Notes under the pieces: generated by a model
The model's input: the letters and a program-made list of their open reading frames with translations, nothing else
The model's database searches: none
Told to the model about the DNA's origin: nothing
Shown: piece by piece, positions 1 to 57,391 of the stretch
How the letters are laid out: each line of letters opens with the position of its first letter
Position numbering within the stretch: the stretch's first letter is position 1
Assembly (NCBI GenBank): GCA_021814835.1
Contig: JAKAHO010000001.1
Span: forward strand, 2,225-59,615
DNA: 57,391 nucleotides
Reading direction: 5' to 3'
Source of the DNA: a bacterium
GTDB lineage: Bacteria; Patescibacteriota; Minisyncoccia; UBA6257; GWB1-50-10
Translations under genes and position numbers: made by a program

Positions 1-1446
1 AAAGCGGAAAAAGGCGATATCCAAAGCATTATAAACGCCCGCGGAGAAGTCGTTGCGCAAAAAGAATTCAATCTCGAGTTTCCTTATTCGGGAATAGTTG
101 AAAACGTATACGCGCAGGACGGAAATAAAGTCCAAGCAGGAGACCCTCTATTGAAGCTTGAAACCAAAGAGCTTGATCTCGACCTCGCTCGCCTCCAGGC
201 CGTATTGCAGCAAGCCGAGGCAAATCTCCGCAAACTTCAAGCGGGCGCAACGCTTCAGGACGAAAATGTTTCCCGTGCAAACGTTGCGAGCGCGCAAGCC
301 GCGCTCGACAGCGCAAAGGGAGGCCTCATCGCTGCAATTACGGATGCATATACGCGTTCCGATGATACGGTGCGCAATAAAATTGATCCGTTATTCCTGA
401 ATCCCAGAACAGCCCCCCAGCTTTCTTTTCAAATCAGCGATCAGCAGTTAAAAACGGATATTGAAGCGCTTCGTCTTACAATCGAATCAAAATTGAATGA
501 TTGGTCGGATTCGTTAAAAACTATCGATGCGTCCGGCGACCTCTCCGCATTCGGAGTTAGCGCAAATGCAAACCTTACACTCGTGCGCGCACTCTGCGAT
601 AAAACAACGATTCTCTTGAATACGCTGACCGCAAATACACAGCTCACGCAGACGACCATTGATACGTGGCGGGCGAATGTGTCGGCGGGCAGGCTGGCAG
701 TGGGGCTTGCAGTAACGGCGCTCTCGGCCGCTGAAGAAAAGGTATCAGGCGCGCAATCCGCCCTCTCAATCGCGCAGAATCAGCTCTCGCTTAAACAGGC
801 GGGAACACGTGAAGAAGAAATTGCAGCAGCAAGGGCGCAGGTTGATGAAGTAAACAGCGAAATTGCCGCCACACAGGATAAGATTGCAAAAGCGACGCTC
901 TATGCGCCCGCCTCGGCGATTGTTACGAAGGTATACCTTGAGCAAAAAGAAATATTTACGCCGGGAACTCCCGCGATATCGCTCTCCGTAGACGCGTTGA
1001 AACTCCAGTCAGACATCTCCGAGCTTGATATCGGAAAGCTCAGAATGAACGGCGGACTTGATGTGAATATAAAATTCGATGCGTTTCCCGATAATACGTA
1101 TGTAGGAAAACTCTTATCGATAGATGCCAAGGAAATAATCAAGGAGGGTGATACATTCTACCGCGCAAACATCTTTTTCGATCCATCTGTGGCGCAAAAG
1201 GACGGCAATATTGTGCGCGCAGGAATGAGCGCCGATCTTAAAATTATCGCGGAAACGAAGAAGAATGCGGTGAAAATTTCAGGGATAGCCGTATATAAGA
1301 AGGGGGAAAAATCATATGTACAAGTCGTGAATGGAACAACAATCACGGAGACCGAGGTAAAAACGGGCGTTTCGGACGGTGAAAATATCGAAATTATTGA
1401 GGGGCTAAAAGAAGGCCAGTATGTCCGCGTTTCGGGCAATCAATAG
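1..1446 (+). CDS. HlyD/MacA-family periplasmic adaptor (membrane fusion protein), 5' end outside window
   Basis: Frame 1 is open from nt 1 (..EFPYSGIVENVYAQDGNKVQAGDPLLKL, a lipoyl-like hairpin). It has an Ala/Gln-rich coiled coil and a C-terminal beta-barrel segment. It is followed directly by an ABC ATPase and an FtsX-type permease. Confidence 0.85.
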   Translation, partial: KAEKGDIQSIINARGEVVAQKEFNLEFPYSGIVENVYAQDGNKVQAGDPLLKLETKELDLDLARLQAVLQQAEANLRKLQAGATLQDENVSRANVASAQAALDSAKGGLIAAITDAYTRSDDTVRNKIDPLFLNPRTAPQLSFQISDQQLKTDIEALRLTIESKLNDWSDSLKTIDASGDLSAFGVSANANLTLVRALCDKTTILLNTLTANTQLTQTTIDTWRANVSAGRLAVGLAVTALSAAEEKVSGAQSALSIAQNQLSLKQAGTREEEIAAARAQVDEVNSEIAATQDKIAKATLYAPASAIVTKVYLEQKEIFTPGTPAISLSVDALKLQSDISELDIGKLRMNGGLDVNIKFDAFPDNTYVGKLLSIDAKEIIKEGDTFYRANIFFDPSVAQKDGNIVRAGMSADLKIIAETKKNAVKISGIAVYKKGEKSYVQVVNGTTITETEVKTGVSDGENIEIIEGLKEGQYVRVSGNQ

Positions 1447-1451
1447 GCTTC

Positions 1452-2327
1452 ATGCACAGCGAACACGAAAGAATGGAGTCGAAAATAGACTTGGTGTGCG
1501 GTATGCACCTCAAGGAATTTCCGCACGCGTTAACCTGCGCATACAAGGGAAAACATTATCACTTTTGCGGTGAGGGATGTTTTGAGCGTTTTAAAAAAAA
1601 TCCCGAAAAATATCTTGGCGTGCCCTTCATTCATCTCGAGGGAGTATATAAATCCTTCGGGCATGGCGCATCGCAAACGTCAATTTTAAAAGGAGTCGAC
1701 GTTCATATTTGGGAAGGAGATTTTGTTTCAATTATCGGCCCGAGCGGTTCAGGTAAGAGCACGCTCCTCAATATGATGGGTCTCCTCGACAAACCGACAA
1801 AAGGAAAGGTACTGGTACGCGGAAAAGACGCTTCAAAGCTTACTGATGATGCGGCGGCGGAACTGCGCTCGACCGTCTTCGGTTTTGTATTCCAGCAATA
1901 CAACCTGATTCCATGGCTCAATGCATATGAGAATGCGACAATCCCGCTCGTGTTTTCAGGCCACGCTGATGATATTGCGCGCCGCAAACTTCTCGATAAA
2001 AGATTTAAAGAAGTGGGCTTGGGCGAACGAATGACGCACAAACCAACGGAACTTTCGGGGGGTGAGCAGCAGCGCGTTGCGCTTCTTCGTGCACTCGTAA
2101 ACGATCCCGCGATATTGTTCGGAGACGAACCGACGGGAAACCTCGATTCAAAAACGGGCAATATGCTGCTTGATTCGCTGATTGAACTGAACCGCACGCA
2201 AGGAAAAACGCTGGTGATAGTCACGCACGATAAGGACATTGCCGAACGCGCCGATGAAATAATTACCGTACGCGACGGCGTACTCGTGCCCGACCACCAC
2301 GTGCATAAAGCAACCTATACCGAATAA
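1452..2327 (+). CDS. ABC transporter ATP-binding protein (MacB/LolD-like) with N-terminal YHS/TRASH metal-binding domain
   Basis: CGM..YKGKHYHFCGEGCFERFKKNPEKY matches the YHS signature. It is followed by Walker A GPSGSGKST, signature LSGGEQQRVALLRAL and Walker B LFGDEPTGNLD. Confidence 0.9.
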   Translation: MHSEHERMESKIDLVCGMHLKEFPHALTCAYKGKHYHFCGEGCFERFKKNPEKYLGVPFIHLEGVYKSFGHGASQTSILKGVDVHIWEGDFVSIIGPSGSGKSTLLNMMGLLDKPTKGKVLVRGKDASKLTDDAAAELRSTVFGFVFQQYNLIPWLNAYENATIPLVFSGHADDIARRKLLDKRFKEVGLGERMTHKPTELSGGEQQRVALLRALVNDPAILFGDEPTGNLDSKTGNMLLDSLIELNRTQGKTLVIVTHDKDIAERADEIITVRDGVLVPDHHVHKATYTE

Positions 2328-3532
2328 TGCTTAAACAATCGATTATTCTTGTACTGAAGGGGATCCGATACCGTGGCATGCGGAGCTTCCTCACCGTGCT
2401 CGGTATCGTTATCGCAGTAATGCTCGTTGTTTGTATTTTTGCGTTGGGTTCGGGTGTACAAAGCGCTGCATCAAAAATGCTCAGCATGTTCGGCTCGGAT
2501 ATGATTGCGCTGATGCCCGGAAAAGAAACTAATCCCATAAGCGGACTTTTTGGAGACCGGCGGTTCAGGGAAAGAGATATTACCGCGCTTAATTCGATTC
2601 CCGGAGTGCGGTTTGCTTCGCCTGTTGATATTGCGGCCTTCAATACCGAATTCAACGGCGAAAAAGAAACAATAATGGTGCACGCAGTTAAGTGGCGTGA
2701 AATGCGGGTTGTGTTCGAAGAAATGCAGGGATTGAAACTTACTGAAGGAACATGGCCGACAAATGACACAGAAAGCAAGGTGGTGCTCGGATACACGGCA
2801 GCAAATGAACTTTTTAAGCGCGGGGTTCACGCAGGCGACGAAATTATTTTTGGCGCATCAAAGCGCATAATGGTTTCCGGAGTACTCGACAAAACAGGAA
2901 GTCGGGATGATGACAATTCGGCATATATGTCATTCGACAATTTTCATATGCTGACCGACAGACGAGGGGCTATTTCCGCAATGGTCAAAATTCTTCCGGG
3001 ATACAATATTGAAATTATTGCGCGTCAAATCCGCGCGGAACTCGCAAAGCAGGAAGTAGTGCGCGACTTCACGGTGCTCACTTCAAAAAAAGTGAATCAG
3101 CTCGTAGGCGACATTCTCGGCATGATCGAATTCGTGCTGGTGGTGATTGCGCTTGTCTCACTGCTCGTCGGCGCGGTGGGTATTACGAATACTATGTATA
3201 CGTCCGTGCTTGAACGCACAAAGCAAATCGGCGTACTGAAAGCCATAGGCGCGTCGAGCGAAAACATTCTCTCAATGTTCCTCATAGAAGCAGGTTTTAT
3301 CGGACTTTTTGGAGGAATTGTGGGGCTTGTCACCGGCATTTTAAGTGCGTATCTTATCGGGCTCTCTGCTACAACATTTGGCATCAGCAATCTCTTCTCA
3401 TTTGCGGCGCTCGATTATCTGGGACTCTTCGTAATTCTTGTGATAACATTTGTAACAGGAATGATGGCGGGCTACTTCCCGGCGCGGCGAGCATCAAAAA
3501 TGGAGGCCGCAGAAGCGCTCCGTTACGAATAA
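2327..3532 (+). CDS. ABC transporter permease, FtsX/MacB family
   Basis: N-terminal TM helix, large extracytoplasmic domain and a C-terminal 3-TM FtsX-like block. TAATG overlap with the upstream ATPase gene. Confidence 0.85.
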   Translation: MLKQSIILVLKGIRYRGMRSFLTVLGIVIAVMLVVCIFALGSGVQSAASKMLSMFGSDMIALMPGKETNPISGLFGDRRFRERDITALNSIPGVRFASPVDIAAFNTEFNGEKETIMVHAVKWREMRVVFEEMQGLKLTEGTWPTNDTESKVVLGYTAANELFKRGVHAGDEIIFGASKRIMVSGVLDKTGSRDDDNSAYMSFDNFHMLTDRRGAISAMVKILPGYNIEIIARQIRAELAKQEVVRDFTVLTSKKVNQLVGDILGMIEFVLVVIALVSLLVGAVGITNTMYTSVLERTKQIGVLKAIGASSENILSMFLIEAGFIGLFGGIVGLVTGILSAYLIGLSATTFGISNLFSFAALDYLGLFVILVITFVTGMMAGYFPARRASKMEAAEALRYE

Positions 3533-3533
3533 C

Positions 3534-4244
3534 ATGAAACTACATCGCATTGAATGGAATAAGGTAACGCGTTTCTCAAAATTGGTTGCGCTCGCAATGC
3601 TCGTAGTGTTGCCGTTTTCAGGGTTCGGTCTTGGAGCGTGGTATGGCATTGTGCGCGGAAAAACATTAATAAAAGAACCATCGGTCTCGATAAGCGCCGC
3701 AACCGCGCTTCAAATGAAAAGCGAAACGTGGGTAGACCAGCAGATTCCGGGCCTCACGTTTACGTTCAAAACGCCGATTGATATCCAGCCCGCAGAAATG
3801 GGAAGGTCAGAAACAACCGATTGGCGGCGCGACAGCAACGGCACAAACGGAATGAGTTATTTGCGCATAGAGGTGCCGAAACTTTTTGAGCCGATGTCCA
3901 ACTTCCAAGATGCGGAACTCACGGTCGGTTCAAGCGATGATGCGTCTGCAGTCGCAAATTGTCTGCAGTATCAACAGACGGGAGGCGGGTTAGGCGGTGT
4001 AACAAACGAAACGATACATGGTACTGATTTCCGAGTGTATAGCAGTTCAGACGCGGGAGCGGGAAATAGATACTATCAAACAAGTTACCGCACCATTCTT
4101 AACGGTTCGTGTTACGCAATCGAATATCTTATTCATTCAACCGCGCTCGGAAACTACCCCGAAGAGTTCGGACTGCACGAATTCAACATCGAACGCGTGA
4201 AAGCGCTTCTTGAGGGAATTGTGCATTCATTTTCGTTCAGATAA
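3534..4244 (+). CDS. hypothetical membrane-anchored protein
   Basis: Single N-terminal TM helix (LVALAMLVVLPFSGFGLGAWYG). No recognisable domain. Tightly packed behind the permease gene. Confidence 0.55.
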   Translation: MKLHRIEWNKVTRFSKLVALAMLVVLPFSGFGLGAWYGIVRGKTLIKEPSVSISAATALQMKSETWVDQQIPGLTFTFKTPIDIQPAEMGRSETTDWRRDSNGTNGMSYLRIEVPKLFEPMSNFQDAELTVGSSDDASAVANCLQYQQTGGGLGGVTNETIHGTDFRVYSSSDAGAGNRYYQTSYRTILNGSCYAIEYLIHSTALGNYPEEFGLHEFNIERVKALLEGIVHSFSFR

Positions 4245-4293
4245 GGGTTAGGGAAGGCGGATAGACCGCATACTATCTTTATTTCTGTCAACG

Positions 4294-4302
4294 TGCTAGA
4301 AT
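4294..4302 (+). promoter_or_regulatory. extended -10 promoter TGcTAGAAT, near-leaderless geometry
   Basis: 10 nt between TAGAAT and ATG 4313. Confidence 0.5.
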
Positions 4303-4312
4303 GCCCCAACAA

Positions 4313-5662
4313 ATGAATACTAATGAAAAGAGGTTCGCGGAGCTCGGTATAGCCCCCGGAATCCTCTCTGTAATCGAAAAATTGGGCTTTAAAGCGCCCA
4401 CCCCTATCCAAGGGCAGTCTATCCCTGTGGGTATCGAAGGAAAGGACGTAATGGGCATTGCTCAGACCGGCACAGGCAAAACGCTTGCGTTCGGCATTCC
4501 TATGATTCAGCGCGTGCTCTCAGGAGTAGGCCGCGGTCTTGTGATTGTGCCGACGCGCGAACTCGCGCTTCAGGTTGCGGAATCATTGCATGCGGTCGGA
4601 AGCCCTCTTGGCGTTAAATTTACCGTATTAATCGGCGGCGAACCGATGCAACGCCAGCTCCGCAGCTTGGCACGCAAACCCGACATCCTTATCTGCACGC
4701 CGGGAAGAATGATTGATCACCTCGACCAAAAAACAGTCTCACTCGAAAAAGTGCGCACGCTCGTCCTCGATGAAGCGGACAGGATGCTTGATATGGGTTT
4801 TGCGCCTCAGTTGAAACAGATTTTGCAGACAGTTCCCAAGGAACGCCAGACCATGCTTTTCTCGGCGACGATGCCTGATGAAATCGTGCACATTGCGCGC
4901 ACGTATATGCAGCTTCCGATTCGTGTTGAAATCGCGCGTCAGGGAAGTACCGCAAAGGACGTCACGCAAGAATTGTTCTTTGTGTCGCAGGAAGATAAAT
5001 CGCGTCTTTTGGAAAAGATTCTTCAGGATTATAAGGGTTCAGTGCTTGTCTTTTCGCGCACGAAACACAATGCAAAACGCATTGCGGCGACGGTTCGCTT
5101 CTTGGGCCACACTGCCACCGAGATTCACTCGAACCGCTCGCTCGGACAGCGCACAGAAGCGCTTGCGGGATTTAAGACAGGAAAATACCGCGTACTCGTG
5201 GCAACCGATATCGCGGCCCGTGGCATCGACGTAAACAATATTGAGCTCGTTATTAACTACGATCTTCCTGAAAATCCGGAAGATTATGTGCACCGCATCG
5301 GCAGAACCGGCCGCGCAGGTGCAAGCGGCCACGCAATCTCATTTGCGCGCTCAAACCAGCGCGATGACGTCCGCTCTATCGAGCGCCTCGTCCGCTCAAC
5401 GCTTCCGGTTTCAAAACTTCCAGAACTTCCGAGGCCGTTGCCGGGTGTAAAAACCGGAATTCCCGATGAACGTCCGGAACGTCGCCAGATGCGCCGCTTC
5501 CCGCATATGGATCGCAGTCAGAGCCGTACCCGTGTTAAAGTGGAGGGTTCGAGGAGTGCTGAGCTCCAGCAAAACGGCTACGCGCGAAGGCATGCAGAAG
5601 GCCCGAAGCGCACACCCCGTTTCCGCAGCCGCGGACCGCGCAGAGAAAGATTCGGACGATAA
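4313..5662 (+). CDS. DEAD-box ATP-dependent RNA helicase with Arg-rich C-terminal tail
   Basis: Motifs AQTGTGKT, PTRELA, DEAD, SAT and HRIGRTGRAG. Start moved to the second ATG (4313) because 4297-4302 TAGAAT looks like the -10 box; the ORF-track start is 4301. Confidence 0.9.
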   Translation: MNTNEKRFAELGIAPGILSVIEKLGFKAPTPIQGQSIPVGIEGKDVMGIAQTGTGKTLAFGIPMIQRVLSGVGRGLVIVPTRELALQVAESLHAVGSPLGVKFTVLIGGEPMQRQLRSLARKPDILICTPGRMIDHLDQKTVSLEKVRTLVLDEADRMLDMGFAPQLKQILQTVPKERQTMLFSATMPDEIVHIARTYMQLPIRVEIARQGSTAKDVTQELFFVSQEDKSRLLEKILQDYKGSVLVFSRTKHNAKRIAATVRFLGHTATEIHSNRSLGQRTEALAGFKTGKYRVLVATDIAARGIDVNNIELVINYDLPENPEDYVHRIGRTGRAGASGHAISFARSNQRDDVRSIERLVRSTLPVSKLPELPRPLPGVKTGIPDERPERRQMRRFPHMDRSQSRTRVKVEGSRSAELQQNGYARRHAEGPKRTPRFRSRGPRRERFGR

Positions 5663-5669
5663 CAAGATT

Positions 5670-5699
5670 CCCCGCCTATCTGATAGGCGGGGAATTTTA
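5670..5699 (+). terminator. rho-independent terminator
   Basis: CCCCGCCTA/TAGGCGGGG stem followed by AATTTT. Confidence 0.75.
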
Positions 5700-5791
5700 A
5701 ATTCATAATTTTCAATTTTCAAACACCGACAATCAAGAAGTATCCGCCTCTTATTCCGTCATTGGAAATTGAAAATTTGTCATTCAAGATT

Positions 5792-5817
5792 TCAGCCCTT
5801 CCGGCAGGAAGGGCTGA
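5792..5817. terminator. terminator-like hairpin 7 nt past the ABC-F stop codon
   Basis: TCAGCCCTTCC/GGAAGGGCTGA stem. The U-tract is weak on both strands. Confidence 0.5.
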
Positions 5818-5823
5818 ACACTT

Positions 5824-7275
5824 TTATTCTTTTGCGAGGTCGAACGTTTCGTCGATGCGTATCTGGCTCACGAACTCGGGGACGTGGCTTACAAGCACCA
5901 TCGCGCCGTCATACTTATTGAGCGCCGCCGCGATTACAGGGAGATGGCGGAAATTCATATGGTTCGTCGGCTCGTCCAAGATAAGGAGTCCAGGGCGGAG
6001 AAGCACCAATTGCGCCATCGCAACAAGTCCCTTCTGGCCTTCTGAGAGCGTACCGATTTTCTTTTTCATCACATTTTCGTCGATAAGGAAGCCCGCCGCA
6101 GTGGAGCGGAGCTCAAGTTCGGTAATTCTGTCCATAACTGACGCGAGTGCGTTGTAGACGGTATCTTCAAAGTTAAGCGTCGAAAAATCCTGACGGTAAT
6201 AGCCGACGCGGACGCCCTCCTGAATAGAAGAACCCTTCCCTCCGCGGGCGATAGACTCAAGCAATGTGCTCTTGCCGATGCCGTTGGGGCCCGAGAGTAA
6301 AAGGTGCGTATTCTTCTTTATCGCAATATTGGCTTTTTTATTGACGGGTTTATGATTCTTAAAAATCGTATATGAAGCAATTTTCAAAATATCGCCGATA
6401 AGTTCGGGCTGGGAGGGGATTACGAAAGGCCTGATGGTCTTATCTTCCTTGCGGACATCGACAATCTGTTCCTCCATTTCCTCAACCTTCTCCCTCATTT
6501 TCTTTGCAACAAGACGCATCTGTCCGCCTTTATGCGCGAAAAAGTTCGCCTTTTCCTTGTTCGCCTGAATTTCTTTTTCGAGAAGCGCGTTTTTGCGGTT
6601 TTCTTTCTCAATACGCAACGTAATATCGGCGACCACGTTCGTGTAGTTGCCGACGTACTGCTCAACTTTGCGCGTATGCAAATCGAGGTAGAGCACGCCC
6701 TGCGTAAACGCGTTCAAAAATTGCGCATCGTGTGAAATAACAATGAGCGTTTTCTTATATTCAACGAGGAATTTCGTAAGGTGCGCGATGCCTTCCTTGT
6801 CGAGGTTGTTTGTCGGCTCATCAAGAAGGAGCAAATCGGGCGCCTGAATAAGCGCGGACGCAAGAAGCAGGCGCGCCTGCTGGCCGCCAGAAAATGACTT
6901 TACAATCCTGTCGTGTGGCGCCGAGAGATTCACCACTTCAAGCACCTCATCAATGAGCGGATCGATATTGTAGACCTTCTTATCAAAACGCTTTTCAAAA
7001 AATTCACGGATAGTAAGTTCGAGCTCATCGCGGGGAATAACTTGGCGCGCGGTAGCAATAGTCATTCCGTTTGCAACGTGAACAGAACCCGATTCAGGAT
7101 GAATCGCTTTGGTAATAAGTTTAAAAATAGTGCTCTTGCCTGCACCGTTCTGACCCATAAGCGTCACCTTCCAACCCTTGCGCACGCCAAATGACACCTC
7201 ATCCAAAATGGGGTGATGGGGTCCGTACTCGTACGAAACCTTGTCAAAACGCAATATGACCTCGTCGTTTGCCAT
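5824..7275 (-). CDS. ABC-F family ATPase (two ABC cassettes, no TM domain)
   Basis: First cassette GQNGAGKST / LSGGQQARLLLA / LLLDEPTNNLD; second cassette GPNGIGKSTL / LSEGQKGLVAMA / LILDEPTNHM. Start trimmed to ATG 7275 (MANDEVILRFDKV..), because the 86-codon upstream extension overlaps the divergent gene. Confidence 0.9.
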   Translation of the reverse strand: MANDEVILRFDKVSYEYGPHHPILDEVSFGVRKGWKVTLMGQNGAGKSTIFKLITKAIHPESGSVHVANGMTIATARQVIPRDELELTIREFFEKRFDKKVYNIDPLIDEVLEVVNLSAPHDRIVKSFSGGQQARLLLASALIQAPDLLLLDEPTNNLDKEGIAHLTKFLVEYKKTLIVISHDAQFLNAFTQGVLYLDLHTRKVEQYVGNYTNVVADITLRIEKENRKNALLEKEIQANKEKANFFAHKGGQMRLVAKKMREKVEEMEEQIVDVRKEDKTIRPFVIPSQPELIGDILKIASYTIFKNHKPVNKKANIAIKKNTHLLLSGPNGIGKSTLLESIARGGKGSSIQEGVRVGYYRQDFSTLNFEDTVYNALASVMDRITELELRSTAAGFLIDENVMKKKIGTLSEGQKGLVAMAQLVLLRPGLLILDEPTNHMNFRHLPVIAAALNKYDGAMVLVSHVPEFVSQIRIDETFDLAKE

Positions 7276-7342
7276 AGTTTTTACTGGTGCTTCATTGTGC
7301 CAGATATTTGCCGTTTTGTCACTATTCCGTACAATGGTGGGT

Positions 7343-8611
7343 ATGCAGAAAAGGAAGGAGTGGGACGTTGCGGTAATAGGCGGGGGACCATCAGGTATGA
7401 TGGCGGCAGGCAGGGCGGCCGAACTGGGCGCCCGGGTAATTTTGCTTGAGAAAAATGCCGTCCTTGGCAAGAAGCTTTTAATATCAGGCGGAGGCAGGTG
7501 CAACTTTACGAATGCAGAATTCGACACGCGCACGCTCCTTTCGAAATTCAGAAAGGCGAGCGACTTCCTCCATTCACCGTTTTCTCAGTTCGGCGTGAAA
7601 GAAGCCATTGCATTTTTTGAGCAATACGGCAGTCCGCACAAAATTGAGGAGGGAAAACGCGCATTTCCTGCGAGCAATAAATCATCCTCAATCCGCGATG
7701 CGCTAGTTTCGTATATGAAGAAAGGGGGAGTCGCAATATCAACAGAAAGCGCTGTTAAAAGCATTACGCGCGACAAAACAAGCATAACCGGGCTCGAACT
7801 CGAAAACGGAGAAACAATACACGCACGCGCAATTGTTGTTGCAACGGGAGGATTATCGCGACCCGATACGGGCTCTACGGGAGACGGTTTCGCGTGGCTC
7901 TCGGACATCGGCCACACGATTGCGAAACCCGATCCGTCGCTTGTGCCAATTGCCATAACCGACGTCTGGGTAAAAGCGCTTCAGGGCGTGACCCTAAACG
8001 ACATAAAACTCTCCGTTATACAGAACGGCAAAAAACAACTTTCAAAGAAGGGGAGGATTCTTTTCACGCACTTTGGAGTAAGCGGTCCCACTATCATCAA
8101 TATGAGCAAGGACATCGGCGAGCTTCTTGGATACGGCCCCGTTGAAATTCTTCTTGATATCCAGCCGGCGCTCGACCACGGAATGTTGAACGAAAAACTG
8201 CAGGAAATCTTTAAAACGAACAGCAATAAGATATTTAAAAGCGTGGTCGGCGAGCTTGTTCCTGTGGCGGCGCTTGCGCCGATAGTTATGTCGCTATCCG
8301 AAATTCGTCCTGACACGTTTTGCCACAGCATTACGCGCGAAGAGCGTATGAAGCTTATTGCGACATTGAAAGCGTTGCCGATGCACGTGGAACACCTCTT
8401 GGGAAGCGACAAGGCAATTGTGACAAGCGGCGGCGTGCCGCTCACTGAAGTTGATACGCGCGCAATGCGTTCGTTGAAATACAACAATCTCTATCTTACG
8501 GGTGATATTTTGGATATCGACAGACCCTCGGGCGGCTTCAGTCTTCAGCTCTGTTGGACGAGCGGATATGTCGCGGGTACGCATGCTGCGGAACAAATAA
8601 AGAGAAAATAA
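7343..8611 (+). CDS. HI0933/BaiN/YhiN-family FAD-dependent oxidoreductase
   Basis: DVAVIGGGPSGMMAAGRAAELG dinucleotide-binding fold and LLISGGGRCNFTN family signature. Start trimmed to ATG 7343 (7334 also possible). Confidence 0.85.
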   Translation: MQKRKEWDVAVIGGGPSGMMAAGRAAELGARVILLEKNAVLGKKLLISGGGRCNFTNAEFDTRTLLSKFRKASDFLHSPFSQFGVKEAIAFFEQYGSPHKIEEGKRAFPASNKSSSIRDALVSYMKKGGVAISTESAVKSITRDKTSITGLELENGETIHARAIVVATGGLSRPDTGSTGDGFAWLSDIGHTIAKPDPSLVPIAITDVWVKALQGVTLNDIKLSVIQNGKKQLSKKGRILFTHFGVSGPTIINMSKDIGELLGYGPVEILLDIQPALDHGMLNEKLQEIFKTNSNKIFKSVVGELVPVAALAPIVMSLSEIRPDTFCHSITREERMKLIATLKALPMHVEHLLGSDKAIVTSGGVPLTEVDTRAMRSLKYNNLYLTGDILDIDRPSGGFSLQLCWTSGYVAGTHAAEQIKRK

Positions 8612-8640
8612 AAAACTCCCGCATTCGCGGGAATTTTTCT
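8612..8640. terminator. bidirectional rho-independent terminator
   Basis: TCCCGC/GCGGGA stem flanked by AAAAA and TTTTT. Confidence 0.75.
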
Positions 8641-8643
8641 TTA

Positions 8644-9282
8644 CTAGTTTATTTCAACAATCACATCTTCTTTTGCAAACCGCGATTTTGGTTCATTCGC
8701 ATGCGTATCCTCGGCTGATCTGAAGCCGAGCGCAACGCACACCACGGATTCAAGTCCGCGAGACTTAAAGTTCAAAATTTCATCGAACTTTGCGGAGTCA
8801 AAGCCCTCCATGGGACACGCATCAATCTTTTCTGCCGCAGCGGCGGTAAGTACAACGCCGAGCGCGATATATGCTTGATTACGCACCCACGCCTTCAAGG
8901 CATCGGAAGTTTTCATCTTCATAAAGCCCTTCATTGTTTTCTCATGAGCTCCGAGCTTCGCATCATCAATCGAAGGATTGTCCTTTTTCATTGATGCGAG
9001 ATGCGCGTCTACGAGCGACTCATCGGGAACGGAAGGAACAGTAATAACAATGAAATGGGAAGCATCCGTAACCTGCGTCTGGTTCCACGCGGCCGCTTTC
9101 AATTGCTCGCGCGTTGCGGGGTTATTCACCACCACAAATTTCCATGGCTGAATGCCGAATGAGGAAGGCGCAAGCCGCAATGCTTCAAGCATCGCATCAA
9201 TCTGTCCTTCTGAAAGTTTCTTTTGCGCATCAAACTTTTTGGTTGCATAGCGCCACTGCAACGCTTTTATAATAGTGTTCAT
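8644..9282 (-). CDS. NAD(P)H nitroreductase family protein
   Basis: RYATKKFD and APSSFGIQPWKFVVV motifs, about 210 aa. A TAGAAT -10 box sits 8 nt upstream of the ATG. Confidence 0.85.
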   Translation of the reverse strand: MNTIIKALQWRYATKKFDAQKKLSEGQIDAMLEALRLAPSSFGIQPWKFVVVNNPATREQLKAAAWNQTQVTDASHFIVITVPSVPDESLVDAHLASMKKDNPSIDDAKLGAHEKTMKGFMKMKTSDALKAWVRNQAYIALGVVLTAAAAEKIDACPMEGFDSAKFDEILNFKSRGLESVVCVALGFRSAEDTHANEPKSRFAKEDVIVEIN

Positions 9283-9319
9283 ACCCCATCATTCTACTCT
9301 TCACGACTCTTAGAAACAA

Positions 9320-9354
9320 TAAAAAAATCCGCATACTCTATTGAGTATGCGGAT
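9320..9354 (-). terminator. rho-independent terminator of the arginine kinase gene
   Basis: 12-bp stem ATCCGCATACTC/GAGTATGCGGAT followed by TTTTTTT on the minus strand. Confidence 0.8.
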
Positions 9355-9373
9355 GAGATTCAGATACGGAAGG

Positions 9374-10402
9374 CTAATCCTCGCACTTTTCCAGCATGAT
9401 GAGCGTGCCGACGCCGCGAATGAGCAGATTCACCGCATCCACCTCGGAGATGCCGAGGCGCTGCTTGTTCGAGATGTCATACACACTGCCCTTGCTGTCC
9501 GAGTGTTCGCCGTCGATGCCGCGAAGCGAGAGCTTCAGCTCGTTGCAGATGCGCTTCAGCTTCGCCTCGTTCTTGCCGAGCTTCGGCAGCTTCACGTGCA
9601 CGCTGGCGCGCATAGCAGTGCCGAGGTTCGTGGGGCAGCTCGAAAGGTATCCGAGGTGCTCCGTGTACGCGAACTGAAGCTGACGCTGAAGCATTTCGAT
9701 AGCGCGTGCAAGTCGCGAGAAAACCTCGCGGACGTTGCCACCTTCCTGCATCGAGATGATGCGGAGCTCGTCCTCTTCGTTCACCCAGACCAAGAAACGC
9801 TTGTCGGCGGAGTGGAAAATACCCCTGCTCTCAGGCCACTCGCGGTTTGCGCCGGCTGCCTCGAGGAAACGGTCTCCCTTCTTGAAGAGGAAGTGGTCAG
9901 CCACGAGCTGCTGCCTCGTTGCTTCGTCCATTCCGGCGAGCGGATAATACATACCCTTCAAATCGCCGTCGAACTTCGAAAGAGAGTCAACTACGCGGCG
10001 CTCTACTTCGCGCCTCTGCTCGGCGGAAATCGCCGGAGCAAAAGGAATGCCCTTCAAGTTGCGTCCGACGCGGATACGCGTTGAAACGACGAAGGATCCA
10101 TCAGGGTCGACGCTGTCGGCAACGAGTTTCGTTGCGTCGAGGTCGGCGCTGTGCGTGTCTTCCTTCTTGTATCCGCCGTGATACTCCTCGATGATGGGGT
10201 CGAAAAGGGGAGCAAACAGCACGTACGAGTGCTCGTCGCCGGCATACACGCCGACGCTCGAATCCTCGTTGACTAGCCCAGAGTTGATTGCCTGCGCGAG
10301 CGTAAACCCGCTCGGCGTCACAACTCCTGCGAGCTTCTTCTTCACCTCCTCCGTGAGGTGCTTCTTCATGAGCGACTGCTTCGTTGCTTCTTTGTGTGTC
10401 AT
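9374..10402 (-). CDS. Arginine kinase-type phosphagen (ATP:guanido) kinase, two-domain eukaryote-like form
   Basis: Alignable by eye along its whole length to arthropod arginine kinase: LFDPIIEEYHGG, DHFLFKKGDRFL, FLVWVNEEDELRIISMQEGG, CPTNLGTAMRASVHVKLPKL, GSVYDISNKQRLG. Start taken as ATG 10402, behind a GAGGAG SD; the ORF-track start 10414 is GTG. Confidence 0.9.
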   Translation of the reverse strand: MTHKEATKQSLMKKHLTEEVKKKLAGVVTPSGFTLAQAINSGLVNEDSSVGVYAGDEHSYVLFAPLFDPIIEEYHGGYKKEDTHSADLDATKLVADSVDPDGSFVVSTRIRVGRNLKGIPFAPAISAEQRREVERRVVDSLSKFDGDLKGMYYPLAGMDEATRQQLVADHFLFKKGDRFLEAAGANREWPESRGIFHSADKRFLVWVNEEDELRIISMQEGGNVREVFSRLARAIEMLQRQLQFAYTEHLGYLSSCPTNLGTAMRASVHVKLPKLGKNEAKLKRICNELKLSLRGIDGEHSDSKGSVYDISNKQRLGISEVDAVNLLIRGVGTLIMLEKCED

Positions 10403-10494
10403 GGTGATGTGCACTCCTCTTATTGGTTAAGGTACTGACGAAGAGCGTATCGTACCACGGAAAATATTACAATAGAGGCGGGTAAAACACAAGG

Positions 10495-11451
10495 TTATTG
10501 CGCCAAAAAATCCACAAGAACGCGCGAAAGTTTTTGGGCATCGTGGCGCACCACGTCGGACTGGCTCACGACGTCATAATGCAATATTTTTTTCGCGTAT
10601 GAGTGCAGTGTTTTTTCGTCAACGATAACAGGATACGCGCGTTCAAAGGCGTATTTTTGGACAAGTTCGCCGCGCAATTCAGACGCGTTGTATACCAAAG
10701 CATCGAGGACAGGAAGGCCCAAATAATGCAGTAATTGCCTCACAAAATCGGACGCTTTAAAATGGTTGGTCTCTCCCCATTTTGTCATAGCATTCACGAC
10801 CATCACGGTCTTCGCGCAGCTCCGCACAACCGAGTCGGAAAAACCTTTCACGAGCATATTGGGAATAATGGACGAGTAGAGGTCTCCGGGGCCGAACACT
10901 ATCAAATCAGCCTGCTCTAACGCCTCCGCCGCACGGGGGTTGATGCGCGCGTCCGGGGAAAGAAACACTCTTTTAATTTTAAGCGCGCCGTCGTGCTTCG
11001 GGATATCAATATTCGTTTCTCCCTTAATTACCTCGCCGTTCTCAAGTTCGGCGCACAGATGCGCGTTATCGGTCGAAACGGGGAGCACAACGCCATTAAT
11101 ACCCAGGAGCTTGCCCGCGCGTTCAATGGCGTCGACTTCATTGCCTGCAACATCGGTAAGCGCTTGAAGAAAAAGATTGCCAAAGCTATGCCCGCGCAAA
11201 GAGCTGTCGGATTTAAAACGATAATTAAAAAGATCGCGGAGCGTTGCGTCGCCCTCATCGGGCGCAAGCGCCACGAGGCACCGCCGTACGTCGCCCGCAG
11301 GAAGCGTGCCGAACTCGTCGCGGAGAATACCCGAACTTCCTCCGTTATCGAACGCAGTAACAATAGCAGTAAGGTGAACGGGATGGTGTTTAAGCCCCTT
11401 TAATACGTTAAACGTGCCCGAACCTCCTCCCACCACTACGACTTTTTTCAT
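10495..11451 (-). CDS. yvcK: YvcK/CofD-family (UPF0052) protein
   Basis: MKKVVVVGGGSGTFNVLKGLK, AIVTAFDNGGSSGILRDEFG and LPAGDVRRCLVALA motifs. Start at 11451; the in-frame ATG at 11478 (MNSVRGLDG-) is an alternative. Confidence 0.85.
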   Translation of the reverse strand: MKKVVVVGGGSGTFNVLKGLKHHPVHLTAIVTAFDNGGSSGILRDEFGTLPAGDVRRCLVALAPDEGDATLRDLFNYRFKSDSSLRGHSFGNLFLQALTDVAGNEVDAIERAGKLLGINGVVLPVSTDNAHLCAELENGEVIKGETNIDIPKHDGALKIKRVFLSPDARINPRAAEALEQADLIVFGPGDLYSSIIPNMLVKGFSDSVVRSCAKTVMVVNAMTKWGETNHFKASDFVRQLLHYLGLPVLDALVYNASELRGELVQKYAFERAYPVIVDEKTLHSYAKKILHYDVVSQSDVVRHDAQKLSRVLVDFLAQ

Positions 11452-11478
11452 CCCATCTAAACCTCTAACGGAGTTCAT
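11446..11478 (-). repeat. degenerate/solo copy of the hairpin-element boundary in the yvcK 5' end
   Basis: Minus strand reads ATGAAC-TCCGTTAGAGG-TTTAGAT-GGG-ATGAAA: a left arm with 1 mismatch, then GGGATGAAA, with only about 20 nt between. Confidence 0.6.
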
Positions 11479-11508
11479 ACCCATTGATTGTATCATTGCC
11501 CAAAATTG

Positions 11509-11517
11509 TGCTAGAAT
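11509..11517 (+). promoter_or_regulatory. extended -10 promoter TGcTAGAAT for the riboswitch-metK transcript
   Basis: The TGCTAGAAT string is the same as the 4294-4302 promoter. It lies about 15 nt upstream of the riboswitch P1 stem. Confidence 0.5.
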
Positions 11518-11532
11518 GCAACTACAACTGAA

Positions 11533-11683
11533 TACATATCCAGAGCGGTGGGGAGAGAATTGGCTCGATGATCCACCCAGCAACCCCTGACATACCTGTC
11601 AGGAAGGTGCTCCATCCAACCCCGCACGGGGGAAGATAAAGGTCGACACGCTTCCTCACGAATTCCGGAGGAGCTCTTTTTTT
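11533..11683 (+). promoter_or_regulatory. SAM-I (S-box) riboswitch with terminator expression platform
   Basis: UAUCCAGAGCGGUGGGGAGA..GGCUCGAUGAUCCACCCAGCAACC, a P3 hairpin CCUGACA/UGUCAGG, GGUGCUCCAUCC, a P4 hairpin CCCCG/CGGGG, and closing GAUAA. A UUCCUC/GAGGAG hairpin plus U-run follows at 11652-11683. The element lies directly upstream of metK. Confidence 0.8.
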
Positions 11684-11707
11684 GTATTCAGTTGCAATAA
11701 AAAATCT

Positions 11708-12652
11708 ATGAACAACACAAAAACATGCGAGTTTGTCTCGCCGCAACACCCCGACAAGATATGCGACTTCATTGCGGACTCTCTGCTTGATGCATTTATG
11801 AAGAAGGACCAGAAATCGCGGGTCGCAATAGAGGTAATGGGCGGACACAAGCAGATAGTCGTGTCAGGAGAAGTAACAAGCAAGGCAAACATCGATATTC
11901 GCGCGATAACGCAGCAAATAGTCGGTGCAGATTTTCAGATACGTTCGATTGTTGAAAAACAAAGCCCCTTTATTGCGAAGGGTGTTGATACGGGCGGCGC
12001 AGGAGACCAAGGTATTATGATTGGGTATGCAACAAATGAAACTAATGTGCTTTTGCCGCGGGAATATGTGCTCGCACGCGACCTTTGCAAAACCATCTTT
12101 ACACAGTATCCGTATGACGGAAAAACACAGGTAACGCTTGAAAACGGAAATGTCCGCACGGTGGTCGCGAGTTTTCAAAATACAAAGTCGAACGACCTGT
12201 TAAAACTTGTAAAAAATAATATTACTGCGGATGAATATATTATTAATCCAGCAGGCGAGTGGGAGCTTGGCGGATTTGATGCGGATACGGGCATTTCAGG
12301 AAGAAAGATTGTGATAGACAACTATGGACCCGAAATCGGCATCGGCGGCGGATCATTTTCGGGAAAAGACTACACAAAAGTTGACCGAAGCGGAGCATAC
12401 GCTGCGCGCAAGCTTGCAGTTCTACTCCTCAAAAAACACAACGCAAACGCCGTACGCGTAAAACTTGCCTATGCCATCGGAAAAAAGGAACCAGTGATGG
12501 CGGTGGCGGAAATTGATGGGAAAGAAATAACAATAGGCGCAGAATACGACCTTTCACCGAAGGGAATATATGCAATGCTGAATCTCGGAAAGGTAAAATG
12601 GGCCGATACCTCCCGCTGGGGGCACTTCGGTAGAAACTTCTCCTGGCAATAA
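11708..12652 (+). CDS. metK: S-adenosylmethionine synthetase, short form (314 aa)
   Basis: HPDKICDFIADSLLDA, GAGDQGIMIGYA and GGGSFSGKDYTKVDRSGAY motifs. A SAM riboswitch lies upstream. Confidence 0.85.
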   Translation: MNNTKTCEFVSPQHPDKICDFIADSLLDAFMKKDQKSRVAIEVMGGHKQIVVSGEVTSKANIDIRAITQQIVGADFQIRSIVEKQSPFIAKGVDTGGAGDQGIMIGYATNETNVLLPREYVLARDLCKTIFTQYPYDGKTQVTLENGNVRTVVASFQNTKSNDLLKLVKNNITADEYIINPAGEWELGGFDADTGISGRKIVIDNYGPEIGIGGGSFSGKDYTKVDRSGAYAARKLAVLLLKKHNANAVRVKLAYAIGKKEPVMAVAEIDGKEITIGAEYDLSPKGIYAMLNLGKVKWADTSRWGHFGRNFSWQ

Positions 12653-12654
12653 TC

Positions 12655-12688
12655 ATAAAAAAATCCCGCCTGTAAACATACAGGCGGG
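12655..12688 (-). terminator. rho-independent terminator (minus-strand U-run)
   Basis: CCCGCCTGT/ACAGGCGGG stem, followed on the minus strand by TTTTTTT. Confidence 0.7.
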
Positions 12689-12708
12689 CTTACGCCGAAA
12701 CCCCATTA

Positions 12709-13155
12709 CTATTCCACATACTTAATGACGGGAATCCGCTCACCGTTGGACCGCTCCTCGATGCAGACCTCGGCAACGAGCTCGCGGTCACGCTTGCCGC
12801 GCAACACGCAAACAAGTTGATTAGTCGGAAAACCGAGCCGCGACACCGTCTTGTAGTCGATGGTCACGGAGTTGCGGTAGCGGCACATCACCATGCGAAT
12901 CGCGCGAATAAAAAGTTTCATATCTTTATTGCAACGCACGCAGCGCGAGGGCAGATTCAATCCCTTCTTCGCATAAATGTATTGCATTATCGGAGAAAAC
13001 ACGATTGATGAACCGCAGACAATGCACCGTCTCACCTCAAGGGGGTGCTGGGACATGCACCTCTTGCACAGCGGATGAACCTTTCCCCTTCGTTTCTTGT
13101 GGACTCTTATCAAGTGTCCGCACAACCTTGCAGCAACACGTCTCGTCTCGCGCAA
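12709..13155 (-). CDS. hypothetical Cys-rich (3x CxxC) protein
   Basis: CKRC..CIVC..CVRC motifs. An AGGAGG SD lies 7 nt before the in-frame TTG at 13155; the ORF-track start is TTG 13173. Last gene of the mgtA-led minus-strand string. Confidence 0.5.
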   Translation of the reverse strand: MRETRRVAARLCGHLIRVHKKRRGKVHPLCKRCMSQHPLEVRRCIVCGSSIVFSPIMQYIYAKKGLNLPSRCVRCNKDMKLFIRAIRMVMCRYRNSVTIDYKTVSRLGFPTNQLVCVLRGKRDRELVAEVCIEERSNGERIPVIKYVE

Positions 13156-13178
13156 ATGCAGTCCTCCTCTCAAAGAGA

Positions 13179-13439
13179 TTAGTTGTTGTACAACTCTCCG
13201 TTCGCTTTGTTTGTGAGAATATCAAGAACAAGCAAATCAAATTGCCTGCAATCGAAAGGAACGAAGACGCGCCAATACTGATCGCAATTCAAACACACGA
13301 TAAGGTATGCCGTGTGGGAATGCGAGGTGCAATTGAACATCTGAATCAACGCATGCGCGACATAGTTTCCATTTACGCACTCACACGTCATGTCGACATG
13401 CGTCAGCTTCCATAGTCTAATCGAATCATGCAATCCCAT
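13179..13439 (-). CDS. small Cys-rich protein, paralog 1 (CxC..CxxC)
   Basis: LTHVDMTCECVNGNY..YLIVCLNCDQYW. Own SD (GGGGG, 7 nt spacing). Clear homology to the next ORF. Confidence 0.6.
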   Translation of the reverse strand: MGLHDSIRLWKLTHVDMTCECVNGNYVAHALIQMFNCTSHSHTAYLIVCLNCDQYWRVFVPFDCRQFDLLVLDILTNKANGELYNN

Positions 13440-13471
13440 GTACCAACCCCCGTTCCTGAGTCAATCGCGCA

Positions 13472-13723
13472 TTAATGAAAATACGTTTCATTCTTTTCGT
13501 GATACAAAATCTCAATCATGAATTCTTCGCATTCAGTGAATGGAATTTCATACCACATCCACGAATGGCACCTTTGGCATGAAATGAGATATGTAACCTC
13601 ATCGCTCATTGTTCCGTCGAGTTTCTGAATGGCGACGTGAAGGCAAAAATCTCCATTTACGCATTCGCAATCCATATCCAAATACGTCAATAAAAAACGG
13701 CGGGTGCTCTTCTTGTCGAGCAT
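13472..13723 (-). CDS. small Cys-rich protein, paralog 2 (CxC..CxxC)
   Basis: LTYLDMDCECVNGDF..YLISCQRCHSWMW. SD AAGAGG, 7 nt spacing. Confidence 0.6.
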   Translation of the reverse strand: MLDKKSTRRFLLTYLDMDCECVNGDFCLHVAIQKLDGTMSDEVTYLISCQRCHSWMWYEIPFTECEEFMIEILYHEKNETYFH

Positions 13724-13752
13724 CGGTACGCCTCTTTTCCATCAACGGGCTT

Positions 13753-14013
13753 TCAGTGAATCCATTTTTCATTAGACGGATGGGCCAGCGCCGACTCGGC
13801 GAATCCGTCAAGCCTCGACTTAAGCTCGGTATTTTTTTCTCTCCAGTGTCCGCCGCACTGCATACAAATAAGAAGGCAGCTCGCGCACCTTCCGAATGCC
13901 TCGAAATAGAAAATAATATGAGTAGAAAGTCCGGAACCATCAGTCGAACATTGACACCGAACGGACACATACAGGGGCTTCAATACCGCTTCACGCCTCA
14001 AGAATGCGCCCAT
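13753..14013 (-). CDS. small Cys-rich protein, distant paralog 3 (CxC..CxxC..CxxC)
   Basis: VSVRCQCSTDGSG..CASCLLICMQCGGHW. SD AGGAG, 6 nt spacing. Confidence 0.55.
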   Translation of the reverse strand: MGAFLRREAVLKPLYVSVRCQCSTDGSGLSTHIIFYFEAFGRCASCLLICMQCGGHWREKNTELKSRLDGFAESALAHPSNEKWIH

Positions 14014-14084
14014 AATCAGCTCCTTTCTTTAGGGAATAGCGTGGTAAATAGCTGTTTGCATCATACCCCCTCGATTCCACTAAA

Positions 14085-16625
14085 TCAATTCCTGGCGACG
14101 TGTTCTATAAACCAGTTTTTTACCGCCCACACCAAAACAAGGTAGAGCGCAATAGTGCTAAAAAGTATTAGGAAGAAGGGTGCGGGCATTACAACAAGAT
14201 GAAGAGCCTGCGCAAGCGGTGAATAAGGAAGGATAAACACAAGCGCAATTATTGAAAATACGAATGCGGAAAGCGTATAGCTGGGTTTGCTTTCAAAAAA
14301 GGGAATTCTTCGCGTGCGGATTATAAAAATAAGCAGCATTTGCGCAAGCATGGTCTGCAGGAACCAACCCGTTTGGAAAAGTTCTTGATTCGCTCCGGCA
14401 TTAAAATATTTCAAAAGAATGCCGAACATAATAAAATCGAAAAGCGAAACAACGGGGCCGAGCGTGAGCATAAAAAGAAATATCGAACGCATATGCCATT
14501 TTCTTGGATAACGAAGATACTCTCGGTCTACATTATCGCTCGGAATACCAACCTGTCCGACTTCATAGAGATAATTATTGAGGAGCATCTGCACGGGAGC
14601 CATTGGTAAAAAGGGGAGTACGACGCTCGCAATAGTCGTCGTAATCATATATCCCGCGTTCACCATACTCGTCATGCGGATATATTTCATAAAATTGCCG
14701 TAGACCTTGCGCCCCTCAAGAACACCATCGGTAAGCGCGTCCAAATCTTTCTCAAGAAGCACGATACCCGCAGACTCCTTCGCCACATCAACGGCATTAT
14801 TTACCGAAAGCCCCACATCCGCCGCGCGCAGTGAAAGCGCATCATTAATGCCATCGCCGAGATACCCCACAGTATGGCCGCGCAGATTCAGACTCTTCAC
14901 AATACGCTCTTTCTGTTCGGGAGTCATACGCGCAAATACGCGAGTCTTCTCGGCAAGTTCCCCGAGTCTTGCGTCAGTAAGTGCGTTTATTTCGCTTCCC
15001 ACCACAATCGTTCCCGTCTCAATGCCGAGATCGCCGCAGATTTTCTTCGTCACTAGCTCGCTATCTCCCGTAACGATTTTGAACGCGACTCCCTCGCGGG
15101 CAAGTGCGGCAACCGCCTCCTTCGCAGAAGGCTTTGCGGGGTCGAGGAAGCCCATATAGCCGATAAGTGTAAGTTCGCTCTCGTCGTGAACGTCATATGC
15201 CTTTTTCTCCTCAATCGGCTTATGCGCAACTGCCAGCACGCGAAAACCCTCTGCACTCAGCTTCAGATATTCCGAAAGAATGTGCGCGTGATGGTCGGGG
15301 TGCAACGGCTTCTTCACGCCGTGCTCATCGTATGAGACGCAACGCACAATAATTTCCTCGGGCGAGCCAATCGCGATAAACGTTACCTTATTATCCTTCT
15401 TTACCGCTACCGAATTTATTTTGCGTTCAAAATCAAATGGCACTTCATCGAGTTTCTCATATCCGTGCAAGTCCTCGCGTTTATGCTTCAATACCGCGGC
15501 ATTCAAAAGGTTTCTGATGCCGGTCTGATAAAAACTGTTTATGTAACCGTACATAAACACATTCTCATCCTCAGCCCCCGACACATTCACATGCCGCTCA
15601 AGAATAATCTCGTTCATTGTAAGCGTTCCCGTTTTATCAGAACAAAGCACGTCCATAGCGCCGAGGTTCTGTATTGAATTGAGGCGCTTTACGATAACTT
15701 TCTTCCGCGACATCGCAAGCGCACCGCGCGATAAGTTAAGGGTTACAATCATCGGCAGTGTCTCGGGAGTAATCTGTACCGCGACCGCAAGCGCAAAAAG
15801 AAGCGACTCAATCATATTTCGGTGTTGCAACGCGCGGATGCCCGTTATTGCGATGACGACGACAAGAATCACGCGTATCATAAGCCACGTAAATTCCCTC
15901 ATCTGGCGGTCAAATAATGTTTCGCCCTTCGCTTCGGCGAGTTTCTGCGTAAGCGCGCCAAATGCAGTATGCCGCCCCGTATGAATTACAAGCCCCGTAC
16001 CGATACCGCTCATTACAGACGATCCCATAAACGCCATATTCCGCAACTGCGGAGAAATTGCAGTTCCTTCGGGTGCGTTTTCTGCAAGCTTCTCGACAGG
16101 AAATGATTCTCCTGTAAGCGACGCCTGATTCACGAAAAGATCTTTTGCGGAAATAATGCGGACGTCGCCCGAAATCATATCGCCGGCCGAAAGATTCACC
16201 ACGTCGCCGGGTACAACGCTTTTAAGCGGAATTTCCTTAATAACGCCCTCGCGGATAACTTCGCACATTGTCTGCACCATCTCACCGAGCTTCCTTGCTG
16301 CCCTTTGCGCTCTGCGTTCCTGAAAAAAAGAAAGGCCGACACTCATCGTAACCATTGCCCCCACGACAAGCGTGCTAATTTTATCTCCAAAAAAATAGGA
16401 AAATGCGGCAATAATAATAAGAACAATAACGAGGGGGTTAATGAAACGCTTCGCAAGATCTATGAGAAAAAAAACATCGCGACCCGCGCCTATCTCATTC
16501 GCGCCGAATTTCTTTAGTCGGAGCGCGGCGACAGCATCCGATATTCCGGAATTATTCGAAGAAAGGGCGTCAAAGGCTTTATAAAGAGGGGCGGATGCAA
16601 AATCAATATTTTGATCTGTCGGCAT
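14085..16625 (-). CDS. mgtA: P-type ATPase, Mg2+-importing MgtA-like
   Basis: VPGDVVNLSAGDMISGDVRII..LFVNQASLTGESFPVEK, phosphorylation site CSDKTGTLT, TGDS and GDGINDALSL motifs, about 10 TM helices. Confidence 0.85.
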   Translation of the reverse strand: MPTDQNIDFASAPLYKAFDALSSNNSGISDAVAALRLKKFGANEIGAGRDVFFLIDLAKRFINPLVIVLIIIAAFSYFFGDKISTLVVGAMVTMSVGLSFFQERRAQRAARKLGEMVQTMCEVIREGVIKEIPLKSVVPGDVVNLSAGDMISGDVRIISAKDLFVNQASLTGESFPVEKLAENAPEGTAISPQLRNMAFMGSSVMSGIGTGLVIHTGRHTAFGALTQKLAEAKGETLFDRQMREFTWLMIRVILVVVIAITGIRALQHRNMIESLLFALAVAVQITPETLPMIVTLNLSRGALAMSRKKVIVKRLNSIQNLGAMDVLCSDKTGTLTMNEIILERHVNVSGAEDENVFMYGYINSFYQTGIRNLLNAAVLKHKREDLHGYEKLDEVPFDFERKINSVAVKKDNKVTFIAIGSPEEIIVRCVSYDEHGVKKPLHPDHHAHILSEYLKLSAEGFRVLAVAHKPIEEKKAYDVHDESELTLIGYMGFLDPAKPSAKEAVAALAREGVAFKIVTGDSELVTKKICGDLGIETGTIVVGSEINALTDARLGELAEKTRVFARMTPEQKERIVKSLNLRGHTVGYLGDGINDALSLRAADVGLSVNNAVDVAKESAGIVLLEKDLDALTDGVLEGRKVYGNFMKYIRMTSMVNAGYMITTTIASVVLPFLPMAPVQMLLNNYLYEVGQVGIPSDNVDREYLRYPRKWHMRSIFLFMLTLGPVVSLFDFIMFGILLKYFNAGANQELFQTGWFLQTMLAQMLLIFIIRTRRIPFFESKPSYTLSAFVFSIIALVFILPYSPLAQALHLVVMPAPFFLILFSTIALYLVLVWAVKNWFIEHVARN

Positions 16626-16645
16626 ATATTCACTTTACCACGTTT

Positions 16646-16676
16646 AGAGAAAAACCCCGCCGTGAGGGCGGGGTTT
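16646..16676 (-). terminator. rho-independent terminator
   Basis: CCCCGCC/GGCGGGG stem, followed by TTTTT on the minus strand. Confidence 0.75.
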
Positions 16677-16683
16677 GTGGACG

Positions 16684-17007
16684 CTAAAACTTTTTCTCTT
16701 TTTCTTTTTTTGCCTGTCTCTCTGCAATAATCTTGGCCGCAAGCGCCTTCGCCGCCAGTTGCTTTTCTCTCCAATCACTCATCTCAATATTTTCTTCCCC
16801 CGCTGTTTTGTCGAAAACGAACTCTATTTCCTGCGTCTTTTTGAATTCTCTTTGAGACGCAGCCGCTGCGCGCCTATCCATTTCTTCCGGGGTTAACTCC
16901 TCAGTCGGAAAAAGCTTCTCGGGCTCTGGCTTTGGCACTGCCTCCTCGGCAGCCTTTGCAGCCCTATAGGAATCATTGCGCATATGTTCAAACATTCCTT
17001 TTTCCAT
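16684..17007 (-). CDS. hypothetical highly charged protein
   Basis: 107 aa, rich in Glu/Lys/Ala. Full TTGACA/TATAAA promoter, with the ATG 6 nt after the -10 box. Confidence 0.55.
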   Translation of the reverse strand: MEKGMFEHMRNDSYRAAKAAEEAVPKPEPEKLFPTEELTPEEMDRRAAAASQREFKKTQEIEFVFDKTAGEENIEMSDWREKQLAAKALAAKIIAERQAKKEKEKKF

Positions 17008-17013
17008 AGATTG

Positions 17014-17042
17014 TTTATATCACAATATATTATATTTGTCAA
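17014..17042 (-). promoter_or_regulatory. sigma70-type promoter TTGACA-17-TGaTATAAA, leaderless geometry
   Basis: The -35 box is at 17042..17037 and the -10 box at 17019..17014. Only 6 nt separate the -10 box from ATG 17007. Confidence 0.6.
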
Positions 17043-17098
17043 TATCCAGTGCGACTGTGGGTATTTGCTTCCATTATACCAAATATTGAAACTGAGCG

Positions 17099-17107
17099 TG
17101 GTATACT
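17099..17107 (+). promoter_or_regulatory. extended -10 promoter TGgTATACT, leaderless geometry
   Basis: 6 nt between TATACT (17102-17107) and ATG 17114. Confidence 0.55.
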
Positions 17108-17113
17108 GGAGAT

Positions 17114-17581
17114 ATGGTCACAGAAATTGCGGATGAAAAGATAAAGAAAGAAGCGATGGTGTTCATCAAAAATAGGAAACTTGCGGTAATTTCAACAGTT
17201 TCATTGGATGGGAAACCGGAATCGGCAATGGTCCTGTATTTTATTGATGATGATAACAATTTATTTTTCATCACGCGGAACGACACCAGAAAGGCGGCAA
17301 ACATCGCGCAGAATAAAAACGTGTCCCTGGTAATTAGCACAGAACTCGGCCCATCAACCATGCAAATGTCGGGCGAGGCGGAACGCATCGAAGAAGCGGG
17401 CAAACAAAATGAATTTCTCGCGAACCTCACAAAAGATACCATACTGCAAGCGCTCTATTATGGTCCATTTTTGAGTCTTATGGGCGTAAACTTTTCGCTC
17501 TACAAGATAAAAATCACATGGGCGCGGTGGTTGACGCTTGATTTGAAGGGATTGCGCGAGGTGTATTACCAGATAATCTAG
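17114..17581 (+). CDS. pyridoxamine 5'-phosphate oxidase-like FMN-binding split-barrel protein
   Basis: The pattern KLAVISTVSLDGKPESAMVLYF..LFFITRNDTRKAANI is typical of the PNPOx/general stress protein 26 family. Confidence 0.7.
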   Translation: MVTEIADEKIKKEAMVFIKNRKLAVISTVSLDGKPESAMVLYFIDDDNNLFFITRNDTRKAANIAQNKNVSLVISTELGPSTMQMSGEAERIEEAGKQNEFLANLTKDTILQALYYGPFLSLMGVNFSLYKIKITWARWLTLDLKGLREVYYQII

Positions 17582-17590
17582 AAGAAATAA

Positions 17591-17628
17591 AAACAAAGAC
17601 CTGAAATAAATCAGGTCTTTGTTTTGTA
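17591..17628 (+). terminator. rho-independent terminator
   Basis: 14-bp stem AAACAAAGACCTGA/TCAGGTCTTTGTTT followed by a T-run. Confidence 0.8.
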
Positions 17629-17688
17629 TAACTTGTATATCGGTGAAAGGTCGAATCAATACGTTTAAAAATACACACTATAATAACC

Positions 17689-18291
17689 ATGAACAAAAAA
17701 TTAGCAACAAAAATAATCAGAAATGCATCAATCGGGGTAATTTCACTTTCACTCTTGGGCGCGGGCGCGGCGTTTGCACAGACCGACGGGGGAACTTCAA
17801 CAATTTCGGGCGGGGCGGCGGCAATCGCTCCCAGAACGCAGACTCCATATCAAGCGGCAATCGCAAAAGCAAGAGCGGACAGAAAAACGGCGGTAGATTC
17901 CGCGCGCGAAACACGCAACGCAGCAATTAAATCTGCGCAGGATGCGTATAGGACTGCAATTACAGCGGCGGACGCAGCATATAAGTCGGCGGTAGGCGAT
18001 GCACAGTCATCACGAAAAGCAAATGAGGAGGCAGCAACGCAAAAAGTCCTCCAGGCAAGGGCAGCAAGAAAAGCGGCGGTAGATTCCGCGCGCGAAACAC
18101 GCAACGCAGCAATCGTGGCAGCAAGGCAGGCGCGTGATGCGGCAATCACGACCGCTACCACAGACAAGTCGGCAACAGAACGCGGCGCGGCGAATGACGC
18201 GTATCGCGCAGCGGTTAAATCCGCAAACGCGGCTTACAAGTCGGCAATAGATGCGGCAAATACCGCATACAAACAGGCGATTGCGCAGTAA
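17689..18291 (+). CDS. secreted Ala-rich repeat protein
   Basis: Signal peptide ..LLGAGAAFAQ. Internal repeat ..AVDSARETRNAAI.. encoded by a perfect 40-nt direct repeat. Confidence 0.7.
   Translation: MNKKLATKIIRNASIGVISLSLLGAGAAFAQTDGGTSTISGGAAAIAPRTQTPYQAAIAKARADRKTAVDSARETRNAAIKSAQDAYRTAITAADAAYKSAVGDAQSSRKANEEAATQKVLQARAARKAAVDSARETRNAAIVAARQARDAAITTATTDKSATERGAANDAYRAAVKSANAAYKSAIDAANTAYKQAIAQ
17888..17927 (+). repeat. 40-nt perfect direct repeat, copy 1 (copy 2 at 18074-18113)
   Basis: CGGCGGTAGATTCCGCGCGCGAAACACGCAACGCAGCAAT occurs twice, 186 nt (62 codons) apart, inside the same CDS. Confidence 0.9.
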
Positions 18292-18310
18292 TCTTCGGTA
18301 ATAAGTTGAA

Positions 18311-18341
18311 AAAAACACCCCGCGCGTACGGGGTGTTTTTG
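18311..18341 (+). terminator. rho-independent terminator
   Basis: ACACCCC/GGGGTGT stem followed by TTTTT. Confidence 0.75.
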
Positions 18342-18392
18342 GTATACTGATATAAGAAAGGTCGGTTGCACAACACACGATTTATTAAAACT

Positions 18393-18533
18393 ATGGAAAG
18401 TACTATTTGGATTACCGGATGGCTATTTGCAATCGGATACCTTCGCCTTCCATTCTGGAAGGGAGTTGCGGCGCTGATATTGTGGCCGTACTACCTTGGA
18501 GGAGCAGCGTACCGTCATTGGCACAAATCATAA
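18393..18533 (+). CDS. possible small membrane protein (46 aa)
   Basis: MESTIWITGWLFAIGYLRLPFWKGVAALILWPYYLGGAAYRHWHKS. Below the ORF-track length cutoff. A TGgTATACT promoter lies at 18340-18348. No clear SD. Confidence 0.35.
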   Translation: MESTIWITGWLFAIGYLRLPFWKGVAALILWPYYLGGAAYRHWHKS

Positions 18534-18592
18534 AAATATAAGCGAATCAAAAAAATGAGGCCATCCACGTATTCCGTGAATGGCCTCTTGAA

Positions 18593-19279
18593 TCAGTACC
18601 AGTCGAGCCCCGCCCAGACGGCGGCAATCTGCGAGGTGTTCGCTCGGTGCTTGCCCCCGAAGTAACGCTGCTGGGAGTAGTCGGCATTCACCGTAAGGTG
18701 AAGGTTCTTGCCAAGCAGAACGGCGTAGCCGATGCCGGTGAGAAGATTGCCTCCGCCGTCATACTTCGCGTGGCTGCCGGAAACCACGTCCCGATGCGAA
18801 ACCCCGGAAAGACCGAGACCGTTGCGAAGGAAAAAGCCGTCTTTCCACGGGAAAAGCGTGGTGACGAGATTCACGTTCGTAACAATGAGCTCGGTCGGGT
18901 AGCACGCGGTATCCGAAAACGACCTGAACCCGGTTACGTCGAGTCCCAGGAGAATCCTGGACGTGAGCGTCTTCCCGACCTTGAAGTTCAGGTACCGAAG
19001 GGGGAAATCGCGGGAGGACGTACTGTTCCAACCGCGCATCTTCCCCGTCGAACCGTTCTCGGCGTATGTGCCGCTCCCTCCGCCGAGTCCGAAACCGATG
19101 TACCAGCTGTCGCGCTGGAACTCGGCCCTCTTGGAAGAGGGGATGGACGGAGGCGGCCCCGCGTCGTCGTACTCCGACGGGCGAGGATAGGTTGCGGGCG
19201 GAATGACTTGCGCCATCGCGGGCAACGCGAGACTGCAGAACAAAATGAACGCAAACAGCTTCGAAAGCATGTGTGCCAT
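18593..19279 (-). CDS. secreted beta-barrel (porin/OmpA-like outer-membrane-type) protein
   Basis: Signal peptide ..SLALPAMAQ, alternating hydrophobic beta-strand pattern, Gly-rich loops, and a C-terminal ..WAGLDWY aromatic terminus. GGAGGAGG SD. Visibly GC-richer than its neighbours. Confidence 0.65.
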   Translation of the reverse strand: MAHMLSKLFAFILFCSLALPAMAQVIPPATYPRPSEYDDAGPPPSIPSSKRAEFQRDSWYIGFGLGGGSGTYAENGSTGKMRGWNSTSSRDFPLRYLNFKVGKTLTSRILLGLDVTGFRSFSDTACYPTELIVTNVNLVTTLFPWKDGFFLRNGLGLSGVSHRDVVSGSHAKYDGGGNLLTGIGYAVLLGKNLHLTVNADYSQQRYFGGKHRANTSQIAAVWAGLDWY

Positions 19280-19429
19280 TGACTGCCTCCTCCTTCGTAT
19301 TTCCGTGTGATTGACCGGAATGGTATGAGTGAAATAACTGCAAATATGATATCATTTTTCTATGATTGGGTCAAGACGCCCTCAAACTGAGTAGGGGAAT
19401 GCCGGCTATATATAACATTGAGGCCATTG

Positions 19430-19438
19430 TGATAAAAT
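19430..19438 (+). promoter_or_regulatory. extended -10 promoter TGaTAAAAT
   Basis: Lies upstream of the DoxX gene, about 30 nt before ATG 19470. Confidence 0.45.
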
Positions 19439-19469
19439 AGGGAAGTAGGAAAAAAAAATAACTAAATAT

Positions 19470-19886
19470 ATGCACAAACAGATTCATAAGCACGTTTCGA
19501 ATTGGCAGTCGTGGGCGCCGTACATTCAGAGCGCATTGCGCATCGTTGCCGCATTGCTCTTTACGCTTGTCGGCACGTCAAAATTATTCGCGTTTCCAAT
19601 CGGCGCAATGCAAGGAGGGGGCGCCGTTCCGCTCTACTCGCTTATGGGTCTCGCGGGTTTCCTTGAAGCATTCGGGGGGTTAATGATGCTCTTTGGCCTC
19701 TTTACGCGTCCCATCGCATTTGTTCTCTCGGGAGAAATGGCGGTTGCGTACTTCCTTGCGCACTTCTCGCGGAGCATTTGGCCGATGATGAACGGGGGCA
19801 CGGACGCCATCCTCTTCTGCTTCATTTGGCTCTACTTCTCTTCGGCGGGCGCGGGCCCTTGGAGTCTCGACGCAATAAGAAAATAA
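19470..19886 (+). CDS. DoxX family membrane protein
   Basis: 4-TM protein with LRIVAALLFTLVGTSKLF..FLEAFGGLMMLFGLFTRP. Confidence 0.8.
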   Translation: MHKQIHKHVSNWQSWAPYIQSALRIVAALLFTLVGTSKLFAFPIGAMQGGGAVPLYSLMGLAGFLEAFGGLMMLFGLFTRPIAFVLSGEMAVAYFLAHFSRSIWPMMNGGTDAILFCFIWLYFSSAGAGPWSLDAIRK

Positions 19887-19901
19887 CCCCTTGGCATCGC
19901 G

Positions 19902-19940
19902 CCCCCTATTCGCAATTTAAGCGAATAGGGGGTTTTTATT
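19902..19940 (+). terminator. rho-independent terminator
   Basis: 12-bp stem CCCCCTATTCGC/GCGAATAGGGGG followed by TTTTT. Confidence 0.8.
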
Positions 19941-19949
19941 TATTAATTT

Positions 19950-20342
19950 CTATCGGATTCCTGTGTCGCAGGGAATTGCGTACCCGTTCAGTACGGGCGA
20001 TTGCGCGATAATCGTTATCGGCGAACAACGCGGATACACCGCGCCTCCGCCCGCCTCAATTGTATACGTTCCATAGGGAACAATGAGCCTAAAAGTTCCG
20101 TCGGCTCCTGTGCGCGTAGTGCCGACTACCGAATTGCCATCGAGCGCCTGAATGTCCGTCTCGTACCCCTTCGGCGCGCAACGCGGGTCGGGCGGAATCC
20201 GCTCAACGGGGCAAACAGGCGAGAGCGTTACTCTTCCGGTAATGACCGCATGCATCACATTTCTCACGTTCATTTTATAAATACTAAATCCGGCTCCGAG
20301 GAGTATGGCTGCCGCGAACAGTGCGATAAGCACTTTGTTCAT
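19950..20342 (-). CDS. hypothetical secreted/anchored protein
   Basis: N-terminal signal/anchor MNKVLIALFAAAILLGAGF. The remainder looks beta-rich. Confidence 0.55.
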   Translation of the reverse strand: MNKVLIALFAAAILLGAGFSIYKMNVRNVMHAVITGRVTLSPVCPVERIPPDPRCAPKGYETDIQALDGNSVVGTTRTGADGTFRLIVPYGTYTIEAGGGAVYPRCSPITIIAQSPVLNGYAIPCDTGIR

Positions 20343-20359
20343 CTCTTTAATAATATCAC

Positions 20360-20581
20360 TCAGCCCCTCAACAATGTCGCGATATAGAGGGCTTCAACTT
20401 TTTCCCTTGCCCACAAAGTTTTCCGCAAAAAAGTGAGACTCGATTTAATGCTCGGGTTATTCGTGAAACACTTTATGGCGATGCGCGTTCCAAGTTCCTC
20501 CCAGCCGTATTGTTCCAATAAAAACTCAAGAATAGATTCGAGCGTCTTGCCGTGGAGCGGGTCGTTCGAGGGCGTAGCCAT
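20360..20581 (-). CDS. VF530/DUF2132-family small DNA-binding-like protein
   Basis: [53 protein letters not shown] matches my recollection of DUF2132. Confidence 0.7.
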
Positions 20582-20991
20582 TATACGAGGTCCGCTAAAT
20601 CCGGCTTGTGGTAATTGGGGCCTTTGAGTACTTTGCCGTCCTCGCGGTAAATCGGCTTTCCGTCCTCGCCGAGCTTGCTCATATTGGATTCGTGCACGCG
20701 CACGAACGCCTCATCAAGTTTCTCTAGGGGCTTCACCGATACCGAAGTGCCCGAGAGCACCACCTGCACGTCCGAGAGTTCTTTCAGCATATTTACGTAC
20801 AGCGCATGGGGGACGGGCGTGCCCGCTTCGAGGTGCGCAATCGCGGCATCAATATCCGCAAACAATTCTTTTGTTTCTTCATCGATAAGCGAGCGGCGCA
20901 ATTTCAACAATTTCACCGTCGGCTCAGCATTCACCTCAACGCCGAATGCGTCGTGGAATTCTTTAATATAATCCTCCCGCGTCTTCTTCAT
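20581..20991 (-). CDS. MazG-like nucleotide pyrophosphohydrolase family protein
   Basis: All-alpha protein with [39 protein letters not shown]. Start trimmed to ATG 20991, which is 7 nt after a TGaTATACT box. Confidence 0.65.
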
Positions 20992-20998
20992 GTGTCTC

Positions 20999-21007
20999 AG
21001 TATATCA
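20999..21007 (-). promoter_or_regulatory. extended -10 promoter TGaTATACT, leaderless geometry
   Basis: 7 nt between the -10 box and ATG 20991. Confidence 0.5.
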
Positions 21008-21030
21008 AAAAATCCGCCAAAGGGCGGATT
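21005..21030 (-). terminator. rho-independent terminator
   Basis: AATCCGCC/GGCGGATT stem followed by TTTTTT on the minus strand. Confidence 0.7.
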
Positions 21031-21034
21031 TTGG

Positions 21035-21304
21035 TTATTCCTTTTCCTTGCCCCAGCTCCAGCGGGGCTTTTCGCCTTTCCAATAGGCGAGCGCGAGTAA
21101 AAGCAACGCAAGTACAAACGTCTGCGGAATGACATTAAGGAGAGTGTCGCTCGCCGAGTGCGAATCTCCATCAATTCTATTGGCATTCAAGGCCACCAGC
21201 ACCACAAACACCGCAACGGAAAACCACCCCTGCCACGTTATGGGAGTCCAGCCCCATCCATACCTCTTCCTCTTAAACCAAAGTTTTTTAGGCGTGTCGG
21301 TCAT
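21035..21304 (-). CDS. small 2-TM membrane protein
   Basis: Trp-rich N-terminus (KRYGWGWTPITWQGW) and two hydrophobic helices. Confidence 0.55.
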   Translation of the reverse strand: MTDTPKKLWFKRKRYGWGWTPITWQGWFSVAVFVVLVALNANRIDGDSHSASDTLLNVIPQTFVLALLLLALAYWKGEKPRWSWGKEKE

Positions 21305-21344
21305 TACTTCTATTTTACATCATTGGAAAAAAATCAGCGCATTT

Positions 21345-21378
21345 TAAATAAAACAACACCCACTACATTGTAGTGGGT
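21345..21378 (-). terminator. rho-independent terminator
   Basis: ACCCACTACA/TGTAGTGGGT stem followed by a T-rich run on the minus strand. Confidence 0.7.
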
Positions 21379-21417
21379 TTAATCGGCTCCTTTCCTTGGT
21401 AGGTTGCGAGTGAGCGA

Positions 21418-21768
21418 CTAGCGGCCCCCGATGATGATGCGGTTCATCTCCCGCTCGATCTCCTTGCGCGGGAGGTTGCCGTGGCGCGCCGAGTCGATGA
21501 TGTGCGTCTCGATCATCGCCATGTAGCCGACGGCGGTGGGCGGGTCGAGCAGGAAGTCCGCGAACCACTCCTCGCACAGCTCGGTCTCGGACCCCTCGTC
21601 CATCAGGCACCGCTCGTCCTTCGGGAGCTGCTCCAGGGCGTTCCTCGCCTCGTGCCGCCGCGCCAGCTTCCGGAGGTACTTCACGAAGTCGACCTCGTTG
21701 GAAACGGCGAGCTTGAGGAACTGCAGACCGACGCGAACCTCCAACACGTACTCGGCACGCTTGCTCAT
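21418..21768 (-). CDS. hypothetical protein (GC-rich orphan 1)
   Basis: 116 aa with no recognisable domain. GGAAAGG SD and a consensus TTGACA-16-TATAAT promoter upstream. Confidence 0.55.
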   Translation of the reverse strand: MSKRAEYVLEVRVGLQFLKLAVSNEVDFVKYLRKLARRHEARNALEQLPKDERCLMDEGSETELCEEWFADFLLDPPTAVGYMAMIETHIIDSARHGNLPRKEIEREMNRIIIGGR

Positions 21769-21822
21769 AACTACCTTTCCGGGGCTTTGCCCCTATTCGG
21801 TTGTAAAGCTCAATACGAAAAC

Positions 21823-21850
21823 ATTATAGCACAACATTCATATTTGTCAA
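21823..21850 (-). promoter_or_regulatory. consensus sigma70 promoter TTGACA-16-TGcTATAAT
   Basis: The -35 box is at 21850..21845 and the -10 box at 21828..21823. Near-identical to the promoter at 22448-22475. Confidence 0.7.
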
Positions 21851-21920
21851 TACTCCATAAATAAAAGACCGCATCAGACGAACTTCCGAACGGGGTCGGA
21901 ATCGTTTCTGATGCGGGTTG

Positions 21921-22391
21921 CTATGATGGGAGCTGACTCAGGTCGAGCATGTCGCTGGCAATCTTCGTCCAGTTCATGTCTCGCACCTCGTCGCAGGTCG
22001 CGCCGCGAATCCCATCAAGCATGTCCTGCAGGTACTGCTGGTCGGAACAGCGCGCGCCGTGAAACATCTCGTGAAGCCACAGACCCTCTTCGAGTTTGCC
22101 GCCGCCCATCCCGCCAGTCACGACATTTTCTTCATTGCCGGTAACGAGGTAGACCAGGCGGCCGCCGCCCTTGTTGCTGCTCCACGCAAGCTTGTCGAGA
22201 CGAACGAGCAAATCGTAAATCCTCGACTTCGGGCCGACCAGATTCCACGGAACCGTGAGAAAAATCTGTCCGCCCCAGTCACCTTCGAAAACCAGCCAGC
22301 ATGGACCGTTTCCGAGTTCTGCCTTGCACTGATCGAGAAGACCCTTCAGACCCAACTCGTGAAAATGGGGGACGGTTTCCTGAACTTGCAT
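21921..22391 (-). CDS. hypothetical protein (GC-rich orphan 2)
   Basis: 156 aa. Start trimmed to ATG 22391 (MQVQETVPHF..), behind a GAGAGG SD. No recognisable domain. Confidence 0.55.
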   Translation of the reverse strand: MQVQETVPHFHELGLKGLLDQCKAELGNGPCWLVFEGDWGGQIFLTVPWNLVGPKSRIYDLLVRLDKLAWSSNKGGGRLVYLVTGNEENVVTGGMGGGKLEEGLWLHEMFHGARCSDQQYLQDMLDGIRGATCDEVRDMNWTKIASDMLDLSQLPS

Positions 22392-22447
22392 TTGAATGCC
22401 TCTCTGGGGCAACGCCCCCATTGAATTTTTAAAGCAAATCTAAAAAC

Positions 22448-22475
22448 ATTATAGCACAATATTAAAATTTGTCAA
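22448..22475 (-). promoter_or_regulatory. consensus sigma70 promoter TTGACA-16-TGcTATAAT
   Basis: The -35 box is at 22475..22470 and the -10 box at 22453..22448. Confidence 0.7.
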
Positions 22476-22551
22476 TCATTGGATTCAAAGCAATGTCAGC
22501 AACGAAACAACCCTGGATTTCCCGCCCTTTTTGTTGTTAAATGAAGGACAT

Positions 22552-22570
22552 TGGGGGATCGTCTAATGGT
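22552..22570 (+). repeat. tRNA-Gln 5' fragment (acceptor 5' strand to D-loop), 19/19 identical to 22638-22656
   Basis: TGGGGGATCGTCTAATGGT. Confidence 0.9.
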
Positions 22571-22637
22571 TGCGCTGCGCTTGTCACCGCACTGCGTTCG
22601 GAACCATAATTCATAAGCACGCATTTGTGCACATTGC

Positions 22638-22708
22638 TGGGGGATCGTCTAATGGTAGGACAGCGGCCTTTGAAGCCGTGAATCGGGGTTCGAATCCCTG
22701 TCCCCCAG
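22638..22708 (+). tRNA. tRNA-Gln (anticodon UUG)
   Basis: Hand-folded cloverleaf: acceptor TGGGGGA/TCCCCCA, D arm GTC..GAC, anticodon stem GCGGC/GCCGT with loop CTTTGAA, T arm CGGGG-TTCGAAT-CCCTG, discriminator G. CCA is not encoded. Confidence 0.9.
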
Positions 22709-22756
22709 CAATGTGCGGAAATGCTTATGAATTCTGTTCCCTCACTTCGTTAGCGA

Positions 22757-22811
22757 TAGGACAGCGGCCTTTGAAGCCGTGAATCGGGGTTCGAATCCCT
22801 GTCCCCCAGCA
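22757..22811 (+). repeat. tRNA-Gln 3' fragment (D-loop to 3' end), 55/55 identical to 22656-22710
   Basis: TAGGACAGCGGCCTTTGAAGCCGTGAATCGGGGTTCGAATCCCTGTCCCCCAGCA. Confidence 0.9.
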
Positions 22812-22824
22812 TCGCCAAAACAAA

Positions 22825-22847
22825 GCACCCCTTGCGGGTGTATTTTG
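22825..22847 (+). terminator. rho-independent terminator
   Basis: CACCC/GGGTG stem followed by TATTTT. Confidence 0.55.
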
Positions 22848-22909
22848 ACAACCGCAATTCTCCGTGGCATTTTGATTTTAGCTCCAATCGTATCTGACGG
22901 AGGTGGCAC

Positions 22910-23143
22910 ATGGCGAAAGTCCGATTGTGCTCAATCTGCGGGAAACCGCTCGCAGAGGTGAACTTTGCCATCAGAGATTTCTGCCCGAAAGAAACTGGCC
23001 CAGAATGGCTCTGGCGGCACATCGTCGGTGCGCTGACCATCGGTCTGAAACGGCGGAAGTACGCGGTCATCATTCCGGTCTGCCCGGAATGCGTCGAGGT
23101 GCGGCGCACGGCGAACATCGCAGGCGAGGAGGAAACCGCATGA
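22910..23143 (+). CDS. small zinc-ribbon protein
   Basis: CSIC..(49 aa)..CPEC. GGAGGTG SD 5 nt upstream. A strong terminator follows. Confidence 0.6.
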   Translation: MAKVRLCSICGKPLAEVNFAIRDFCPKETGPEWLWRHIVGALTIGLKRRKYAVIIPVCPECVEVRRTANIAGEEETA

Positions 23144-23150
23144 AAAACTC

Positions 23151-23176
23151 AAAGCCCCGAAATTCGGGGCTTTTTG
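23151..23176 (+). terminator. rho-independent terminator
   Basis: AGCCCCGA/TCGGGGCT stem followed by TTTTT. Confidence 0.8.
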
Positions 23177-23232
23177 CTTTCTCGATTTTTGCGCAAATTA
23201 CCCCAACAAAAAAGTTTTGATACAATCAACAT

Positions 23233-23838
23233 ATGAGAAAAATAATTACCACAACTTTTATAACGATGGACGGTGTAATGCAGGCGCCAGGCGGGTCGGA
23301 AGAAGACACGACAGGAGGATTTGCGTACGGCGGGTGGCAAATGAAGTTTCCATCGGACAAAATGCTTGATGCAAAACTCGCCGAATTTATGCATATGCCG
23401 TTTGAATTACTCCTCGGCAAATTCACGTACGATATTTTTGCCTCGTACTGGCCTACGGCAAAAACAGACCTTGAGGTGGCAAATCCGTTTAACAGCACGA
23501 AAAAATATGTTGTATCGCACAAATCTTTTGAGCCTTCGTGGAAAAACTCGACCTGCATCACGGGCGATGTTGTATCCGAAATCAAAAAACTCAAGGAACA
23601 AAACGGTCCCGATTTGTGGGTGTGGGGGAGCGGGAATCTCATCCAAACCCTGCTCAAAAATGACCTCATCGACAGAATGCACCTCTGGATACACCCCATC
23701 ACAATTGGCAGCGGTAAACGGCTTTTTGCGGAAGGAACACAGCCCAGAAACTTTAAACTCATCGAATCAAAAATTTCCGCGACCGGCATCATCTTCACTA
23801 CATACGAGCCGAGCGGCATCCTACCCCCAAGCAAATAG
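23233..23838 (+). CDS. dihydrofolate reductase-like (RibD C-terminal domain) family protein
   Basis: MRKIITTTFITMDGVMQAPGG.., LWVWGSGNLIQTLLKNDLIDRMHLWIHPITIGSGKRLF. Confidence 0.8.
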   Translation: MRKIITTTFITMDGVMQAPGGSEEDTTGGFAYGGWQMKFPSDKMLDAKLAEFMHMPFELLLGKFTYDIFASYWPTAKTDLEVANPFNSTKKYVVSHKSFEPSWKNSTCITGDVVSEIKKLKEQNGPDLWVWGSGNLIQTLLKNDLIDRMHLWIHPITIGSGKRLFAEGTQPRNFKLIESKISATGIIFTTYEPSGILPPSK

Positions 23839-23932
23839 TTTCCAAAACCATTCATTCCGTGCGCAAAGCTTTACTTGACTGATTTACAGATATGTTTTAA
23901 TATCTGACCAGTTCAAGGAAAGGGAGGTAACC

Positions 23933-24256
23933 ATGTTCGGAATCAAGAAGATGTTCTTCGAAAGAAAGCGTCAAAGGGCTCTCGGTGAGTTGCGGTTGGA
24001 GCTCCAAAACGCTGGGTTCGCCCTGTGGCCGCATCTCGACTCGAAGATGAAGGTCGTAGAGCTTGGAGCGGAGATTGGCATCCTCATGGGCGACCCCACG
24101 AACTCGGGGTTCAAAGAGGAAAAGTCGATCGATGTGATCCATTACATCAGCACGCAGGTTGCTACGAAGCACGGCCTTGCGTCCATCGGTCAAGGACCCG
24201 TGTGCGTCGAACATGCCGTTCTCGTGGCGTACTGCGGCTTTCGGCGCGCCGCGTAG
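23933..24256 (+). CDS. hypothetical protein
   Basis: AGGGAGGT SD 6 nt upstream and a hairpin plus T-run terminator downstream. Chosen over the antisense ORF 23897..24280. Confidence 0.6.
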   Translation: MFGIKKMFFERKRQRALGELRLELQNAGFALWPHLDSKMKVVELGAEIGILMGDPTNSGFKEEKSIDVIHYISTQVATKHGLASIGQGPVCVEHAVLVAYCGFRRAA

Positions 24257-24275
24257 GTACATCGCTGATATTTCG

Positions 24276-24305
24276 GCCACCCTAGCCCAAGGGTGGCTTT
24301 TTCTT
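24276..24305 (+). terminator. rho-independent terminator
   Basis: GCCACCC/GGGTGGC stem followed by TTTTT. Confidence 0.75.
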
Positions 24306-24348
24306 TCAAAAAGATTTCCATCACATTAAGTTATTGCACTAATCGGTG

Positions 24349-24381
24349 AAAACAAAAAAACCAGTTGTAAAGGACAACTGG
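24349..24381 (-). terminator. rho-independent terminator
   Basis: CCAGTTGT/ACAACTGG stem followed by TTTTTTT on the minus strand. Confidence 0.7.
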
Positions 24382-24396
24382 CAAACCTTCTGACTC

Positions 24397-24711
24397 CTAC
24401 TCGGGAGTCATCAGCATCTTCTGCAAAAACACCTTCGCATCACGTGCGACCTCTGCGTCGGGCGCAATCGCGTCGACGAAATCGGGGAGCTCGATATGGA
24501 GGCAAATTGCTTCCATGTCGGGCAGATAGTCGCTGTAGGTGTGGTATGCATGCATGAGTATCATCCCCACGCTCTGCGCGGTCTTCGCCGAGCCCGCGTA
24601 ATCGAGGATTTTGGGGTAGAACCGCGCCCGCAACTTCACGTCATCATTCACCGCGAGTAGGCGCGCGAGCATCTCATCGCGCTGAGGCAGGGTAATCACT
24701 TTTCCAGTCAT
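24397..24711 (-). CDS. hypothetical protein
   Basis: 104 aa with no recognisable domain. Lies 16 nt downstream of the membrane protein gene. Confidence 0.5.
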   Translation of the reverse strand: MTGKVITLPQRDEMLARLLAVNDDVKLRARFYPKILDYAGSAKTAQSVGMILMHAYHTYSDYLPDMEAICLHIELPDFVDAIAPDAEVARDAKVFLQKMLMTPE

Positions 24712-24727
24712 GGAGTTCCTTTCCTGG

Positions 24728-25300
24728 TTAGCGCGCGCACTTCAATGCATACGCGCGGACGTAGAGAATGTACGCCATCACGATGCCGATGAGGGCATAA
24801 ACGATAGGCTGAGCGAGGTCCATGAGCGACCAGCGGGAAATGCTCATAAACGTGAACACGCTCGAAACAAGCGTCATCGTCCACGCGAGCTTGTCCTCGC
24901 GGGCCGGGTTCTCCCACGCCGAGACGAACGTGGGAATCGAGCCCACGAACATCACGAAGAGGCTCGTCACGACCCCGAATTCGGGGCTGTCGAATACCTG
25001 CCAGAGCGCGATGCCGAAAAGCGCCGCACTAAAGCAAAAAATATCGAGCGGTTTCCACGCGGACGTGCCGAACTTCAACGCGAGCCCCGCGATGAGCAAA
25101 CCGCCGATTGTGGCAGCAAGTACTTGGCCATTCACCGCACCCCTCACCCACATCCCCGAGAGGATGATGGAGTCGAGCGTCGCCCAGATAATCCACGTGG
25201 TCTTCGAGGGCTGGGTCTTTCTCCGCAGAATTGCGGCCGCGTAGGGAATGATGCTTGCGAGAGCGATAAGCCCCGCGAGGACCGAGAACACTTGTTTCAT
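24728..25300 (-). CDS. hypothetical 6-TM membrane protein
   Basis: Six hydrophobic helices. The ..IIPYAAAILRRKTQPSKTTW.. segment is reminiscent of PQ-loop proteins, but the family is not established. Confidence 0.6.
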   Translation of the reverse strand: MKQVFSVLAGLIALASIIPYAAAILRRKTQPSKTTWIIWATLDSIILSGMWVRGAVNGQVLAATIGGLLIAGLALKFGTSAWKPLDIFCFSAALFGIALWQVFDSPEFGVVTSLFVMFVGSIPTFVSAWENPAREDKLAWTMTLVSSVFTFMSISRWSLMDLAQPIVYALIGIVMAYILYVRAYALKCAR

Positions 25301-25383
25301 TTGGCGCCTCCCAAGATGCGAGCAGGAAAGTTCTTACATCATTAAACAGCGTTCGCGGATGCGTTGCAAGATTACATAGCCAA

Positions 25384-25421
25384 GCATACCCGCATTGCGG
25401 AGCATACCCGCATTGCGGAGC
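25384..25421 (+). repeat. 19-bp perfect tandem direct repeat (x2)
   Basis: GCATACCCGCATTGCGGAG occurs twice in tandem. Each unit contains the near-palindrome CCGCATTGCGG. Lies 60 nt upstream of marR. Confidence 0.9.
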
Positions 25422-25480
25422 AGAGAAGCCCGTGATATGCTTAGCCTACCTAACAATTCGCGGTTTGAAGCGTTAACACA

Positions 25481-25915
25481 ATGAAAAAACGACCACTAAT
25501 GCCGATCGGCGATTCCTCGCTGGAAGAAACTCTTTTTGCTTTCCGCAGGAAACTGATGGAAACGGTACGCAAGGAGGCGGGGGGGTTACAATTCCCGATA
25601 TCGCAAATAGATACGCTCTCCTACATCGCCGAAAAGGGAAACCCTTCAATGAAGGAAATCGCGGGCCACTTGGGCATCACCCCGCCCTCCGCCACGGCAA
25701 TCGTGGAAACTATGCAGAAAAAGGAACTCGTAACGCGGGTATCGGAAAACAAAGACAGGAGAACGATTCGAGTAACGCTGACGCCGAAGGCTTGGAAATT
25801 CTTCAAATCATTCCACAAAATCAAATTCGGAATATTCACAAAAATGCTCTCGAAGCTGGGAGAAAAGGAACGAAAACAACTGGTAACCATACTCAACATC
25901 ATTATTAAAGAATAA
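25481..25915 (+). CDS. MarR family transcriptional regulator
   Basis: Winged-HTH segment QIDTLSYIAEKGNPSMKEIAGHLGITPPSATAIVETMQKKELVTRVSENKDRR. Confidence 0.85.
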   Translation: MKKRPLMPIGDSSLEETLFAFRRKLMETVRKEAGGLQFPISQIDTLSYIAEKGNPSMKEIAGHLGITPPSATAIVETMQKKELVTRVSENKDRRTIRVTLTPKAWKFFKSFHKIKFGIFTKMLSKLGEKERKQLVTILNIIIKE

Positions 25916-25917
25916 CC

Positions 25918-27051
25918 ATGAAACATCACATCAAAAAAGTATTGCTGACGCCGAAACTCGCAATCGGCATCGCATCGGGCATTGCGGTGGTGGTAGGCAT
26001 AACGGCGGTTGTTATGCATCAAAGGACACAGGCAGAACGGTTCGCGGAAATCAACGGGATCCAGCCATCGGTTATCAGCGGATATGACAACAGCAAAACG
26101 CCCAAGGACATTGTCCTCGCGTTTCCTGTGGGAGGCCGCGTAAAAAGCGTATCGGTAAAAATCGGCGACACAGTGACAGCAGGCACAGTATTGGCGAGCC
26201 TCGATGCGGGCAATGCGATAGGGGCAATCAACCAAGCAAAGGCGGCATACCTCGTCGCAAAAACCGCATACGACAGGCTCGTAAGCGGCGCATCAACGCC
26301 CGATATAGAAGTGACGCAGGCGGCGGTTGATTCGGCGTCCACCGCACTCGACAATGCGAAGCAAAATTTAGTGCGTGATATTACGACGGCGCACAACAGC
26401 GTGAACTCGGCAGTGGTAGCGAATACCAATGTCTTATTCTCCAACCCGCAGTCAACGTCGCTTCAGTTCAATTTCCCCGGTACCGTGCAAACGAACCAGC
26501 AGTTAGTTATAAACGTAACGAACGAGCGCATTAAAATAAATGCCGACTTGGACGCGTGGCAAAACGAAATCGCTTCACTGAACTCATCGAACGTGGATGC
26601 GGTGGTCTCAGACTCAGTCGCATATATGGGAACAGTGCGTTCATATTTAACCGACGTGATAACGCTTTTGAGCTCGTACACGCAGGCGACCGCAGGAGGG
26701 AGCCAGTCAACAATAACGGCGGCACTCGGCGGAGTAACGTCGGCAAAAGCCTCAGTTGATGGCGCATATCTTTCCGTTACGAACGACGTACAGCAGATTA
26801 AAAGCGCAAAGGCGGGACTTGATCAGGCAAAAGCATCGCTTGCTCTGAAGCAGGCCCCCGCACGCACGGAAGACGTGGCGATTGCGGCAGCGCAGGTGCA
26901 GAGCACACAGGGCGCGCTCCAGATTGCGCAGAGCGTTTACAACAACATGCTCATCATCGCTCCCGTCGACGGAAAAATTATTAACGTCTCCGTAACCGCG
27001 GGGCAAATTGCAACACCCAACACGGGCGCAATCGAAATCGTATCGCAATAA
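25918..27051 (+). CDS. HlyD-family periplasmic adaptor protein
   Basis: N-terminal TM helix, lipoyl-like GGRVKSVSVKIGDTVTAGTVLASLD, long coiled coil. Paralogous in architecture to ORF 1..1446. Confidence 0.8.
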   Translation: MKHHIKKVLLTPKLAIGIASGIAVVVGITAVVMHQRTQAERFAEINGIQPSVISGYDNSKTPKDIVLAFPVGGRVKSVSVKIGDTVTAGTVLASLDAGNAIGAINQAKAAYLVAKTAYDRLVSGASTPDIEVTQAAVDSASTALDNAKQNLVRDITTAHNSVNSAVVANTNVLFSNPQSTSLQFNFPGTVQTNQQLVINVTNERIKINADLDAWQNEIASLNSSNVDAVVSDSVAYMGTVRSYLTDVITLLSSYTQATAGGSQSTITAALGGVTSAKASVDGAYLSVTNDVQQIKSAKAGLDQAKASLALKQAPARTEDVAIAAAQVQSTQGALQIAQSVYNNMLIIAPVDGKIINVSVTAGQIATPNTGAIEIVSQ

Positions 27052-27065
27052 CACCATCCAATACT

Positions 27066-27710
27066 ATGAACGAAATAACGAATGTAAAAAAAGAAAGTAT
27101 GTTTACGCACCCCATTGCGCAAAGCGTTATGGGTATTGTGGCGGTCTCCCTGTTGCTCGGCGGATTCCTGTACTGGGAAACAAATGCGGGAACGCTCTTC
27201 ATTGAAAACTCGGAAATAAACGCGCCCATTATCAATATGTCGCCGACGACTCCCGGAACGCTCAACGAGCTTTATGTGAAGGAAGGGGAGACGATTGCCG
27301 CGAATACTCCCGTAGCACTCATCGGCACGGGCGTTATCACTTCAAAACAGAGCGGAATTATTTTGAGCGTCTCAAACAACATCGGCGCGTACATTAACCC
27401 CGGAACCACGGTGGTTTCGATGATGCACCCCGAAGATATGCGCGTTATCGGCGCGATTGAAGAAACGAAAGGCTTGGAGCTCATCAAAGCGGGACAGAAA
27501 GCCTCATTTACGGTTGATACGTACGGAAGCAAGGAGTATGTCGGCGTAGTGGAAAGCGTAAGCCAGACATCCGTCGACACAGGCGTAGTGTTCTCAATTT
27601 CCGACAAGCGCCCGACGAAAAAATTCAACGTAAAAGTGCGCTTTAACGTTGCCGATTATCCTGAATTGAGGAACGGAATGTCGGCGAAGATAACGGTCTA
27701 CACGAAATAG
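27066..27710 (+). CDS. HlyD/EmrA-like adaptor protein, short form
   Basis: TM helix followed by PGTLNELYVKEGETIAANTPVALI and a C-terminal beta domain. Precedes the MFS pump gene. Confidence 0.7.
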   Translation: MNEITNVKKESMFTHPIAQSVMGIVAVSLLLGGFLYWETNAGTLFIENSEINAPIINMSPTTPGTLNELYVKEGETIAANTPVALIGTGVITSKQSGIILSVSNNIGAYINPGTTVVSMMHPEDMRVIGAIEETKGLELIKAGQKASFTVDTYGSKEYVGVVESVSQTSVDTGVVFSISDKRPTKKFNVKVRFNVADYPELRNGMSAKITVYTK

Positions 27711-27715
27711 CGCGT

Positions 27716-29206
27716 ATGGAAGAAGGCGGAAAGAAACACTCCAATCTGCAGTGGTGGATATTGCTTACCGTAATTGTGGGCACGTTTTTGGGCCGTCTCG
27801 ACCAGACGATTGTAAACCTCGCGCTTCCTAAAATTATCAACGACTTCGGTATTACCGTTTCGGCGGCAGGCTGGATTGCGACCGCATACATTCTTGCAAA
27901 CGCGGTGTTCGTTCCCATTTGGGGCAAGCTCGGCGACACGATAGGCAGAAAAAAGGTATACATCTGGGGCTTCAGTATATTTATTCTGGGATCCGTGCTC
28001 GCAGGGCTCTCATGGAACCTTTCCTCAATGATTGCGTTCCGCATTATTCAGGCAATCGCAGGCTCCGCGGACTATCCGACCGCAATGGCAATTCTCGCGG
28101 TGACATTCAAAGAGGGTAAGGAGCGTGCGCAGGCCTTGGGCATCTGGTCATCTTCGTTTGCGGCCGCAGTAGTATTCGGTCCGCTCTTGGGCGGTCCGCT
28201 TATCGATAATTTCGGCTGGCGCTCCGTATTCCTTATCAACCTTCCGCTCGGACTGCTCGGCATTGCAATGGCAATGCAGTTTATCAACGAATCGCGCTCG
28301 GAAGTAAAAACAAAATTCTTCGACTGGTGGGGCGCGTTCGCATTGGGAGGCATGCTCTCCTCGCTCGTCTTGGTGCTCGACAAGGGCTACGACTGGGGTT
28401 GGACTTCGGTTGAAAGCATAATCTGCTACTTCCTTATCGTGGCGTTCCTCGCAATCTTCGTAAAGATAGAGAAGAACGTTCCCGAACCGATTGTCGACCT
28501 CAAATTTTTCAAAATTCCCGCATTCGTAAATACCCTCGCCAACAACTTCGTTGTCTTTATGGGTATGATGGGAGGAGTCTTTCTGATTCCCGTGTTCGCG
28601 CAAACATTTCTCGGGTACAACGCAACCGAAGCGGGCTACCTGTTTATTCCTATGGCGGCAGCAATGATGCTTGCGGCGCCTGTCGGCGGAATGCTCACGG
28701 GCAGAGTGCAGTCGCGCTATGTTATTTTTGCGAGCACAATCGTTGCGGCGCTTGGCATCTATCTGTTTTCGGGTCTCGACCCGCGGTCGGGCGCGCTTGA
28801 TATTATTATTCCTCTCTCCGTTATGGCGTTCGGGTTAGGGTTCGGAATGTCGCAGCGTACCAATATCATCGCCTCCGTCGTACCTCCGCAGGAAATCGGC
28901 ATCGCATCGTCCATCCTCGCGCTCGTCCGCAACATCTCAGGTGCGGTTGGCATCGCCATATTCGCAACAATTTTAAACAACAGAATTACCGCGAATGTGC
29001 TCTCCATCAATAGCTTCAGCAGGCTCTACAGCCGCGTGCCGTCGGATATTCAAAAATATATCGCGCTCATCGCGCTCAAAGCGCAGATAGATGCGTATGA
29101 CTATGTATTTATCGTTGCATCGCTTATCGTATTCTTGGGTTCATTCAGTATTCTTTTCCTGAAACTGAAAAACGAACGCACGGACGTGCACGTCCACGTT
29201 GAATAA
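27716..29206 (+). CDS. MFS transporter, DHA2 (EmrB/QacA, 14-TMS) family
   Basis: LDQTIVNLALPKI, GKLGDTIGRKKVY, about 14 TM helices. Confidence 0.9.
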   Translation: MEEGGKKHSNLQWWILLTVIVGTFLGRLDQTIVNLALPKIINDFGITVSAAGWIATAYILANAVFVPIWGKLGDTIGRKKVYIWGFSIFILGSVLAGLSWNLSSMIAFRIIQAIAGSADYPTAMAILAVTFKEGKERAQALGIWSSSFAAAVVFGPLLGGPLIDNFGWRSVFLINLPLGLLGIAMAMQFINESRSEVKTKFFDWWGAFALGGMLSSLVLVLDKGYDWGWTSVESIICYFLIVAFLAIFVKIEKNVPEPIVDLKFFKIPAFVNTLANNFVVFMGMMGGVFLIPVFAQTFLGYNATEAGYLFIPMAAAMMLAAPVGGMLTGRVQSRYVIFASTIVAALGIYLFSGLDPRSGALDIIIPLSVMAFGLGFGMSQRTNIIASVVPPQEIGIASSILALVRNISGAVGIAIFATILNNRITANVLSINSFSRLYSRVPSDIQKYIALIALKAQIDAYDYVFIVASLIVFLGSFSILFLKLKNERTDVHVHVE

Positions 29207-29235
29207 AAAAACCGCCCCTCGGGGCGGTTTTTATT
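29205..29235. terminator. bidirectional rho-independent terminator
   Basis: ACCGCCCC/GGGGCGGT stem flanked by A- and T-runs. Confidence 0.8.
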
Positions 29236-29239
29236 TGCA

Positions 29240-29725
29240 CTACTGGGGGCTGACCTGCAACTTAAGCGAAATCTTGCTGTTGCACATCGCGTCATATACT
29301 CCCGCATGGTCCACGGTAATAATCTGGAAACCTTTGCCGGGAATCGCGTACGTCTTGTCCCAGAACACCATATTCGCAGTAACATTAGAAGCATTCTCAA
29401 CCATCATCTTCGTGCCGACGCGGAAGATAAAGTTCATCGGGAACCCGACGCAATCCTGAAGCGATGTATAGAGACTTTTTCCTGAATAATACCTGTACGC
29501 TTCTGCGCGAGTAAGCGCGGTGCCCGTTGTTGCTTTCGGCGCGGGAGCGGGGGTTACGGTTACGGGCGCTGAAGGCGCGGGCGTACCCGTTCCGACTGAC
29601 GGGGTGGAAGTCGCGGCCGGCGCCGTATATTCCGATGCAGGCTTGCTGAAATACATACCGAGTACAATGCCGACAACCAATATAATGGCGCCGACGGCAA
29701 CCATTTGAATCATCTTTTTATCCAT
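29240..29725 (-). CDS. hypothetical membrane-anchored protein with Pro/Thr/Ala-rich linker
   Basis: N-terminal TM helix, PAATSTPSVGTGTPAPSAPVTVTPAPAP linker, C-terminal globular domain. A TGaTAGAAT box lies 6 nt before the ATG. Confidence 0.6.
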   Translation of the reverse strand: MDKKMIQMVAVGAIILVVGIVLGMYFSKPASEYTAPAATSTPSVGTGTPAPSAPVTVTPAPAPKATTGTALTRAEAYRYYSGKSLYTSLQDCVGFPMNFIFRVGTKMMVENASNVTANMVFWDKTYAIPGKGFQIITVDHAGVYDAMCNSKISLKLQVSPQ

Positions 29726-29731
29726 ATATTT

Positions 29732-29740
29732 ATTCTATCA
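29732..29740 (-). promoter_or_regulatory. extended -10 promoter TGaTAGAAT, leaderless geometry
   Basis: 6 nt between the -10 box and ATG 29725. Confidence 0.5.
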
Positions 29741-29760
29741 AATTCCGCATCTCCGCACAT

Positions 29761-29787
29761 GAAAAACCCCCGCTGATTGCGCGGGGG
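29761..29787 (-). terminator. rho-independent terminator
   Basis: CCCCCGC/GCGGGGG stem followed by TTTTT on the minus strand. Confidence 0.75.
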
Positions 29788-29807
29788 CTAAAAACTGCAT
29801 AAAAACG

Positions 29808-30347
29808 CTACCGCACGTCACGGAAGCAGAGAAGCGCGTGACGCGCATCCCAGTAACCGCTTCCCGCAAAGTGCGCGCACGAAAACTTGAACTCTGAGGG
29901 GTTCTCGCCGCCGCGACGCCGCAAAAACGGAACCGCGCGGTCATTGCCCGCAAACTCGGGGAGCGCATGCTTTTCGTCAAACGAAAGACAATGTTTTCCG
30001 TAGGGAAGCACTCCCTTGCCGAACTCCCATACAAGGGACGCGCCGTGCGCGCCGAGAAGTATGCCGTCCTGTTTCTTGAGAAACGCAATACATTCTGAAG
30101 AGGTCATCGGGCGGACGATGTGAAACACGTCCACTAGAAACTTCCGGCCCTGCGCGAGCCGCATCGACGCCCTCGAGAACTTCTTGTCGGTGATGAGCGC
30201 GCACAGGTCGTCATGCTTAAAATGGCGTCGATACTTCTTTCGAAACTCCGCAAGCCTCGTGTCATGGTTATAGCCGCGCGGAACCGTCAGGTGAAACCGG
30301 ACGGTAAGCGTAGGGCTCTGATGGGGCTGGATACGCGTGGATGCCAA
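29808..30347 (-). CDS. hypothetical protein (GC-rich)
   Basis: 179 aa, TTG start, no recognisable domain. A terminator lies downstream. Confidence 0.45.
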   Translation of the reverse strand: MASTRIQPHQSPTLTVRFHLTVPRGYNHDTRLAEFRKKYRRHFKHDDLCALITDKKFSRASMRLAQGRKFLVDVFHIVRPMTSSECIAFLKKQDGILLGAHGASLVWEFGKGVLPYGKHCLSFDEKHALPEFAGNDRAVPFLRRRGGENPSEFKFSCAHFAGSGYWDARHALLCFRDVR

Positions 30348-30456
30348 GTGAATCCGCCTTTCTGTTGTGAATGAACAGGTGCCATGCTCCGTTCTCTCAA
30401 CGAAGTGAAGTACATTTACTCACGAAGACGTGCGCGCGTCAATATGGAGAATATAT

Positions 30457-30487
30457 AAAAGAAAAGAACGCTATCCGTAGCGTTCTT
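30457..30487 (-). terminator. rho-independent terminator overlapping the stop codon
   Basis: AAGAACGCTA/TAGCGTTCTT stem followed by a T-run on the minus strand. Confidence 0.7.
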
Positions 30488-30716
30488 TTAATTCTGCTAA
30501 TTGTTCCAGTAATTCTTCTTTCGTTTTCTCCTCGTCCTCGTTTTCCGCTACGCGTATCGCGTCGATTGCGAGGTCTCTCAGTTGTTTCGCAGTACCGTCC
30601 TGTTTGCTGATGAATTGAAAGATGGGTACCAGGGTCTCTGGGGGAACTTCGTAAATCTTCAAAATATTCTCCTCCAGCACCCGCACCACATCCTCGTTTA
30701 ATAAAACCCGTTTCAT
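30471..30716 (-). CDS. hypothetical acidic protein downstream of dnaX
   Basis: 81 aa. Overlaps the dnaX stop codon by 1 nt. Confidence 0.5.
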   Translation of the reverse strand: MKRVLLNEDVVRVLEENILKIYEVPPETLVPIFQFISKQDGTAKQLRDLAIDAIRVAENEDEEKTKEELLEQLAELKERYG

Positions 30717-31819
30717 TATTTCAGACTCTCAATAATCGCGACTTCCAAAGGAATAATAGGGAACTGGCTGTACTTCATCTGGCCGTAGGCGGCCATAAGC
30801 GCCTTAAGGAGGGCAATATGCTTGTCCTGGAAGCTTTTAGCGTGCGCCTCAAGCTTCGCCACGTGGTCGCTCATAAGCTCGCGCATAAACAGCGTTTTCA
30901 TTTCAGGATTGTAGCGGAGCACTGCCGCACGGCGGAGATATTGAATTAAATCCTTGGTAAATTGCACCACGTTGTATCCGCCGTCGTAAATCGAAGAGAG
31001 CGACTCAAGCGCCTTGGCAATATCTTTGTCGATAAGCATTCCCGCAAACGCATAGAGCTTATCAAAACCGACTTTCCCGACCATCGACTCTACATTTTGC
31101 AGGGTTACTTTCTCTCCCGAAAAACTCACAAGCTGGCCAAGCAATGATTCCGCATCGCGGAAGCTGCCCTCGGCGGAGGTTGCCACAAGCTCCAATGCCT
31201 CGGGGGAGATATCAATTTTTTCTTCTTTCGCGATGCGCTTCAGTTTTCCGACAAGGGTTTCGAGCGTAACGTGCTTAAAGTGGAACTGCTGAGTGCGCGA
31301 AACAATCGTCGCGGGCACGCGATCGGATTCAGTGGTCGCCAAAATCAAAATAACGTATGCAGGAGGCTCTTCAAGCGTTTTCAGCAACGCATTCCACGCA
31401 TCCTTTGTAAGCTGGTGCGCCTCGTCAATAATAAATACTTTGTATTTGCCTGAAGCGGGAGCAACACGCACGTTTTCTTTGAGATCGCGGATATCATCGA
31501 TACCGCGCGTTGAAGCCGCATCAATTTCAATCACATCGAGGTTATGACCCTCGTCGATTTCCGTGCACATTCGGCACGTGTTGCAGGGCTCACCCTTCGC
31601 GGCAAACTTTTTGTCCGTTCGGCGCGTTTCACAGTTTGCAATTTTTGCGATAAGACGCGCGGTGGTTGTTTTGCCCGTGCCACGAGGACCCGCAAATAAA
31701 TATGCGTGAGCCAAGCGGTCTTGTCTCGCAGCCTCGCGCAAAATATGCGAAATAGCATCCTGACCGAGGAGGTCTTCAAAGGTTGAGGGGCGATATTTTC
31801 GGTAAAGCGCACGCGACAT
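30716..31819 (-). CDS. dnaX: DNA polymerase III subunit gamma/tau, short form
   Basis: LYRKYRPSTFEDLLGQD, GPRGTGKTT, Zn module CNTCRMC, FIIDEAHQL and SRTQ motifs. Start set to ATG 31819, which is 9 nt after a TATAAT box. Confidence 0.9.
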   Translation of the reverse strand: MSRALYRKYRPSTFEDLLGQDAISHILREAARQDRLAHAYLFAGPRGTGKTTTARLIAKIANCETRRTDKKFAAKGEPCNTCRMCTEIDEGHNLDVIEIDAASTRGIDDIRDLKENVRVAPASGKYKVFIIDEAHQLTKDAWNALLKTLEEPPAYVILILATTESDRVPATIVSRTQQFHFKHVTLETLVGKLKRIAKEEKIDISPEALELVATSAEGSFRDAESLLGQLVSFSGEKVTLQNVESMVGKVGFDKLYAFAGMLIDKDIAKALESLSSIYDGGYNVVQFTKDLIQYLRRAAVLRYNPEMKTLFMRELMSDHVAKLEAHAKSFQDKHIALLKALMAAYGQMKYSQFPIIPLEVAIIESLK

Positions 31820-31828
31820 ATAAATTGA

Positions 31829-31845
31829 ATTATACATGCTATACT
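31829..31845. promoter_or_regulatory. divergent -10 boxes: TATAAT (minus, 31834..31829) and TGcTATACT (plus, 31837-31845)
   Basis: The minus-strand box is 9 nt before dnaX ATG 31819. The plus-strand box is 7 nt before ATG 31853. Confidence 0.5.
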
Positions 31846-31971
31846 AGAACAAATGAAGCGTGCGCAGGTATCGTCTCCCTACGGGAGATGTCCCGCAGGG
31901 ACACACTTGCCATCATTCTCGGCTTCGTTTTTTGGCGGACACCGACCAGCACGACTGACATTACGAATAGT

Positions 31972-32430
31972 ATGGAACCATTTAAACTCAAAACTTCGGC
32001 ATTCAGGGAAGGGGAGAAGATTCCCGCAAAGTATACCTGCGATGGAGACGACGTAAATCCGCTCCTCGAAATCAGGAATGTACCCGCGCACACCTTGAGC
32101 TTGGCGCTCATAATGGACGACCCCGACGCTTCTCGCGGGACGCCATGGGACCACTGGCTTATGTGGAACATCGACCCCGCTACGCAATATATTTCTGAAG
32201 ACAATATCCCGAACGATGCCGTGCAGGGGATGAATAGCGGTGGCAAGCCGAAATACGCGGGCCCCTGCCCACCCAAGGGTAAACCCGCGCACCACTATGT
32301 GTTCACGCTCTATGCGCTGGACGCAAAACTGACGTTGCCCGCAGGTTCAACAAAAGAGGAACTTCTCCGCGCGATGGAAACGCATATTCTCGCGCACACA
32401 AGTATCGTCGGACTCTACAACCGCGAGTAG
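31972..32430 (+). CDS. PEBP (YbhB/YbcL) family protein
   Basis: FKLKTSAFREGEKIPAKYTCDGDDVNPLLEI, DPDA, HWLMWNI and GPCPPKGKPAHHYVFTLYALD motifs. The start is uncertain; the in-frame ATG at 31888 would add a short hydrophobic N-terminus. Confidence 0.75.
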   Translation: MEPFKLKTSAFREGEKIPAKYTCDGDDVNPLLEIRNVPAHTLSLALIMDDPDASRGTPWDHWLMWNIDPATQYISEDNIPNDAVQGMNSGGKPKYAGPCPPKGKPAHHYVFTLYALDAKLTLPAGSTKEELLRAMETHILAHTSIVGLYNRE

Positions 32431-32444
32431 TCGCCTCAAACGGG

Positions 32445-32624
32445 ATGAAACCCGTTAGAGATTAACCAGTGATGTTTTACACGTACGTATTGCAAAACAA
32501 AAATAAACGTCTCTACACAGGGAAACGCTTTAACAATGGCAAGAGAAAAATTTTTAAAGTCGGGACTAGGCAAACGCTATATCAACAATAGATTAAAGCG
32601 TTTCCTATCTCTAACGGGATGAAA
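32445..32624 (+). mobile_element. start-codon-docked hairpin element E1 (180 bp, largest copy, carries GIY-YIG remnant)
   Basis: ATGAAA-CCCGTTAGAGAT ... ATCTCTAACGGG-ATGAAA, a 12-bp perfect stem. The right-hand ATG (32619) is the start codon of the downstream ORF. Confidence 0.75.
32472..32591 (+). pseudogene. decayed GIY-YIG nuclease ORF (39 codons) inside E1
   Basis: MFYTYVLQNKNKRLYTGKRFNNGKRKIF.. . FYTYVL-x8-LYTG matches the GIY..YIG spacing of small GIY-YIG nucleases. The rest of the domain is missing. Confidence 0.55.
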
Positions 32625-32933
32625 CCGCCGAAAAACGATTCGCGATATTCCTGGACGAGTCACGTCTTCGGAAAAATGTTGCACTACGGAATAGGCGAGG
32701 GGCGCATCCGCCGTATTATCCGCGCGCCCGCACGCGTTGAAGAGGGTGTTGCGGAAAATACCATTGCGGCAATGCAGCCGACAGGCGTAAGGGGCCAGCA
32801 CGAGATGTGGGTGATGTATAAGCTTGAAGGCGGAAAAATTAAAGTCATTACCGCATGGCGCTATCCCGGCAAGAGCTCCGCCCGCGATCCCATACCAAAA
32901 GAAATTCTCGCAGAGGTCCACCAACTTATTTAA
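32619..32933 (+). CDS. hypothetical protein, possibly DUF4258-like
   Basis: WTSHVFGKMLHYGIGEGRIRRIIRAP.. resembles the H-x3-R-x3-RGI-x5-I pattern of DUF4258. This is a weak call. Confidence 0.45.
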   Translation: MKPPKNDSRYSWTSHVFGKMLHYGIGEGRIRRIIRAPARVEEGVAENTIAAMQPTGVRGQHEMWVMYKLEGGKIKVITAWRYPGKSSARDPIPKEILAEVHQLI

Positions 32934-32975
32934 GTTTACTTAATTCGCTATTTTCAGTAGAATTCAATTCGTTAT

Positions 32976-33086
32976 ATGAATCCCGTTAGAAGTGCGGGCG
33001 GGACGAATATGCACAGCCATACATTTCAAAACATGCAAATTATGCCGTCGAAAAATACATTAACCATATACTTCTAACGGGATGAA
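32976..33086 (+). mobile_element. start-codon-docked hairpin element E2 (111 bp)
   Basis: ATGA-ATCCCGTTAGAAGT ... ACTTCTAACGGGAT-GAA, a 14-bp perfect stem. The right-hand ATG (33082) is the ychF start codon. Confidence 0.75.
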
Positions 33087-34077
33087 ACTATCCATCGGCA
33101 TTGTCGGCCTCCCGAACGTAGGGAAATCAACGCTCTTTAAGCTCCTCACGAAGCAGGAGATTTTGATTGCAAACTATCCGTTCGCGACCATCGACCCGAA
33201 TGTCGGCGTAGTACCCGTACCCGACGAACGCCTCGCAAAACTCGCAAAACTTTCCGAATCAAAAAAGATTATTCCCGCAGTAGTCGAATTCTACGATATC
33301 GCGGGCCTTGTGAAAGGCGCATCGGAGGGCGAGGGGCTCGGCAACAAATTCCTGGCGCACATAAGAGAGTGCAAGGCAATTGTGCACGTGCTCCGCTGTT
33401 TCCCGTTGGGAGACATTATCCACGTTGAGGGTTCAACCGACCCCCTGCGCGATTTGGATATCATTAAAACGGAACTTATTTTTAAAGACCTCGAAACGGT
33501 GACGAAACGTTTGGATAAGGCGGAAAAGGAGGCGCGATCAGGAGACAAGAAAGCGATTCAGGAGGCAGGAATACTGAAAGCGGTGAAAGAAACTTTGGAA
33601 AAAGGAAACAATACGCGTGCGCATAACAAAGAAGAAATTGTGCGCGAGTTGGGGCTTCTGACCGCGAAGGAGCAGGTATTCCTTTTGAACGGAAAACCGG
33701 AAGATGTCTCCGAAGAATTGAAAAAGAAAATCGCCGAGGAGGGCGGAGGATACGTGATTATGGATCTCGCGAATGCCGAAAACATCGACGAGCTTATCAA
33801 GAAAGCGTACGAGATTTTGAATCTTATAAGTTTTCTCACCACAGGCGAGGACGAAACGCGCGCATGGACAATAGAGAAAGGCTGGAAAGCTCCGCAGGCG
33901 GCAGGAACCATTCACACCGATTTTGAAAAGACATTTATCCGCGCTGAAGTGGTAAATTACAACGACCTTGTTGCGACAGGCGGCTGGAGCCAGGCAAAAC
34001 AGAAGGGAAAGATGCGCCTTGAAGGAAAGGATTACGTAGTGCAGGACGGCGACGTGATGGTTATCCGCCACGGATAA
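33082..34077 (+). CDS. ychF: Obg-like ATPase YchF, short form
   Basis: GIVGLPNVGKSTLF, ANYPFATIDPNVG and FYDIAGLVKGAS motifs, and a C-terminal TGS-like segment RAWTIEKGWKAPQAAGTIHTDFEKTFIRAEV. Confidence 0.9.
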   Translation: MKLSIGIVGLPNVGKSTLFKLLTKQEILIANYPFATIDPNVGVVPVPDERLAKLAKLSESKKIIPAVVEFYDIAGLVKGASEGEGLGNKFLAHIRECKAIVHVLRCFPLGDIIHVEGSTDPLRDLDIIKTELIFKDLETVTKRLDKAEKEARSGDKKAIQEAGILKAVKETLEKGNNTRAHNKEEIVRELGLLTAKEQVFLLNGKPEDVSEELKKKIAEEGGGYVIMDLANAENIDELIKKAYEILNLISFLTTGEDETRAWTIEKGWKAPQAAGTIHTDFEKTFIRAEVVNYNDLVATGGWSQAKQKGKMRLEGKDYVVQDGDVMVIRHG

Positions 34078-34125
34078 GTTACAATAAAAATATACGGCGT
34101 CCGCAAGCAGTTACGGCGTTTTTAT

Positions 34126-34911
34126 ATGGCCCACTACGAACTTCGCCTCGAATATTTTCAGGGACCGATGGACAAACTCCTCGAGCTTATCGAGGAGAAA
34201 AAACTCGAGGTCTCGCGGCTCAGCTTGGCGGAAGTAACCGACAGTTTTCTTAATTACTTAGACCAATTTAAGGTTGCGCTTGAGGCGGAGCAGGGCGAAG
34301 ACTCGCCGCTGTTTAACGCGCCCCCGGAACTCCTCGCGGACTTTTTAGTGGTTGCCTCGCGTCTCTTGCTCATCAAATCAAAGTCACTGCTCCCGTCGCT
34401 CGCGCTCTCAACGGAAGAAGAATCGGAAATACACGACCTTGAGCACCGCCTGAAGCTCTATCAGGAACTGAAAAAAACGCAGGAGCACGTCCGTACGTTC
34501 TGGGGAGAAACGCCGAAAATGTATGCGCGTGAATTTATGTCCGCGCACGAACCGCTCTTCTATCCGCCCTCAAACGCGACTCCCGCAACACTGCACGACG
34601 TCGCAATGAAAATGGCGGGAGATTTGGCACAGCTTTTCAAGCCGAAAGCTACCGTCAAAAACCAGATAGTAAACCTGCGCGCAAAGATTCAGGAAATTGC
34701 CGACCGTATTATTTCCTCTCCCACCACGTTCTCAAACCTTCACGGCGGAAAGGGAACGAGGAGCGACATTGTGGTGCTCTTCCTTGCGGTGCTCCACCTC
34801 ATCAAGCAACAGCTCGCGGACGTAGAGCAAACGGGTCATTTTGGAGAAATGACGATTGCGAAATCGAAGCCCGCCGAATACAATGAGAGACAAGGAAATG
34901 AATCCCGTTAG
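34126..34911 (+). CDS. scpA: segregation and condensation protein A
   Basis: FQGPMDKLLELIEEKKLEVSRLSLAEVTDSFL. Adjacent to scpB. The last codons and the TAG stop lie inside element E3. Confidence 0.85.
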   Translation: MAHYELRLEYFQGPMDKLLELIEEKKLEVSRLSLAEVTDSFLNYLDQFKVALEAEQGEDSPLFNAPPELLADFLVVASRLLLIKSKSLLPSLALSTEEESEIHDLEHRLKLYQELKKTQEHVRTFWGETPKMYAREFMSAHEPLFYPPSNATPATLHDVAMKMAGDLAQLFKPKATVKNQIVNLRAKIQEIADRIISSPTTFSNLHGGKGTRSDIVVLFLAVLHLIKQQLADVEQTGHFGEMTIAKSKPAEYNERQGNESR

Positions 34912-35001
34912 AGTTTTACAAACATAAAATACTAACAATTCTTGATATAAATATGGCCGTGAAAAATGAAAAAAATAATTGTAAAACTCTAACGGGATGA
35001 A
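34898..35001 (+). mobile_element. start-codon-docked hairpin element E3 (104 bp)
   Basis: ATGA-ATCCCGTTAGAGTTTTACAA ... TTGTAAAACTCTAACGGGAT-GAA, a 20-bp perfect stem. The right-hand ATG (34997) is the scpB start codon. Confidence 0.8.
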
Positions 35002-35608
35002 CATTTTTGCGCAAATTGAAGCATTACTCTTCTACTTCGGAGAGGCAATAGACATTAAAAAAGTGGCGGAATTATTGCATATTTCTCAGGAAGAATGCGA
35101 TAAGGCCGTCGGCGAGTGGGCGACCGCGCTCGCAAATGACCCCGCACGGGGAATAACCGTACTCCGTAAGGAAAATAAGGTTCAGCTCGTCACAAAAACA
35201 GAACTCAAATCAATCGGCGAGTCGATTGTGAAAGACGAGTTCCGCGAACAATTGACGCCCGCAGCCCTTGAAACGCTCTCGCTCATTGCGTACCTCGGGC
35301 CCGTTCCGCGCGCGACCATAGACTACGTCCGCGGCGTGAACTCAAGCTTCACGCTCCGCGCGCTCGTAATGCGCGGACTTGTAGAACGATGCGACGAAAA
35401 AGGACTTTCATTTCAATACCGTGTCACCGAAATGTTTATGAAACATATGGGGCTTGCATCGCTCGCTGAGCTTCCCGAACACAATAAGTACCGTGAAATT
35501 CTACGTGAGTTTGAAGCGCAACTGCACGCGACGAACACCCCTGCAGTTCCTGCGACTCCCGCAGTTGAAGCGCCCCCGACTGAGATAAATCCCGAAGAAC
35601 CGGCATAA
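34997..35608 (+). CDS. scpB: segregation and condensation protein B
   Basis: IEALLFYFGEAIDIKKVAELL, LTPAALETLSLIAYLGPVPRATIDYVRGVNS. Confidence 0.85.
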   Translation: MNIFAQIEALLFYFGEAIDIKKVAELLHISQEECDKAVGEWATALANDPARGITVLRKENKVQLVTKTELKSIGESIVKDEFREQLTPAALETLSLIAYLGPVPRATIDYVRGVNSSFTLRALVMRGLVERCDEKGLSFQYRVTEMFMKHMGLASLAELPEHNKYREILREFEAQLHATNTPAVPATPAVEAPPTEINPEEPA

Positions 35609-36546
35609 TGTCATTACGCATACAAGCACTCATACTCGCATTACTTGTTGTAGGAGCAATCGGCATCACGTATGTGTACGACCGCAGAGCCACGGGATCA
35701 GAACAAAAAGCGGACATTGCAACCATCGTCTCGTCCGAAACGGGTGCGTCTCTTTCGAATACGGGCGAACAGGACCGCAGAAAATTTCCGAAGAGGAAGT
35801 GGGAGATACTCGACCCCGCTGTCGACGCCGAAGCAGTAATGATTGTGTCGCTCGACTCGCAATTTCCTTTTTTTAATTATCAGACGTATAAACAGTGGCC
35901 CATCGCCTCCATTTCTAAACTCATCACCGCAACGGTAGTGGCGGAGGATATCGGCTACTCAAAAAGAATTCCTGTAACTGCAACCGCCATCGCGACCGAA
36001 GGCCTTGCGGGAGACTTCACGAGCGGGGAAGTGTACAAGGCGGACGACCTCGTGAAAATTATGCTCCTTACCTCATCGAACGATGCGGCGACAGCATTCG
36101 AGGAGTCCGTTGGGGGGAGAGAACAGTTTGTGGCGCTTCTTAAGAAGAAGCTTGAAGCGATAGGAATGACGCAAACGACAATGGCGGACGCGAGCGGGCT
36201 TTCGGGTCAAAACCAATCGACCGCAAATGATCTTATAAAACTCTCGAAGTACCTTATGGCGCACCACCCCGAAATTATCGAGTGGACACGGCTGCAAAGT
36301 TATATGGTACAGCCCATAAACGACTCAAAAGCGCGGACCGTGTATAATATAGACGCGTTCGTAACGGAAACGCGGTTTATGGGAGGGAAGACCGGTACGT
36401 CACCCGAGGCACGCGAGAATCTGCTCGCATTCTTCTCATTCGGAGGCGAACGGCTCGCATTCATCATTCTCGGCAGCCACGACAGAAAAGGCGAGACCGA
36501 GAAATTGTTGAACTGGGTCCGCACCGCATACGTATTTAATCAATAA
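35608..36546 (+). CDS. D-alanyl-D-alanine carboxypeptidase (serine peptidase S11, PBP5-like)
   Basis: N-terminal TM helix, SISK (SxxK), SSN (SxN) and KTG motifs. Confidence 0.8.
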   Translation: MSLRIQALILALLVVGAIGITYVYDRRATGSEQKADIATIVSSETGASLSNTGEQDRRKFPKRKWEILDPAVDAEAVMIVSLDSQFPFFNYQTYKQWPIASISKLITATVVAEDIGYSKRIPVTATAIATEGLAGDFTSGEVYKADDLVKIMLLTSSNDAATAFEESVGGREQFVALLKKKLEAIGMTQTTMADASGLSGQNQSTANDLIKLSKYLMAHHPEIIEWTRLQSYMVQPINDSKARTVYNIDAFVTETRFMGGKTGTSPEARENLLAFFSFGGERLAFIILGSHDRKGETEKLLNWVRTAYVFNQ

Positions 36547-36555
36547 CTAATCCAC

Positions 36556-37602
36556 ATGATTGCATTCGAAGCTATTCGCGTACTTATTCTCTTCGCGCTC
36601 GCGTTCGTGGTAGCGCTTATCGCAACGCCCTTTATGGTGCGCGTTTTAAAACTTCTGAATGTTAAGAAAACAAATATCCGCGATGAAAAAAGTGCGCCAA
36701 TTTTTTACCAATTCCACAAAAAGAAGGCGGACACGCCGACGATGGGGGGCGTCATTATCTGGGGCACGGTAATAGGCCTCGCGCTTCTCTTCTGGATTCT
36801 GCAGAGCGTCTTTAACGGCTTTGCGAACTATTTCAATTTCGTAAGCCGTTCAGAAACCTACCTTCCGCTCGCGGCGCTCTTCTTCGCGGCGGTAGTGGGC
36901 CTTATGGATGATATTTTCGGCATTATGGGGCGCGGTCCGCACGGGGGAGGGCTTAGCGTTCCGCAAAAGCTCGGTCTTTATACGCTTGTTTCCGCAGTGG
37001 GCGCATGGTGGTTCTATTTCCGCCTCAGCTGGGACGTGCTCTATATTCCGTTCTACGGCAACATTTCGATGGGGTGGTACTACATTCCGTTCTTTATGTT
37101 CATCCTTATCGCTACGGCATTTTCAACGAATGAAACCGATGGGTTGGATGGTCTTGCGGGCGGTACGCTCTTTTTCGCATTCGGCGCGCTCGCCATCATC
37201 TCGTTTGCCACACACCGCTTTGACCTCGCAGCAATGAATGCGGTCATCCTTGGCGCGCTCCTCGCATTCCTCTGGTTCAATATCTACCCTGCGCGCTTCT
37301 TTATGGGCGACACGGGGTCAATGTCCCTCGGTATTACGCTCGGCGTAATGGTGATGCTCACGAATACCGCACTCTTTTTGCCGTTCTTTGGCTCGATTCT
37401 TATCTTCGAATCCATCACGGTCATCATTCAGATGTTGAGTAAAAAGTTCCGCAAGAAAAAAGTATTCCTCTCGACGCCTATTCACCATCATTTCGAAGCG
37501 CTCGGCTGGCCCGAAAGCCAGATTACGATGCGTTTCTGGATTATCACTATCGTAACGACAACACTCGGCCTCGCGCTCTTCTTCCTCGCGCGGTTCTTCT
37601 AG
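36556..37602 (+). CDS. mraY: phospho-N-acetylmuramoyl-pentapeptide transferase
   Basis: KKADTPTMGG, NETDGLDGLAGG and FMGDTGSMSLG motifs, 10 TM helices. Confidence 0.9.
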   Translation: MIAFEAIRVLILFALAFVVALIATPFMVRVLKLLNVKKTNIRDEKSAPIFYQFHKKKADTPTMGGVIIWGTVIGLALLFWILQSVFNGFANYFNFVSRSETYLPLAALFFAAVVGLMDDIFGIMGRGPHGGGLSVPQKLGLYTLVSAVGAWWFYFRLSWDVLYIPFYGNISMGWYYIPFFMFILIATAFSTNETDGLDGLAGGTLFFAFGALAIISFATHRFDLAAMNAVILGALLAFLWFNIYPARFFMGDTGSMSLGITLGVMVMLTNTALFLPFFGSILIFESITVIIQMLSKKFRKKKVFLSTPIHHHFEALGWPESQITMRFWIITIVTTTLGLALFFLARFF

Positions 37603-37650
37603 TACTCCACAGCGCGCAATAGACTCAAATAGAGTAAAATAAGTAGTGGG

Positions 37651-39147
37651 ATGACCACGCTTATTAAGAACGGTCTTGTATATGACGGAACGGGCACTGC
37701 GCCCGTAAAAAAGGATATTTTGATACGCGGAGAACGCATTGCAAAATGCGGTACTATATCGCGTACGCACGCAGAGACCGTCATTGACGCAACGGGCGCG
37801 GTAATAACGCCCGGGTTCATTGATGTAAACGCCCACTCGGACCACTATATGTCGCTCTTCTATGAGCCGCACCAAGAAGACTTGGTGCGTCAGGGCATTA
37901 CGACCATAATCGGCGGTAATTGCGGAGTTTCGCTTGCGCCCCTTGTGGACGGCTCGCTCCGCACCATTCACGAATGGGGGAATGAAACGCATACAAACGT
38001 AAATTGGACGAGCGTGAAGCAATTCTATGCGATGCTGAAGCGCAGGGGACTCGGCATAAACTTCGGCATGCTTGCGGGGCACACGACCATCCGCGAAGCG
38101 ATTACCCGCGGGAAATTCCGCGATCTTACGGAAAGCGAAATCAGACTTTTTAAACACGTGCTTGCGCGCGCAATAAAAGACGGCGCGCTTGGGCTTTCAA
38201 CGGGGCTCGGCCATACGCACGCGGAACGCACGCCGCACCACGAGCTTGTGGAGCTCGCAAAAGTTGTTGCAGCGCATAAGGGTATATATGCAACGCACCT
38301 GCGCGATGTGCGCGACGAACTGCTCGCCTCAATTGAGGAAACAATAATGCTCGCCTCGGAAACTGGGGCAAATGTGCAGATTCTCCACCTGCAACCCCTG
38401 AAATCACACCGCGAACAGTACACGGAGGCGGCGCGAATGATTCAGAAAGAATCTGCGCGTCTTCATATCAACTTTGATGTGAATCCCTTTGATACGGCGA
38501 CGATGCTTATCTACGAACTCCTGCCGCGCTGGTTCCGCGAAGAACGGCTCGAGACAATGCATAAGAATATAAAAGTTCCGCATGCGCGTGAACGCCTCAT
38601 TGCACACTTTAAAGCAACCGCGCCGCGCGACTGTATGCTCGCGCACATACCGCACCCCTCGCTCAAATTCCTCGAAGGGCGCTCCATCCGCGAGTTCGGC
38701 ACACGAAGCGGCATTTCATATGAAGAAGCGATTCTGAAAATTATGGATATCACGAACCTACGCGCCACTGTTTCGGCAAAAATAGTGGACGCTGAGTTGC
38801 GCGACGCATATATCGCGCACCCGAATTCGTTTATCGCAACAAACAGCGCGAGCTTCAGCAAAAAAGAATTTAAATATATTCCGAGCACCGACACCTACCC
38901 CGCACTTCTGCGTATGGCGGCGGAGTCAGAAACTATCCGTACCGAACACGCAATCGAGAAGTCAACATCGCTGCCTGCGAAAAAATACGGTATCGCGAAA
39001 CGCGGTGAAATCGGCGAAGGCAATTTCGCCGACATTGTGGTGCATGAAAATTTCCGTCCCGCGCACGTGTTTGTAAACGGCACATGTGTGCTCGATGGCG
39101 GGGAACTGGTAAAACACTTGAAGGGCGCGATTATTAAACGAGCGTAA
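37651..39147 (+). CDS. amidohydrolase-family protein, D-aminoacylase (N-acyl-D-amino-acid deacylase)-like
   Basis: LIKNGLVYDGTG..VIDATGAVITPGFIDVNAHSDHY, followed by an Amidohydro_3-like remainder. Confidence 0.7.
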   Translation: MTTLIKNGLVYDGTGTAPVKKDILIRGERIAKCGTISRTHAETVIDATGAVITPGFIDVNAHSDHYMSLFYEPHQEDLVRQGITTIIGGNCGVSLAPLVDGSLRTIHEWGNETHTNVNWTSVKQFYAMLKRRGLGINFGMLAGHTTIREAITRGKFRDLTESEIRLFKHVLARAIKDGALGLSTGLGHTHAERTPHHELVELAKVVAAHKGIYATHLRDVRDELLASIEETIMLASETGANVQILHLQPLKSHREQYTEAARMIQKESARLHINFDVNPFDTATMLIYELLPRWFREERLETMHKNIKVPHARERLIAHFKATAPRDCMLAHIPHPSLKFLEGRSIREFGTRSGISYEEAILKIMDITNLRATVSAKIVDAELRDAYIAHPNSFIATNSASFSKKEFKYIPSTDTYPALLRMAAESETIRTEHAIEKSTSLPAKKYGIAKRGEIGEGNFADIVVHENFRPAHVFVNGTCVLDGGELVKHLKGAIIKRA

Positions 39148-39150
39148 CCA

Positions 39151-40287
39151 ATGGCATTTTTTACGAAAAGTCCGAGAGCGGGAGCGGCTGATTATGTATT
39201 CATCGGATTTCTTGTATTTCTCATCGTATTCGGCCTTGTGATGCTCACAAGCGCGTCATCCGAACTCTCGAAAAACGAGTTCAATGACAGCATGTACTAC
39301 CTGAAGCACCAGCTCGCGAACGGCATACTGCCGGGCATTGCGGGCTTCTTTATCGGTTACTTTGTGTATTACCGCAGGTGGGAAAAAGCCGCGCCATTCC
39401 TGCTCATTGTCGGTATTCTTGCGCTGCTACTCGTATTCACCCCGCTCGTACTTCACGCAAAGGGAGGCGACAGGTGGGTGAATTTCGGCGCATTTTCATT
39501 CCAACCCGGAGAACTTATGAAACTGCTGTTCTTTGTGTATCTATCCGCATGGATAAGCAAAGGGCAACAGCGCGGAAAAAGTTTCTGGGGAGGCTTAGCT
39601 CCCTTTACTATACTCGTGGGGCTCGTAGTGCTTCTGCTCCTTATGCAGCCCGCGACCTCGACGGCAGCGCTTATATTCTTTACCTCGTTACTCGTATATT
39701 TTACATCGGGCGCAAACATCCGCTTCGTCGCCGCATTGGTACTCGCGGCGAGCCTCGGCGCAATCGCTATTGTCCTCATTAATCCTTTCTCAAGCGGCAA
39801 TTATCGCTCGACCCGCATTCAGACATATTTAAATTCGAGCGCGGATCCCTCAGGCGCGGGATACCACATCAACCAGGCGCAAACCGCAATCGGCTCAGGC
39901 GGAATATTCGGCGTGGGATTCGGAAAATCAACAACAAAGATTCACTACCTTCCCGAACCGATGGGTGATTCAATTTTTGCGGTGATAGGAGAGGAGCTGG
40001 GTTTTGTGGGCGCAATGTCGTTCATCGTGCTCTACCTCGCGTTCATTTGGCGCGGACTTAAAATTGCGCGGCGCGCAGGCGACAACTTCGGGCGGTATCT
40101 TGCCACAAGTTTTATGTGTCTATTCGGATTGCAGGCATTCGTAAACATCGGCGCAATATCGGGAGTCATACCAATGACGGGAATTCCGCTGCCGTTTGTA
40201 AGCTACGGAGGAACATCGCTCGCAATTTCTTTGACCATGTGCGGCATCATTGCTAACATATCAAGATACAAGCGCAGCGCAGCATAA
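39151..40287 (+). CDS. ftsW: SEDS-family peptidoglycan glycosyltransferase FtsW/RodA
   Basis: FQPGELMKL, TDSIFAVIGEELGF-like PMGDSIFAVIGEELGFVG, PLPFVSYGGTS. Sits in dcw context between mraY and murG. Confidence 0.85.
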   Translation: MAFFTKSPRAGAADYVFIGFLVFLIVFGLVMLTSASSELSKNEFNDSMYYLKHQLANGILPGIAGFFIGYFVYYRRWEKAAPFLLIVGILALLLVFTPLVLHAKGGDRWVNFGAFSFQPGELMKLLFFVYLSAWISKGQQRGKSFWGGLAPFTILVGLVVLLLLMQPATSTAALIFFTSLLVYFTSGANIRFVAALVLAASLGAIAIVLINPFSSGNYRSTRIQTYLNSSADPSGAGYHINQAQTAIGSGGIFGVGFGKSTTKIHYLPEPMGDSIFAVIGEELGFVGAMSFIVLYLAFIWRGLKIARRAGDNFGRYLATSFMCLFGLQAFVNIGAISGVIPMTGIPLPFVSYGGTSLAISLTMCGIIANISRYKRSAA

Positions 40288-40297
40288 TTTTCCGACA

Positions 40298-40400
40298 ATG
40301 AATCCCGTGAGAGTTTTGGAAACATAAATATACGAAAAACAAAAATATTTTAAAGGTTTGATAAACGAAAATGATAATTGTAAAACTCTAACGGGATGAA
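40298..40400 (+). mobile_element. start-codon-docked hairpin element E4 (103 bp)
   Basis: ATGA-ATCCCGTGAGAGTTTTGGAA ... TTGTAAAACTCTAACGGGAT-GAA, a 20-position stem with 2 mismatches and 1 G-T pair. The right-hand ATG (40396) is the murG start codon. Confidence 0.8.
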
Positions 40401-41520
40401 TATTCGCATTGCATTAGCGGGAGGGGGAACAGGCGGACACTTATATCCGCTGCTTGCGGTTGCGGACGCATTGCGAGCAGTCGCAAAAAACGACGTGCGC
40501 ATTTCATATTTCGGCCCTGAGCACGCGCTTATCAACGAGTTTGAAGCACGCGATATAAAAATCTACGGCATAGCATCGAGCAAATTACGGCGGTATGCAT
40601 CAGTTGAAAACGTTCTCGATTTTCCGAAATTTATCTGGAGTATTTTTCAAGCGCTCGCAAAACTTTATACAGAGATGCCCAACGTGGTCTTCTCAAAGGG
40701 CGGTCCGGGCGCGCTTCCCGTTGTTCTCGCCGCACGCTGGTATATGATTCCCATCGTAATACACGAGTCCGATGCGGTGCCGGGTCTTACAAACACCATC
40801 TCATCAAAATATGCAGCGCGTATTCTTCTTGCGTTTAAAGAAGCTGAAAACTTTTTCCCGAAAGGAAAAACGCGTGTAGTGGGCAATCCCGTCCGTGCGA
40901 TGTTTACGTCGCGCGTAAGCGACCAAAAACAAGCAAAGACAAGCCTTCAATTCGACCCCGAAAAACCTCTCGCGGTTATGCTCGGAGGCTCTCAGGGCTC
41001 GCAGAGGGTCAATACGTTCGTACTCGACAACCTCGACCAATTTCTGCCCGCGTTTCAGATTGCGCATCAGACAGGCTTCGACAATTTCGTTATTGCACGC
41101 GCCCAAGCTGCGTCTATGACGCAACGGATGGATCCGATACTTCAAAATCAGTACAAGCCATACGGATACCTCGCCGCCGATCAGATGAAGACGCTTTTTG
41201 ACGCCGCAGACATCATCATCTCCCGCGCAGGCTCGGGCGCAATATTCGAAATAGCCGCGACTGGGAAGCCCGCGATACTTATCCCATTAAGCGACGCGGC
41301 GCAGGACCACCAGAGAGCAAACGCATATGCGTATGCGGCGACAGGAGCGGCATTCGTCATTGAAGAGGCGAACTTTACCGCAAACCTCGTACTCACGAAG
41401 ATTGGCACTATTTTGAAGGACGCCAGCGCGCTCGAGAGGGTGCGTACCGCCGCTCAGAACTTCTTTAAGCCGAACGCCGCCCATGACATCGCTCTTGAGG
41501 TCTTAAGCGCGGTAAAATAG
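40396..41520 (+). CDS. murG: UDP-N-acetylglucosamine--N-acetylmuramyl-(pentapeptide) pyrophosphoryl-undecaprenol GlcNAc transferase
   Basis: LAGGGTGGHLYPLLAVA, GGSQGS, SRAGSGAIFEIAATGKPAILIP. Confidence 0.9.
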   Translation: MNIRIALAGGGTGGHLYPLLAVADALRAVAKNDVRISYFGPEHALINEFEARDIKIYGIASSKLRRYASVENVLDFPKFIWSIFQALAKLYTEMPNVVFSKGGPGALPVVLAARWYMIPIVIHESDAVPGLTNTISSKYAARILLAFKEAENFFPKGKTRVVGNPVRAMFTSRVSDQKQAKTSLQFDPEKPLAVMLGGSQGSQRVNTFVLDNLDQFLPAFQIAHQTGFDNFVIARAQAASMTQRMDPILQNQYKPYGYLAADQMKTLFDAADIIISRAGSGAIFEIAATGKPAILIPLSDAAQDHQRANAYAYAATGAAFVIEEANFTANLVLTKIGTILKDASALERVRTAAQNFFKPNAAHDIALEVLSAVK

Positions 41521-41542
41521 TGACTAATACTGCATTTTAGGG

Positions 41543-41548
41543 TATACT
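41543..41548 (+). promoter_or_regulatory. -10 box TATACT, leaderless geometry
   Basis: 6 nt between TATACT and gltX ATG 41555. Confidence 0.45.
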
Positions 41549-41554
41549 AGCCCT

Positions 41555-42970
41555 ATGGATGTCAGAGTTCGCTTTGCGCCCTCGCCAACAGGTTTTTTGC
41601 ACATCGGCGGGGTCCGTACCGCACTTTTTAACTGGCTTTTTGCCCGACACGAAGGCGGTAAGTTCATACTGAGAATTGAGGATACCGACAAACAGCGTTC
41701 TGAACGCCGTTTTGAGGATGACATATTGAAGAACTTGGAGTGGCTTGGTATTACGTGGGACGAGCCTCCTGCGCGCCAGAGTGAACGCCTCGAAATATAC
41801 GAGAAAAACTTAAAGAACCTTTTGGACAGCCATAAGGCGTATTACTGTTTCTGTACTCCCGAAGAACTTGAAGACGAGTATCAGGCGCAGATGTCGCAGG
41901 GCCTCGTTCCCAAATACAGCGGGAAATGCCGTTCACTTTCGGAAGAGGAGCGCGCAGTAAAACAACTGAAAAATCCCGGCGTCATCCGCTTTAGAATGCG
42001 CGACCACGTCGTGTCGTTCTCCGACATGATTCGCGGCAAGGTGGAGTTCAACACCGCGCTTTTCGGGGACATCATCATCGCAAAGTCATTGCGCGAGCCT
42101 CTCTACAATTTTGCCTCAGTCATCGACGATGCCGATATGAAAATCAGCCATGTCATCCGCGGAGAAGAACATCTCTCCAATACCCCGAAGCAAATAATGC
42201 TTCAGGAAGCGCTTGATTTGCCCACGCCGAAATATGCACACCTTCCGCTCATTTTGGGTGCCGACAAAAAGAAACTTTCAAAGCGTGTGCTCACGAACTC
42301 GCTGAATGATTACCGCGCGCAGGGCTTTTTGCCGAGCGCAATTATCAATTTCCTTATGCTGCTTGGCTGGCATCCTTCTGACGACAAAGAAGTATTCACG
42401 GTGCCGGAGATGATTGCCGCGTTTTCAATCAAACGCGTGCAGAAAGCGGGCGCAATCTACAACCCCGAAAAATTGGACTGGTTTAACGCAATGCATATAA
42501 GGCAATTGAGCGACGTGGAACTTGCACAATATTTGAAACCATTTATCCCCGAGGAGTGGGCGAGCGACAAGAACAGGCTTCTGCGCGCGATTGCAGTCAC
42601 CAAAGAACGGATGAAGAGCCTTACCGATTTTCAAAAAGAAGCTGGCTTTGTGTTCGCGGTAGCGGAATATCCCGCAACGATGCTCGTATGGAAGTCGGCT
42701 ACAGTTCCGCAAACGATAACGCGTCTTGAATATGTGCACGCGCTTCTCACAAAAGACGATGGCGTTGTATTTCCGTCGGAACACACGGCGACCGCGCTTA
42801 TGGAATACGCAAATAAAGAGGGGAGAGGCGATGTCCTCTGGCCGCTCCGCGTTGCGCTCTCGGGGCGCGAGGCGTCGCCCGGCCCCGCTGAACTTCTCCG
42901 TATCTTAGGAAAAGATGAATCGGTCCGTCGCATTGCAGATGCAGTACAAAAACTGAAACACACGCTCTAA
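41555..42970 (+). CDS. gltX: glutamyl-tRNA synthetase
   Basis: RFAPSPTGFLHIGGVRTALFNW (HIGH motif) and KLSKR (KMSKS motif). Confidence 0.9.
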   Translation: MDVRVRFAPSPTGFLHIGGVRTALFNWLFARHEGGKFILRIEDTDKQRSERRFEDDILKNLEWLGITWDEPPARQSERLEIYEKNLKNLLDSHKAYYCFCTPEELEDEYQAQMSQGLVPKYSGKCRSLSEEERAVKQLKNPGVIRFRMRDHVVSFSDMIRGKVEFNTALFGDIIIAKSLREPLYNFASVIDDADMKISHVIRGEEHLSNTPKQIMLQEALDLPTPKYAHLPLILGADKKKLSKRVLTNSLNDYRAQGFLPSAIINFLMLLGWHPSDDKEVFTVPEMIAAFSIKRVQKAGAIYNPEKLDWFNAMHIRQLSDVELAQYLKPFIPEEWASDKNRLLRAIAVTKERMKSLTDFQKEAGFVFAVAEYPATMLVWKSATVPQTITRLEYVHALLTKDDGVVFPSEHTATALMEYANKEGRGDVLWPLRVALSGREASPGPAELLRILGKDESVRRIADAVQKLKHTL

Positions 42971-42976
42971 TCATTT

Positions 42977-44317
42977 ATGCGCACGCACGTAGCACAATTT
43001 GCATTGTGGGTGGTACTTATCGCGCTCCTTGGGGGCACGTTGCGCGCGTACGCGGCGAATGAGTTGCTCGCACAAGCGGTTCAGGGCGCGTCAATCACCG
43101 AACTTCAAAAACACATCGAGGAAAAAAGCGCCGAGCTCCAACAAATTCAGGCGCAGAAAGAGTCGCTCCAAAAAACAATTGAAACAGTCAACAAATCGGG
43201 CGACAGCATCAAAAAAGATATTCAGCTCTACAACACGAACATCAACCAGCTGAATCTTTCCATTAAAGCGAACACGGTAAACATTGAGAAGCTCGGCTAT
43301 GAAATAGATTCGCTAAGTCAGGAAATCGTGAAAATCCGCGACACGGTAACCGCGCAAAAAGCCACTATCAGCCAACTTTTTACCGAGCTTCAACAGCGCG
43401 AAAACGAAACATTATTGGCGCGTCTTTTGCGCAGTGAAACGCTGAGCCAGAGCGTTTCGGAAATACAAAATATCAGCTCGCTCAACTCTTCATTGCTTGA
43501 GAATATCGACAAACTCAAACAACTCGAAGTCGACTACACAAATAAAATCGACGACAACAAAAAGAAAAAGGTGACTAAGGTGGTGCAGACCAACAACCTT
43601 ATGAACCTTCAGCAGATTACGCAGGAACAAAAACTCGAAAAACAAAAACTGCTCGAACAGACAAAAAGCGTTGAGCAGTATTATCAGCAACAGCTCGAAG
43701 AACTGAATAAAAAACAGGGCGAGATTGATTCCGTCATCGAAGAAATTGAACAAAAAATGCGCGCGTCATTCGATCCGACATTATTGCCGCTGAAACGCCC
43801 CGGCGTACTCGGCTTTCCCGTAGACGACGTGTATCTCACGCAGTGTTATGGCCGTACGCCGTTTGCGGTGAAGACATATAGAACAAAAACGCATAACGGC
43901 ATGGACTTCGGCGGTCCAATCGGCACGCCGCTGCTCGCAGCCGACGACGGAAAAGTTATTAAAGTAGGCAACAACGACCGCGGCACATCGCGCTGGAACC
44001 GTTATCAATACGGAAAATATGTGCTCATTCAGTATGGCGATAATCTTTCGACACTCTACGGCCATCTCTCAAAATATAACGTGAAAGAAGGGGATACTGT
44101 CGCGCGCGGCGACGTCGTGGGCTATATGGGCAACACGGGCTACTCGTTCGGCACGCACGTGCATATGACTGTCTTCTGGGCGCCGAGCGTTCAGTTCAAG
44201 GCGGTGCCTCCGGCGGCGGGCGTAGTACCCGTCGGCGTGACGATTAACCCGTTGGATTATCTTCCGAGTATTTTTGGAATGCCCCGCGCGGGAGATTCGG
44301 GTTGCCCAAGATCATAA
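42977..44317 (+). CDS. M23-family metallopeptidase with N-terminal coiled coil (EnvC-like)
   Basis: Signal peptide, about 250 aa of coiled coil, HNGMDFGGPIGTPL..GNTGYSFGTHVHMTV. Confidence 0.85.
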   Translation: MRTHVAQFALWVVLIALLGGTLRAYAANELLAQAVQGASITELQKHIEEKSAELQQIQAQKESLQKTIETVNKSGDSIKKDIQLYNTNINQLNLSIKANTVNIEKLGYEIDSLSQEIVKIRDTVTAQKATISQLFTELQQRENETLLARLLRSETLSQSVSEIQNISSLNSSLLENIDKLKQLEVDYTNKIDDNKKKKVTKVVQTNNLMNLQQITQEQKLEKQKLLEQTKSVEQYYQQQLEELNKKQGEIDSVIEEIEQKMRASFDPTLLPLKRPGVLGFPVDDVYLTQCYGRTPFAVKTYRTKTHNGMDFGGPIGTPLLAADDGKVIKVGNNDRGTSRWNRYQYGKYVLIQYGDNLSTLYGHLSKYNVKEGDTVARGDVVGYMGNTGYSFGTHVHMTVFWAPSVQFKAVPPAAGVVPVGVTINPLDYLPSIFGMPRAGDSGCPRS

Positions 44318-44333
44318 GTAGTATAATAAACAG

Positions 44334-44765
44334 ATGAAACGCTCTGTAACACGCCAATCGGCATATGTACTGGCGGGTTTTATTGCAATTATAGCCCTTT
44401 CAGGCGTGGTATCGGCCCAAGACACATCTGCGCCTCAAAACACCCAAGGAACGCAGAATTTAGCGATTCCGGGGCCACTTATGGACGCTTGGAACTATGC
44501 AATAGACCTCGGAAATCAGCTTATAACCAAACTCCCGAAATACTCGCTCATTAACGAAAAAAACGCCAGTGAAACCATCCAGCAAGGAGTTAAATCGTTC
44601 AATTACAACTCGTTAAACGACTTATTTAGCGGAATGGCGACATGGTTCAACAACAACGTAAATCTCGCGAATATGCCGGGATTCATAAATGATGCGGCGG
44701 CAGTTTTGCGCCAGCTCGTAGAAATGGTAGCGCAGGCAATAAAGATGGTAGTGGGGTATCTATAA
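44334..44765 (+). CDS. hypothetical secreted protein
   Basis: Signal peptide ..ALSGVVSAQ. No recognisable domain. Confidence 0.5.
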   Translation: MKRSVTRQSAYVLAGFIAIIALSGVVSAQDTSAPQNTQGTQNLAIPGPLMDAWNYAIDLGNQLITKLPKYSLINEKNASETIQQGVKSFNYNSLNDLFSGMATWFNNNVNLANMPGFINDAAAVLRQLVEMVAQAIKMVVGYL

Positions 44766-44867
44766 ATAGTTAAGACGCTCACAAAATATTTCCGTGAACA
44801 CGTAAGCGCGTGCGCAGTAAGAGCCGTTTTGCGATGAAGGCTCGGTTACGTCGCAACAACGGCGATG

Positions 44868-44918
44868 ATCTTTTACGACATGACTGGGGCCAAAAGACAT
44901 AGTCATGTCGTAAAAGAT
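44868..44918. repeat. perfect 18-bp inverted repeat with 15-nt loop
   Basis: ATCTTTTACGACATGACT-ggggccaaaagacat-AGTCATGTCGTAAAAGAT. No T-run on either side. Confidence 0.9.
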
Positions 44919-45074
44919 ATATTGTGCGACAGATGCAAATCTAGCATTATCCTTGTTTTCACACTTCCCCCGTCCATATTCGGAGGTATTTTTTTAAACT
45001 CCCTTATTCCCCGCATCACTCCTATTTTCATTCTTATAAATATTTATATTTCCGATACAAGTGTATTTTTTCTC

Positions 45075-45131
45075 CATTTGAAAATTGAAAATTTGTCATT
45101 GGAAATTCAAAAACGCCTAAAGGCGTTTTTG
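45075..45131 (+). repeat. CATTTGAAAATTGAAAATTTGTCATT motif followed by a terminator-like hairpin
   Basis: The motif recurs at 5760-5784 (plus strand) and 5705-5723 (inverted). The hairpin is CAAAAACGCC/GGCGTTTTTG at 45108-45131. Confidence 0.7.
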
Positions 45132-45260
45132 AATATAACCCTCCCCTCCCGACCCCTCTCCGAGGTACCTTCGCACGACAATTTGGACGCCTTAATGTCA
45201 ACCTGCCGTAGAGGTCGACTAACTGGTATCATAAACAGGAATTCTACTAATTATTTTTTT

Positions 45261-46028
45261 ATGAACGAGTTTAAATCTGTCGACGAGTTTAAGGCGGGGT
45301 GCGGATACGACATAGACGGCGCGTGGTACCCGCGCGTCACGCGCATTTTGGAAATTAAATCGAAGCCCGCCCTCTACCGTTTCTACGGAAAGATGTCGAG
45401 CTTTGCTGAGGGTGAACGGATAAAACAGCAGTCGGCCACCGAGGGCACAATGGTGCACGAGGCAGTTGAGAATATTTTTTTGAACCGCGACGAGCCCGTT
45501 CCCCCGACGATAGAAGCATCCATCGCGGCATTCAAAAATTTTATTAAGGAAAATAAAATTCATGTGGACGCCGAGTACGTTGAGAAGCGTCTCGCAAGCC
45601 ACGAGCACCGCTATGCGGGCACTATCGACGCGATTGCGTTAATCGGCGGAAAGCTGGGCATCCTCGATATCAAAACTTCGCAGGAAATTTACCGCGATTA
45701 TAACCTCCAGACCGCCGCCTACCTTTATGCAATGAAGCCCGTAGTAAAGAACCTCGAGACACGCTGGATACTCCGCATCGACCAGAGCCAATCCTGCCTT
45801 TTTTGCGGCGCAAAGATGCGCAGTAAGGGCGGTAAACGCCAGTTAAAAACGCAGTGGAATGACCCCATGCAACGTTCGTGCCAGCACGAATGGGGCGCAA
45901 TGCAGGGACACATCGAACTAAAAGAATTCCCCCACTGGGAGAATGATTTCGAAGCATTTTTGGGAGCAAAAAAACTCTGGGAATGGGAAAATGCGGACTG
46001 GTTGACCCGCGTCGGATATCTGAAATAG
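45261..46028 (+). CDS. PD-(D/E)XK nuclease, Cas4/RecB-like, with Cys cluster
   Basis: GTIDAI..(x11)..LDIKT forms the D..(D/E)xK motif. QEIYRDYNLQTAAY gives a QxxxY motif. One N-terminal Cys plus C-terminal CLFC..C. Start trimmed to ATG 45261; the upstream 396 nt of the track ORF contains terminator hairpins. Confidence 0.6.
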   Translation: MNEFKSVDEFKAGCGYDIDGAWYPRVTRILEIKSKPALYRFYGKMSSFAEGERIKQQSATEGTMVHEAVENIFLNRDEPVPPTIEASIAAFKNFIKENKIHVDAEYVEKRLASHEHRYAGTIDAIALIGGKLGILDIKTSQEIYRDYNLQTAAYLYAMKPVVKNLETRWILRIDQSQSCLFCGAKMRSKGGKRQLKTQWNDPMQRSCQHEWGAMQGHIELKEFPHWENDFEAFLGAKKLWEWENADWLTRVGYLK

Positions 46029-46087
46029 CAATCGGTATTTTCCCCGCATAATGCGTAATAATTTCTGCATTTTACGGTCTGAATATA

Positions 46088-46096
46088 TGGTATAAT
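46088..46096 (+). promoter_or_regulatory. extended -10 promoter TGgTATAAT for the pilus operon
   Basis: Lies about 58 nt upstream of pilB ATG 46155. Confidence 0.55.
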
Positions 46097-46154
46097 ACAT
46101 ATACACAGACGCCGAAATTGCGGAGCGGAAGCGCGTGGAACGCAGCATCGATTT

Positions 46155-47399
46155 ATGCCCCTAAAAGAAGAAAAAACAAAGATAGACGAGCTTCTCAAGA
46201 AAGGCCCCGGCCTTTCGATTATTGATCTTATCGACCTGCTTATTAAGTTCGCCTACGATAGCCGCGCGTCGGATATTCATATCGACCCCGAAGACAAAGA
46301 CCTTCGTGTCCGCCTCCGCATCGACGGCATTTTAAACGAATCATTTATATTCCCGAAAGAAATTCAGTCTGAGGTTACCACGCGCATCAAAGTGCTCTCC
46401 GGTCTCCGCACCGACGAACACCAAGCGGCGCAAGACGGCCGTTTCAGGGTGCAAATGAAGGGTGAGGGCCCCGTGGACCTCCGCGTATCTATCGCACCCA
46501 CGTATTACGGAGAAAATTGCGTAATGCGCCTCCTCGTGGAAAAAGCTGAAAAGTTTACGCTCGGCACGCTCGGCTTCAACGAAGTCGACCGCAAAAAAAT
46601 TGAACACGCGATTACAAAACCGTACGGCATGATTTTGGTCACCGGCCCCACGGGTTCCGGTAAAACAACCACGCTCTATACGGTATTGAAAACGCTCAAC
46701 ACAAAAGAAGTGTCTATTATTACGATCGAAGACCCTATTGAGTACGCCATTGAGGGCATCGACCAGATTCAGGCAAACCCGCGCACAGGACTCACCTTTG
46801 CGTCAGGATTGCGCTCTATTTTGAGGCAAGACCCGAATATCATCATGGTGGGTGAAATCCGCGATGAGGAAACCGCGGGCATCGCGGTAAATGCCGCACT
46901 TACGGGCCACCTTCTCCTCTCGACGCTCCACACAAACGACGCGGCGACTTCTCTCCCCCGCCTTCTTGATATGAAAATCGAACCGTTTCTTATCGCCTCA
47001 ACGGTGAACGTCGTTGTAGGTCAGCGTCTCGTCCGAAGAATTTGTCAGGATTGCAAAACAAAGAAGACGCTCTCCGCCCCCGAACTGCAAAGCCTAAAAG
47101 AAGTGATTGTGCAGCAGGGCCTCGATAAATACAAAGATATTTCAAAATCAACGCCGTTCTATTACGGCAAGGGCTGCGATGTCTGCAACGGTTCGGGCTA
47201 CTACGGCCGTATCGGTATTCACGAAGTGCTGGACGTCGACGATGACATCCGCAAAGCGCTCGTGAGAAAAGCGGACGCCTCAGAAATCAAAAAAATTGCG
47301 CTCAGCAAAGGCATGACAACGATGATTGAGGACGGATTCGGAAAAGCGCTTGAGGGCGTAACGACGATTGAAGAAGTCCTGAGAGTCATTCACGAATAA
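46155..47399 (+). CDS. pilB: type IV pilus assembly ATPase PilB/GspE, short form
   Basis: Walker A GPTGSGKTTTLY, Asp box, Walker B, His box, and a C-terminal tetra-Cys module CQDC..CDVC. Confidence 0.9.
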   Translation: MPLKEEKTKIDELLKKGPGLSIIDLIDLLIKFAYDSRASDIHIDPEDKDLRVRLRIDGILNESFIFPKEIQSEVTTRIKVLSGLRTDEHQAAQDGRFRVQMKGEGPVDLRVSIAPTYYGENCVMRLLVEKAEKFTLGTLGFNEVDRKKIEHAITKPYGMILVTGPTGSGKTTTLYTVLKTLNTKEVSIITIEDPIEYAIEGIDQIQANPRTGLTFASGLRSILRQDPNIIMVGEIRDEETAGIAVNAALTGHLLLSTLHTNDAATSLPRLLDMKIEPFLIASTVNVVVGQRLVRRICQDCKTKKTLSAPELQSLKEVIVQQGLDKYKDISKSTPFYYGKGCDVCNGSGYYGRIGIHEVLDVDDDIRKALVRKADASEIKKIALSKGMTTMIEDGFGKALEGVTTIEEVLRVIHE

Positions 47400-47407
47400 C
47401 CTACCCG

Positions 47408-47510
47408 ATGAATCCCGTTAGAGTTTTTATAAGCACGACATATTAACAACTAAAAAAAGAAAAAAGTGATAATTAAAAAAATAATAATTGTAAAACTCTA
47501 ACGGGATGAA
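47408..47510 (+). mobile_element. start-codon-docked hairpin element E5 (103 bp)
   Basis: ATGA-ATCCCGTTAGAGTTTT ... AAAACTCTAACGGGAT-GAA, a 16-bp perfect stem. The right-hand ATG (47506) is the pilC start codon. Confidence 0.8.
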
Positions 47511-48564
47511 CAAGCTCTTTCTCAACATTTCAACGCAGGAACAGATAATTTTCTCCAAACATCTCGCGATGATGATAAAGGCAGGAATGTCTATTTTGGA
47601 CAGCCTGAAAATGTTGAAAAAGCAGGCGCGCTCGCGCTCGATGGTAAAAATTCTCGATTCTCTGATGACGGAGGTATCAAACGGCCAGTTCCTTTCGGCG
47701 GCGCTTGAAAAGTTCCGTAATATATTCGGCGACTTCGCCATCAACATCATCCGCGTCGGCGAGAACAGCGGCGTGCTATACGAAAACCTGAACTATCTTG
47801 CACTTGAACTGAACAAGAGCCTCGAGCTCCGCAAAAAAATAGTCGGCGCGCTTATCTACCCCGTAATCATTGTGCTCGTCACCTTCAGTATCGCGGGCGT
47901 ACTCACCATTTATATTTTTCCCAAAATAACGCCCGTGTTCAAAAGCTTGAACATTCCCCTGCCGATGACGACGCAAATTCTTATGGGCGTCAGTGATTTT
48001 ATGGCGGTGAACGGCGTATATCTCTTTGACGGCCTCGTAGTGTTTATTATCGCCTTCTGGCTTCTCCTTAAAGTGAAATCGGTACGCTATGTGTGGGACA
48101 AAAGTCTTTTCTACGTTCCCATTTTGGGAACGATGGTAGTGAACTACAACGTTTCAAATTTTTGCAGAACATTCGGCTTACTGTTGAAGAGCGACATCAA
48201 AGTCGTCGAAGCAATCTCTATTACCGCAGACACGACCGCAAACCTTGTCTATAAAAAAGAACTGAAAGAGATCGCGGTCGCGATTACGAAAGGCGAGGAA
48301 ATTTCTGTGCACCTTGAACGGCGTTCCCGCATCTTTCCGGGTATGGTGTCGCAGATGGTCGCAGTCGGAGAAAATACAGGCAACCTCAGCGAAAACCTTG
48401 TCTACCTTTCCGAATTTTACGAAAAAGAAGTTGATGACGCAGCAAAGAACCTTTCCACTATTCTCGAGCCCGTCCTTATGGTCTTTATGGGTATCGTCGT
48501 CGGATTTATTGCCATCTCCGTCGTTACCCCGATATATCAAGTCTCACAGGGGCTGAACCGGTAA
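47506..48564 (+). CDS. pilC: type IV pilus platform protein PilC/GspF
   Basis: Two T2SSF-type repeats and 3 TM helices. Follows pilB. Confidence 0.9.
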   Translation: MNKLFLNISTQEQIIFSKHLAMMIKAGMSILDSLKMLKKQARSRSMVKILDSLMTEVSNGQFLSAALEKFRNIFGDFAINIIRVGENSGVLYENLNYLALELNKSLELRKKIVGALIYPVIIVLVTFSIAGVLTIYIFPKITPVFKSLNIPLPMTTQILMGVSDFMAVNGVYLFDGLVVFIIAFWLLLKVKSVRYVWDKSLFYVPILGTMVVNYNVSNFCRTFGLLLKSDIKVVEAISITADTTANLVYKKELKEIAVAITKGEEISVHLERRSRIFPGMVSQMVAVGENTGNLSENLVYLSEFYEKEVDDAAKNLSTILEPVLMVFMGIVVGFIAISVVTPIYQVSQGLNR

Positions 48565-48592
48565 ATTGTACACGCAGCGCGCCTTACCACAC

Positions 48593-50398
48593 ATGACGAC
48601 CACGCCATCACAGAGGTCCGCTTCTCACCCGCACGCGTCCGAAAGCGGATTCACGCTTATCGAGATAATGGTGGGCATCGCGCTTTTTTCAATTGTGAGT
48701 CTGGGCATCTACGGCGTGTACGCGAACATATTAAACTCAATCGTAAAAAATCAGTGGCGGACCATCGCCGTTTCCGCATTGCAGAACGAACTTGAGACCA
48801 TCCGCGGAATGAAGTTTGAAGATGTGGGAACAATCGGCGGGTACCCCGCAGGAAAAATTCCCGCGACGAGCACCGTCTTTCAGGCGGGAATCCCCTTTCT
48901 GCTTTCGGTTACCGTGCGTTCAGTTGATGACCCGTTTGACGGCTACGCGACGAGTACGCCTCCCGACACAAGCCCCGCAGATTATAAAATTGTCGAACTC
49001 ACCGCCACGTGCCGCATTGATATCTGTTTCAATTTCAATCCGACAACGGTCACCACAACGGTTGCCCCGAACACCGGCCTCGAAACCGCGAGCAACAACG
49101 GCTCAATTTTCATAAATACCTTTGACGCATACGGACAACCCGTAGCGAATGCGAATGTCACCGTTACGAATAATACGGTCACGCCCCATATTCTCGTAAA
49201 CGACACCACAAATAATAGCGGTTTCTTGGCGCTCCTCGATTTTCCGACAAGCACAATGAGCTACAACATTAAAGTAAGCAAAACGGGATATTCTTCCGAC
49301 CAAACCTATCCATTAGGGGGTGTAGCAAACCCAAATCCGCTGAAAACCGACGCGACGGTTGCGAAACAGCAAATCACCTCGGTAAGCTTCGCGATCGATA
49401 AAACGAGCACTGCGAACATAAAAACGCGCAATCGCACGTGCGGCGCGGTCGCAAACAGTACCTACTCGGTGAGCGGCTCAAAGCTTATCGGGACGAGTCC
49501 TGATGTGCTGAAGTACTCAGGAAGTGGAACGACTGATGGCGCAGGCAATGCAACGCTCAGCAATCTCGAATGGGACATTTATTCATTTCTGAATACGAAT
49601 GTCGGATATGACCTTACGGGCAGCATTCCCCTGCTTCCGGTAAACATTGCGCCCGCAACTTCGACAGATGTGAGTATGATACTTCAGCCAAAAAGCCCCT
49701 CATCGCTCCTCGTAACGTTGCGCGATGAAAACAGTCAGCCCCTTTTCGGCGCTGCAGTGACCCTCACCAAAGGAACATTCACAAAAACGCTCTACACGGG
49801 AATAGATACGTTTACCCGCACAGACTGGACGAGCAGCGGCTATTCTTCGCAAAGCGGAAATATTGATACCACATCGATTCCGGGGGCCTTAACGCTGGCA
49901 AAAACGGCAGGCGCGTACCCGACCTCAAGCGAGTGGCTCATTTCGGACACGTATGACATCGGCGGAACTGGCTCGCAATTCTTTGAATTTTTCTGGACAT
50001 CAGTTGTTCCTCCCCAAACTGGTGCAAACAGCCTTCAATTCCAGATTGCGACAAACAGCGATAACGCAACATGGAACTTCACGGGACCCGATAGAACGCC
50101 CGCAAGTTATTACACAAACTCAGGCGACCTCATTAACACGGGAAGCAACGGCGACCGCTACGTGCGCTATAAGGTGTATATGCAGACAGCCGACACAAAC
50201 TATACCCCCGAACTTCGTGACATTTCGTTTAACCATTCCTCCGACTGCATTCCACGAGGTCAGGCATTTTTTAACGGGCTCTCGACGGGAATCTACTCAA
50301 TTGCCATTCAGAAAACGGGATACGTGACCGCAACGAGTTCGAACGTCGCCGTCTCAAGCGACTGGCAGGAATACGCCGTCCAAATGGCACGACCATAA
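48593..50398 (+). CDS. large pseudopilin (prepilin-type N-terminal methylation motif, about 600 aa)
   Basis: SGFTLIEIMVGIALFSIVSLGIYGVY, followed by a long Thr/Asn-rich beta-rich domain. The ATG 48593 start is preferred over TTG 48566. Confidence 0.75.
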   Translation: MTTTPSQRSASHPHASESGFTLIEIMVGIALFSIVSLGIYGVYANILNSIVKNQWRTIAVSALQNELETIRGMKFEDVGTIGGYPAGKIPATSTVFQAGIPFLLSVTVRSVDDPFDGYATSTPPDTSPADYKIVELTATCRIDICFNFNPTTVTTTVAPNTGLETASNNGSIFINTFDAYGQPVANANVTVTNNTVTPHILVNDTTNNSGFLALLDFPTSTMSYNIKVSKTGYSSDQTYPLGGVANPNPLKTDATVAKQQITSVSFAIDKTSTANIKTRNRTCGAVANSTYSVSGSKLIGTSPDVLKYSGSGTTDGAGNATLSNLEWDIYSFLNTNVGYDLTGSIPLLPVNIAPATSTDVSMILQPKSPSSLLVTLRDENSQPLFGAAVTLTKGTFTKTLYTGIDTFTRTDWTSSGYSSQSGNIDTTSIPGALTLAKTAGAYPTSSEWLISDTYDIGGTGSQFFEFFWTSVVPPQTGANSLQFQIATNSDNATWNFTGPDRTPASYYTNSGDLINTGSNGDRYVRYKVYMQTADTNYTPELRDISFNHSSDCIPRGQAFFNGLSTGIYSIAIQKTGYVTATSSNVAVSSDWQEYAVQMARP

Positions 50399-52143
50399 TG
50401 CATACGCACATATTAAAAAATAAATATCTGTTGGTTGTCGCGGTACTCCTTCTCGCGTCTCCCCTCTTCGCGTCCGCACAAACTGAACAAAATTATTATG
50501 AAGCGTCGTCATACACAACATCGGGCGCAATAAATGTCGCTGCATTCGGCGCGGTGTACCAATCATTCCGTCCGAACAATGATTTTGTGAGCGGATTCGA
50601 TGTCTGGCTCGATAACACAGGAAGCACGGGGACGCTTCATTTTGCGCTGCTGGACAGCACGGACAGCATACTCGCCTCCCAATCGGTCACGGTAAGCACG
50701 CTCGCGCCAAAGTGGGGCGGTACGCGCACGCACCTCAACCTCGGCGCAAATGTCATGACGACAAGCACTGCTGTATATAAATTAAAAATGTGGACCACAA
50801 TGCCGCAATTAAAAATCTATTATGTGAGCGGCGTGGACTTACTGCTCCACAACGCATCGGCCCTTCTTAATGCCGACCCCGTAATGCGCTCGGCATATCT
50901 TGATGCGACCGAAGAGTCTTATGTATTTAAAGCCGCATTCTATGAAATGAGCACCGACGCAACAGCGCCGGCGGTTTCGGGACTTTCCTTCACCGCACCG
51001 AACGCAAACCAAATGACAGTGGCGCTGAACGCAAATGAGCCCGTAGACTACAAGATCGATTACCGAAGCACGTACAACACGGGCGGCATTGTCGATATCG
51101 AGACGGGAAGCTATTCGGGTAATTATAATTTCTGCGTTGATAGCGTCCTCCCCTGCAGTTTCACTATTCCCGTATTTCCGAATATCACCTACGACTATCA
51201 GCTCTATGTGCGCGATTTCTGGGGCAACCTTACGACAATAACAGGTTCGTTCGACAGCTCGAAAACCGGTAGCTTCCAAATATATACAACAGGCGCGACA
51301 TCAACGGCTCCCGTTGCCACTTCATCCATTATTTCAAACGCGCAAGTGTTTGCGCTCATGCCAACTTCTGCGCAATTCACGTGGAACACCGATATCCCCT
51401 CCGCATCAAGGGTCCTTGTGAGCACCGACCCCGCAGGCGCGAATGTCGTTACACGTCTCGGCGACAACACATTCGAACTCGCACATTCAATGACCACCGG
51501 CAATATTCTGACGCCAAGCACCCGCTATTACGCGATTATCATCGCCGACAGTTACTCGAGCTCGCTGGACGGCGTTCTGCTCTCGTTTATAACTCCCGCA
51601 GTCCCAACGCAAAATCCAAACCAACCGCCTACGCCGACTCCAACCCCTACGTCTACGGCGCCCCAGCCCGTCACCAATCCTAATACGCTTCAGAATGCTT
51701 TTACCGCAAGTTCTTCGGGCGCGATGGCAAACCAAAATACCGCATCTTCTTCGCTCGGAGTAACAACCGCAGGGACAAGCGGCGATATTACCGCGACATT
51801 TACCTGGGCCCCGGGTATCGGCGGCAATGCACGCGGATACAGGATAGATATCTTCAATATGAACCAAAAGCTGGTGAAGCAGGTAACAACCGATGGCGAT
51901 GCTTCTTCGGTCAATGTCGGCGACCTCGAGCCGGGAGAATACCGCGCAATCGCATATGCGGACCGCAATGGTTCATTTGAAAAAATAGCACAGCCCGTAA
52001 ACTTCAAAGCAATACCCAAGGGCTCATTCCTCGAAAACATCGGCAGTGACACAGTTCTCTTTTCGGTCGCAGGCTTCGGACTCTTTATGATTATGCTTGC
52101 GGCGATTATGGCGGTCATCAAGAAAAATCAAATGCCTGATTAA
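50398..52143 (+). CDS. large surface protein with signal peptide, Pro/Thr linker and C-terminal TM anchor
   Basis: Signal peptide ..PLFASAQ, PTQNPNQPPTPTPTPTSTAPQP linker, C-terminal VLFSVAGFGLFMIMLAAIMAVIKK. TAATG coupling on both sides inside the pilus operon. Confidence 0.65.
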   Translation: MHTHILKNKYLLVVAVLLLASPLFASAQTEQNYYEASSYTTSGAINVAAFGAVYQSFRPNNDFVSGFDVWLDNTGSTGTLHFALLDSTDSILASQSVTVSTLAPKWGGTRTHLNLGANVMTTSTAVYKLKMWTTMPQLKIYYVSGVDLLLHNASALLNADPVMRSAYLDATEESYVFKAAFYEMSTDATAPAVSGLSFTAPNANQMTVALNANEPVDYKIDYRSTYNTGGIVDIETGSYSGNYNFCVDSVLPCSFTIPVFPNITYDYQLYVRDFWGNLTTITGSFDSSKTGSFQIYTTGATSTAPVATSSIISNAQVFALMPTSAQFTWNTDIPSASRVLVSTDPAGANVVTRLGDNTFELAHSMTTGNILTPSTRYYAIIIADSYSSSLDGVLLSFITPAVPTQNPNQPPTPTPTPTSTAPQPVTNPNTLQNAFTASSSGAMANQNTASSSLGVTTAGTSGDITATFTWAPGIGGNARGYRIDIFNMNQKLVKQVTTDGDASSVNVGDLEPGEYRAIAYADRNGSFEKIAQPVNFKAIPKGSFLENIGSDTVLFSVAGFGLFMIMLAAIMAVIKKNQMPD

Positions 52144-52778
52144 TGAATGGCGCTATGAAAAAAGAAACTAACGGACAATTGCGGCACGTATCGAACTCGG
52201 GAATGACGCTCATTGAACTGCTTGTTTCAGTTGCAATTCTTGTGGGTGTCACACTTTTTATCGGCGGCTATGTCTTGAATGTGCTCAATTTTCAAAACTA
52301 TTTATCGCCCGCACTAGGCACCCAGCAGGAACTTCAATTCACACTTTCCGATATGAGTATGAATCTGCGTACGATGAACTACTCGAGCCTCGGCGGGTAT
52401 CCGATAGCGGCCGTGAGCTCAAGCAGTATCACATTCTTTGCCGATATATACGGCAACGGAATATACGAACAAATCAGATACTTTATGAGCAGTTCTACGC
52501 TCCAGAGGGGCATTGTTATTCCCACGGGCAATCCGCTTGCGTACAATCAGGCAAACGAAGTAGTCGTTGACGCGCTCCATAACATTGTCTCAACCTCATC
52601 AATCTTTTCGTATTATGACTCGAGTTACACAGGCACAGAGGCGCCGATGGCGACGCCGGTTGATATTTCAAAAATAAAAGTAATAGGTTTTTCGGTAGCG
52701 GTTCAGCAAAGCAATCAGGCAACTCCCCTTTACGCCGACCTCAAGATTACTCCAAGAAACATACGTATACTTTTTTAA
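52143..52778 (+). CDS. pseudopilin (prepilin-type N-terminal motif)
   Basis: SGMTLIELLVSVAILVGVTLF. Confidence 0.7.
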   Translation: MNGAMKKETNGQLRHVSNSGMTLIELLVSVAILVGVTLFIGGYVLNVLNFQNYLSPALGTQQELQFTLSDMSMNLRTMNYSSLGGYPIAAVSSSSITFFADIYGNGIYEQIRYFMSSSTLQRGIVIPTGNPLAYNQANEVVVDALHNIVSTSSIFSYYDSSYTGTEAPMATPVDISKIKVIGFSVAVQQSNQATPLYADLKITPRNIRILF

Positions 52779-52781
52779 TCT

Positions 52782-54251
52782 ATGCGCATATATAAAGACA
52801 GAAGCGGACAGATTGCCCTTCAGATAATAATGTTCTCGACAATCGCGACGATTCTTTTGACCGGGTTTTTGTCTTGGGGATACGCCGTGAGCGACGCCGT
52901 CATCCGCTCAGGCGAACGCTTCAGCGCTGAACAGATTGCGGAAGCTGGCATTGAGTATTATCGCTGGCATCTGGCGCACGACCCGCACGATTTTCAGGAC
53001 GGCACGGGCCGCGCGGGTCCCTACACGCATATTTATTCCGATAAGAGCGGCAATCAAGTCGGTCAGTTCATTTTGGATATCACACCTCCTAGCCAGGGCT
53101 CAACAATCGTCACCATACAATCAACGGGCCTCATTACTGAAGATCCGAAGATATCCAAAATTCTTAAAGTAAGAATGGGTATCCCCTCGTTTACAAAATT
53201 TGCCGCAGGAATAAACGATAACGTCCGTTTCGGACAGGGCACCGAGGTCTACGGGGCCATCCAGACAAACGGCGGCATTCGCTTCGACGGCATTGCTCAC
53301 AATATTGTCTCAAGCGGTTTGAATTCATACGATGACCCCGACCATACAGGAAACGTTGAGTATGGCGTACACACGCACGTAAATGTTCCGCCTTCGACGG
53401 GAGTAAATGACACGTGGAGACCGCTTGAGGCCCCTCCAAACCCGCTCATGAATAGACCCGATGTATTTTTGACGGGTAGGCAACTCTCCGCGCCTGCGAT
53501 TGATTTTGCGGGCATCACTGCGAACCTCACCCAAATAAAGGCGGATGCGTCTTCCACGGGGGTATATATAGGCCCGTCAGGCGCAAAGGGGTATCACATA
53601 ATTTTAAAAACAAACGGAACGTTTGACCTCTATAAAATCACCGCGCTCGCCGCGGCTCCCAGTGGTTGCACAAATGCCGCTGCGCAAACGGGCTGGGGAA
53701 CGTGGAGCATAAAAGCGACAGGAGGAGAAACCTTTGTGAAGACGTATGCCTACCCGACAAACAACCTTATCTTCGTCGAAGACGATTTATGGATTGAGGG
53801 GCAGTTGAATACGGTTGGAGGAAGACTGACCATAGGCGCCGCACGCTTCCCCGACAGCCCCGCCACGCGTGCGTCGATAACAGTAAATAATAATCTTACC
53901 TATACCTATTATGACGGCAGAGACGCGTTGGCGCTTATCGCGCAAAATAACTTCAATGTGGGTCTGAACGGCCTCGACACTCTGAGAATCGACGGCGCCC
54001 TCATCGCTCAAAACGGACGCGCGGGCAGGTTTTATTACGGCTCCTCCTGCGGCACGGGCTATAAACGCACCCTGCTCACGCTCTACGGCTCGCTTATGTC
54101 CTACAACCGCTACGGATTCGCCTATACCGACGGCACGGGCTATGCCACGCGTAATATCGCCTACGACTCCAACCTCCTCTACGCGCCCCCTCCCAGCTTC
54201 CCGCTTGCTGCAAGCACGTATCAAGTCATTTCTTGGGAAGAAATAAAGTAA
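52782..54251 (+). CDS. pilus-associated protein (PilX-like N-terminal anchor)
   Basis: The N-terminal hydrophobic helix IALQIIMFSTIATILLTGFLSW lacks the G/FTLIE cleavage motif. Assigned by operon context. Confidence 0.55.
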   Translation: MRIYKDRSGQIALQIIMFSTIATILLTGFLSWGYAVSDAVIRSGERFSAEQIAEAGIEYYRWHLAHDPHDFQDGTGRAGPYTHIYSDKSGNQVGQFILDITPPSQGSTIVTIQSTGLITEDPKISKILKVRMGIPSFTKFAAGINDNVRFGQGTEVYGAIQTNGGIRFDGIAHNIVSSGLNSYDDPDHTGNVEYGVHTHVNVPPSTGVNDTWRPLEAPPNPLMNRPDVFLTGRQLSAPAIDFAGITANLTQIKADASSTGVYIGPSGAKGYHIILKTNGTFDLYKITALAAAPSGCTNAAAQTGWGTWSIKATGGETFVKTYAYPTNNLIFVEDDLWIEGQLNTVGGRLTIGAARFPDSPATRASITVNNNLTYTYYDGRDALALIAQNNFNVGLNGLDTLRIDGALIAQNGRAGRFYYGSSCGTGYKRTLLTLYGSLMSYNRYGFAYTDGTGYATRNIAYDSNLLYAPPPSFPLAASTYQVISWEEIK

Positions 54252-54297
54252 GTATGGGGCTTATCCACACGCACTTTCTCTCAAGGGGCGTAAAATC

Positions 54298-54306
54298 TGA
54301 TATAAT
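54298..54306 (+). promoter_or_regulatory. extended -10 promoter TGaTATAAT for the pilin gene
   Basis: Lies 121 nt upstream of ATG 54428. Confidence 0.55.
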
Positions 54307-54427
54307 TAAAGGCGTAAACGTCCATTACTATTGCTGAATTTCCGTGTGAGCAAGAGTAAGGCGGGAGAAAGGTCGAGTAAACGGCAATTACAGCAACAGA
54401 AAATAATCAGAATCTAATACAAATCAA

Positions 54428-54877
54428 ATGAATAAACATCAATCAGGTTTCACCCTTATCGAACTTTTGGTCGTTATCGGTATCATCGCCATCTTGGCAG
54501 CAGTCGTTATCGTCGCCATTAACCCGGCACGTCAGTTTGCGCAGGCCAGAAACACACAGCGTTGGAGCAATGTGAACACCATCTTGAACGCCATCGGTCA
54601 GAATATGGCGGATAACAAGGGCGTATTCACGTGCGCAACAGCCTCGCTTCCGACCAGCACAGCTCTCGATATCGGTTCAGGAGGGGGACTACCCAACATA
54701 GAGCCTTGCATCGTCCCGACCTACGTTTCAGTTATGCCGACGGATCCTGATGGCGGCACAGCAACGGACACGCTCTACCAGGTGGTAAAGGACCCCACGA
54801 CAGGCAGAGTAACGGTTTCGGCTCCTCGGGCGCAGCTTGAGACAGCAGCATCGACGACCATCTCGGTAACCCGTTAA
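54428..54877 (+). CDS. pilA: type IV major pilin
   Basis: MNKHQSGFTLIELLVVIGIIAILAAVVIVAINP is a class III signal peptide with the N-methylation site. 149 aa. Has its own promoter and terminator. Confidence 0.85.
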   Translation: MNKHQSGFTLIELLVVIGIIAILAAVVIVAINPARQFAQARNTQRWSNVNTILNAIGQNMADNKGVFTCATASLPTSTALDIGSGGGLPNIEPCIVPTYVSVMPTDPDGGTATDTLYQVVKDPTTGRVTVSAPRAQLETAASTTISVTR

Positions 54878-54897
54878 ATTCTAGCGAAAGAGCAGAT

Positions 54898-54931
54898 AAA
54901 AAAATACTCCGCATTTCGCGGAGTATTTTTT
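54898..54931. terminator. bidirectional rho-independent terminator
   Basis: ATACTCCGC/GCGGAGTAT stem flanked by A- and T-runs. Confidence 0.8.
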
Positions 54932-55418
54932 ATGCAACGTGGCGATACTCGTACGATAATGTGTTGTATTCAACAGTCGGATACTCCCCGATTCCTTCTT
55001 CGTGCCAGAGCGCGAATGTTGCGATGCCCGCATCCAGCGCAAGTCTGCTGCACACCGTGCAATACGGCTTCCCCGAACGCGATACAGCGCCCGTATTATC
55101 CACGCGCACAAAATAGAGCGCGGAACCGTAAATCTTTTCTGGATTATGTTTAAGCGTATCTAAGATTGCCCGCCACTCTGCATGCATACAGCATGTCGCA
55201 TCATACTTCGGCTTCCCATTCGTATGGGTTGCATTGCACATCCGATTGCATTCGGCGTCGAGGGGCGGTGCATTATAGCCCGTTCCTATTACCTCGCCGT
55301 CCTTCACAATAACCGAACCGCACTTCGCGCGTAAACATTTTGCCTTCCTCGCGGTATCAGCCGCAGCGTTCATCCAACGGATTGCATCGGCCGCATAAAC
55401 GCCCTGCAATAACTTCAT
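54930..55418 (-). CDS. dCMP/cytidine deaminase zinc-binding family protein
   Basis: CMHAE and PYCTVCS (HAE..PCxxC) motifs. Confidence 0.8.
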   Translation of the reverse strand: MKLLQGVYAADAIRWMNAAADTARKAKCLRAKCGSVIVKDGEVIGTGYNAPPLDAECNRMCNATHTNGKPKYDATCCMHAEWRAILDTLKHNPEKIYGSALYFVRVDNTGAVSRSGKPYCTVCSRLALDAGIATFALWHEEGIGEYPTVEYNTLSYEYRHVA

Positions 55419-55420
55419 AT

Positions 55421-55882
55421 CTATAGATTGTAACTCGGAACTACGCCGAGTTGAATATATTTTTTTCTTATTTCATCCGGCAAATCAATAAAATTACCCA
55501 CTACGTGTCGGCAATAAACACTATTACACTGACAATTCATTTTCCAATCATCCCCATACATCGTCGTCGAATAATCCCATGTAATCTCCTCCCCGCTCTT
55601 TATGTCGCGTATAGCGACCAATTCAACCCTTGTATTTGTAATAACAAGACCCGAATTAGGGTCGCATGAATGGTTTACAAAATCATCCAATCCGCCGGAG
55701 GGGCCCATATAACTGTCTTTTCCAATCTGCACATAATGATCATCAACGCTTTCGTACGGTTCCGGTAATTCATCGGAATATATCAATCTTCCATTAAACG
55801 CCATAATACACTCGCCTTTTCGTATTGGCGCTCCCGCAAACACGCCCCTGCCGCCCCTTGAATTATCTATGCACAATTTCAT
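55421..55882 (-). CDS. SET-domain protein (putative protein-lysine methyltransferase)
   Basis: GRGVFAGAPIRKGECI, FVNHSCDPN, GEEITWDY and a Cys-rich post-SET segment CQCNSVYC. Start trimmed to ATG 55882. Confidence 0.8.
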   Translation of the reverse strand: MKLCIDNSRGGRGVFAGAPIRKGECIMAFNGRLIYSDELPEPYESVDDHYVQIGKDSYMGPSGGLDDFVNHSCDPNSGLVITNTRVELVAIRDIKSGEEITWDYSTTMYGDDWKMNCQCNSVYCRHVVGNFIDLPDEIRKKYIQLGVVPSYNL

Positions 55883-56038
55883 AGTGATATAACGCGTAAA
55901 GCGCTGAAGGCAGTATCTGCCGCACGCATCATCCACACTCTCGCGTTTTCTGCTTTTTTTCCATCAAATAATCGCATATTTTTGCGTTCGTTTCTATTCT
56001 ATTATATAGTGCTTTTAGTTATTTCAAAGGAGATACGC

Positions 56039-56260
56039 ATGGCGCTAAAGCCTCGACAGAGGGAAATTCTTGCCGCGTTAAAGCGGTTAGGCAACGAAGC
56101 AACAACTCGGCAAATTGCGGGAGCTGTGGACTTGCACGTGAATGGAGTTTCGCAAAGCTTGAGCGCGATGCACGAACACATTCAATGTCTCGGTGGACGC
56201 GGAGGCAACATTCGGTGGCGCATCTGCCATCCTGAGACGAATCTTCACCTAGATTTCTAA
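56039..56260 (+). CDS. small winged-helix-like protein
   Basis: AAGGAG SD 7 nt upstream. REILAALKRLGNEATTRQIAGAVDL looks like an HTH segment. Confidence 0.5.
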   Translation: MALKPRQREILAALKRLGNEATTRQIAGAVDLHVNGVSQSLSAMHEHIQCLGGRGGNIRWRICHPETNLHLDF

Positions 56261-56271
56261 GGGGGCGCACA

Positions 56272-56571
56272 GTGAAGCTGATAAACGAACCTGTAACACT
56301 TGAAGAGTTTGGGGAGCTCATTGACCTCTTCGAGATAAACGAGTGCGAGCCTAGGGACGGCCACCTAGTACACAAGGGATGCGGAGGCGCGATTCGAATC
56401 GGTTTCGCGAACCTCTTTTACCTGAACCCAGACGGCTCGCTCGACCCTGGGGATGACGGCTTCGGCATCGGACCCACGCGGGTTCCCTACTGCGAGAAGT
56501 GCGACCCGCCCACTGGGCCAAACTACACGCATGCCCACCGCGTCCCCATCGAGCGCGCGAAGAAACAGTAA
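56272..56571 (+). CDS. hypothetical protein (GC-rich, GTG start)
   Basis: AAGGGGG SD. No recognisable domain. A terminator follows. Confidence 0.45.
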   Translation: MKLINEPVTLEEFGELIDLFEINECEPRDGHLVHKGCGGAIRIGFANLFYLNPDGSLDPGDDGFGIGPTRVPYCEKCDPPTGPNYTHAHRVPIERAKKQ

Positions 56572-56575
56572 TTGA

Positions 56576-56607
56576 ATCAAAAGAGCCACGACGTGTGGCT
56601 CTTTTTA
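56576..56607. terminator. bidirectional rho-independent terminator
   Basis: AGAGCCAC/GTGGCTCT stem flanked by A- and T-runs. Confidence 0.8.
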
Positions 56608-56608
56608 T

Positions 56609-57391
56609 TTACTTCCCGTGGCAATTCTTATACTTCTTCCCGCTTCCGCACCAGCACGGGTCATTTCTGCCGATCTTCTCGTCTCCCGCAGGGCGGGGCG
56701 CAACTTCCTTCTTTTCCTCCCGTGTCTGCATCTTTGAGGTATCGAGTGCAAACAACTGGAAAACGGAGTTGAATGCGTACTGCTCGAAATTCATCTGCAG
56801 ACGCTGAAAGAGTATGTGCGCTTCCCTCCTGTACTCAACAAGCGGGTCATGTTGGCCGTACGCGCGGATATTCACCGATTCCCTCAAAGAATCGAGGTAC
56901 TCAAGGTGATCAATCCAAAGCGTATCCAAAATGCGCGTAAGGTGCTGCGCGATAAGTATGGAATGCGACGTGTCGAGCGTCTCGGGAATTTCTTTTAATT
57001 GAGTGCGCGCCTCTTCAACCAGTTTCGTGCGGTCAGCCGCGTATTCTTGTGTTGCGTGCTCCCGCTCCATCAGGCTCACAAAATGCGTAAGTGCCTCGCG
57101 AATGAGCGGCAATACTTCTCCCTTCTCGCCCGCCTCCAAATATGCGGAACGCTTCGCGTATAACGCGGTACGCTGTTTATTCAACACATCATCGTAATCA
57201 AGTAAGTGCTTCCTGATATCGAAATTATTTCCCTCCACTTTCTGCTGGGCGGTATTCACCGCGCGCGAAACCATCTTTGATTCAATAGGAATCTCCTCGG
57301 GGAAACTCATTGCCTGCATAAGACTTTTAATTTTATCGCCTCCGAAGATGCGCATAAGGTCATCCTCAAGGGAAAGGAAGAAACGCGAAGA
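56609..57391 (-). CDS. secA: preprotein translocase SecA, C-terminal part (5' end outside window)
   Basis: ..NFDIRKHLLDYDDVLNKQR.., WIDHLEYLDSLRESVNIRAYGQHDPLVEY, and the C-terminal zinc motif CWCGSGKKYKNCHGK. The frame stays open to the window edge. Confidence 0.9.
   Translation of the reverse strand, partial: SSRFFLSLEDDLMRIFGGDKIKSLMQAMSFPEEIPIESKMVSRAVNTAQQKVEGNNFDIRKHLLDYDDVLNKQRTALYAKRSAYLEAGEKGEVLPLIREALTHFVSLMEREHATQEYAADRTKLVEEARTQLKEIPETLDTSHSILIAQHLTRILDTLWIDHLEYLDSLRESVNIRAYGQHDPLVEYRREAHILFQRLQMNFEQYAFNSVFQLFALDTSKMQTREEKKEVAPRPAGDEKIGRNDPCWCGSGKKYKNCHGK

Follow-up and report, generated by a model that had tools for sequence, protein, structure and literature searches.

Decayed and intact GIY-YIG nuclease cassettes in ultra-small bacteria: a probable mobile element that lands on start codons

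The element designated E1, found within the 57,391-nucleotide stretch of bacterial DNA analyzed here (the window), is probably a dead copy of a small mobile cassette of the form 5'-Y CCCGTTAGAG ... CTCTAACGGG R-3', in which a GIY-YIG nuclease is the only gene, the start codon of host genes is the target, and ORF-less copies are the offspring; a probability of roughly 0.7 is given to this reading. The cassette is common in ultra-small (CPR) bacteria.

E1 and its full-length relatives

E1 runs from its terminal nucleotide to its terminal A and is flanked by the arms CCCGTTAGAG (32451–32460) and CTCTAACGGG (32609–32618) (Table 1). Its frame-1 remnant ORF, with the ATG at 32472 and the last base of the stop codon at 32591, translates as MFYTYVLQNKNKRLYTGKRFNNGKRKIFKVGTRQTLYQQ, retains the FYTYVL-x8-LYTG motifs, and shares its first 17 residues with the proteins P0001 and P0003. 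An earlier sequence-only reading of the window had taken E1 for a decayed GIY-YIG gene, and the ORF, the arms, and a 14-nt direct repeat all read as described there. A second E1 frame, MAREKFLKSGLGKRYINNRLKRFLSLTG followed by a stop, is the conserved C-terminus of the same GIY-YIG family, comprising its last 27 codons, and the right arm is therefore coding (S-L-T-G-stop, encoded by CTCTAACGGGA plus TGA). That reading had missed the second frame and the coding right arm, as well as the placement of every copy on a downstream ATG.

Since the E1 peptides are too short for profiles, homology search and DNA alignment were used. Searches of Pfam and NCBIfam with the E1 peptides alone gave nothing significant, while the two E1 fragments fused into a single query matched 270 proteins, with E-values down to 2e-13, bearing out the assignment as a decayed gene. 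The expected similarity to PF01541 held in part: the peptide of 39–40 aa had no match on its own, and the fused fragments reached an E-value of 0.019, below threshold, but full-length relatives scored 8e-15 and 1e-13, above the gathering score. Alignment of the E1 interior with full copies (L005, L017, and L004) mapped two deletions, of 18 nt and 89 nt; against L005, E1 is 80% identical over aligned columns, short outer flanks included, and its left arm and spacer are identical to their counterpart. The residues of an active enzyme (Arg, His, Glu, Asn) are not intact in E1, as the 89-nt deletion takes out the His and the third strand, and the Glu-containing part is separated by a frameshift. 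The catalytic segment was thus not lost by truncation, as had been supposed, but through two internal deletions and a frameshift, with the C-terminal third still present. Judged from these alignments, E1 derives from a GIY-YIG cassette by internal deletion and is dead. P0001, the closest protein among the matches listed, was rejected as this genome's own copy because it comes from an unrelated groundwater metagenome.

At the boundaries of E1, the 14-nt repeat AACGGGATGAAACC occurs at 32439–32452 and 32613–32626, and CCTCAAACGGG is present at 32434–32444. From the flank sequences, the repeat probably consists of 7 nt of an older right arm, the 4-bp duplication, and 3 nt of coincidence. Sister genome L012 lacks about 10 nt at the position of the solo right arm (TAATCGGAATGAAGCC). 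Stacked elements are real at other loci (L020, L057, L072, and L086), so the suggestion that two insertions are stacked to the left of E1 is plausible.

Table 1. Positions of E1, its parts, and the other family copies in the window
Feature	Position	Strand	Remarks
Putative solo right arm CCTCAAACGGGA left by an older element, mostly deleted	32434–32445	+	1 mismatch to CTCTAACGGG; E1 sits on the TGAA just 3'
Left 4-bp target duplication TGAA	32446–32449	+	With A32445, original ATGAA start site of the downstream gene
E1, internally deleted GIY-YIG cassette, 170 bp	32450–32619	+	From alignment to L005, L017, L004
Left arm CCCGTTAGAGAT, 5' half of helix 1	32451–32462	+	
Frame-1 remnant ORF	32472–32591	+	N-terminal GIY...YTG motifs (MFYTYVLQNKNKRLYTG), then out-of-frame residues, stop
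5' half of internal helix 2 GGAAACGCTTTAA	32521–32533	+	R-K-R-F-N codons; 89-nt deletion starts directly 3'
Second-frame remnant, family C-terminus …REKFLKSGLGKRYINNRLKRFLSLTG, stop	32536–32622	+	TGA stop overlaps host ATG
3' half of helix 2 TTAAAGCGTTTCC	32593–32605	+	L-K-R-F-L codons
Right arm ATCTCTAACGGGA, 3' half of helix 1	32607–32619	+	Encodes (L)-S-L-T-G
Right TGAA duplication copy	32620–32623	+	A32619 + TG = ATG of downstream 104-aa gene (32619–32933)
E2, ORF-less miniature, 102 bp, arms CCCGTTAGAA / TTCTAACGGG	32981–33082	+	On ychF start codon
E3, miniature, 95 bp, 16-bp repeat	34903–34997	+	Between scpA and scpB; empty in L011, L012
E4, miniature, 94 bp	40303–40396	+	On murG start codon; empty in L011, L012
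E5, miniature, 94 bp	47413–47506	+	Between pilB-like and pilC-like genes, on start codon of pilC-like
23-bp relic CTCCGTTAGAGGTTTAGATGGGA between two (A)TGAA copies	11447–11478	-	

Full-length GIY-YIG ORFs between the same two arms were found in quantity, as a family of this kind had been expected to contain. Arms were found on intact genes (L002, L004, and L005), and about 70 of 75 full-length genes carry both; 67 distinct arm pairs were extracted, and most of the other eight genes also have an arm. The relatives stem from Parcubacteria/Patescibacteria, and a count of 3,112 cluster representatives at E<=1e-10 fits a wide distribution among CPR bacteria; a scan of viral contigs with the protein profile found no relatives and no sign of phage carriage. 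An intact cassette measures about 277 bp, and its sole gene encodes a single-domain GIY-YIG nuclease of 85–88 aa of the UPF0213/Slx1-like type. Among the best 120 of the 270 relatives, all fall in this length range with PF01541 as the sole domain, and RFLSLTG or something close to it forms the C-terminus of every retrieved relative. Of the catalytic residues, Y4, Y16, H30, and E62 do not vary among intact relatives, and R26 and N76 reach a conservation of 90% or more. The modeled nuclease (pLDDT 92.6) has the order beta-beta-alpha-beta-alpha-alpha, and its best matches by sequence and fold are the UPF0213 and Slx1 URI-domain nucleases (1zg2, 1ywl, and 7cq3), with E=2e-7 by sequence, a Foldseek E-value of 7e-5, and an rmsd of 2.1 Å over 71 columns to Slx1. 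PF01541 scores, motifs, modeled fold, and Foldseek matches thus agree in placing the protein in the GIY-YIG superfamily.

The intact copies also reveal constraint at the nucleotide level. Helix 1, formed by the arms, has 14 bp and is 98.6% paired in 67 copies, with both-sided changes at 8 of 14 pairs, a number matched by none of 500 shuffles. Codons of the right arm are frozen (TCT in 51/51, CTA in 55/56, and ACG in 56/56); other Thr and Gly columns have an entropy of about 1.8–2.0 bits. RNAalifold recovers helix 1 together with helix 2, which lies inside the ORF and covaries at synonymous sites (for example, pair 109:268 is CG in 35 copies and UA in 18). In a count meant to tell RNA from DNA folding, G.U pairs outnumber A.C pairs 34 to 17 (p=0.012), or 26 to 17 (p=0.11) when the pair involving target nucleotides is left out, a margin that favors neither.

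Insertion at start codons and evidence of movement

The window holds E1 to E5 and a minus-strand 23-bp relic (11451–11473). Its 12 matches to the arm motif at no more than one mismatch compare with 2.4 expected, and 12 or more occurred in none of 100 shuffled windows. Each copy is placed precisely at the downstream gene's ATG. In E2, a 33-aa ORF begins at the left ATG and finishes in the right arm; the scpA stop TAG falls within the left arm of E3; the relic lies in frame with the downstream YvcK/CofD-like gene, which it would extend by MNSVRGLDG. Neither a further GIY-YIG gene nor an intact copy turned up in a six-frame motif scan of the 57-kb window, and at gathering score no Rfam 15 family fell on the elements, the only matches in the window being a tRNA-Gln and a SAM riboswitch. 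Promoters and terminators scanned for around E1 to E3 did not rise above shuffled expectation, and the idea that the miniatures are promoter or terminator carriers was dropped on that result.

E1 had been proposed as the ancestor of the family, a role that does not suit it: it is dead and is not the direct parent of E3 to E5, which have a different and longer repeat (16 bp, with pairing extending to 16–20 bp) and unrelated interiors, AT-rich, 57–62% alike, and with no similarity to the GIY-YIG gene. The further proposal, that the short copies are non-autonomous derivatives, has gained support, as many genomes contain ORF-less copies carrying the family's arms (39–132 bp, with the duplication kept) and some intermediates retain the last codons of the gene. 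The putative descent of E3 to E5 from the GIY-YIG cassette rests on the arms, the duplication, and these intermediates in other genomes.

The family has probably been mobile. No arms occur in 20 kb of either sister genome, L011 (about 81% nucleotide identity) or L012 (about 70%). In a comparison covering E1 to E4, empty sites with a single ATGAA and homologous flanks on both sides were found for E1 (L012) and for E3 and E4 (both sisters); for the empty sites of E2 only the right flank is homologous, the left flanks being non-homologous. A perfect 4-bp direct repeat lies just outside the Y...R termini in 55 of 102 elements, compared with 0–2 of 102 in shifted controls. The duplicated 4-mers are mostly TGAA, with 12 different ones in all, and the more than 50 unrelated insertion sites have only (A)TGAA in common. 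In C...G-type elements (L028 and L029) the left flank is ATGAA and the right flank GTGAA, which sets the element boundary just 3' of the terminal R. The idea of a 5-bp ATGAA duplication gave way to the 4-bp duplication with symmetric Y...R termini, which fits both these elements and the non-TGAA duplications. Terminal inverted repeats, a target duplication of fixed length, and presence/absence with empty sites are features of insertion sequences and MITEs; an autonomous partner with a transposase of known class (DDE, DEDD, HUH, Ser, or Tyr) was not found. The full-length copies, of ~290 bp, carry no transposase, since there is no room between the arms beyond the nuclease ORF. By these sequence signatures, spread is transposon-like and not homing-like.

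The usual target is TGAA within ATGAA, that is, a host start codon followed by AA, and the cassette takes the orientation of the host gene. On the left, A plus TGAA supplies an ATG that starts the nuclease ORF directly, with the left arm read as N-P-V-R; 24 of 34 left ATGs share the frame of the nuclease ORF (p=1e-5), and representatives start MNPVR..., some of them without an internal Met. Alternatively, the left ATG opens a leader of 6–7 codons that ends 4–9 nt before the nuclease ATG. Both remaining frames meet stops in the left end, which thereby terminates the upstream gene. On the right, the terminal A and the TGAA copy complete a Gly codon (GGA), add a TGA stop, and restore the host ATG in an ATGA overlap, at which 46 of 57 detectable downstream ORFs begin. 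The possibility that ribosomes hop over the hairpin from one ATGAA copy to the other (bypass) was weighed and is not proposed.

Comparison with known systems and competing explanations

Free-standing GIY-YIG homing genes (phage T4 seg and I-TevI-type) share with the cassette its catalytic superfamily, RNA structure around the ORF, and the position of a small selfish gene amid conserved host genes that are transcribed together. The elements could thus be read as intronless homing genes, copied into a cut empty allele by recombination repair, with the arms serving only as an RNA hairpin that regulates translation of the nuclease. GIY-YIG enzymes are the classic homing endonucleases, the genes here lie between co-oriented conserved host genes (for example, interleaved in the cox operon of L002), the conserved long-range helices overlap the ORF, and a weak, sub-threshold NCBIfam match points to a group I intron endonuclease. 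Homing is nevertheless improbable, and the homing-type spread that the sequence-only reading had favored is not upheld. The scattered, non-allelic sites share no long target of about 14–40 bp, and the protein has no DNA-binding domain beyond its 85-aa core. Homing creates neither duplications nor inverted termini, whereas both are present here, the duplications also around ORF-less derivatives and nested insertions. GIY-YIG ORFs have also been reported in non-intron insertions of CPR rRNA genes (Tsurumaki et al., 2024; PMC11270868); these come from the same bacterial group but lie within rRNA genes, and the available text of that paper does not mention arms, duplications, or start-codon targeting.

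The closest precedent is the Ssn/NTS system, in which a 94-aa GIY-YIG enzyme makes site-specific cuts in single-stranded DNA next to hairpin repeats arranged as NTS-ssnA-NTS; the authors of that work raised the idea that it arose from a mobile element (Chenal et al., 2025; PMC11893778). According to the available text of that account, Ssn (cd10448) and the cassette both have a single-domain nuclease of about 90 aa, a gene bracketed by its own cognate inverted repeat in an IS-like layout, and many ORF-less repeat copies scattered in intergenic DNA. Given that precedent, the arms and short copies might be host repeats bound or cut as single-stranded DNA by a domesticated nuclease, for example, to modulate DNA uptake or recombination, with the layout a relic and movement over. 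The 10-bp core does not vary among copies whose encoded proteins are 65–89% identical to P0003 (the closest full-length relative of E1 among the matches listed), an invariance despite protein divergence that suggests protein recognition, and the arms are retained while the interiors of E3 to E5 drift. Such a system is itself compatible with past mobility; yet it is no more probable here than homing, as the 5–6 lineage-specific copies with clean empty sites in the sisters indicate gain after divergence. The published SRM pattern HGTCWYN(0-2)YYVSBRHN(0-5)WNVSBRGN(0-2)RNCYNB has no match in the window and four in 449 kb of family loci (L004, L059, and L086), none at an element boundary. The cassette protein is nearest to UPF0213 and Slx1 by sequence and structure, which speaks indirectly against membership in cd10448, and it shares just 37% identity with a second small GIY-YIG type found alongside it in L002. 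As described, Ssn has compact hairpins of 20–50 nt on each side, whereas the cassette has a split long-range pair that encloses the gene and is coding in one half; target duplications, empty sites, and start-codon capture, all seen for the cassette, are not described for Ssn in the available text of PMC11893778.

MITEs and their parent insertion sequences (Correia/NEMIS and REPIN-RAYT) resemble the cassette in their terminal inverted repeats and short target duplication, internally deleted non-autonomous copies, intergenic location, hairpin-forming transcripts, and nested or stacked insertions. Ordinary MITEs moved in trans by a conventional (e.g., DDE) transposase encoded elsewhere, with the GIY-YIG gene as a passenger, would account for the inverted repeats and duplication, which are a DDE hallmark, and for the lack of an intact nuclease copy in the window. 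This explanation is less probable again than the two preceding ones. The cassette's only protein is a hydrolytic GIY-YIG nuclease rather than a DDE, HUH, serine, or tyrosine enzyme, and nothing else fits between the arms of full-length copies; among the 23 genes called in L006, none has a transposase domain. The repeats are part of the ORF, the right one being the conserved nuclease C-terminus, start and stop are built from the duplication, and insertion is on start codons in fixed orientation, a fit unlikely for a passenger. Chance resemblance of E1 to GIY-YIG genes, for which only the failure of the 40-aa peptide to give a significant Pfam match could speak, is already refuted by the 270 homologs and the L005 alignment.

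A proposed mechanism and its meaning

For the preferred reading of E1 as a dead copy of a mobile cassette, the following mechanism is suggested. The nuclease would make the cuts needed for movement, perhaps recognizing a branched or hairpin substrate in the paired arms and cutting the flank with a 4-nt stagger, and host repair or ligation would complete the insertion. Recognition of paired arms would be in keeping with the activity of Slx1, which cuts branched and stem-loop DNA. A basic C-terminal helix, KRYLKNRLKRFLSLTG, is specific to the cassette family in comparison with UPF0213 and Slx1, and we know of no UPF0213 or Slx1 protein that is encoded inside inverted repeats or is mobile. Ribosomes would pass from the host initiation site into the nuclease ORF and on to the host gene by termination-reinitiation, so that operons would suffer less polar damage. 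Helices 1 and 2 may function once a single strand, of mRNA or of ssDNA, has folded. Internal deletions probably yield ORF-less miniatures (E2 to E5 and others) in which arms and duplication stay. To our knowledge, strand transfer by a hydrolytic GIY-YIG nuclease alone is impossible and no such transposase is known, which counts against the model.

More tentatively, and at somewhat less than even odds, the cassette could be a new class of prokaryotic transposable element, in which the sole protein, an 85-aa Slx1/UPF0213-like GIY-YIG nuclease, acts on its own paired ends, and in which landing on start codons has evolved so that the 4-bp duplication gives the element its start and stop and the host gene a new start. 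As a "translationally spliced-in" selfish gene, it would have MITEs for offspring and a wide distribution among CPR bacteria. No prior description of such an element appeared in the literature searched, where coverage of subscription journals is thin.

If the nuclease drives movement, a GIY-YIG mechanism would join the short list of prokaryotic DNA transposition modes, and small Ssn-like nucleases would gain a mobile-element origin backed by direct genomic evidence. The enzyme and its arm pair could also be turned into a compact DNA tool with sequence or structure specificity, a use that has been proposed for Ssn. The cassette is built as a very economical parasite, with both inverted repeats coding, start and stop codons drawn from the target duplication, and host initiation restored by the ATGA overlap. 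For gene calling, MNPVR... N-terminal extensions, fused ORFs, and altered C-termini (ScpA in this genome) would be by-products of the elements. The cassette would likewise account for the many tiny "GIY-YIG nuclease family protein" genes in streamlined CPR genomes and for the unexplained inverted-repeat spacers of 40–130 bp that interrupt CPR operons.

The nuclease gene and its arms

The largest of the five arm-bounded copies in the window, E1, encloses 168 bp between the terminal inverted repeats, or arms, of the cassette (CCCGTTAGAG at 32451–32460 and CTCTAACGGG at 32609–32618). The sequence, arms, reading frame and repeats that the sequence-only reading had described are all present at 32434–32626, including both occurrences of the 14-nt repeat AACGGGATGAAACC. 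The frame from the ATG at 32472 translates to MFYTYVLQNKNKRLYTGKRFNNGKRKIFKVGTRQTLYQQ, and a second frame (32536–32622) to MAREKFLKSGLGKRYINNRLKRFLSLTG. Separately, these fragments gave nothing significant in Pfam, so the proposed profile test of the 39-aa peptide was negative; fused, they gave a sub-threshold PF01541 match (E=0.019) and retrieved 270 proteins, with E-values down to 2e-13, which supports the suspected link to GIY-YIG nucleases. Full-length family members match PF01541 at E=8e-15. The best 120 of the 270 homologs are all 85–88 aa long and all PF01541 proteins, the named ones mostly from Parcubacteria or Patescibacteria. RFLSLTG or a near variant forms the C-terminus in all retrieved homologs, and several start MFYTYVLQNKNK.

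Aligned at the DNA level with intact copies, E1 proved to have two deletions, one of 18 nt (codons G-Y-T-N-D-L) and a frame-shifting one of 89 nt. It is thus the pseudogene of a GIY-YIG nuclease, shortened from within: the catalytic His and the third strand are gone, and both gene ends have been kept. Its identity to the database locus L005 is 80% over aligned columns, short outer flanks included, and the two are identical in left arm, spacer and first codons. The existence of the postulated parent cassette is supported: a metagenome scan by protein gave 80 loci, and their 75 full-length genes yielded 67 distinct arm pairs, most of the other eight also having an arm, or covarying arms (L045). 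The left arm of L002, L004 and L005 is found 10–11 nt 5' of the nuclease ATG, and the right arm forms the final four codons, TCT CTA ACG GGA, followed by TGA.

Tyr, Tyr, His and Glu do not vary among 24 diverse family members, and conservation of Arg and Asn is 90% or more. The AlphaFold model is confident (pLDDT 92.6) and has a long basic C-terminal helix. The best sequence matches are the UPF0213 proteins 1zg2 and 1ywl, and fold comparison ranks the same two highest, together with Slx1, a structure-selective nuclease with branched DNA as its substrate. At E≤1e-10 the family is a large one, with 3,112 cluster representatives; no member was found in the viral contig set.

Insertion at start codons

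The arm motif is strongly enriched in the window, with 12 matches at up to one mismatch against 2.4 expected and none of 100 shuffles reaching 12. ATGAA stands on both sides of every window copy, the right-hand one providing the ATG at which the gene downstream starts (from E1 to E5, a 104-aa gene, ychF, scpB, murG and a pilC-like gene).

Element copies in the window and NTS-like hairpins in other loci
Feature	Sequence	Position	Orientation	Remark
E1	window	32450–32619	common to E1–E5	arm matches
E2	window	32981–33082	common to E1–E5	arm matches
E3	window	34903–34997	common to E1–E5	arm matches
E4	window	40303–40396	common to E1–E5	arm matches
E5	window	47413–47506	common to E1–E5	arm matches
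Relic, 23 bp	window	11451–11473	minus strand	arm match
NTS-like hairpin	L004	2489–2516		inverted partner ~30 nt downstream
NTS-like hairpin	L059	6132–6159
NTS-like hairpin	L086	2719–2794

Among 102 distinct arm-to-arm elements (76 full-length, 26 short), a perfect 4-nt direct repeat directly outside the Y...R termini was seen in 55, as against 0–2 in controls shifted by 1–4 nt. In 37 of these the repeat is TGAA; the rest have TGAG, TAAA, TAAG, CTGG, TTAA, CAGA, TGGA, TTCA, TTTA, CTTA and CCCG, the last falling within the arm of another element. Elements of the C...G type (L028, L029) have ATGAA on the left and GTGAA on the right, and the boundary therefore lies after the terminal purine; with the repeats, this defines the element as YCCCGTTAGAG...CTCTAACGGGR and its target duplication as 4 bp. 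TGAA after A, that is, a start codon plus AA, is the favoured target. ATGAA begins 8 of the 23 genes called in this genome region and occurs 176 times in the window, yet the copies sit only on gene starts, co-oriented with the gene; this could result from targeting, from counter-selection of insertions elsewhere, or from the two together.

Over the 21-kb stretch compared around ychF, the window matches the assembly GCA_027346635.1. Two sister genomes located via ScpA, L011 (Candidatus Jorgensenbacteria, ~81% nucleotide identity) and L012 (~70%), have no arms in 20 kb of each, and comparison, which covered the E1–E4 sites, showed E1, E3 and E4 to be insertions with clean empty sites. L011 reads ...CAGCTCATC ATGAA CATTCGC... 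at the E4 site and ...CCATC ATGAA TCCTGAT... at the E3 site, L012 likewise at both, and the E1 site in L012 is ...TAATCGGA ATGAA GCCTCC.... At the E2 site, homology in the sisters is confined to the right flank. The 104-aa gene and ychF meet at a hot spot of rearrangement: L012 (3503–8991, against window 32822–33082) has ~5.5 kb extra there, and the L011 sequence 5' of ychF also differs.

In other genomes copies of 39–132 bp occur, some of which (L041, L061) still end ...TCCTATCTCTAACGGG, the last codons of the gene, supporting internal deletion as the origin of ORF-less copies. E1 itself is not the parent of E3–E5, which share a 16-bp inverted repeat and their last ~25 nt, and whose AT-rich interiors are only 57–62% alike and unlike the nuclease gene. 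Folding predicted long terminal hairpins for all of E3–E5 (z-scores −3.8 to −8.1). Tandem and nested arrangements in L020, L057, L072 and L086 make it plausible that the solo right arm at 32434–32445 is the remnant of an earlier element, E1 having landed on the flanking TGAA, much as the suggestion of two stacked insertions had it. L012 is without ~10 nt of this solo arm.

The minus-strand relic (11447–11478 with its flanks) has an (A)TGAA copy on either side and is precisely in frame; with the left ATG as start, a YvcK/CofD-like gene would gain nine N-terminal codons (MNSVRGLDG). A SAM riboswitch (RF00162, 55.6 bits; 11533–11642, plus strand) is directly upstream of a 314-aa ORF (11708–12652) read from its sequence as a putative S-adenosylmethionine synthetase gene; the relic, on the opposite strand, is just beyond the riboswitch on the side away from this ORF. 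The sole tRNA in the 57 kb is tRNA-Gln (UUG) at 22638–22709.

Pairing and translation of the cassette

Helix 1, the left arm paired with the right, has 14 bp with 98.6% of cells paired and both-sided changes in 8 of the 14 pairs; neither the 500 shuffles nor any shifted register came near. The right-arm codons are near-fixed (Ser TCT 51/51, Leu CTA 55/56, Thr ACG 56/56), against an entropy of ~1.8–2.0 bits for the Thr and Gly codons in the rest of the gene, and the final Gly codon, GGA or GGG, tracks T or C at element position 1. RNAalifold on 58 full elements found helix 1 and also helix 2, in which GGAAACGCTTTAA (codons R24–N28) pairs with TTAAAGCGTTTCC (codons L78–L82) inside the ORF. Helix 2 has compensatory changes at synonymous positions (106:271 is AU 41, GC 12, CG 4; 109:268 is CG 35, UA 18; 112:265 is UA 33, CG 13). 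Both helices are kept in E1. Helix covariation and frozen codons show the arms to be under selection as nucleotide sequence and point to a folded single strand, mRNA or ssDNA, of functional importance; the excess of G.U over A.C is only suggestive as to which strand folds. In L038, L039, L042 and L066, the R-G-P-F-E codons within the nuclease ORF, ~132 nt 5' of the right arm, read GGCCCGTTCGAG, nearly a copy of the left arm, which is possibly chance or a deletion or recombination point.

At the right end, the terminal A plus TGAA completes Gly GGA, supplies the TGA stop and rebuilds the ATG of the host gene, and of 57 downstream ORFs that could be detected, 46 have their start at precisely this ATGA overlap. 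On the left, the target A+TGAA runs into TCCCGTTAGAG; one frame reads ATG AAT CCC GTT AGA, and the other two meet TGA (second frame) and TAG (third frame). Of the 34 full elements with a left ATG or GTG, 24 have it in the reading frame of the nuclease (p=1e-5); the left start reads through without a stop in 16 elements, and in 11 opens a leader of 6–7 codons ending 4–9 nt before the nuclease ATG. Database representatives start MNPVRD..., MNTVRV... or MNPVRAF..., some without an internal Met. The ORF of many copies thus extends from one duplication to the other, with both inverted repeats translated (as N-P-V-R and S-L-T-G). E1 retains the leader MKPVRD*, E3–E5 open ORFs of 9–12 codons, and E2 has a 33-codon ORF ending in the right arm, 1 nt before the ychF ATG. 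Start and stop are thus captured, and translation would be relayed through the cassette to the host gene.

E3 also alters the C-terminus of ScpA (34898–34911), whose frame now passes through the left ATGAA and ends within the arm, at its TAG (...NESR*); the ScpA stop in L011 is the TGA of the ATGA overlap. Many family members in the database, among them P0121, P0123, P0128, P0132 and P0135, are 20–500 residues longer than the 86-aa core, which suggests read-through fusions with neighbours or gene-calling artefacts from the common start and stop signals.

Related systems and mode of spread

The nearest described system is Ssn/NTS, in which a 94-aa GIY-YIG protein cleaves ssDNA beside a hairpin repeat, the Ssn gene is bracketed by NTS repeats with hundreds of dispersed copies, and a mobile origin is hypothesised (PMC11893778). 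Compared with the system as described there, the cassette has a different repeat architecture, and duplications, empty sites and start-codon capture are seen on its side; the published SRM pattern does not fit the arms, and the nearest protein relatives differ. CPR bacteria are not mentioned in that description. Hairpins near-identical to the Neisseria NTS consensus (TGTCATTCCCGCGAAGGCGGGAATCCAG) are present in Parcubacteria-type contigs (see table). L002 has a different small GIY-YIG gene and a third nearby (2042–2335 and 4535–4783, minus strand); the former encodes 97 aa, with a weak T5orf172 match and 37% identity to the cassette family, and lies between cox1 and cox3 with GC-rich, hairpin-like flanks. 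With the cassette also in this cox region, GIY-YIG genes of two kinds are interspersed in a single respiratory operon.

A literature search found no paper describing a GIY-YIG start-codon cassette; the GIY-YIG ORFs reported in CPR rRNA gene insertions (PMC11270868) may be the same phenomenon. The cassette is like homing endonuclease genes as regards the enzyme, though it behaves differently; its ends and duplications recall IS elements and MITEs, whose enzymes are of other kinds. The homing-type spread first envisaged was not borne out; judged from sequence comparison, spread looks like transposition with a 4-bp duplication. We infer that the nuclease itself would make the cuts for movement, and likewise how it would make them and what role the two helices would have.

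Follow-up and report, generated by a model that had tools for sequence, protein, structure and literature searches.

Correia elements are reported to be bound and cleaved by RNase III (PMC2649163), and those of Neisseria (CREE) both to be RNase III substrates and to create promoters at their ends (PMC2649163; PMC10969869). A second relevant system is Ssn, a stand-alone GIY-YIG protein of about 90–100 amino acids with its own NTS/SRM hairpin repeats on either side (Chenal et al. 2025, PMC11893778); the repeat has multiplied genome-wide, and the authors liken the layout to that of an insertion sequence (PMC11893778). Genomes rich in leaderless genes and poor in Shine-Dalgarno (SD) sequences are likewise an already known class (PMC3160421, PMC6028130).

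The hairpin element that acts as a portable promoter is an established Correia concept, which the sequence-only reading extended to a set of related elements in the window, i.e. the whole stretch of 57,391 nucleotides analysed here, where we find it poorly supported. We favour another reading, to which we assign a probability of roughly 60%: the interval 34970-35001 is the right end of E3, a derivative of a cassette that docks at start codons, and its host gene would be expressed by read-through transcription with coupled initiation.

Positions 34970-35001 read AAAAAATAATTGTAAAACTCTAACGGG-ATGAA and form the right terminal inverted repeat of E3, a 93-bp element devoid of ORFs whose left arm, ATGAA-TCCCGTTAGAGTTTTACAAAC, begins at 34896 (Table 1). 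The outer ATG opens a mini-ORF, MNPVRVLQT followed by a stop, and the AATAAT hexamer at the edge of the loop lies 17 nt upstream of the host ATG. The ends of E1, E2, E4 and E5 are identical in kind to those of E3. It had been noticed from the letters that E3, E4 and E5 share the right end ATAATTGTAAAACTCTAACGGG-ATG and that E2 has CCATATACTTCTAACGGG-ATG, and both observations held; likewise, the 11-mer CTAACGGGATG, allowing for up to one mismatch, occurs nine times in the window against 0.79 expected. The only tRNA in the window is far from the elements, and a tRNA-derived or tRNA-linked repeat was rejected on this basis. Elements also occur in tandem, sharing the duplicated ATGAA, both in the window at 32437-32447, where a partial right-arm end, CAAACGGGATGAA, precedes E1, and elsewhere in the genome (C4:7403-7630), where two elements lie head to tail downstream of a TATAAT+5 promoter.

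Table 1. Elements E1 to E5, with the parts of E3 and its host gene, in positions of the window.
Feature	Position	Strand	Remarks
E1	32445..32624	+	168-bp decayed derivative of the nuclease-coding form; similar to full-length copies
E2, ATGAA + 100-bp element + ATGAA	32976..33086	+	at the start of ychF, 33082
E3, left copy of the 5-bp target duplication ATGAA	34896..34900	+	outer duplicated start codon
E3, left terminal inverted repeat TCCCGTTAGAGTTTTACAAA	34901..34920	+	contains the scpA stop TAG, 34909-34911
E3, A+T-rich loop	34921..34975	+	AATAAT at 34974-34979, extending into the arm
E3, right terminal inverted repeat ATTGTAAAACTCTAACGGG	34976..34996	+	includes the TGTAAAACT box
scpB, 203 aa	34997..35608	+	Pfam SMC_ScpB; the opening ATGAA is the right copy of the duplication
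E4, ATGAA + 92-bp element + ATGAA	40296..40400	+	at the start of murG, ORF 40396-41520
E5, ATGAA + 92-bp element + ATGAA	47406..47510	+	at the start of ORF 47506-48564

These elements belong to a family with about 30 copies per 575 kb, defined by the core CCCGTTAGAG...CTCTAACGGG, the two ends of which pair over 12–20 bp as terminal inverted repeats. Both flanks carry a 5-bp duplication on the same strand, usually ATGAA, with covarying variants in this genome (ATGCA, ATGAG, ATGGA, ATTGA, ACTTG, ATAAA and GTAGA) and further ones in relatives (ATGAC, ATGTA and ATGGA). Empty sites in congeners hold a single copy of the 5-mer (ATGAA, ATGAC or similar). The E4 site is empty in all seven congeners compared, in which murG abuts or overlaps the upstream stop; the E5 site is empty in the closest congener, G001; and the E3 site is empty in six congeners, the start codon in congener G003 being occupied by a different, composite element. 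No match to the E3/scpB junction was found among JGI metagenome contigs, and identical ScpB proteins turned up in DNA assemblies only.

Two scpB loci merit a separate description. The start of scpB in G003 (L004; C2, ~60900-61020) combines a left arm of the E2 type with a nested element of the E3 type; this start codon was hit independently, or more than once. The empty site in G001 (L002; orthologue of 34896-35010) reads ATGAATCCTGATATTTTTGCA; its first eight nucleotides equal the left junction of the element, ATGAATCC, and it has two codons more than our genome, which may represent an excision footprint or mere chance.

The right ATG opens an ORF of 98–729 amino acids in 24 of the 29 copies of this genome, and docking on start codons is also found in six other genomes and in 48 of 55 metagenome contigs. 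Since gene starts account for only 153 of the 1,696 ATGAA sites in the genome, docking is far from random; besides, every copy has the same orientation with respect to its gene. The full form, with the same ends, is a 275-bp element (C3:2986-3260) containing a single ORF of 94 codons, whose product matches Pfam GIY-YIG (PF01541, E = 1.2e-16, residues 9-75 of 94) and has its nearest solved relatives among UPF0213 proteins (1zg2, E = 7e-10). This ORF begins at the outer ATG, and its stop codon, TGA, shares bases with the host ATG (ATGA). Relatives G002 and G018 have equivalent coding copies, G026 has a decayed one, and a second nuclease-form copy in our genome is interrupted by a contig end. The elements therefore share with MITEs the terminal inverted repeats, the site-varying duplication and a coding relative with the same ends, which is a predicted nuclease and not a known transposase. 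The GIY-YIG cassette was the only coding form found, and our search for an autonomous transposase retrieved no matching pair of ends 0.5–3 kb apart in this genome and five relatives. An IS200/IS605-type element was rejected because of the covarying 5-bp duplication and the terminal inverted repeats. In all, the elements are miniature copies of the 275-bp GIY-YIG cassette that dock at start codons; a literature search, which was not exhaustive, retrieved no description of start-codon-docking MITEs or of MITEs derived from GIY-YIG genes.

Several other arrangements were observed. A subfamily with GC-richer arms (C20:3129-3225 in this genome; L011, L012, L014 and L015 in G003; L020 in G002) is flanked by (A/G)TTGA(C/T), often ATTGACA, and, with only short ORFs downstream, shows no start-codon docking; the consensus -35 sequence is TTGACA. 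Two more small GIY-YIG genes (C18:5170-5379, minus strand; C15:5708-5923, plus strand), one of which adjoins a tRNA-like sequence, have no CCCGTTAGAG arms and may be domesticated or unrelated stand-alone nucleases. Finally, at C15:20102-20115 the duplication ATGCA plus the first T of the element form the palindrome ATGCAT, and on the other strand the left arm reads ...CTAACGGG-ATG, leading to a divergent ORF of 302 amino acids.

The promoter hypothesis rests on the way in which genes of this organism start, which we evaluated in the genome assembly (G000; 575,637 bp in 39 contigs, 95.6% complete) using as native genes a set of 526 non-overlapping ORFs of at least 100 amino acids, covering 84% of the genome. 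The genome is leaderless-rich and SD-poor: G is depleted to 13–17% at positions -14 to -4 of these genes, and SD-like 4-mers precede only 31 of them (6%). Hexamers matching TATAAT at five or more positions, with A-11 and T-7, occur 6–9 nt before the ATG in 102 cases versus about 17 expected from other spacings, thus bearing out the leaderless -10 geometry that had been proposed; those also preceded by TGn number 34 (about 1.6 expected). Native promoters include the type TGGTATACT. Native-grade boxes precede native genes in 22.6% of cases, compared with 1.8% for internal ATGs. From the eight native sites originally listed as examples, seven have a -10 box 6–10 nt before the ATG of an ORF of 107–471 amino acids and the eighth, ATG 31853, opens an ORF of only 67; a TG, supposed to be common to them all, is missing at 9296 and 41543. 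The exception has a perfect TGCTATACT box (31837-31855) 7 nt before its ATG, and its 67 codons overlap, out of frame, an ORF of 180 amino acids starting at 31888; a frameshift, a 35-nt leader or a gene for a small protein could account for it. Immediately before predicted starts, at position -1, T reaches 47%, a strong enrichment, and ATGAA opens 153 of the 526 genes. The arms contain no GGAGG and G is scarce upstream of genes throughout the genome, so SD-led initiation from the arm was rejected.

Set against this background, the right arm as an outward, nearly leaderless promoter, whose own transcript would lack the left arm and leave the AUG unpaired, appears unlikely for the family. The arm hexamers are well placed (AAAACT 8 nt before the host ATG, TAAAAC and TATACT 9 nt), within the native range of 6–10 nt as had been pointed out, and the five E3-like arms have TGn, A-11 and T-7 at a plausible distance; a replacement promoter would also be useful to those genes that the insertion parts from their native one. 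However, AAAACT matches TATAAT at three of six positions only, TAAAAC has no T-7, and TGTAAAACT differs from an extended -10 in the lack of T-12 and T-10 and in having C at -8. Unlike native-grade boxes, the class to which this arm of the ~92–97-bp copies belongs, TGn plus a 3/6 hexamer at spacing 6–9, is not enriched before native genes: it appears eight times versus 3.6 expected, five of the eight being element arms and three native, and shows no sign of use in this genome. A TGn with a hexamer of at least 5/6, 6–9 nt before the ATG, was found neither in E3-E5 nor in E2, whose hexamer is 5/6 but has no TG.

Scoring with a position weight matrix (PWM) agrees with this. The right arms of E3-E5 reach 2.8 bits, which places them at the 97th percentile among 6,458 internal ATGs, with the 75th and 90th percentiles of native scores at 4.2 and 11.2 bits, respectively. 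The PWM was built from 99 native sites, all of them with hexamers of at least 5/6, and is strict by construction; for this reason we added the class-enrichment test described above, which leads to the same conclusion without the PWM. Moreover, left arms read outward mirror the sequence in five of the eleven ~92–97-bp copies, at 1.6–2.6 bits in one tally and at 2.6–2.8 bits antisense, against -2.2 to +2.8 for their right arms, in another; those of E4 and E5 give -2.2/-2.3 bits. E3-E5 thus resemble promoters because their arms are inverted repeats, mirrored on the left, and TGTAAAACT is inverted-repeat sequence weaker than any box class demonstrably used here. The arms of the 112–115-bp subfamily and of the nuclease type, including E1 (CGTTTCCTATCTCTAACGGG, with hexamer CTATCT), contain no -10-like box (-2 to -11 bits), and -10-like hexamers inside elements lack strand bias (81 sense, 83 antisense). 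Likewise, TG before AAAACT is missing from all 41 metagenome right arms, and the TTGTAAAACT arm with TG is limited to five near-identical copies of this genome.

The E2 type differs in several respects. Its TATACT, 9 nt before the ATG, scores 5.2 bits, and its class is overrepresented upstream of native starts (40 versus 13.7 expected); the box is present in the right arm and not in the left one, and arms of this type recur in at least four copies of G003. A sibling, C21:20217, has the same TATACT+9 in its right arm and none in the left. The E2-type arm is one base off the ...TTCTACTTCTAACGGG arm of a 277-bp copy in G008 that has a nuclease-type right arm. The claim that right arms mimic native boxes therefore stands for E2, which is of native grade, and is not borne out for E3-E5; the E2-type arm is the best candidate for a promoter, and the TGTAAAACT arms may have weak activity.

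We then compared the two ATGs across 112 copies (29 from this genome, 42 from six relatives of the same genus, family and order, and 41 with both arms from the 55 metagenome contigs, which are DNA only and many of them from groundwater), scoring native-grade boxes 5–11 nt upstream. The host ATG is preceded by such a box in 2 of 29, 0 of 42 and 0 of 41 copies, respectively, versus 8 of 29, 19 of 42 and 21 of 41 for the outer ATG, where the box lies outside the element (e.g. TGGTAAAAT+6, TGaTATAAT+6, TATACT+7 and TACAAT+6/8). In total, 48 of the 112 outer ATGs and two host ATGs, those of E2 and its sibling, are boxed. This speaks against the idea of the elements as portable promoters, which we consider unsupported for the family and plausible for the E2 type only; instead, native promoters seem to adjoin the outer, left end of the element in those 48 copies. 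Except perhaps in the E2 type, a right-arm promoter would contribute little if anything. One copy, C32:16307, lies downstream of a terminator-like hairpin and has no clear promoter on either side. Another, outside the window (C16:5702-5818), has the duplication GTAGA, without ATG, directly after a perfect TGGTATAGT box, so that the target of insertion may be the region where leaderless promoters start transcription, and not the ATG itself.

Folding of the read-through RNA predicts stems of 15–20 bp (-23.6 to -31.8 kcal/mol; z-scores -3.3 to -6.8), which enclose the A and U of the host AUG, as anticipated in the sequence-only reading. An intrinsic terminator was rejected, since the right arms of E3, E4 and E5 are not followed by a U-run. 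Such stems, together with the rnc gene (RNase III) present in the genome and the precedent of the Correia elements of Neisseria, would suit a processing model in which RNase III cuts the stem and leaves a 5' end a few nucleotides before the AUG, translatable in an SD-poor organism. We regard this model as very unlikely, given that many copies have imperfect or shorter stems and that it would rely on leaderless translation of 5'-monophosphate RNAs in this lineage. A promoter in the loop seems equally improbable: (A/G)ATAAT, which E3, E4, E5, C4:7536 and C29:8382 carry 17 nt upstream of the ATG, would start a transcript with a leader of about 10 nt and no left arm. In each of the five this hexamer matches at five of six positions and has A-11 and T-7, native hexamers have a minor peak at spacing 17 (12 versus about 4.5), and sense hexamers lie 13–27 nt before the ATG in 15 elements as opposed to nine with antisense ones; however, the last difference is not significant and involves related copies, loops with 65–75% A+T are expected to contain such hexamers by chance, and there is neither TGn nor a -35 element.

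The preferred reading, read-through with coupled initiation, starts from what the insertion preserves. Before it, murG and a penicillin-binding protein (PBP) gene lay directly next to the upstream stop or overlapped it, and other hosts had a leaderless promoter; afterwards, these native signals would serve the outer ATG, which keeps either a leaderless -10 box 6–10 nt upstream or the stop of the preceding gene, and the inner copy is still the start of the host gene. The host gene would be transcribed by read-through from the native promoter or the operon, and ribosomes translating the upstream gene, or a short ORF from the outer AUG, would unwind the left arm and so free the host AUG for coupled initiation. 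Termination of scpA inside the left arm of E3 would be an example of such stem opening.

Consistent with translation from the outer ATG, the left arm is open for at least six codons (MNPVR...) in every copy with an outer ATG, and in 18 of 46 miniatures this frame has no stop anywhere in the interior, versus 4.6 expected from composition-preserving shuffles, none of which reached 18. The other two frames are stop-free in seven and six of the 46, and weighting by 80%-identity clusters gives 13.0 for the outer frame against 6.0 and 5.2. The stop-free ORFs terminate either at the overlapping TGA or at a right-arm TAA that precedes the host ATG by 4 nt; the E2 mini-ORF, for example, has 33 codons and ends at the right-arm TAA. 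The copies are not independent, and the open frames may in part have been inherited from the ancestral nuclease ORF. In E3, E4 and E5, the mini-ORFs have only 9–12 codons and stop in the loop, 59–69 nt before the host AUG, so direct termination-reinitiation is not obvious there, and coupling is weakest precisely at 34970-35001.

The depletion of stop codons in the outer frame also bears on another alternative, that the elements have no role in expression, the hairpin lowering translation of the host and copies being merely tolerated wherever the start codon is regenerated. Duplication of the start codon alone would explain the surviving sites in a genome that is ~84% coding, and E3-E5 are recent, being absent from the closest congener. 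Nevertheless, we consider this explanation distinctly unlikely: the hosts include essential genes (murG, scpB and a PBP gene) behind 20-bp stems, and it does not account for the stop-poor frame or for the fixed orientation in all copies.

Taking these observations jointly, we tentatively propose, at somewhat less than even odds, that the mobile family borrows its entire expression apparatus through the target duplication. The element would insert into the opening five nucleotides of a gene, in many cases precisely where a leaderless promoter has its +1; expression of the nuclease or its relic mini-ORF would then depend on the host promoter and the duplicated ATG, with TGA/ATGA or TAA-N4-ATG re-coupling the host. 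Where coupling was lost, some subfamilies (E2 type) might have secondarily evolved TATACT at leaderless distance.

Members of the family occur throughout an order of ultra-small bacteria and are frequent in groundwater metagenomes; they sit precisely between leaderless promoters, or upstream stops, and the start codons of housekeeping genes (scpB, murG, PBP). They offer a natural system to study the initiation of SD-less genes with the AUG buried in a 20-bp stem, as well as the movement and expression of a nuclease-only cassette. There are also consequences for annotation, because gene callers may choose the outer ATG or overlook the mini-ORFs.

The family can be compared with several known systems. 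Leaderless promoters with a sigma-70 extended -10 (TGnTATAAT) are used natively here 6–9 nt before the ATG, a layout that fits the TATACT+9 of E2, whereas TGTAAAACT deviates from it and such a box is not enriched at native starts. CREE are likewise short, multi-copy, bounded by inverted repeats and located directly upstream of genes, and they are co-transcribed as hairpins. They duplicate TA and have no tie to start codons. In our elements there is no TA duplication but one of 5 bp, usually ATGAA, that includes the start codon; the coding form is a GIY-YIG nuclease, and an outward -10 box of native grade is the exception (2 of 112 copies). Free-standing GIY-YIG homing endonuclease genes of the phage Seg type are also small, lie between genes and vary in presence among relatives, although here the 94 residues leave no separate DNA-binding domain, and there are terminal inverted repeats, a 5-bp duplication and many ORF-less miniatures. 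With Ssn, the cassette shares a single-domain GIY-YIG protein of about 100 amino acids (94 here). The SRM motif of Ssn (HGTCWY...RNCYNB) has two matches in the genome versus 2.75 in shuffles, none of them at element ends; unlike in Ssn, the repeats described here are the long-range inverted arms of one element, which duplicates its target and docks on start codons.
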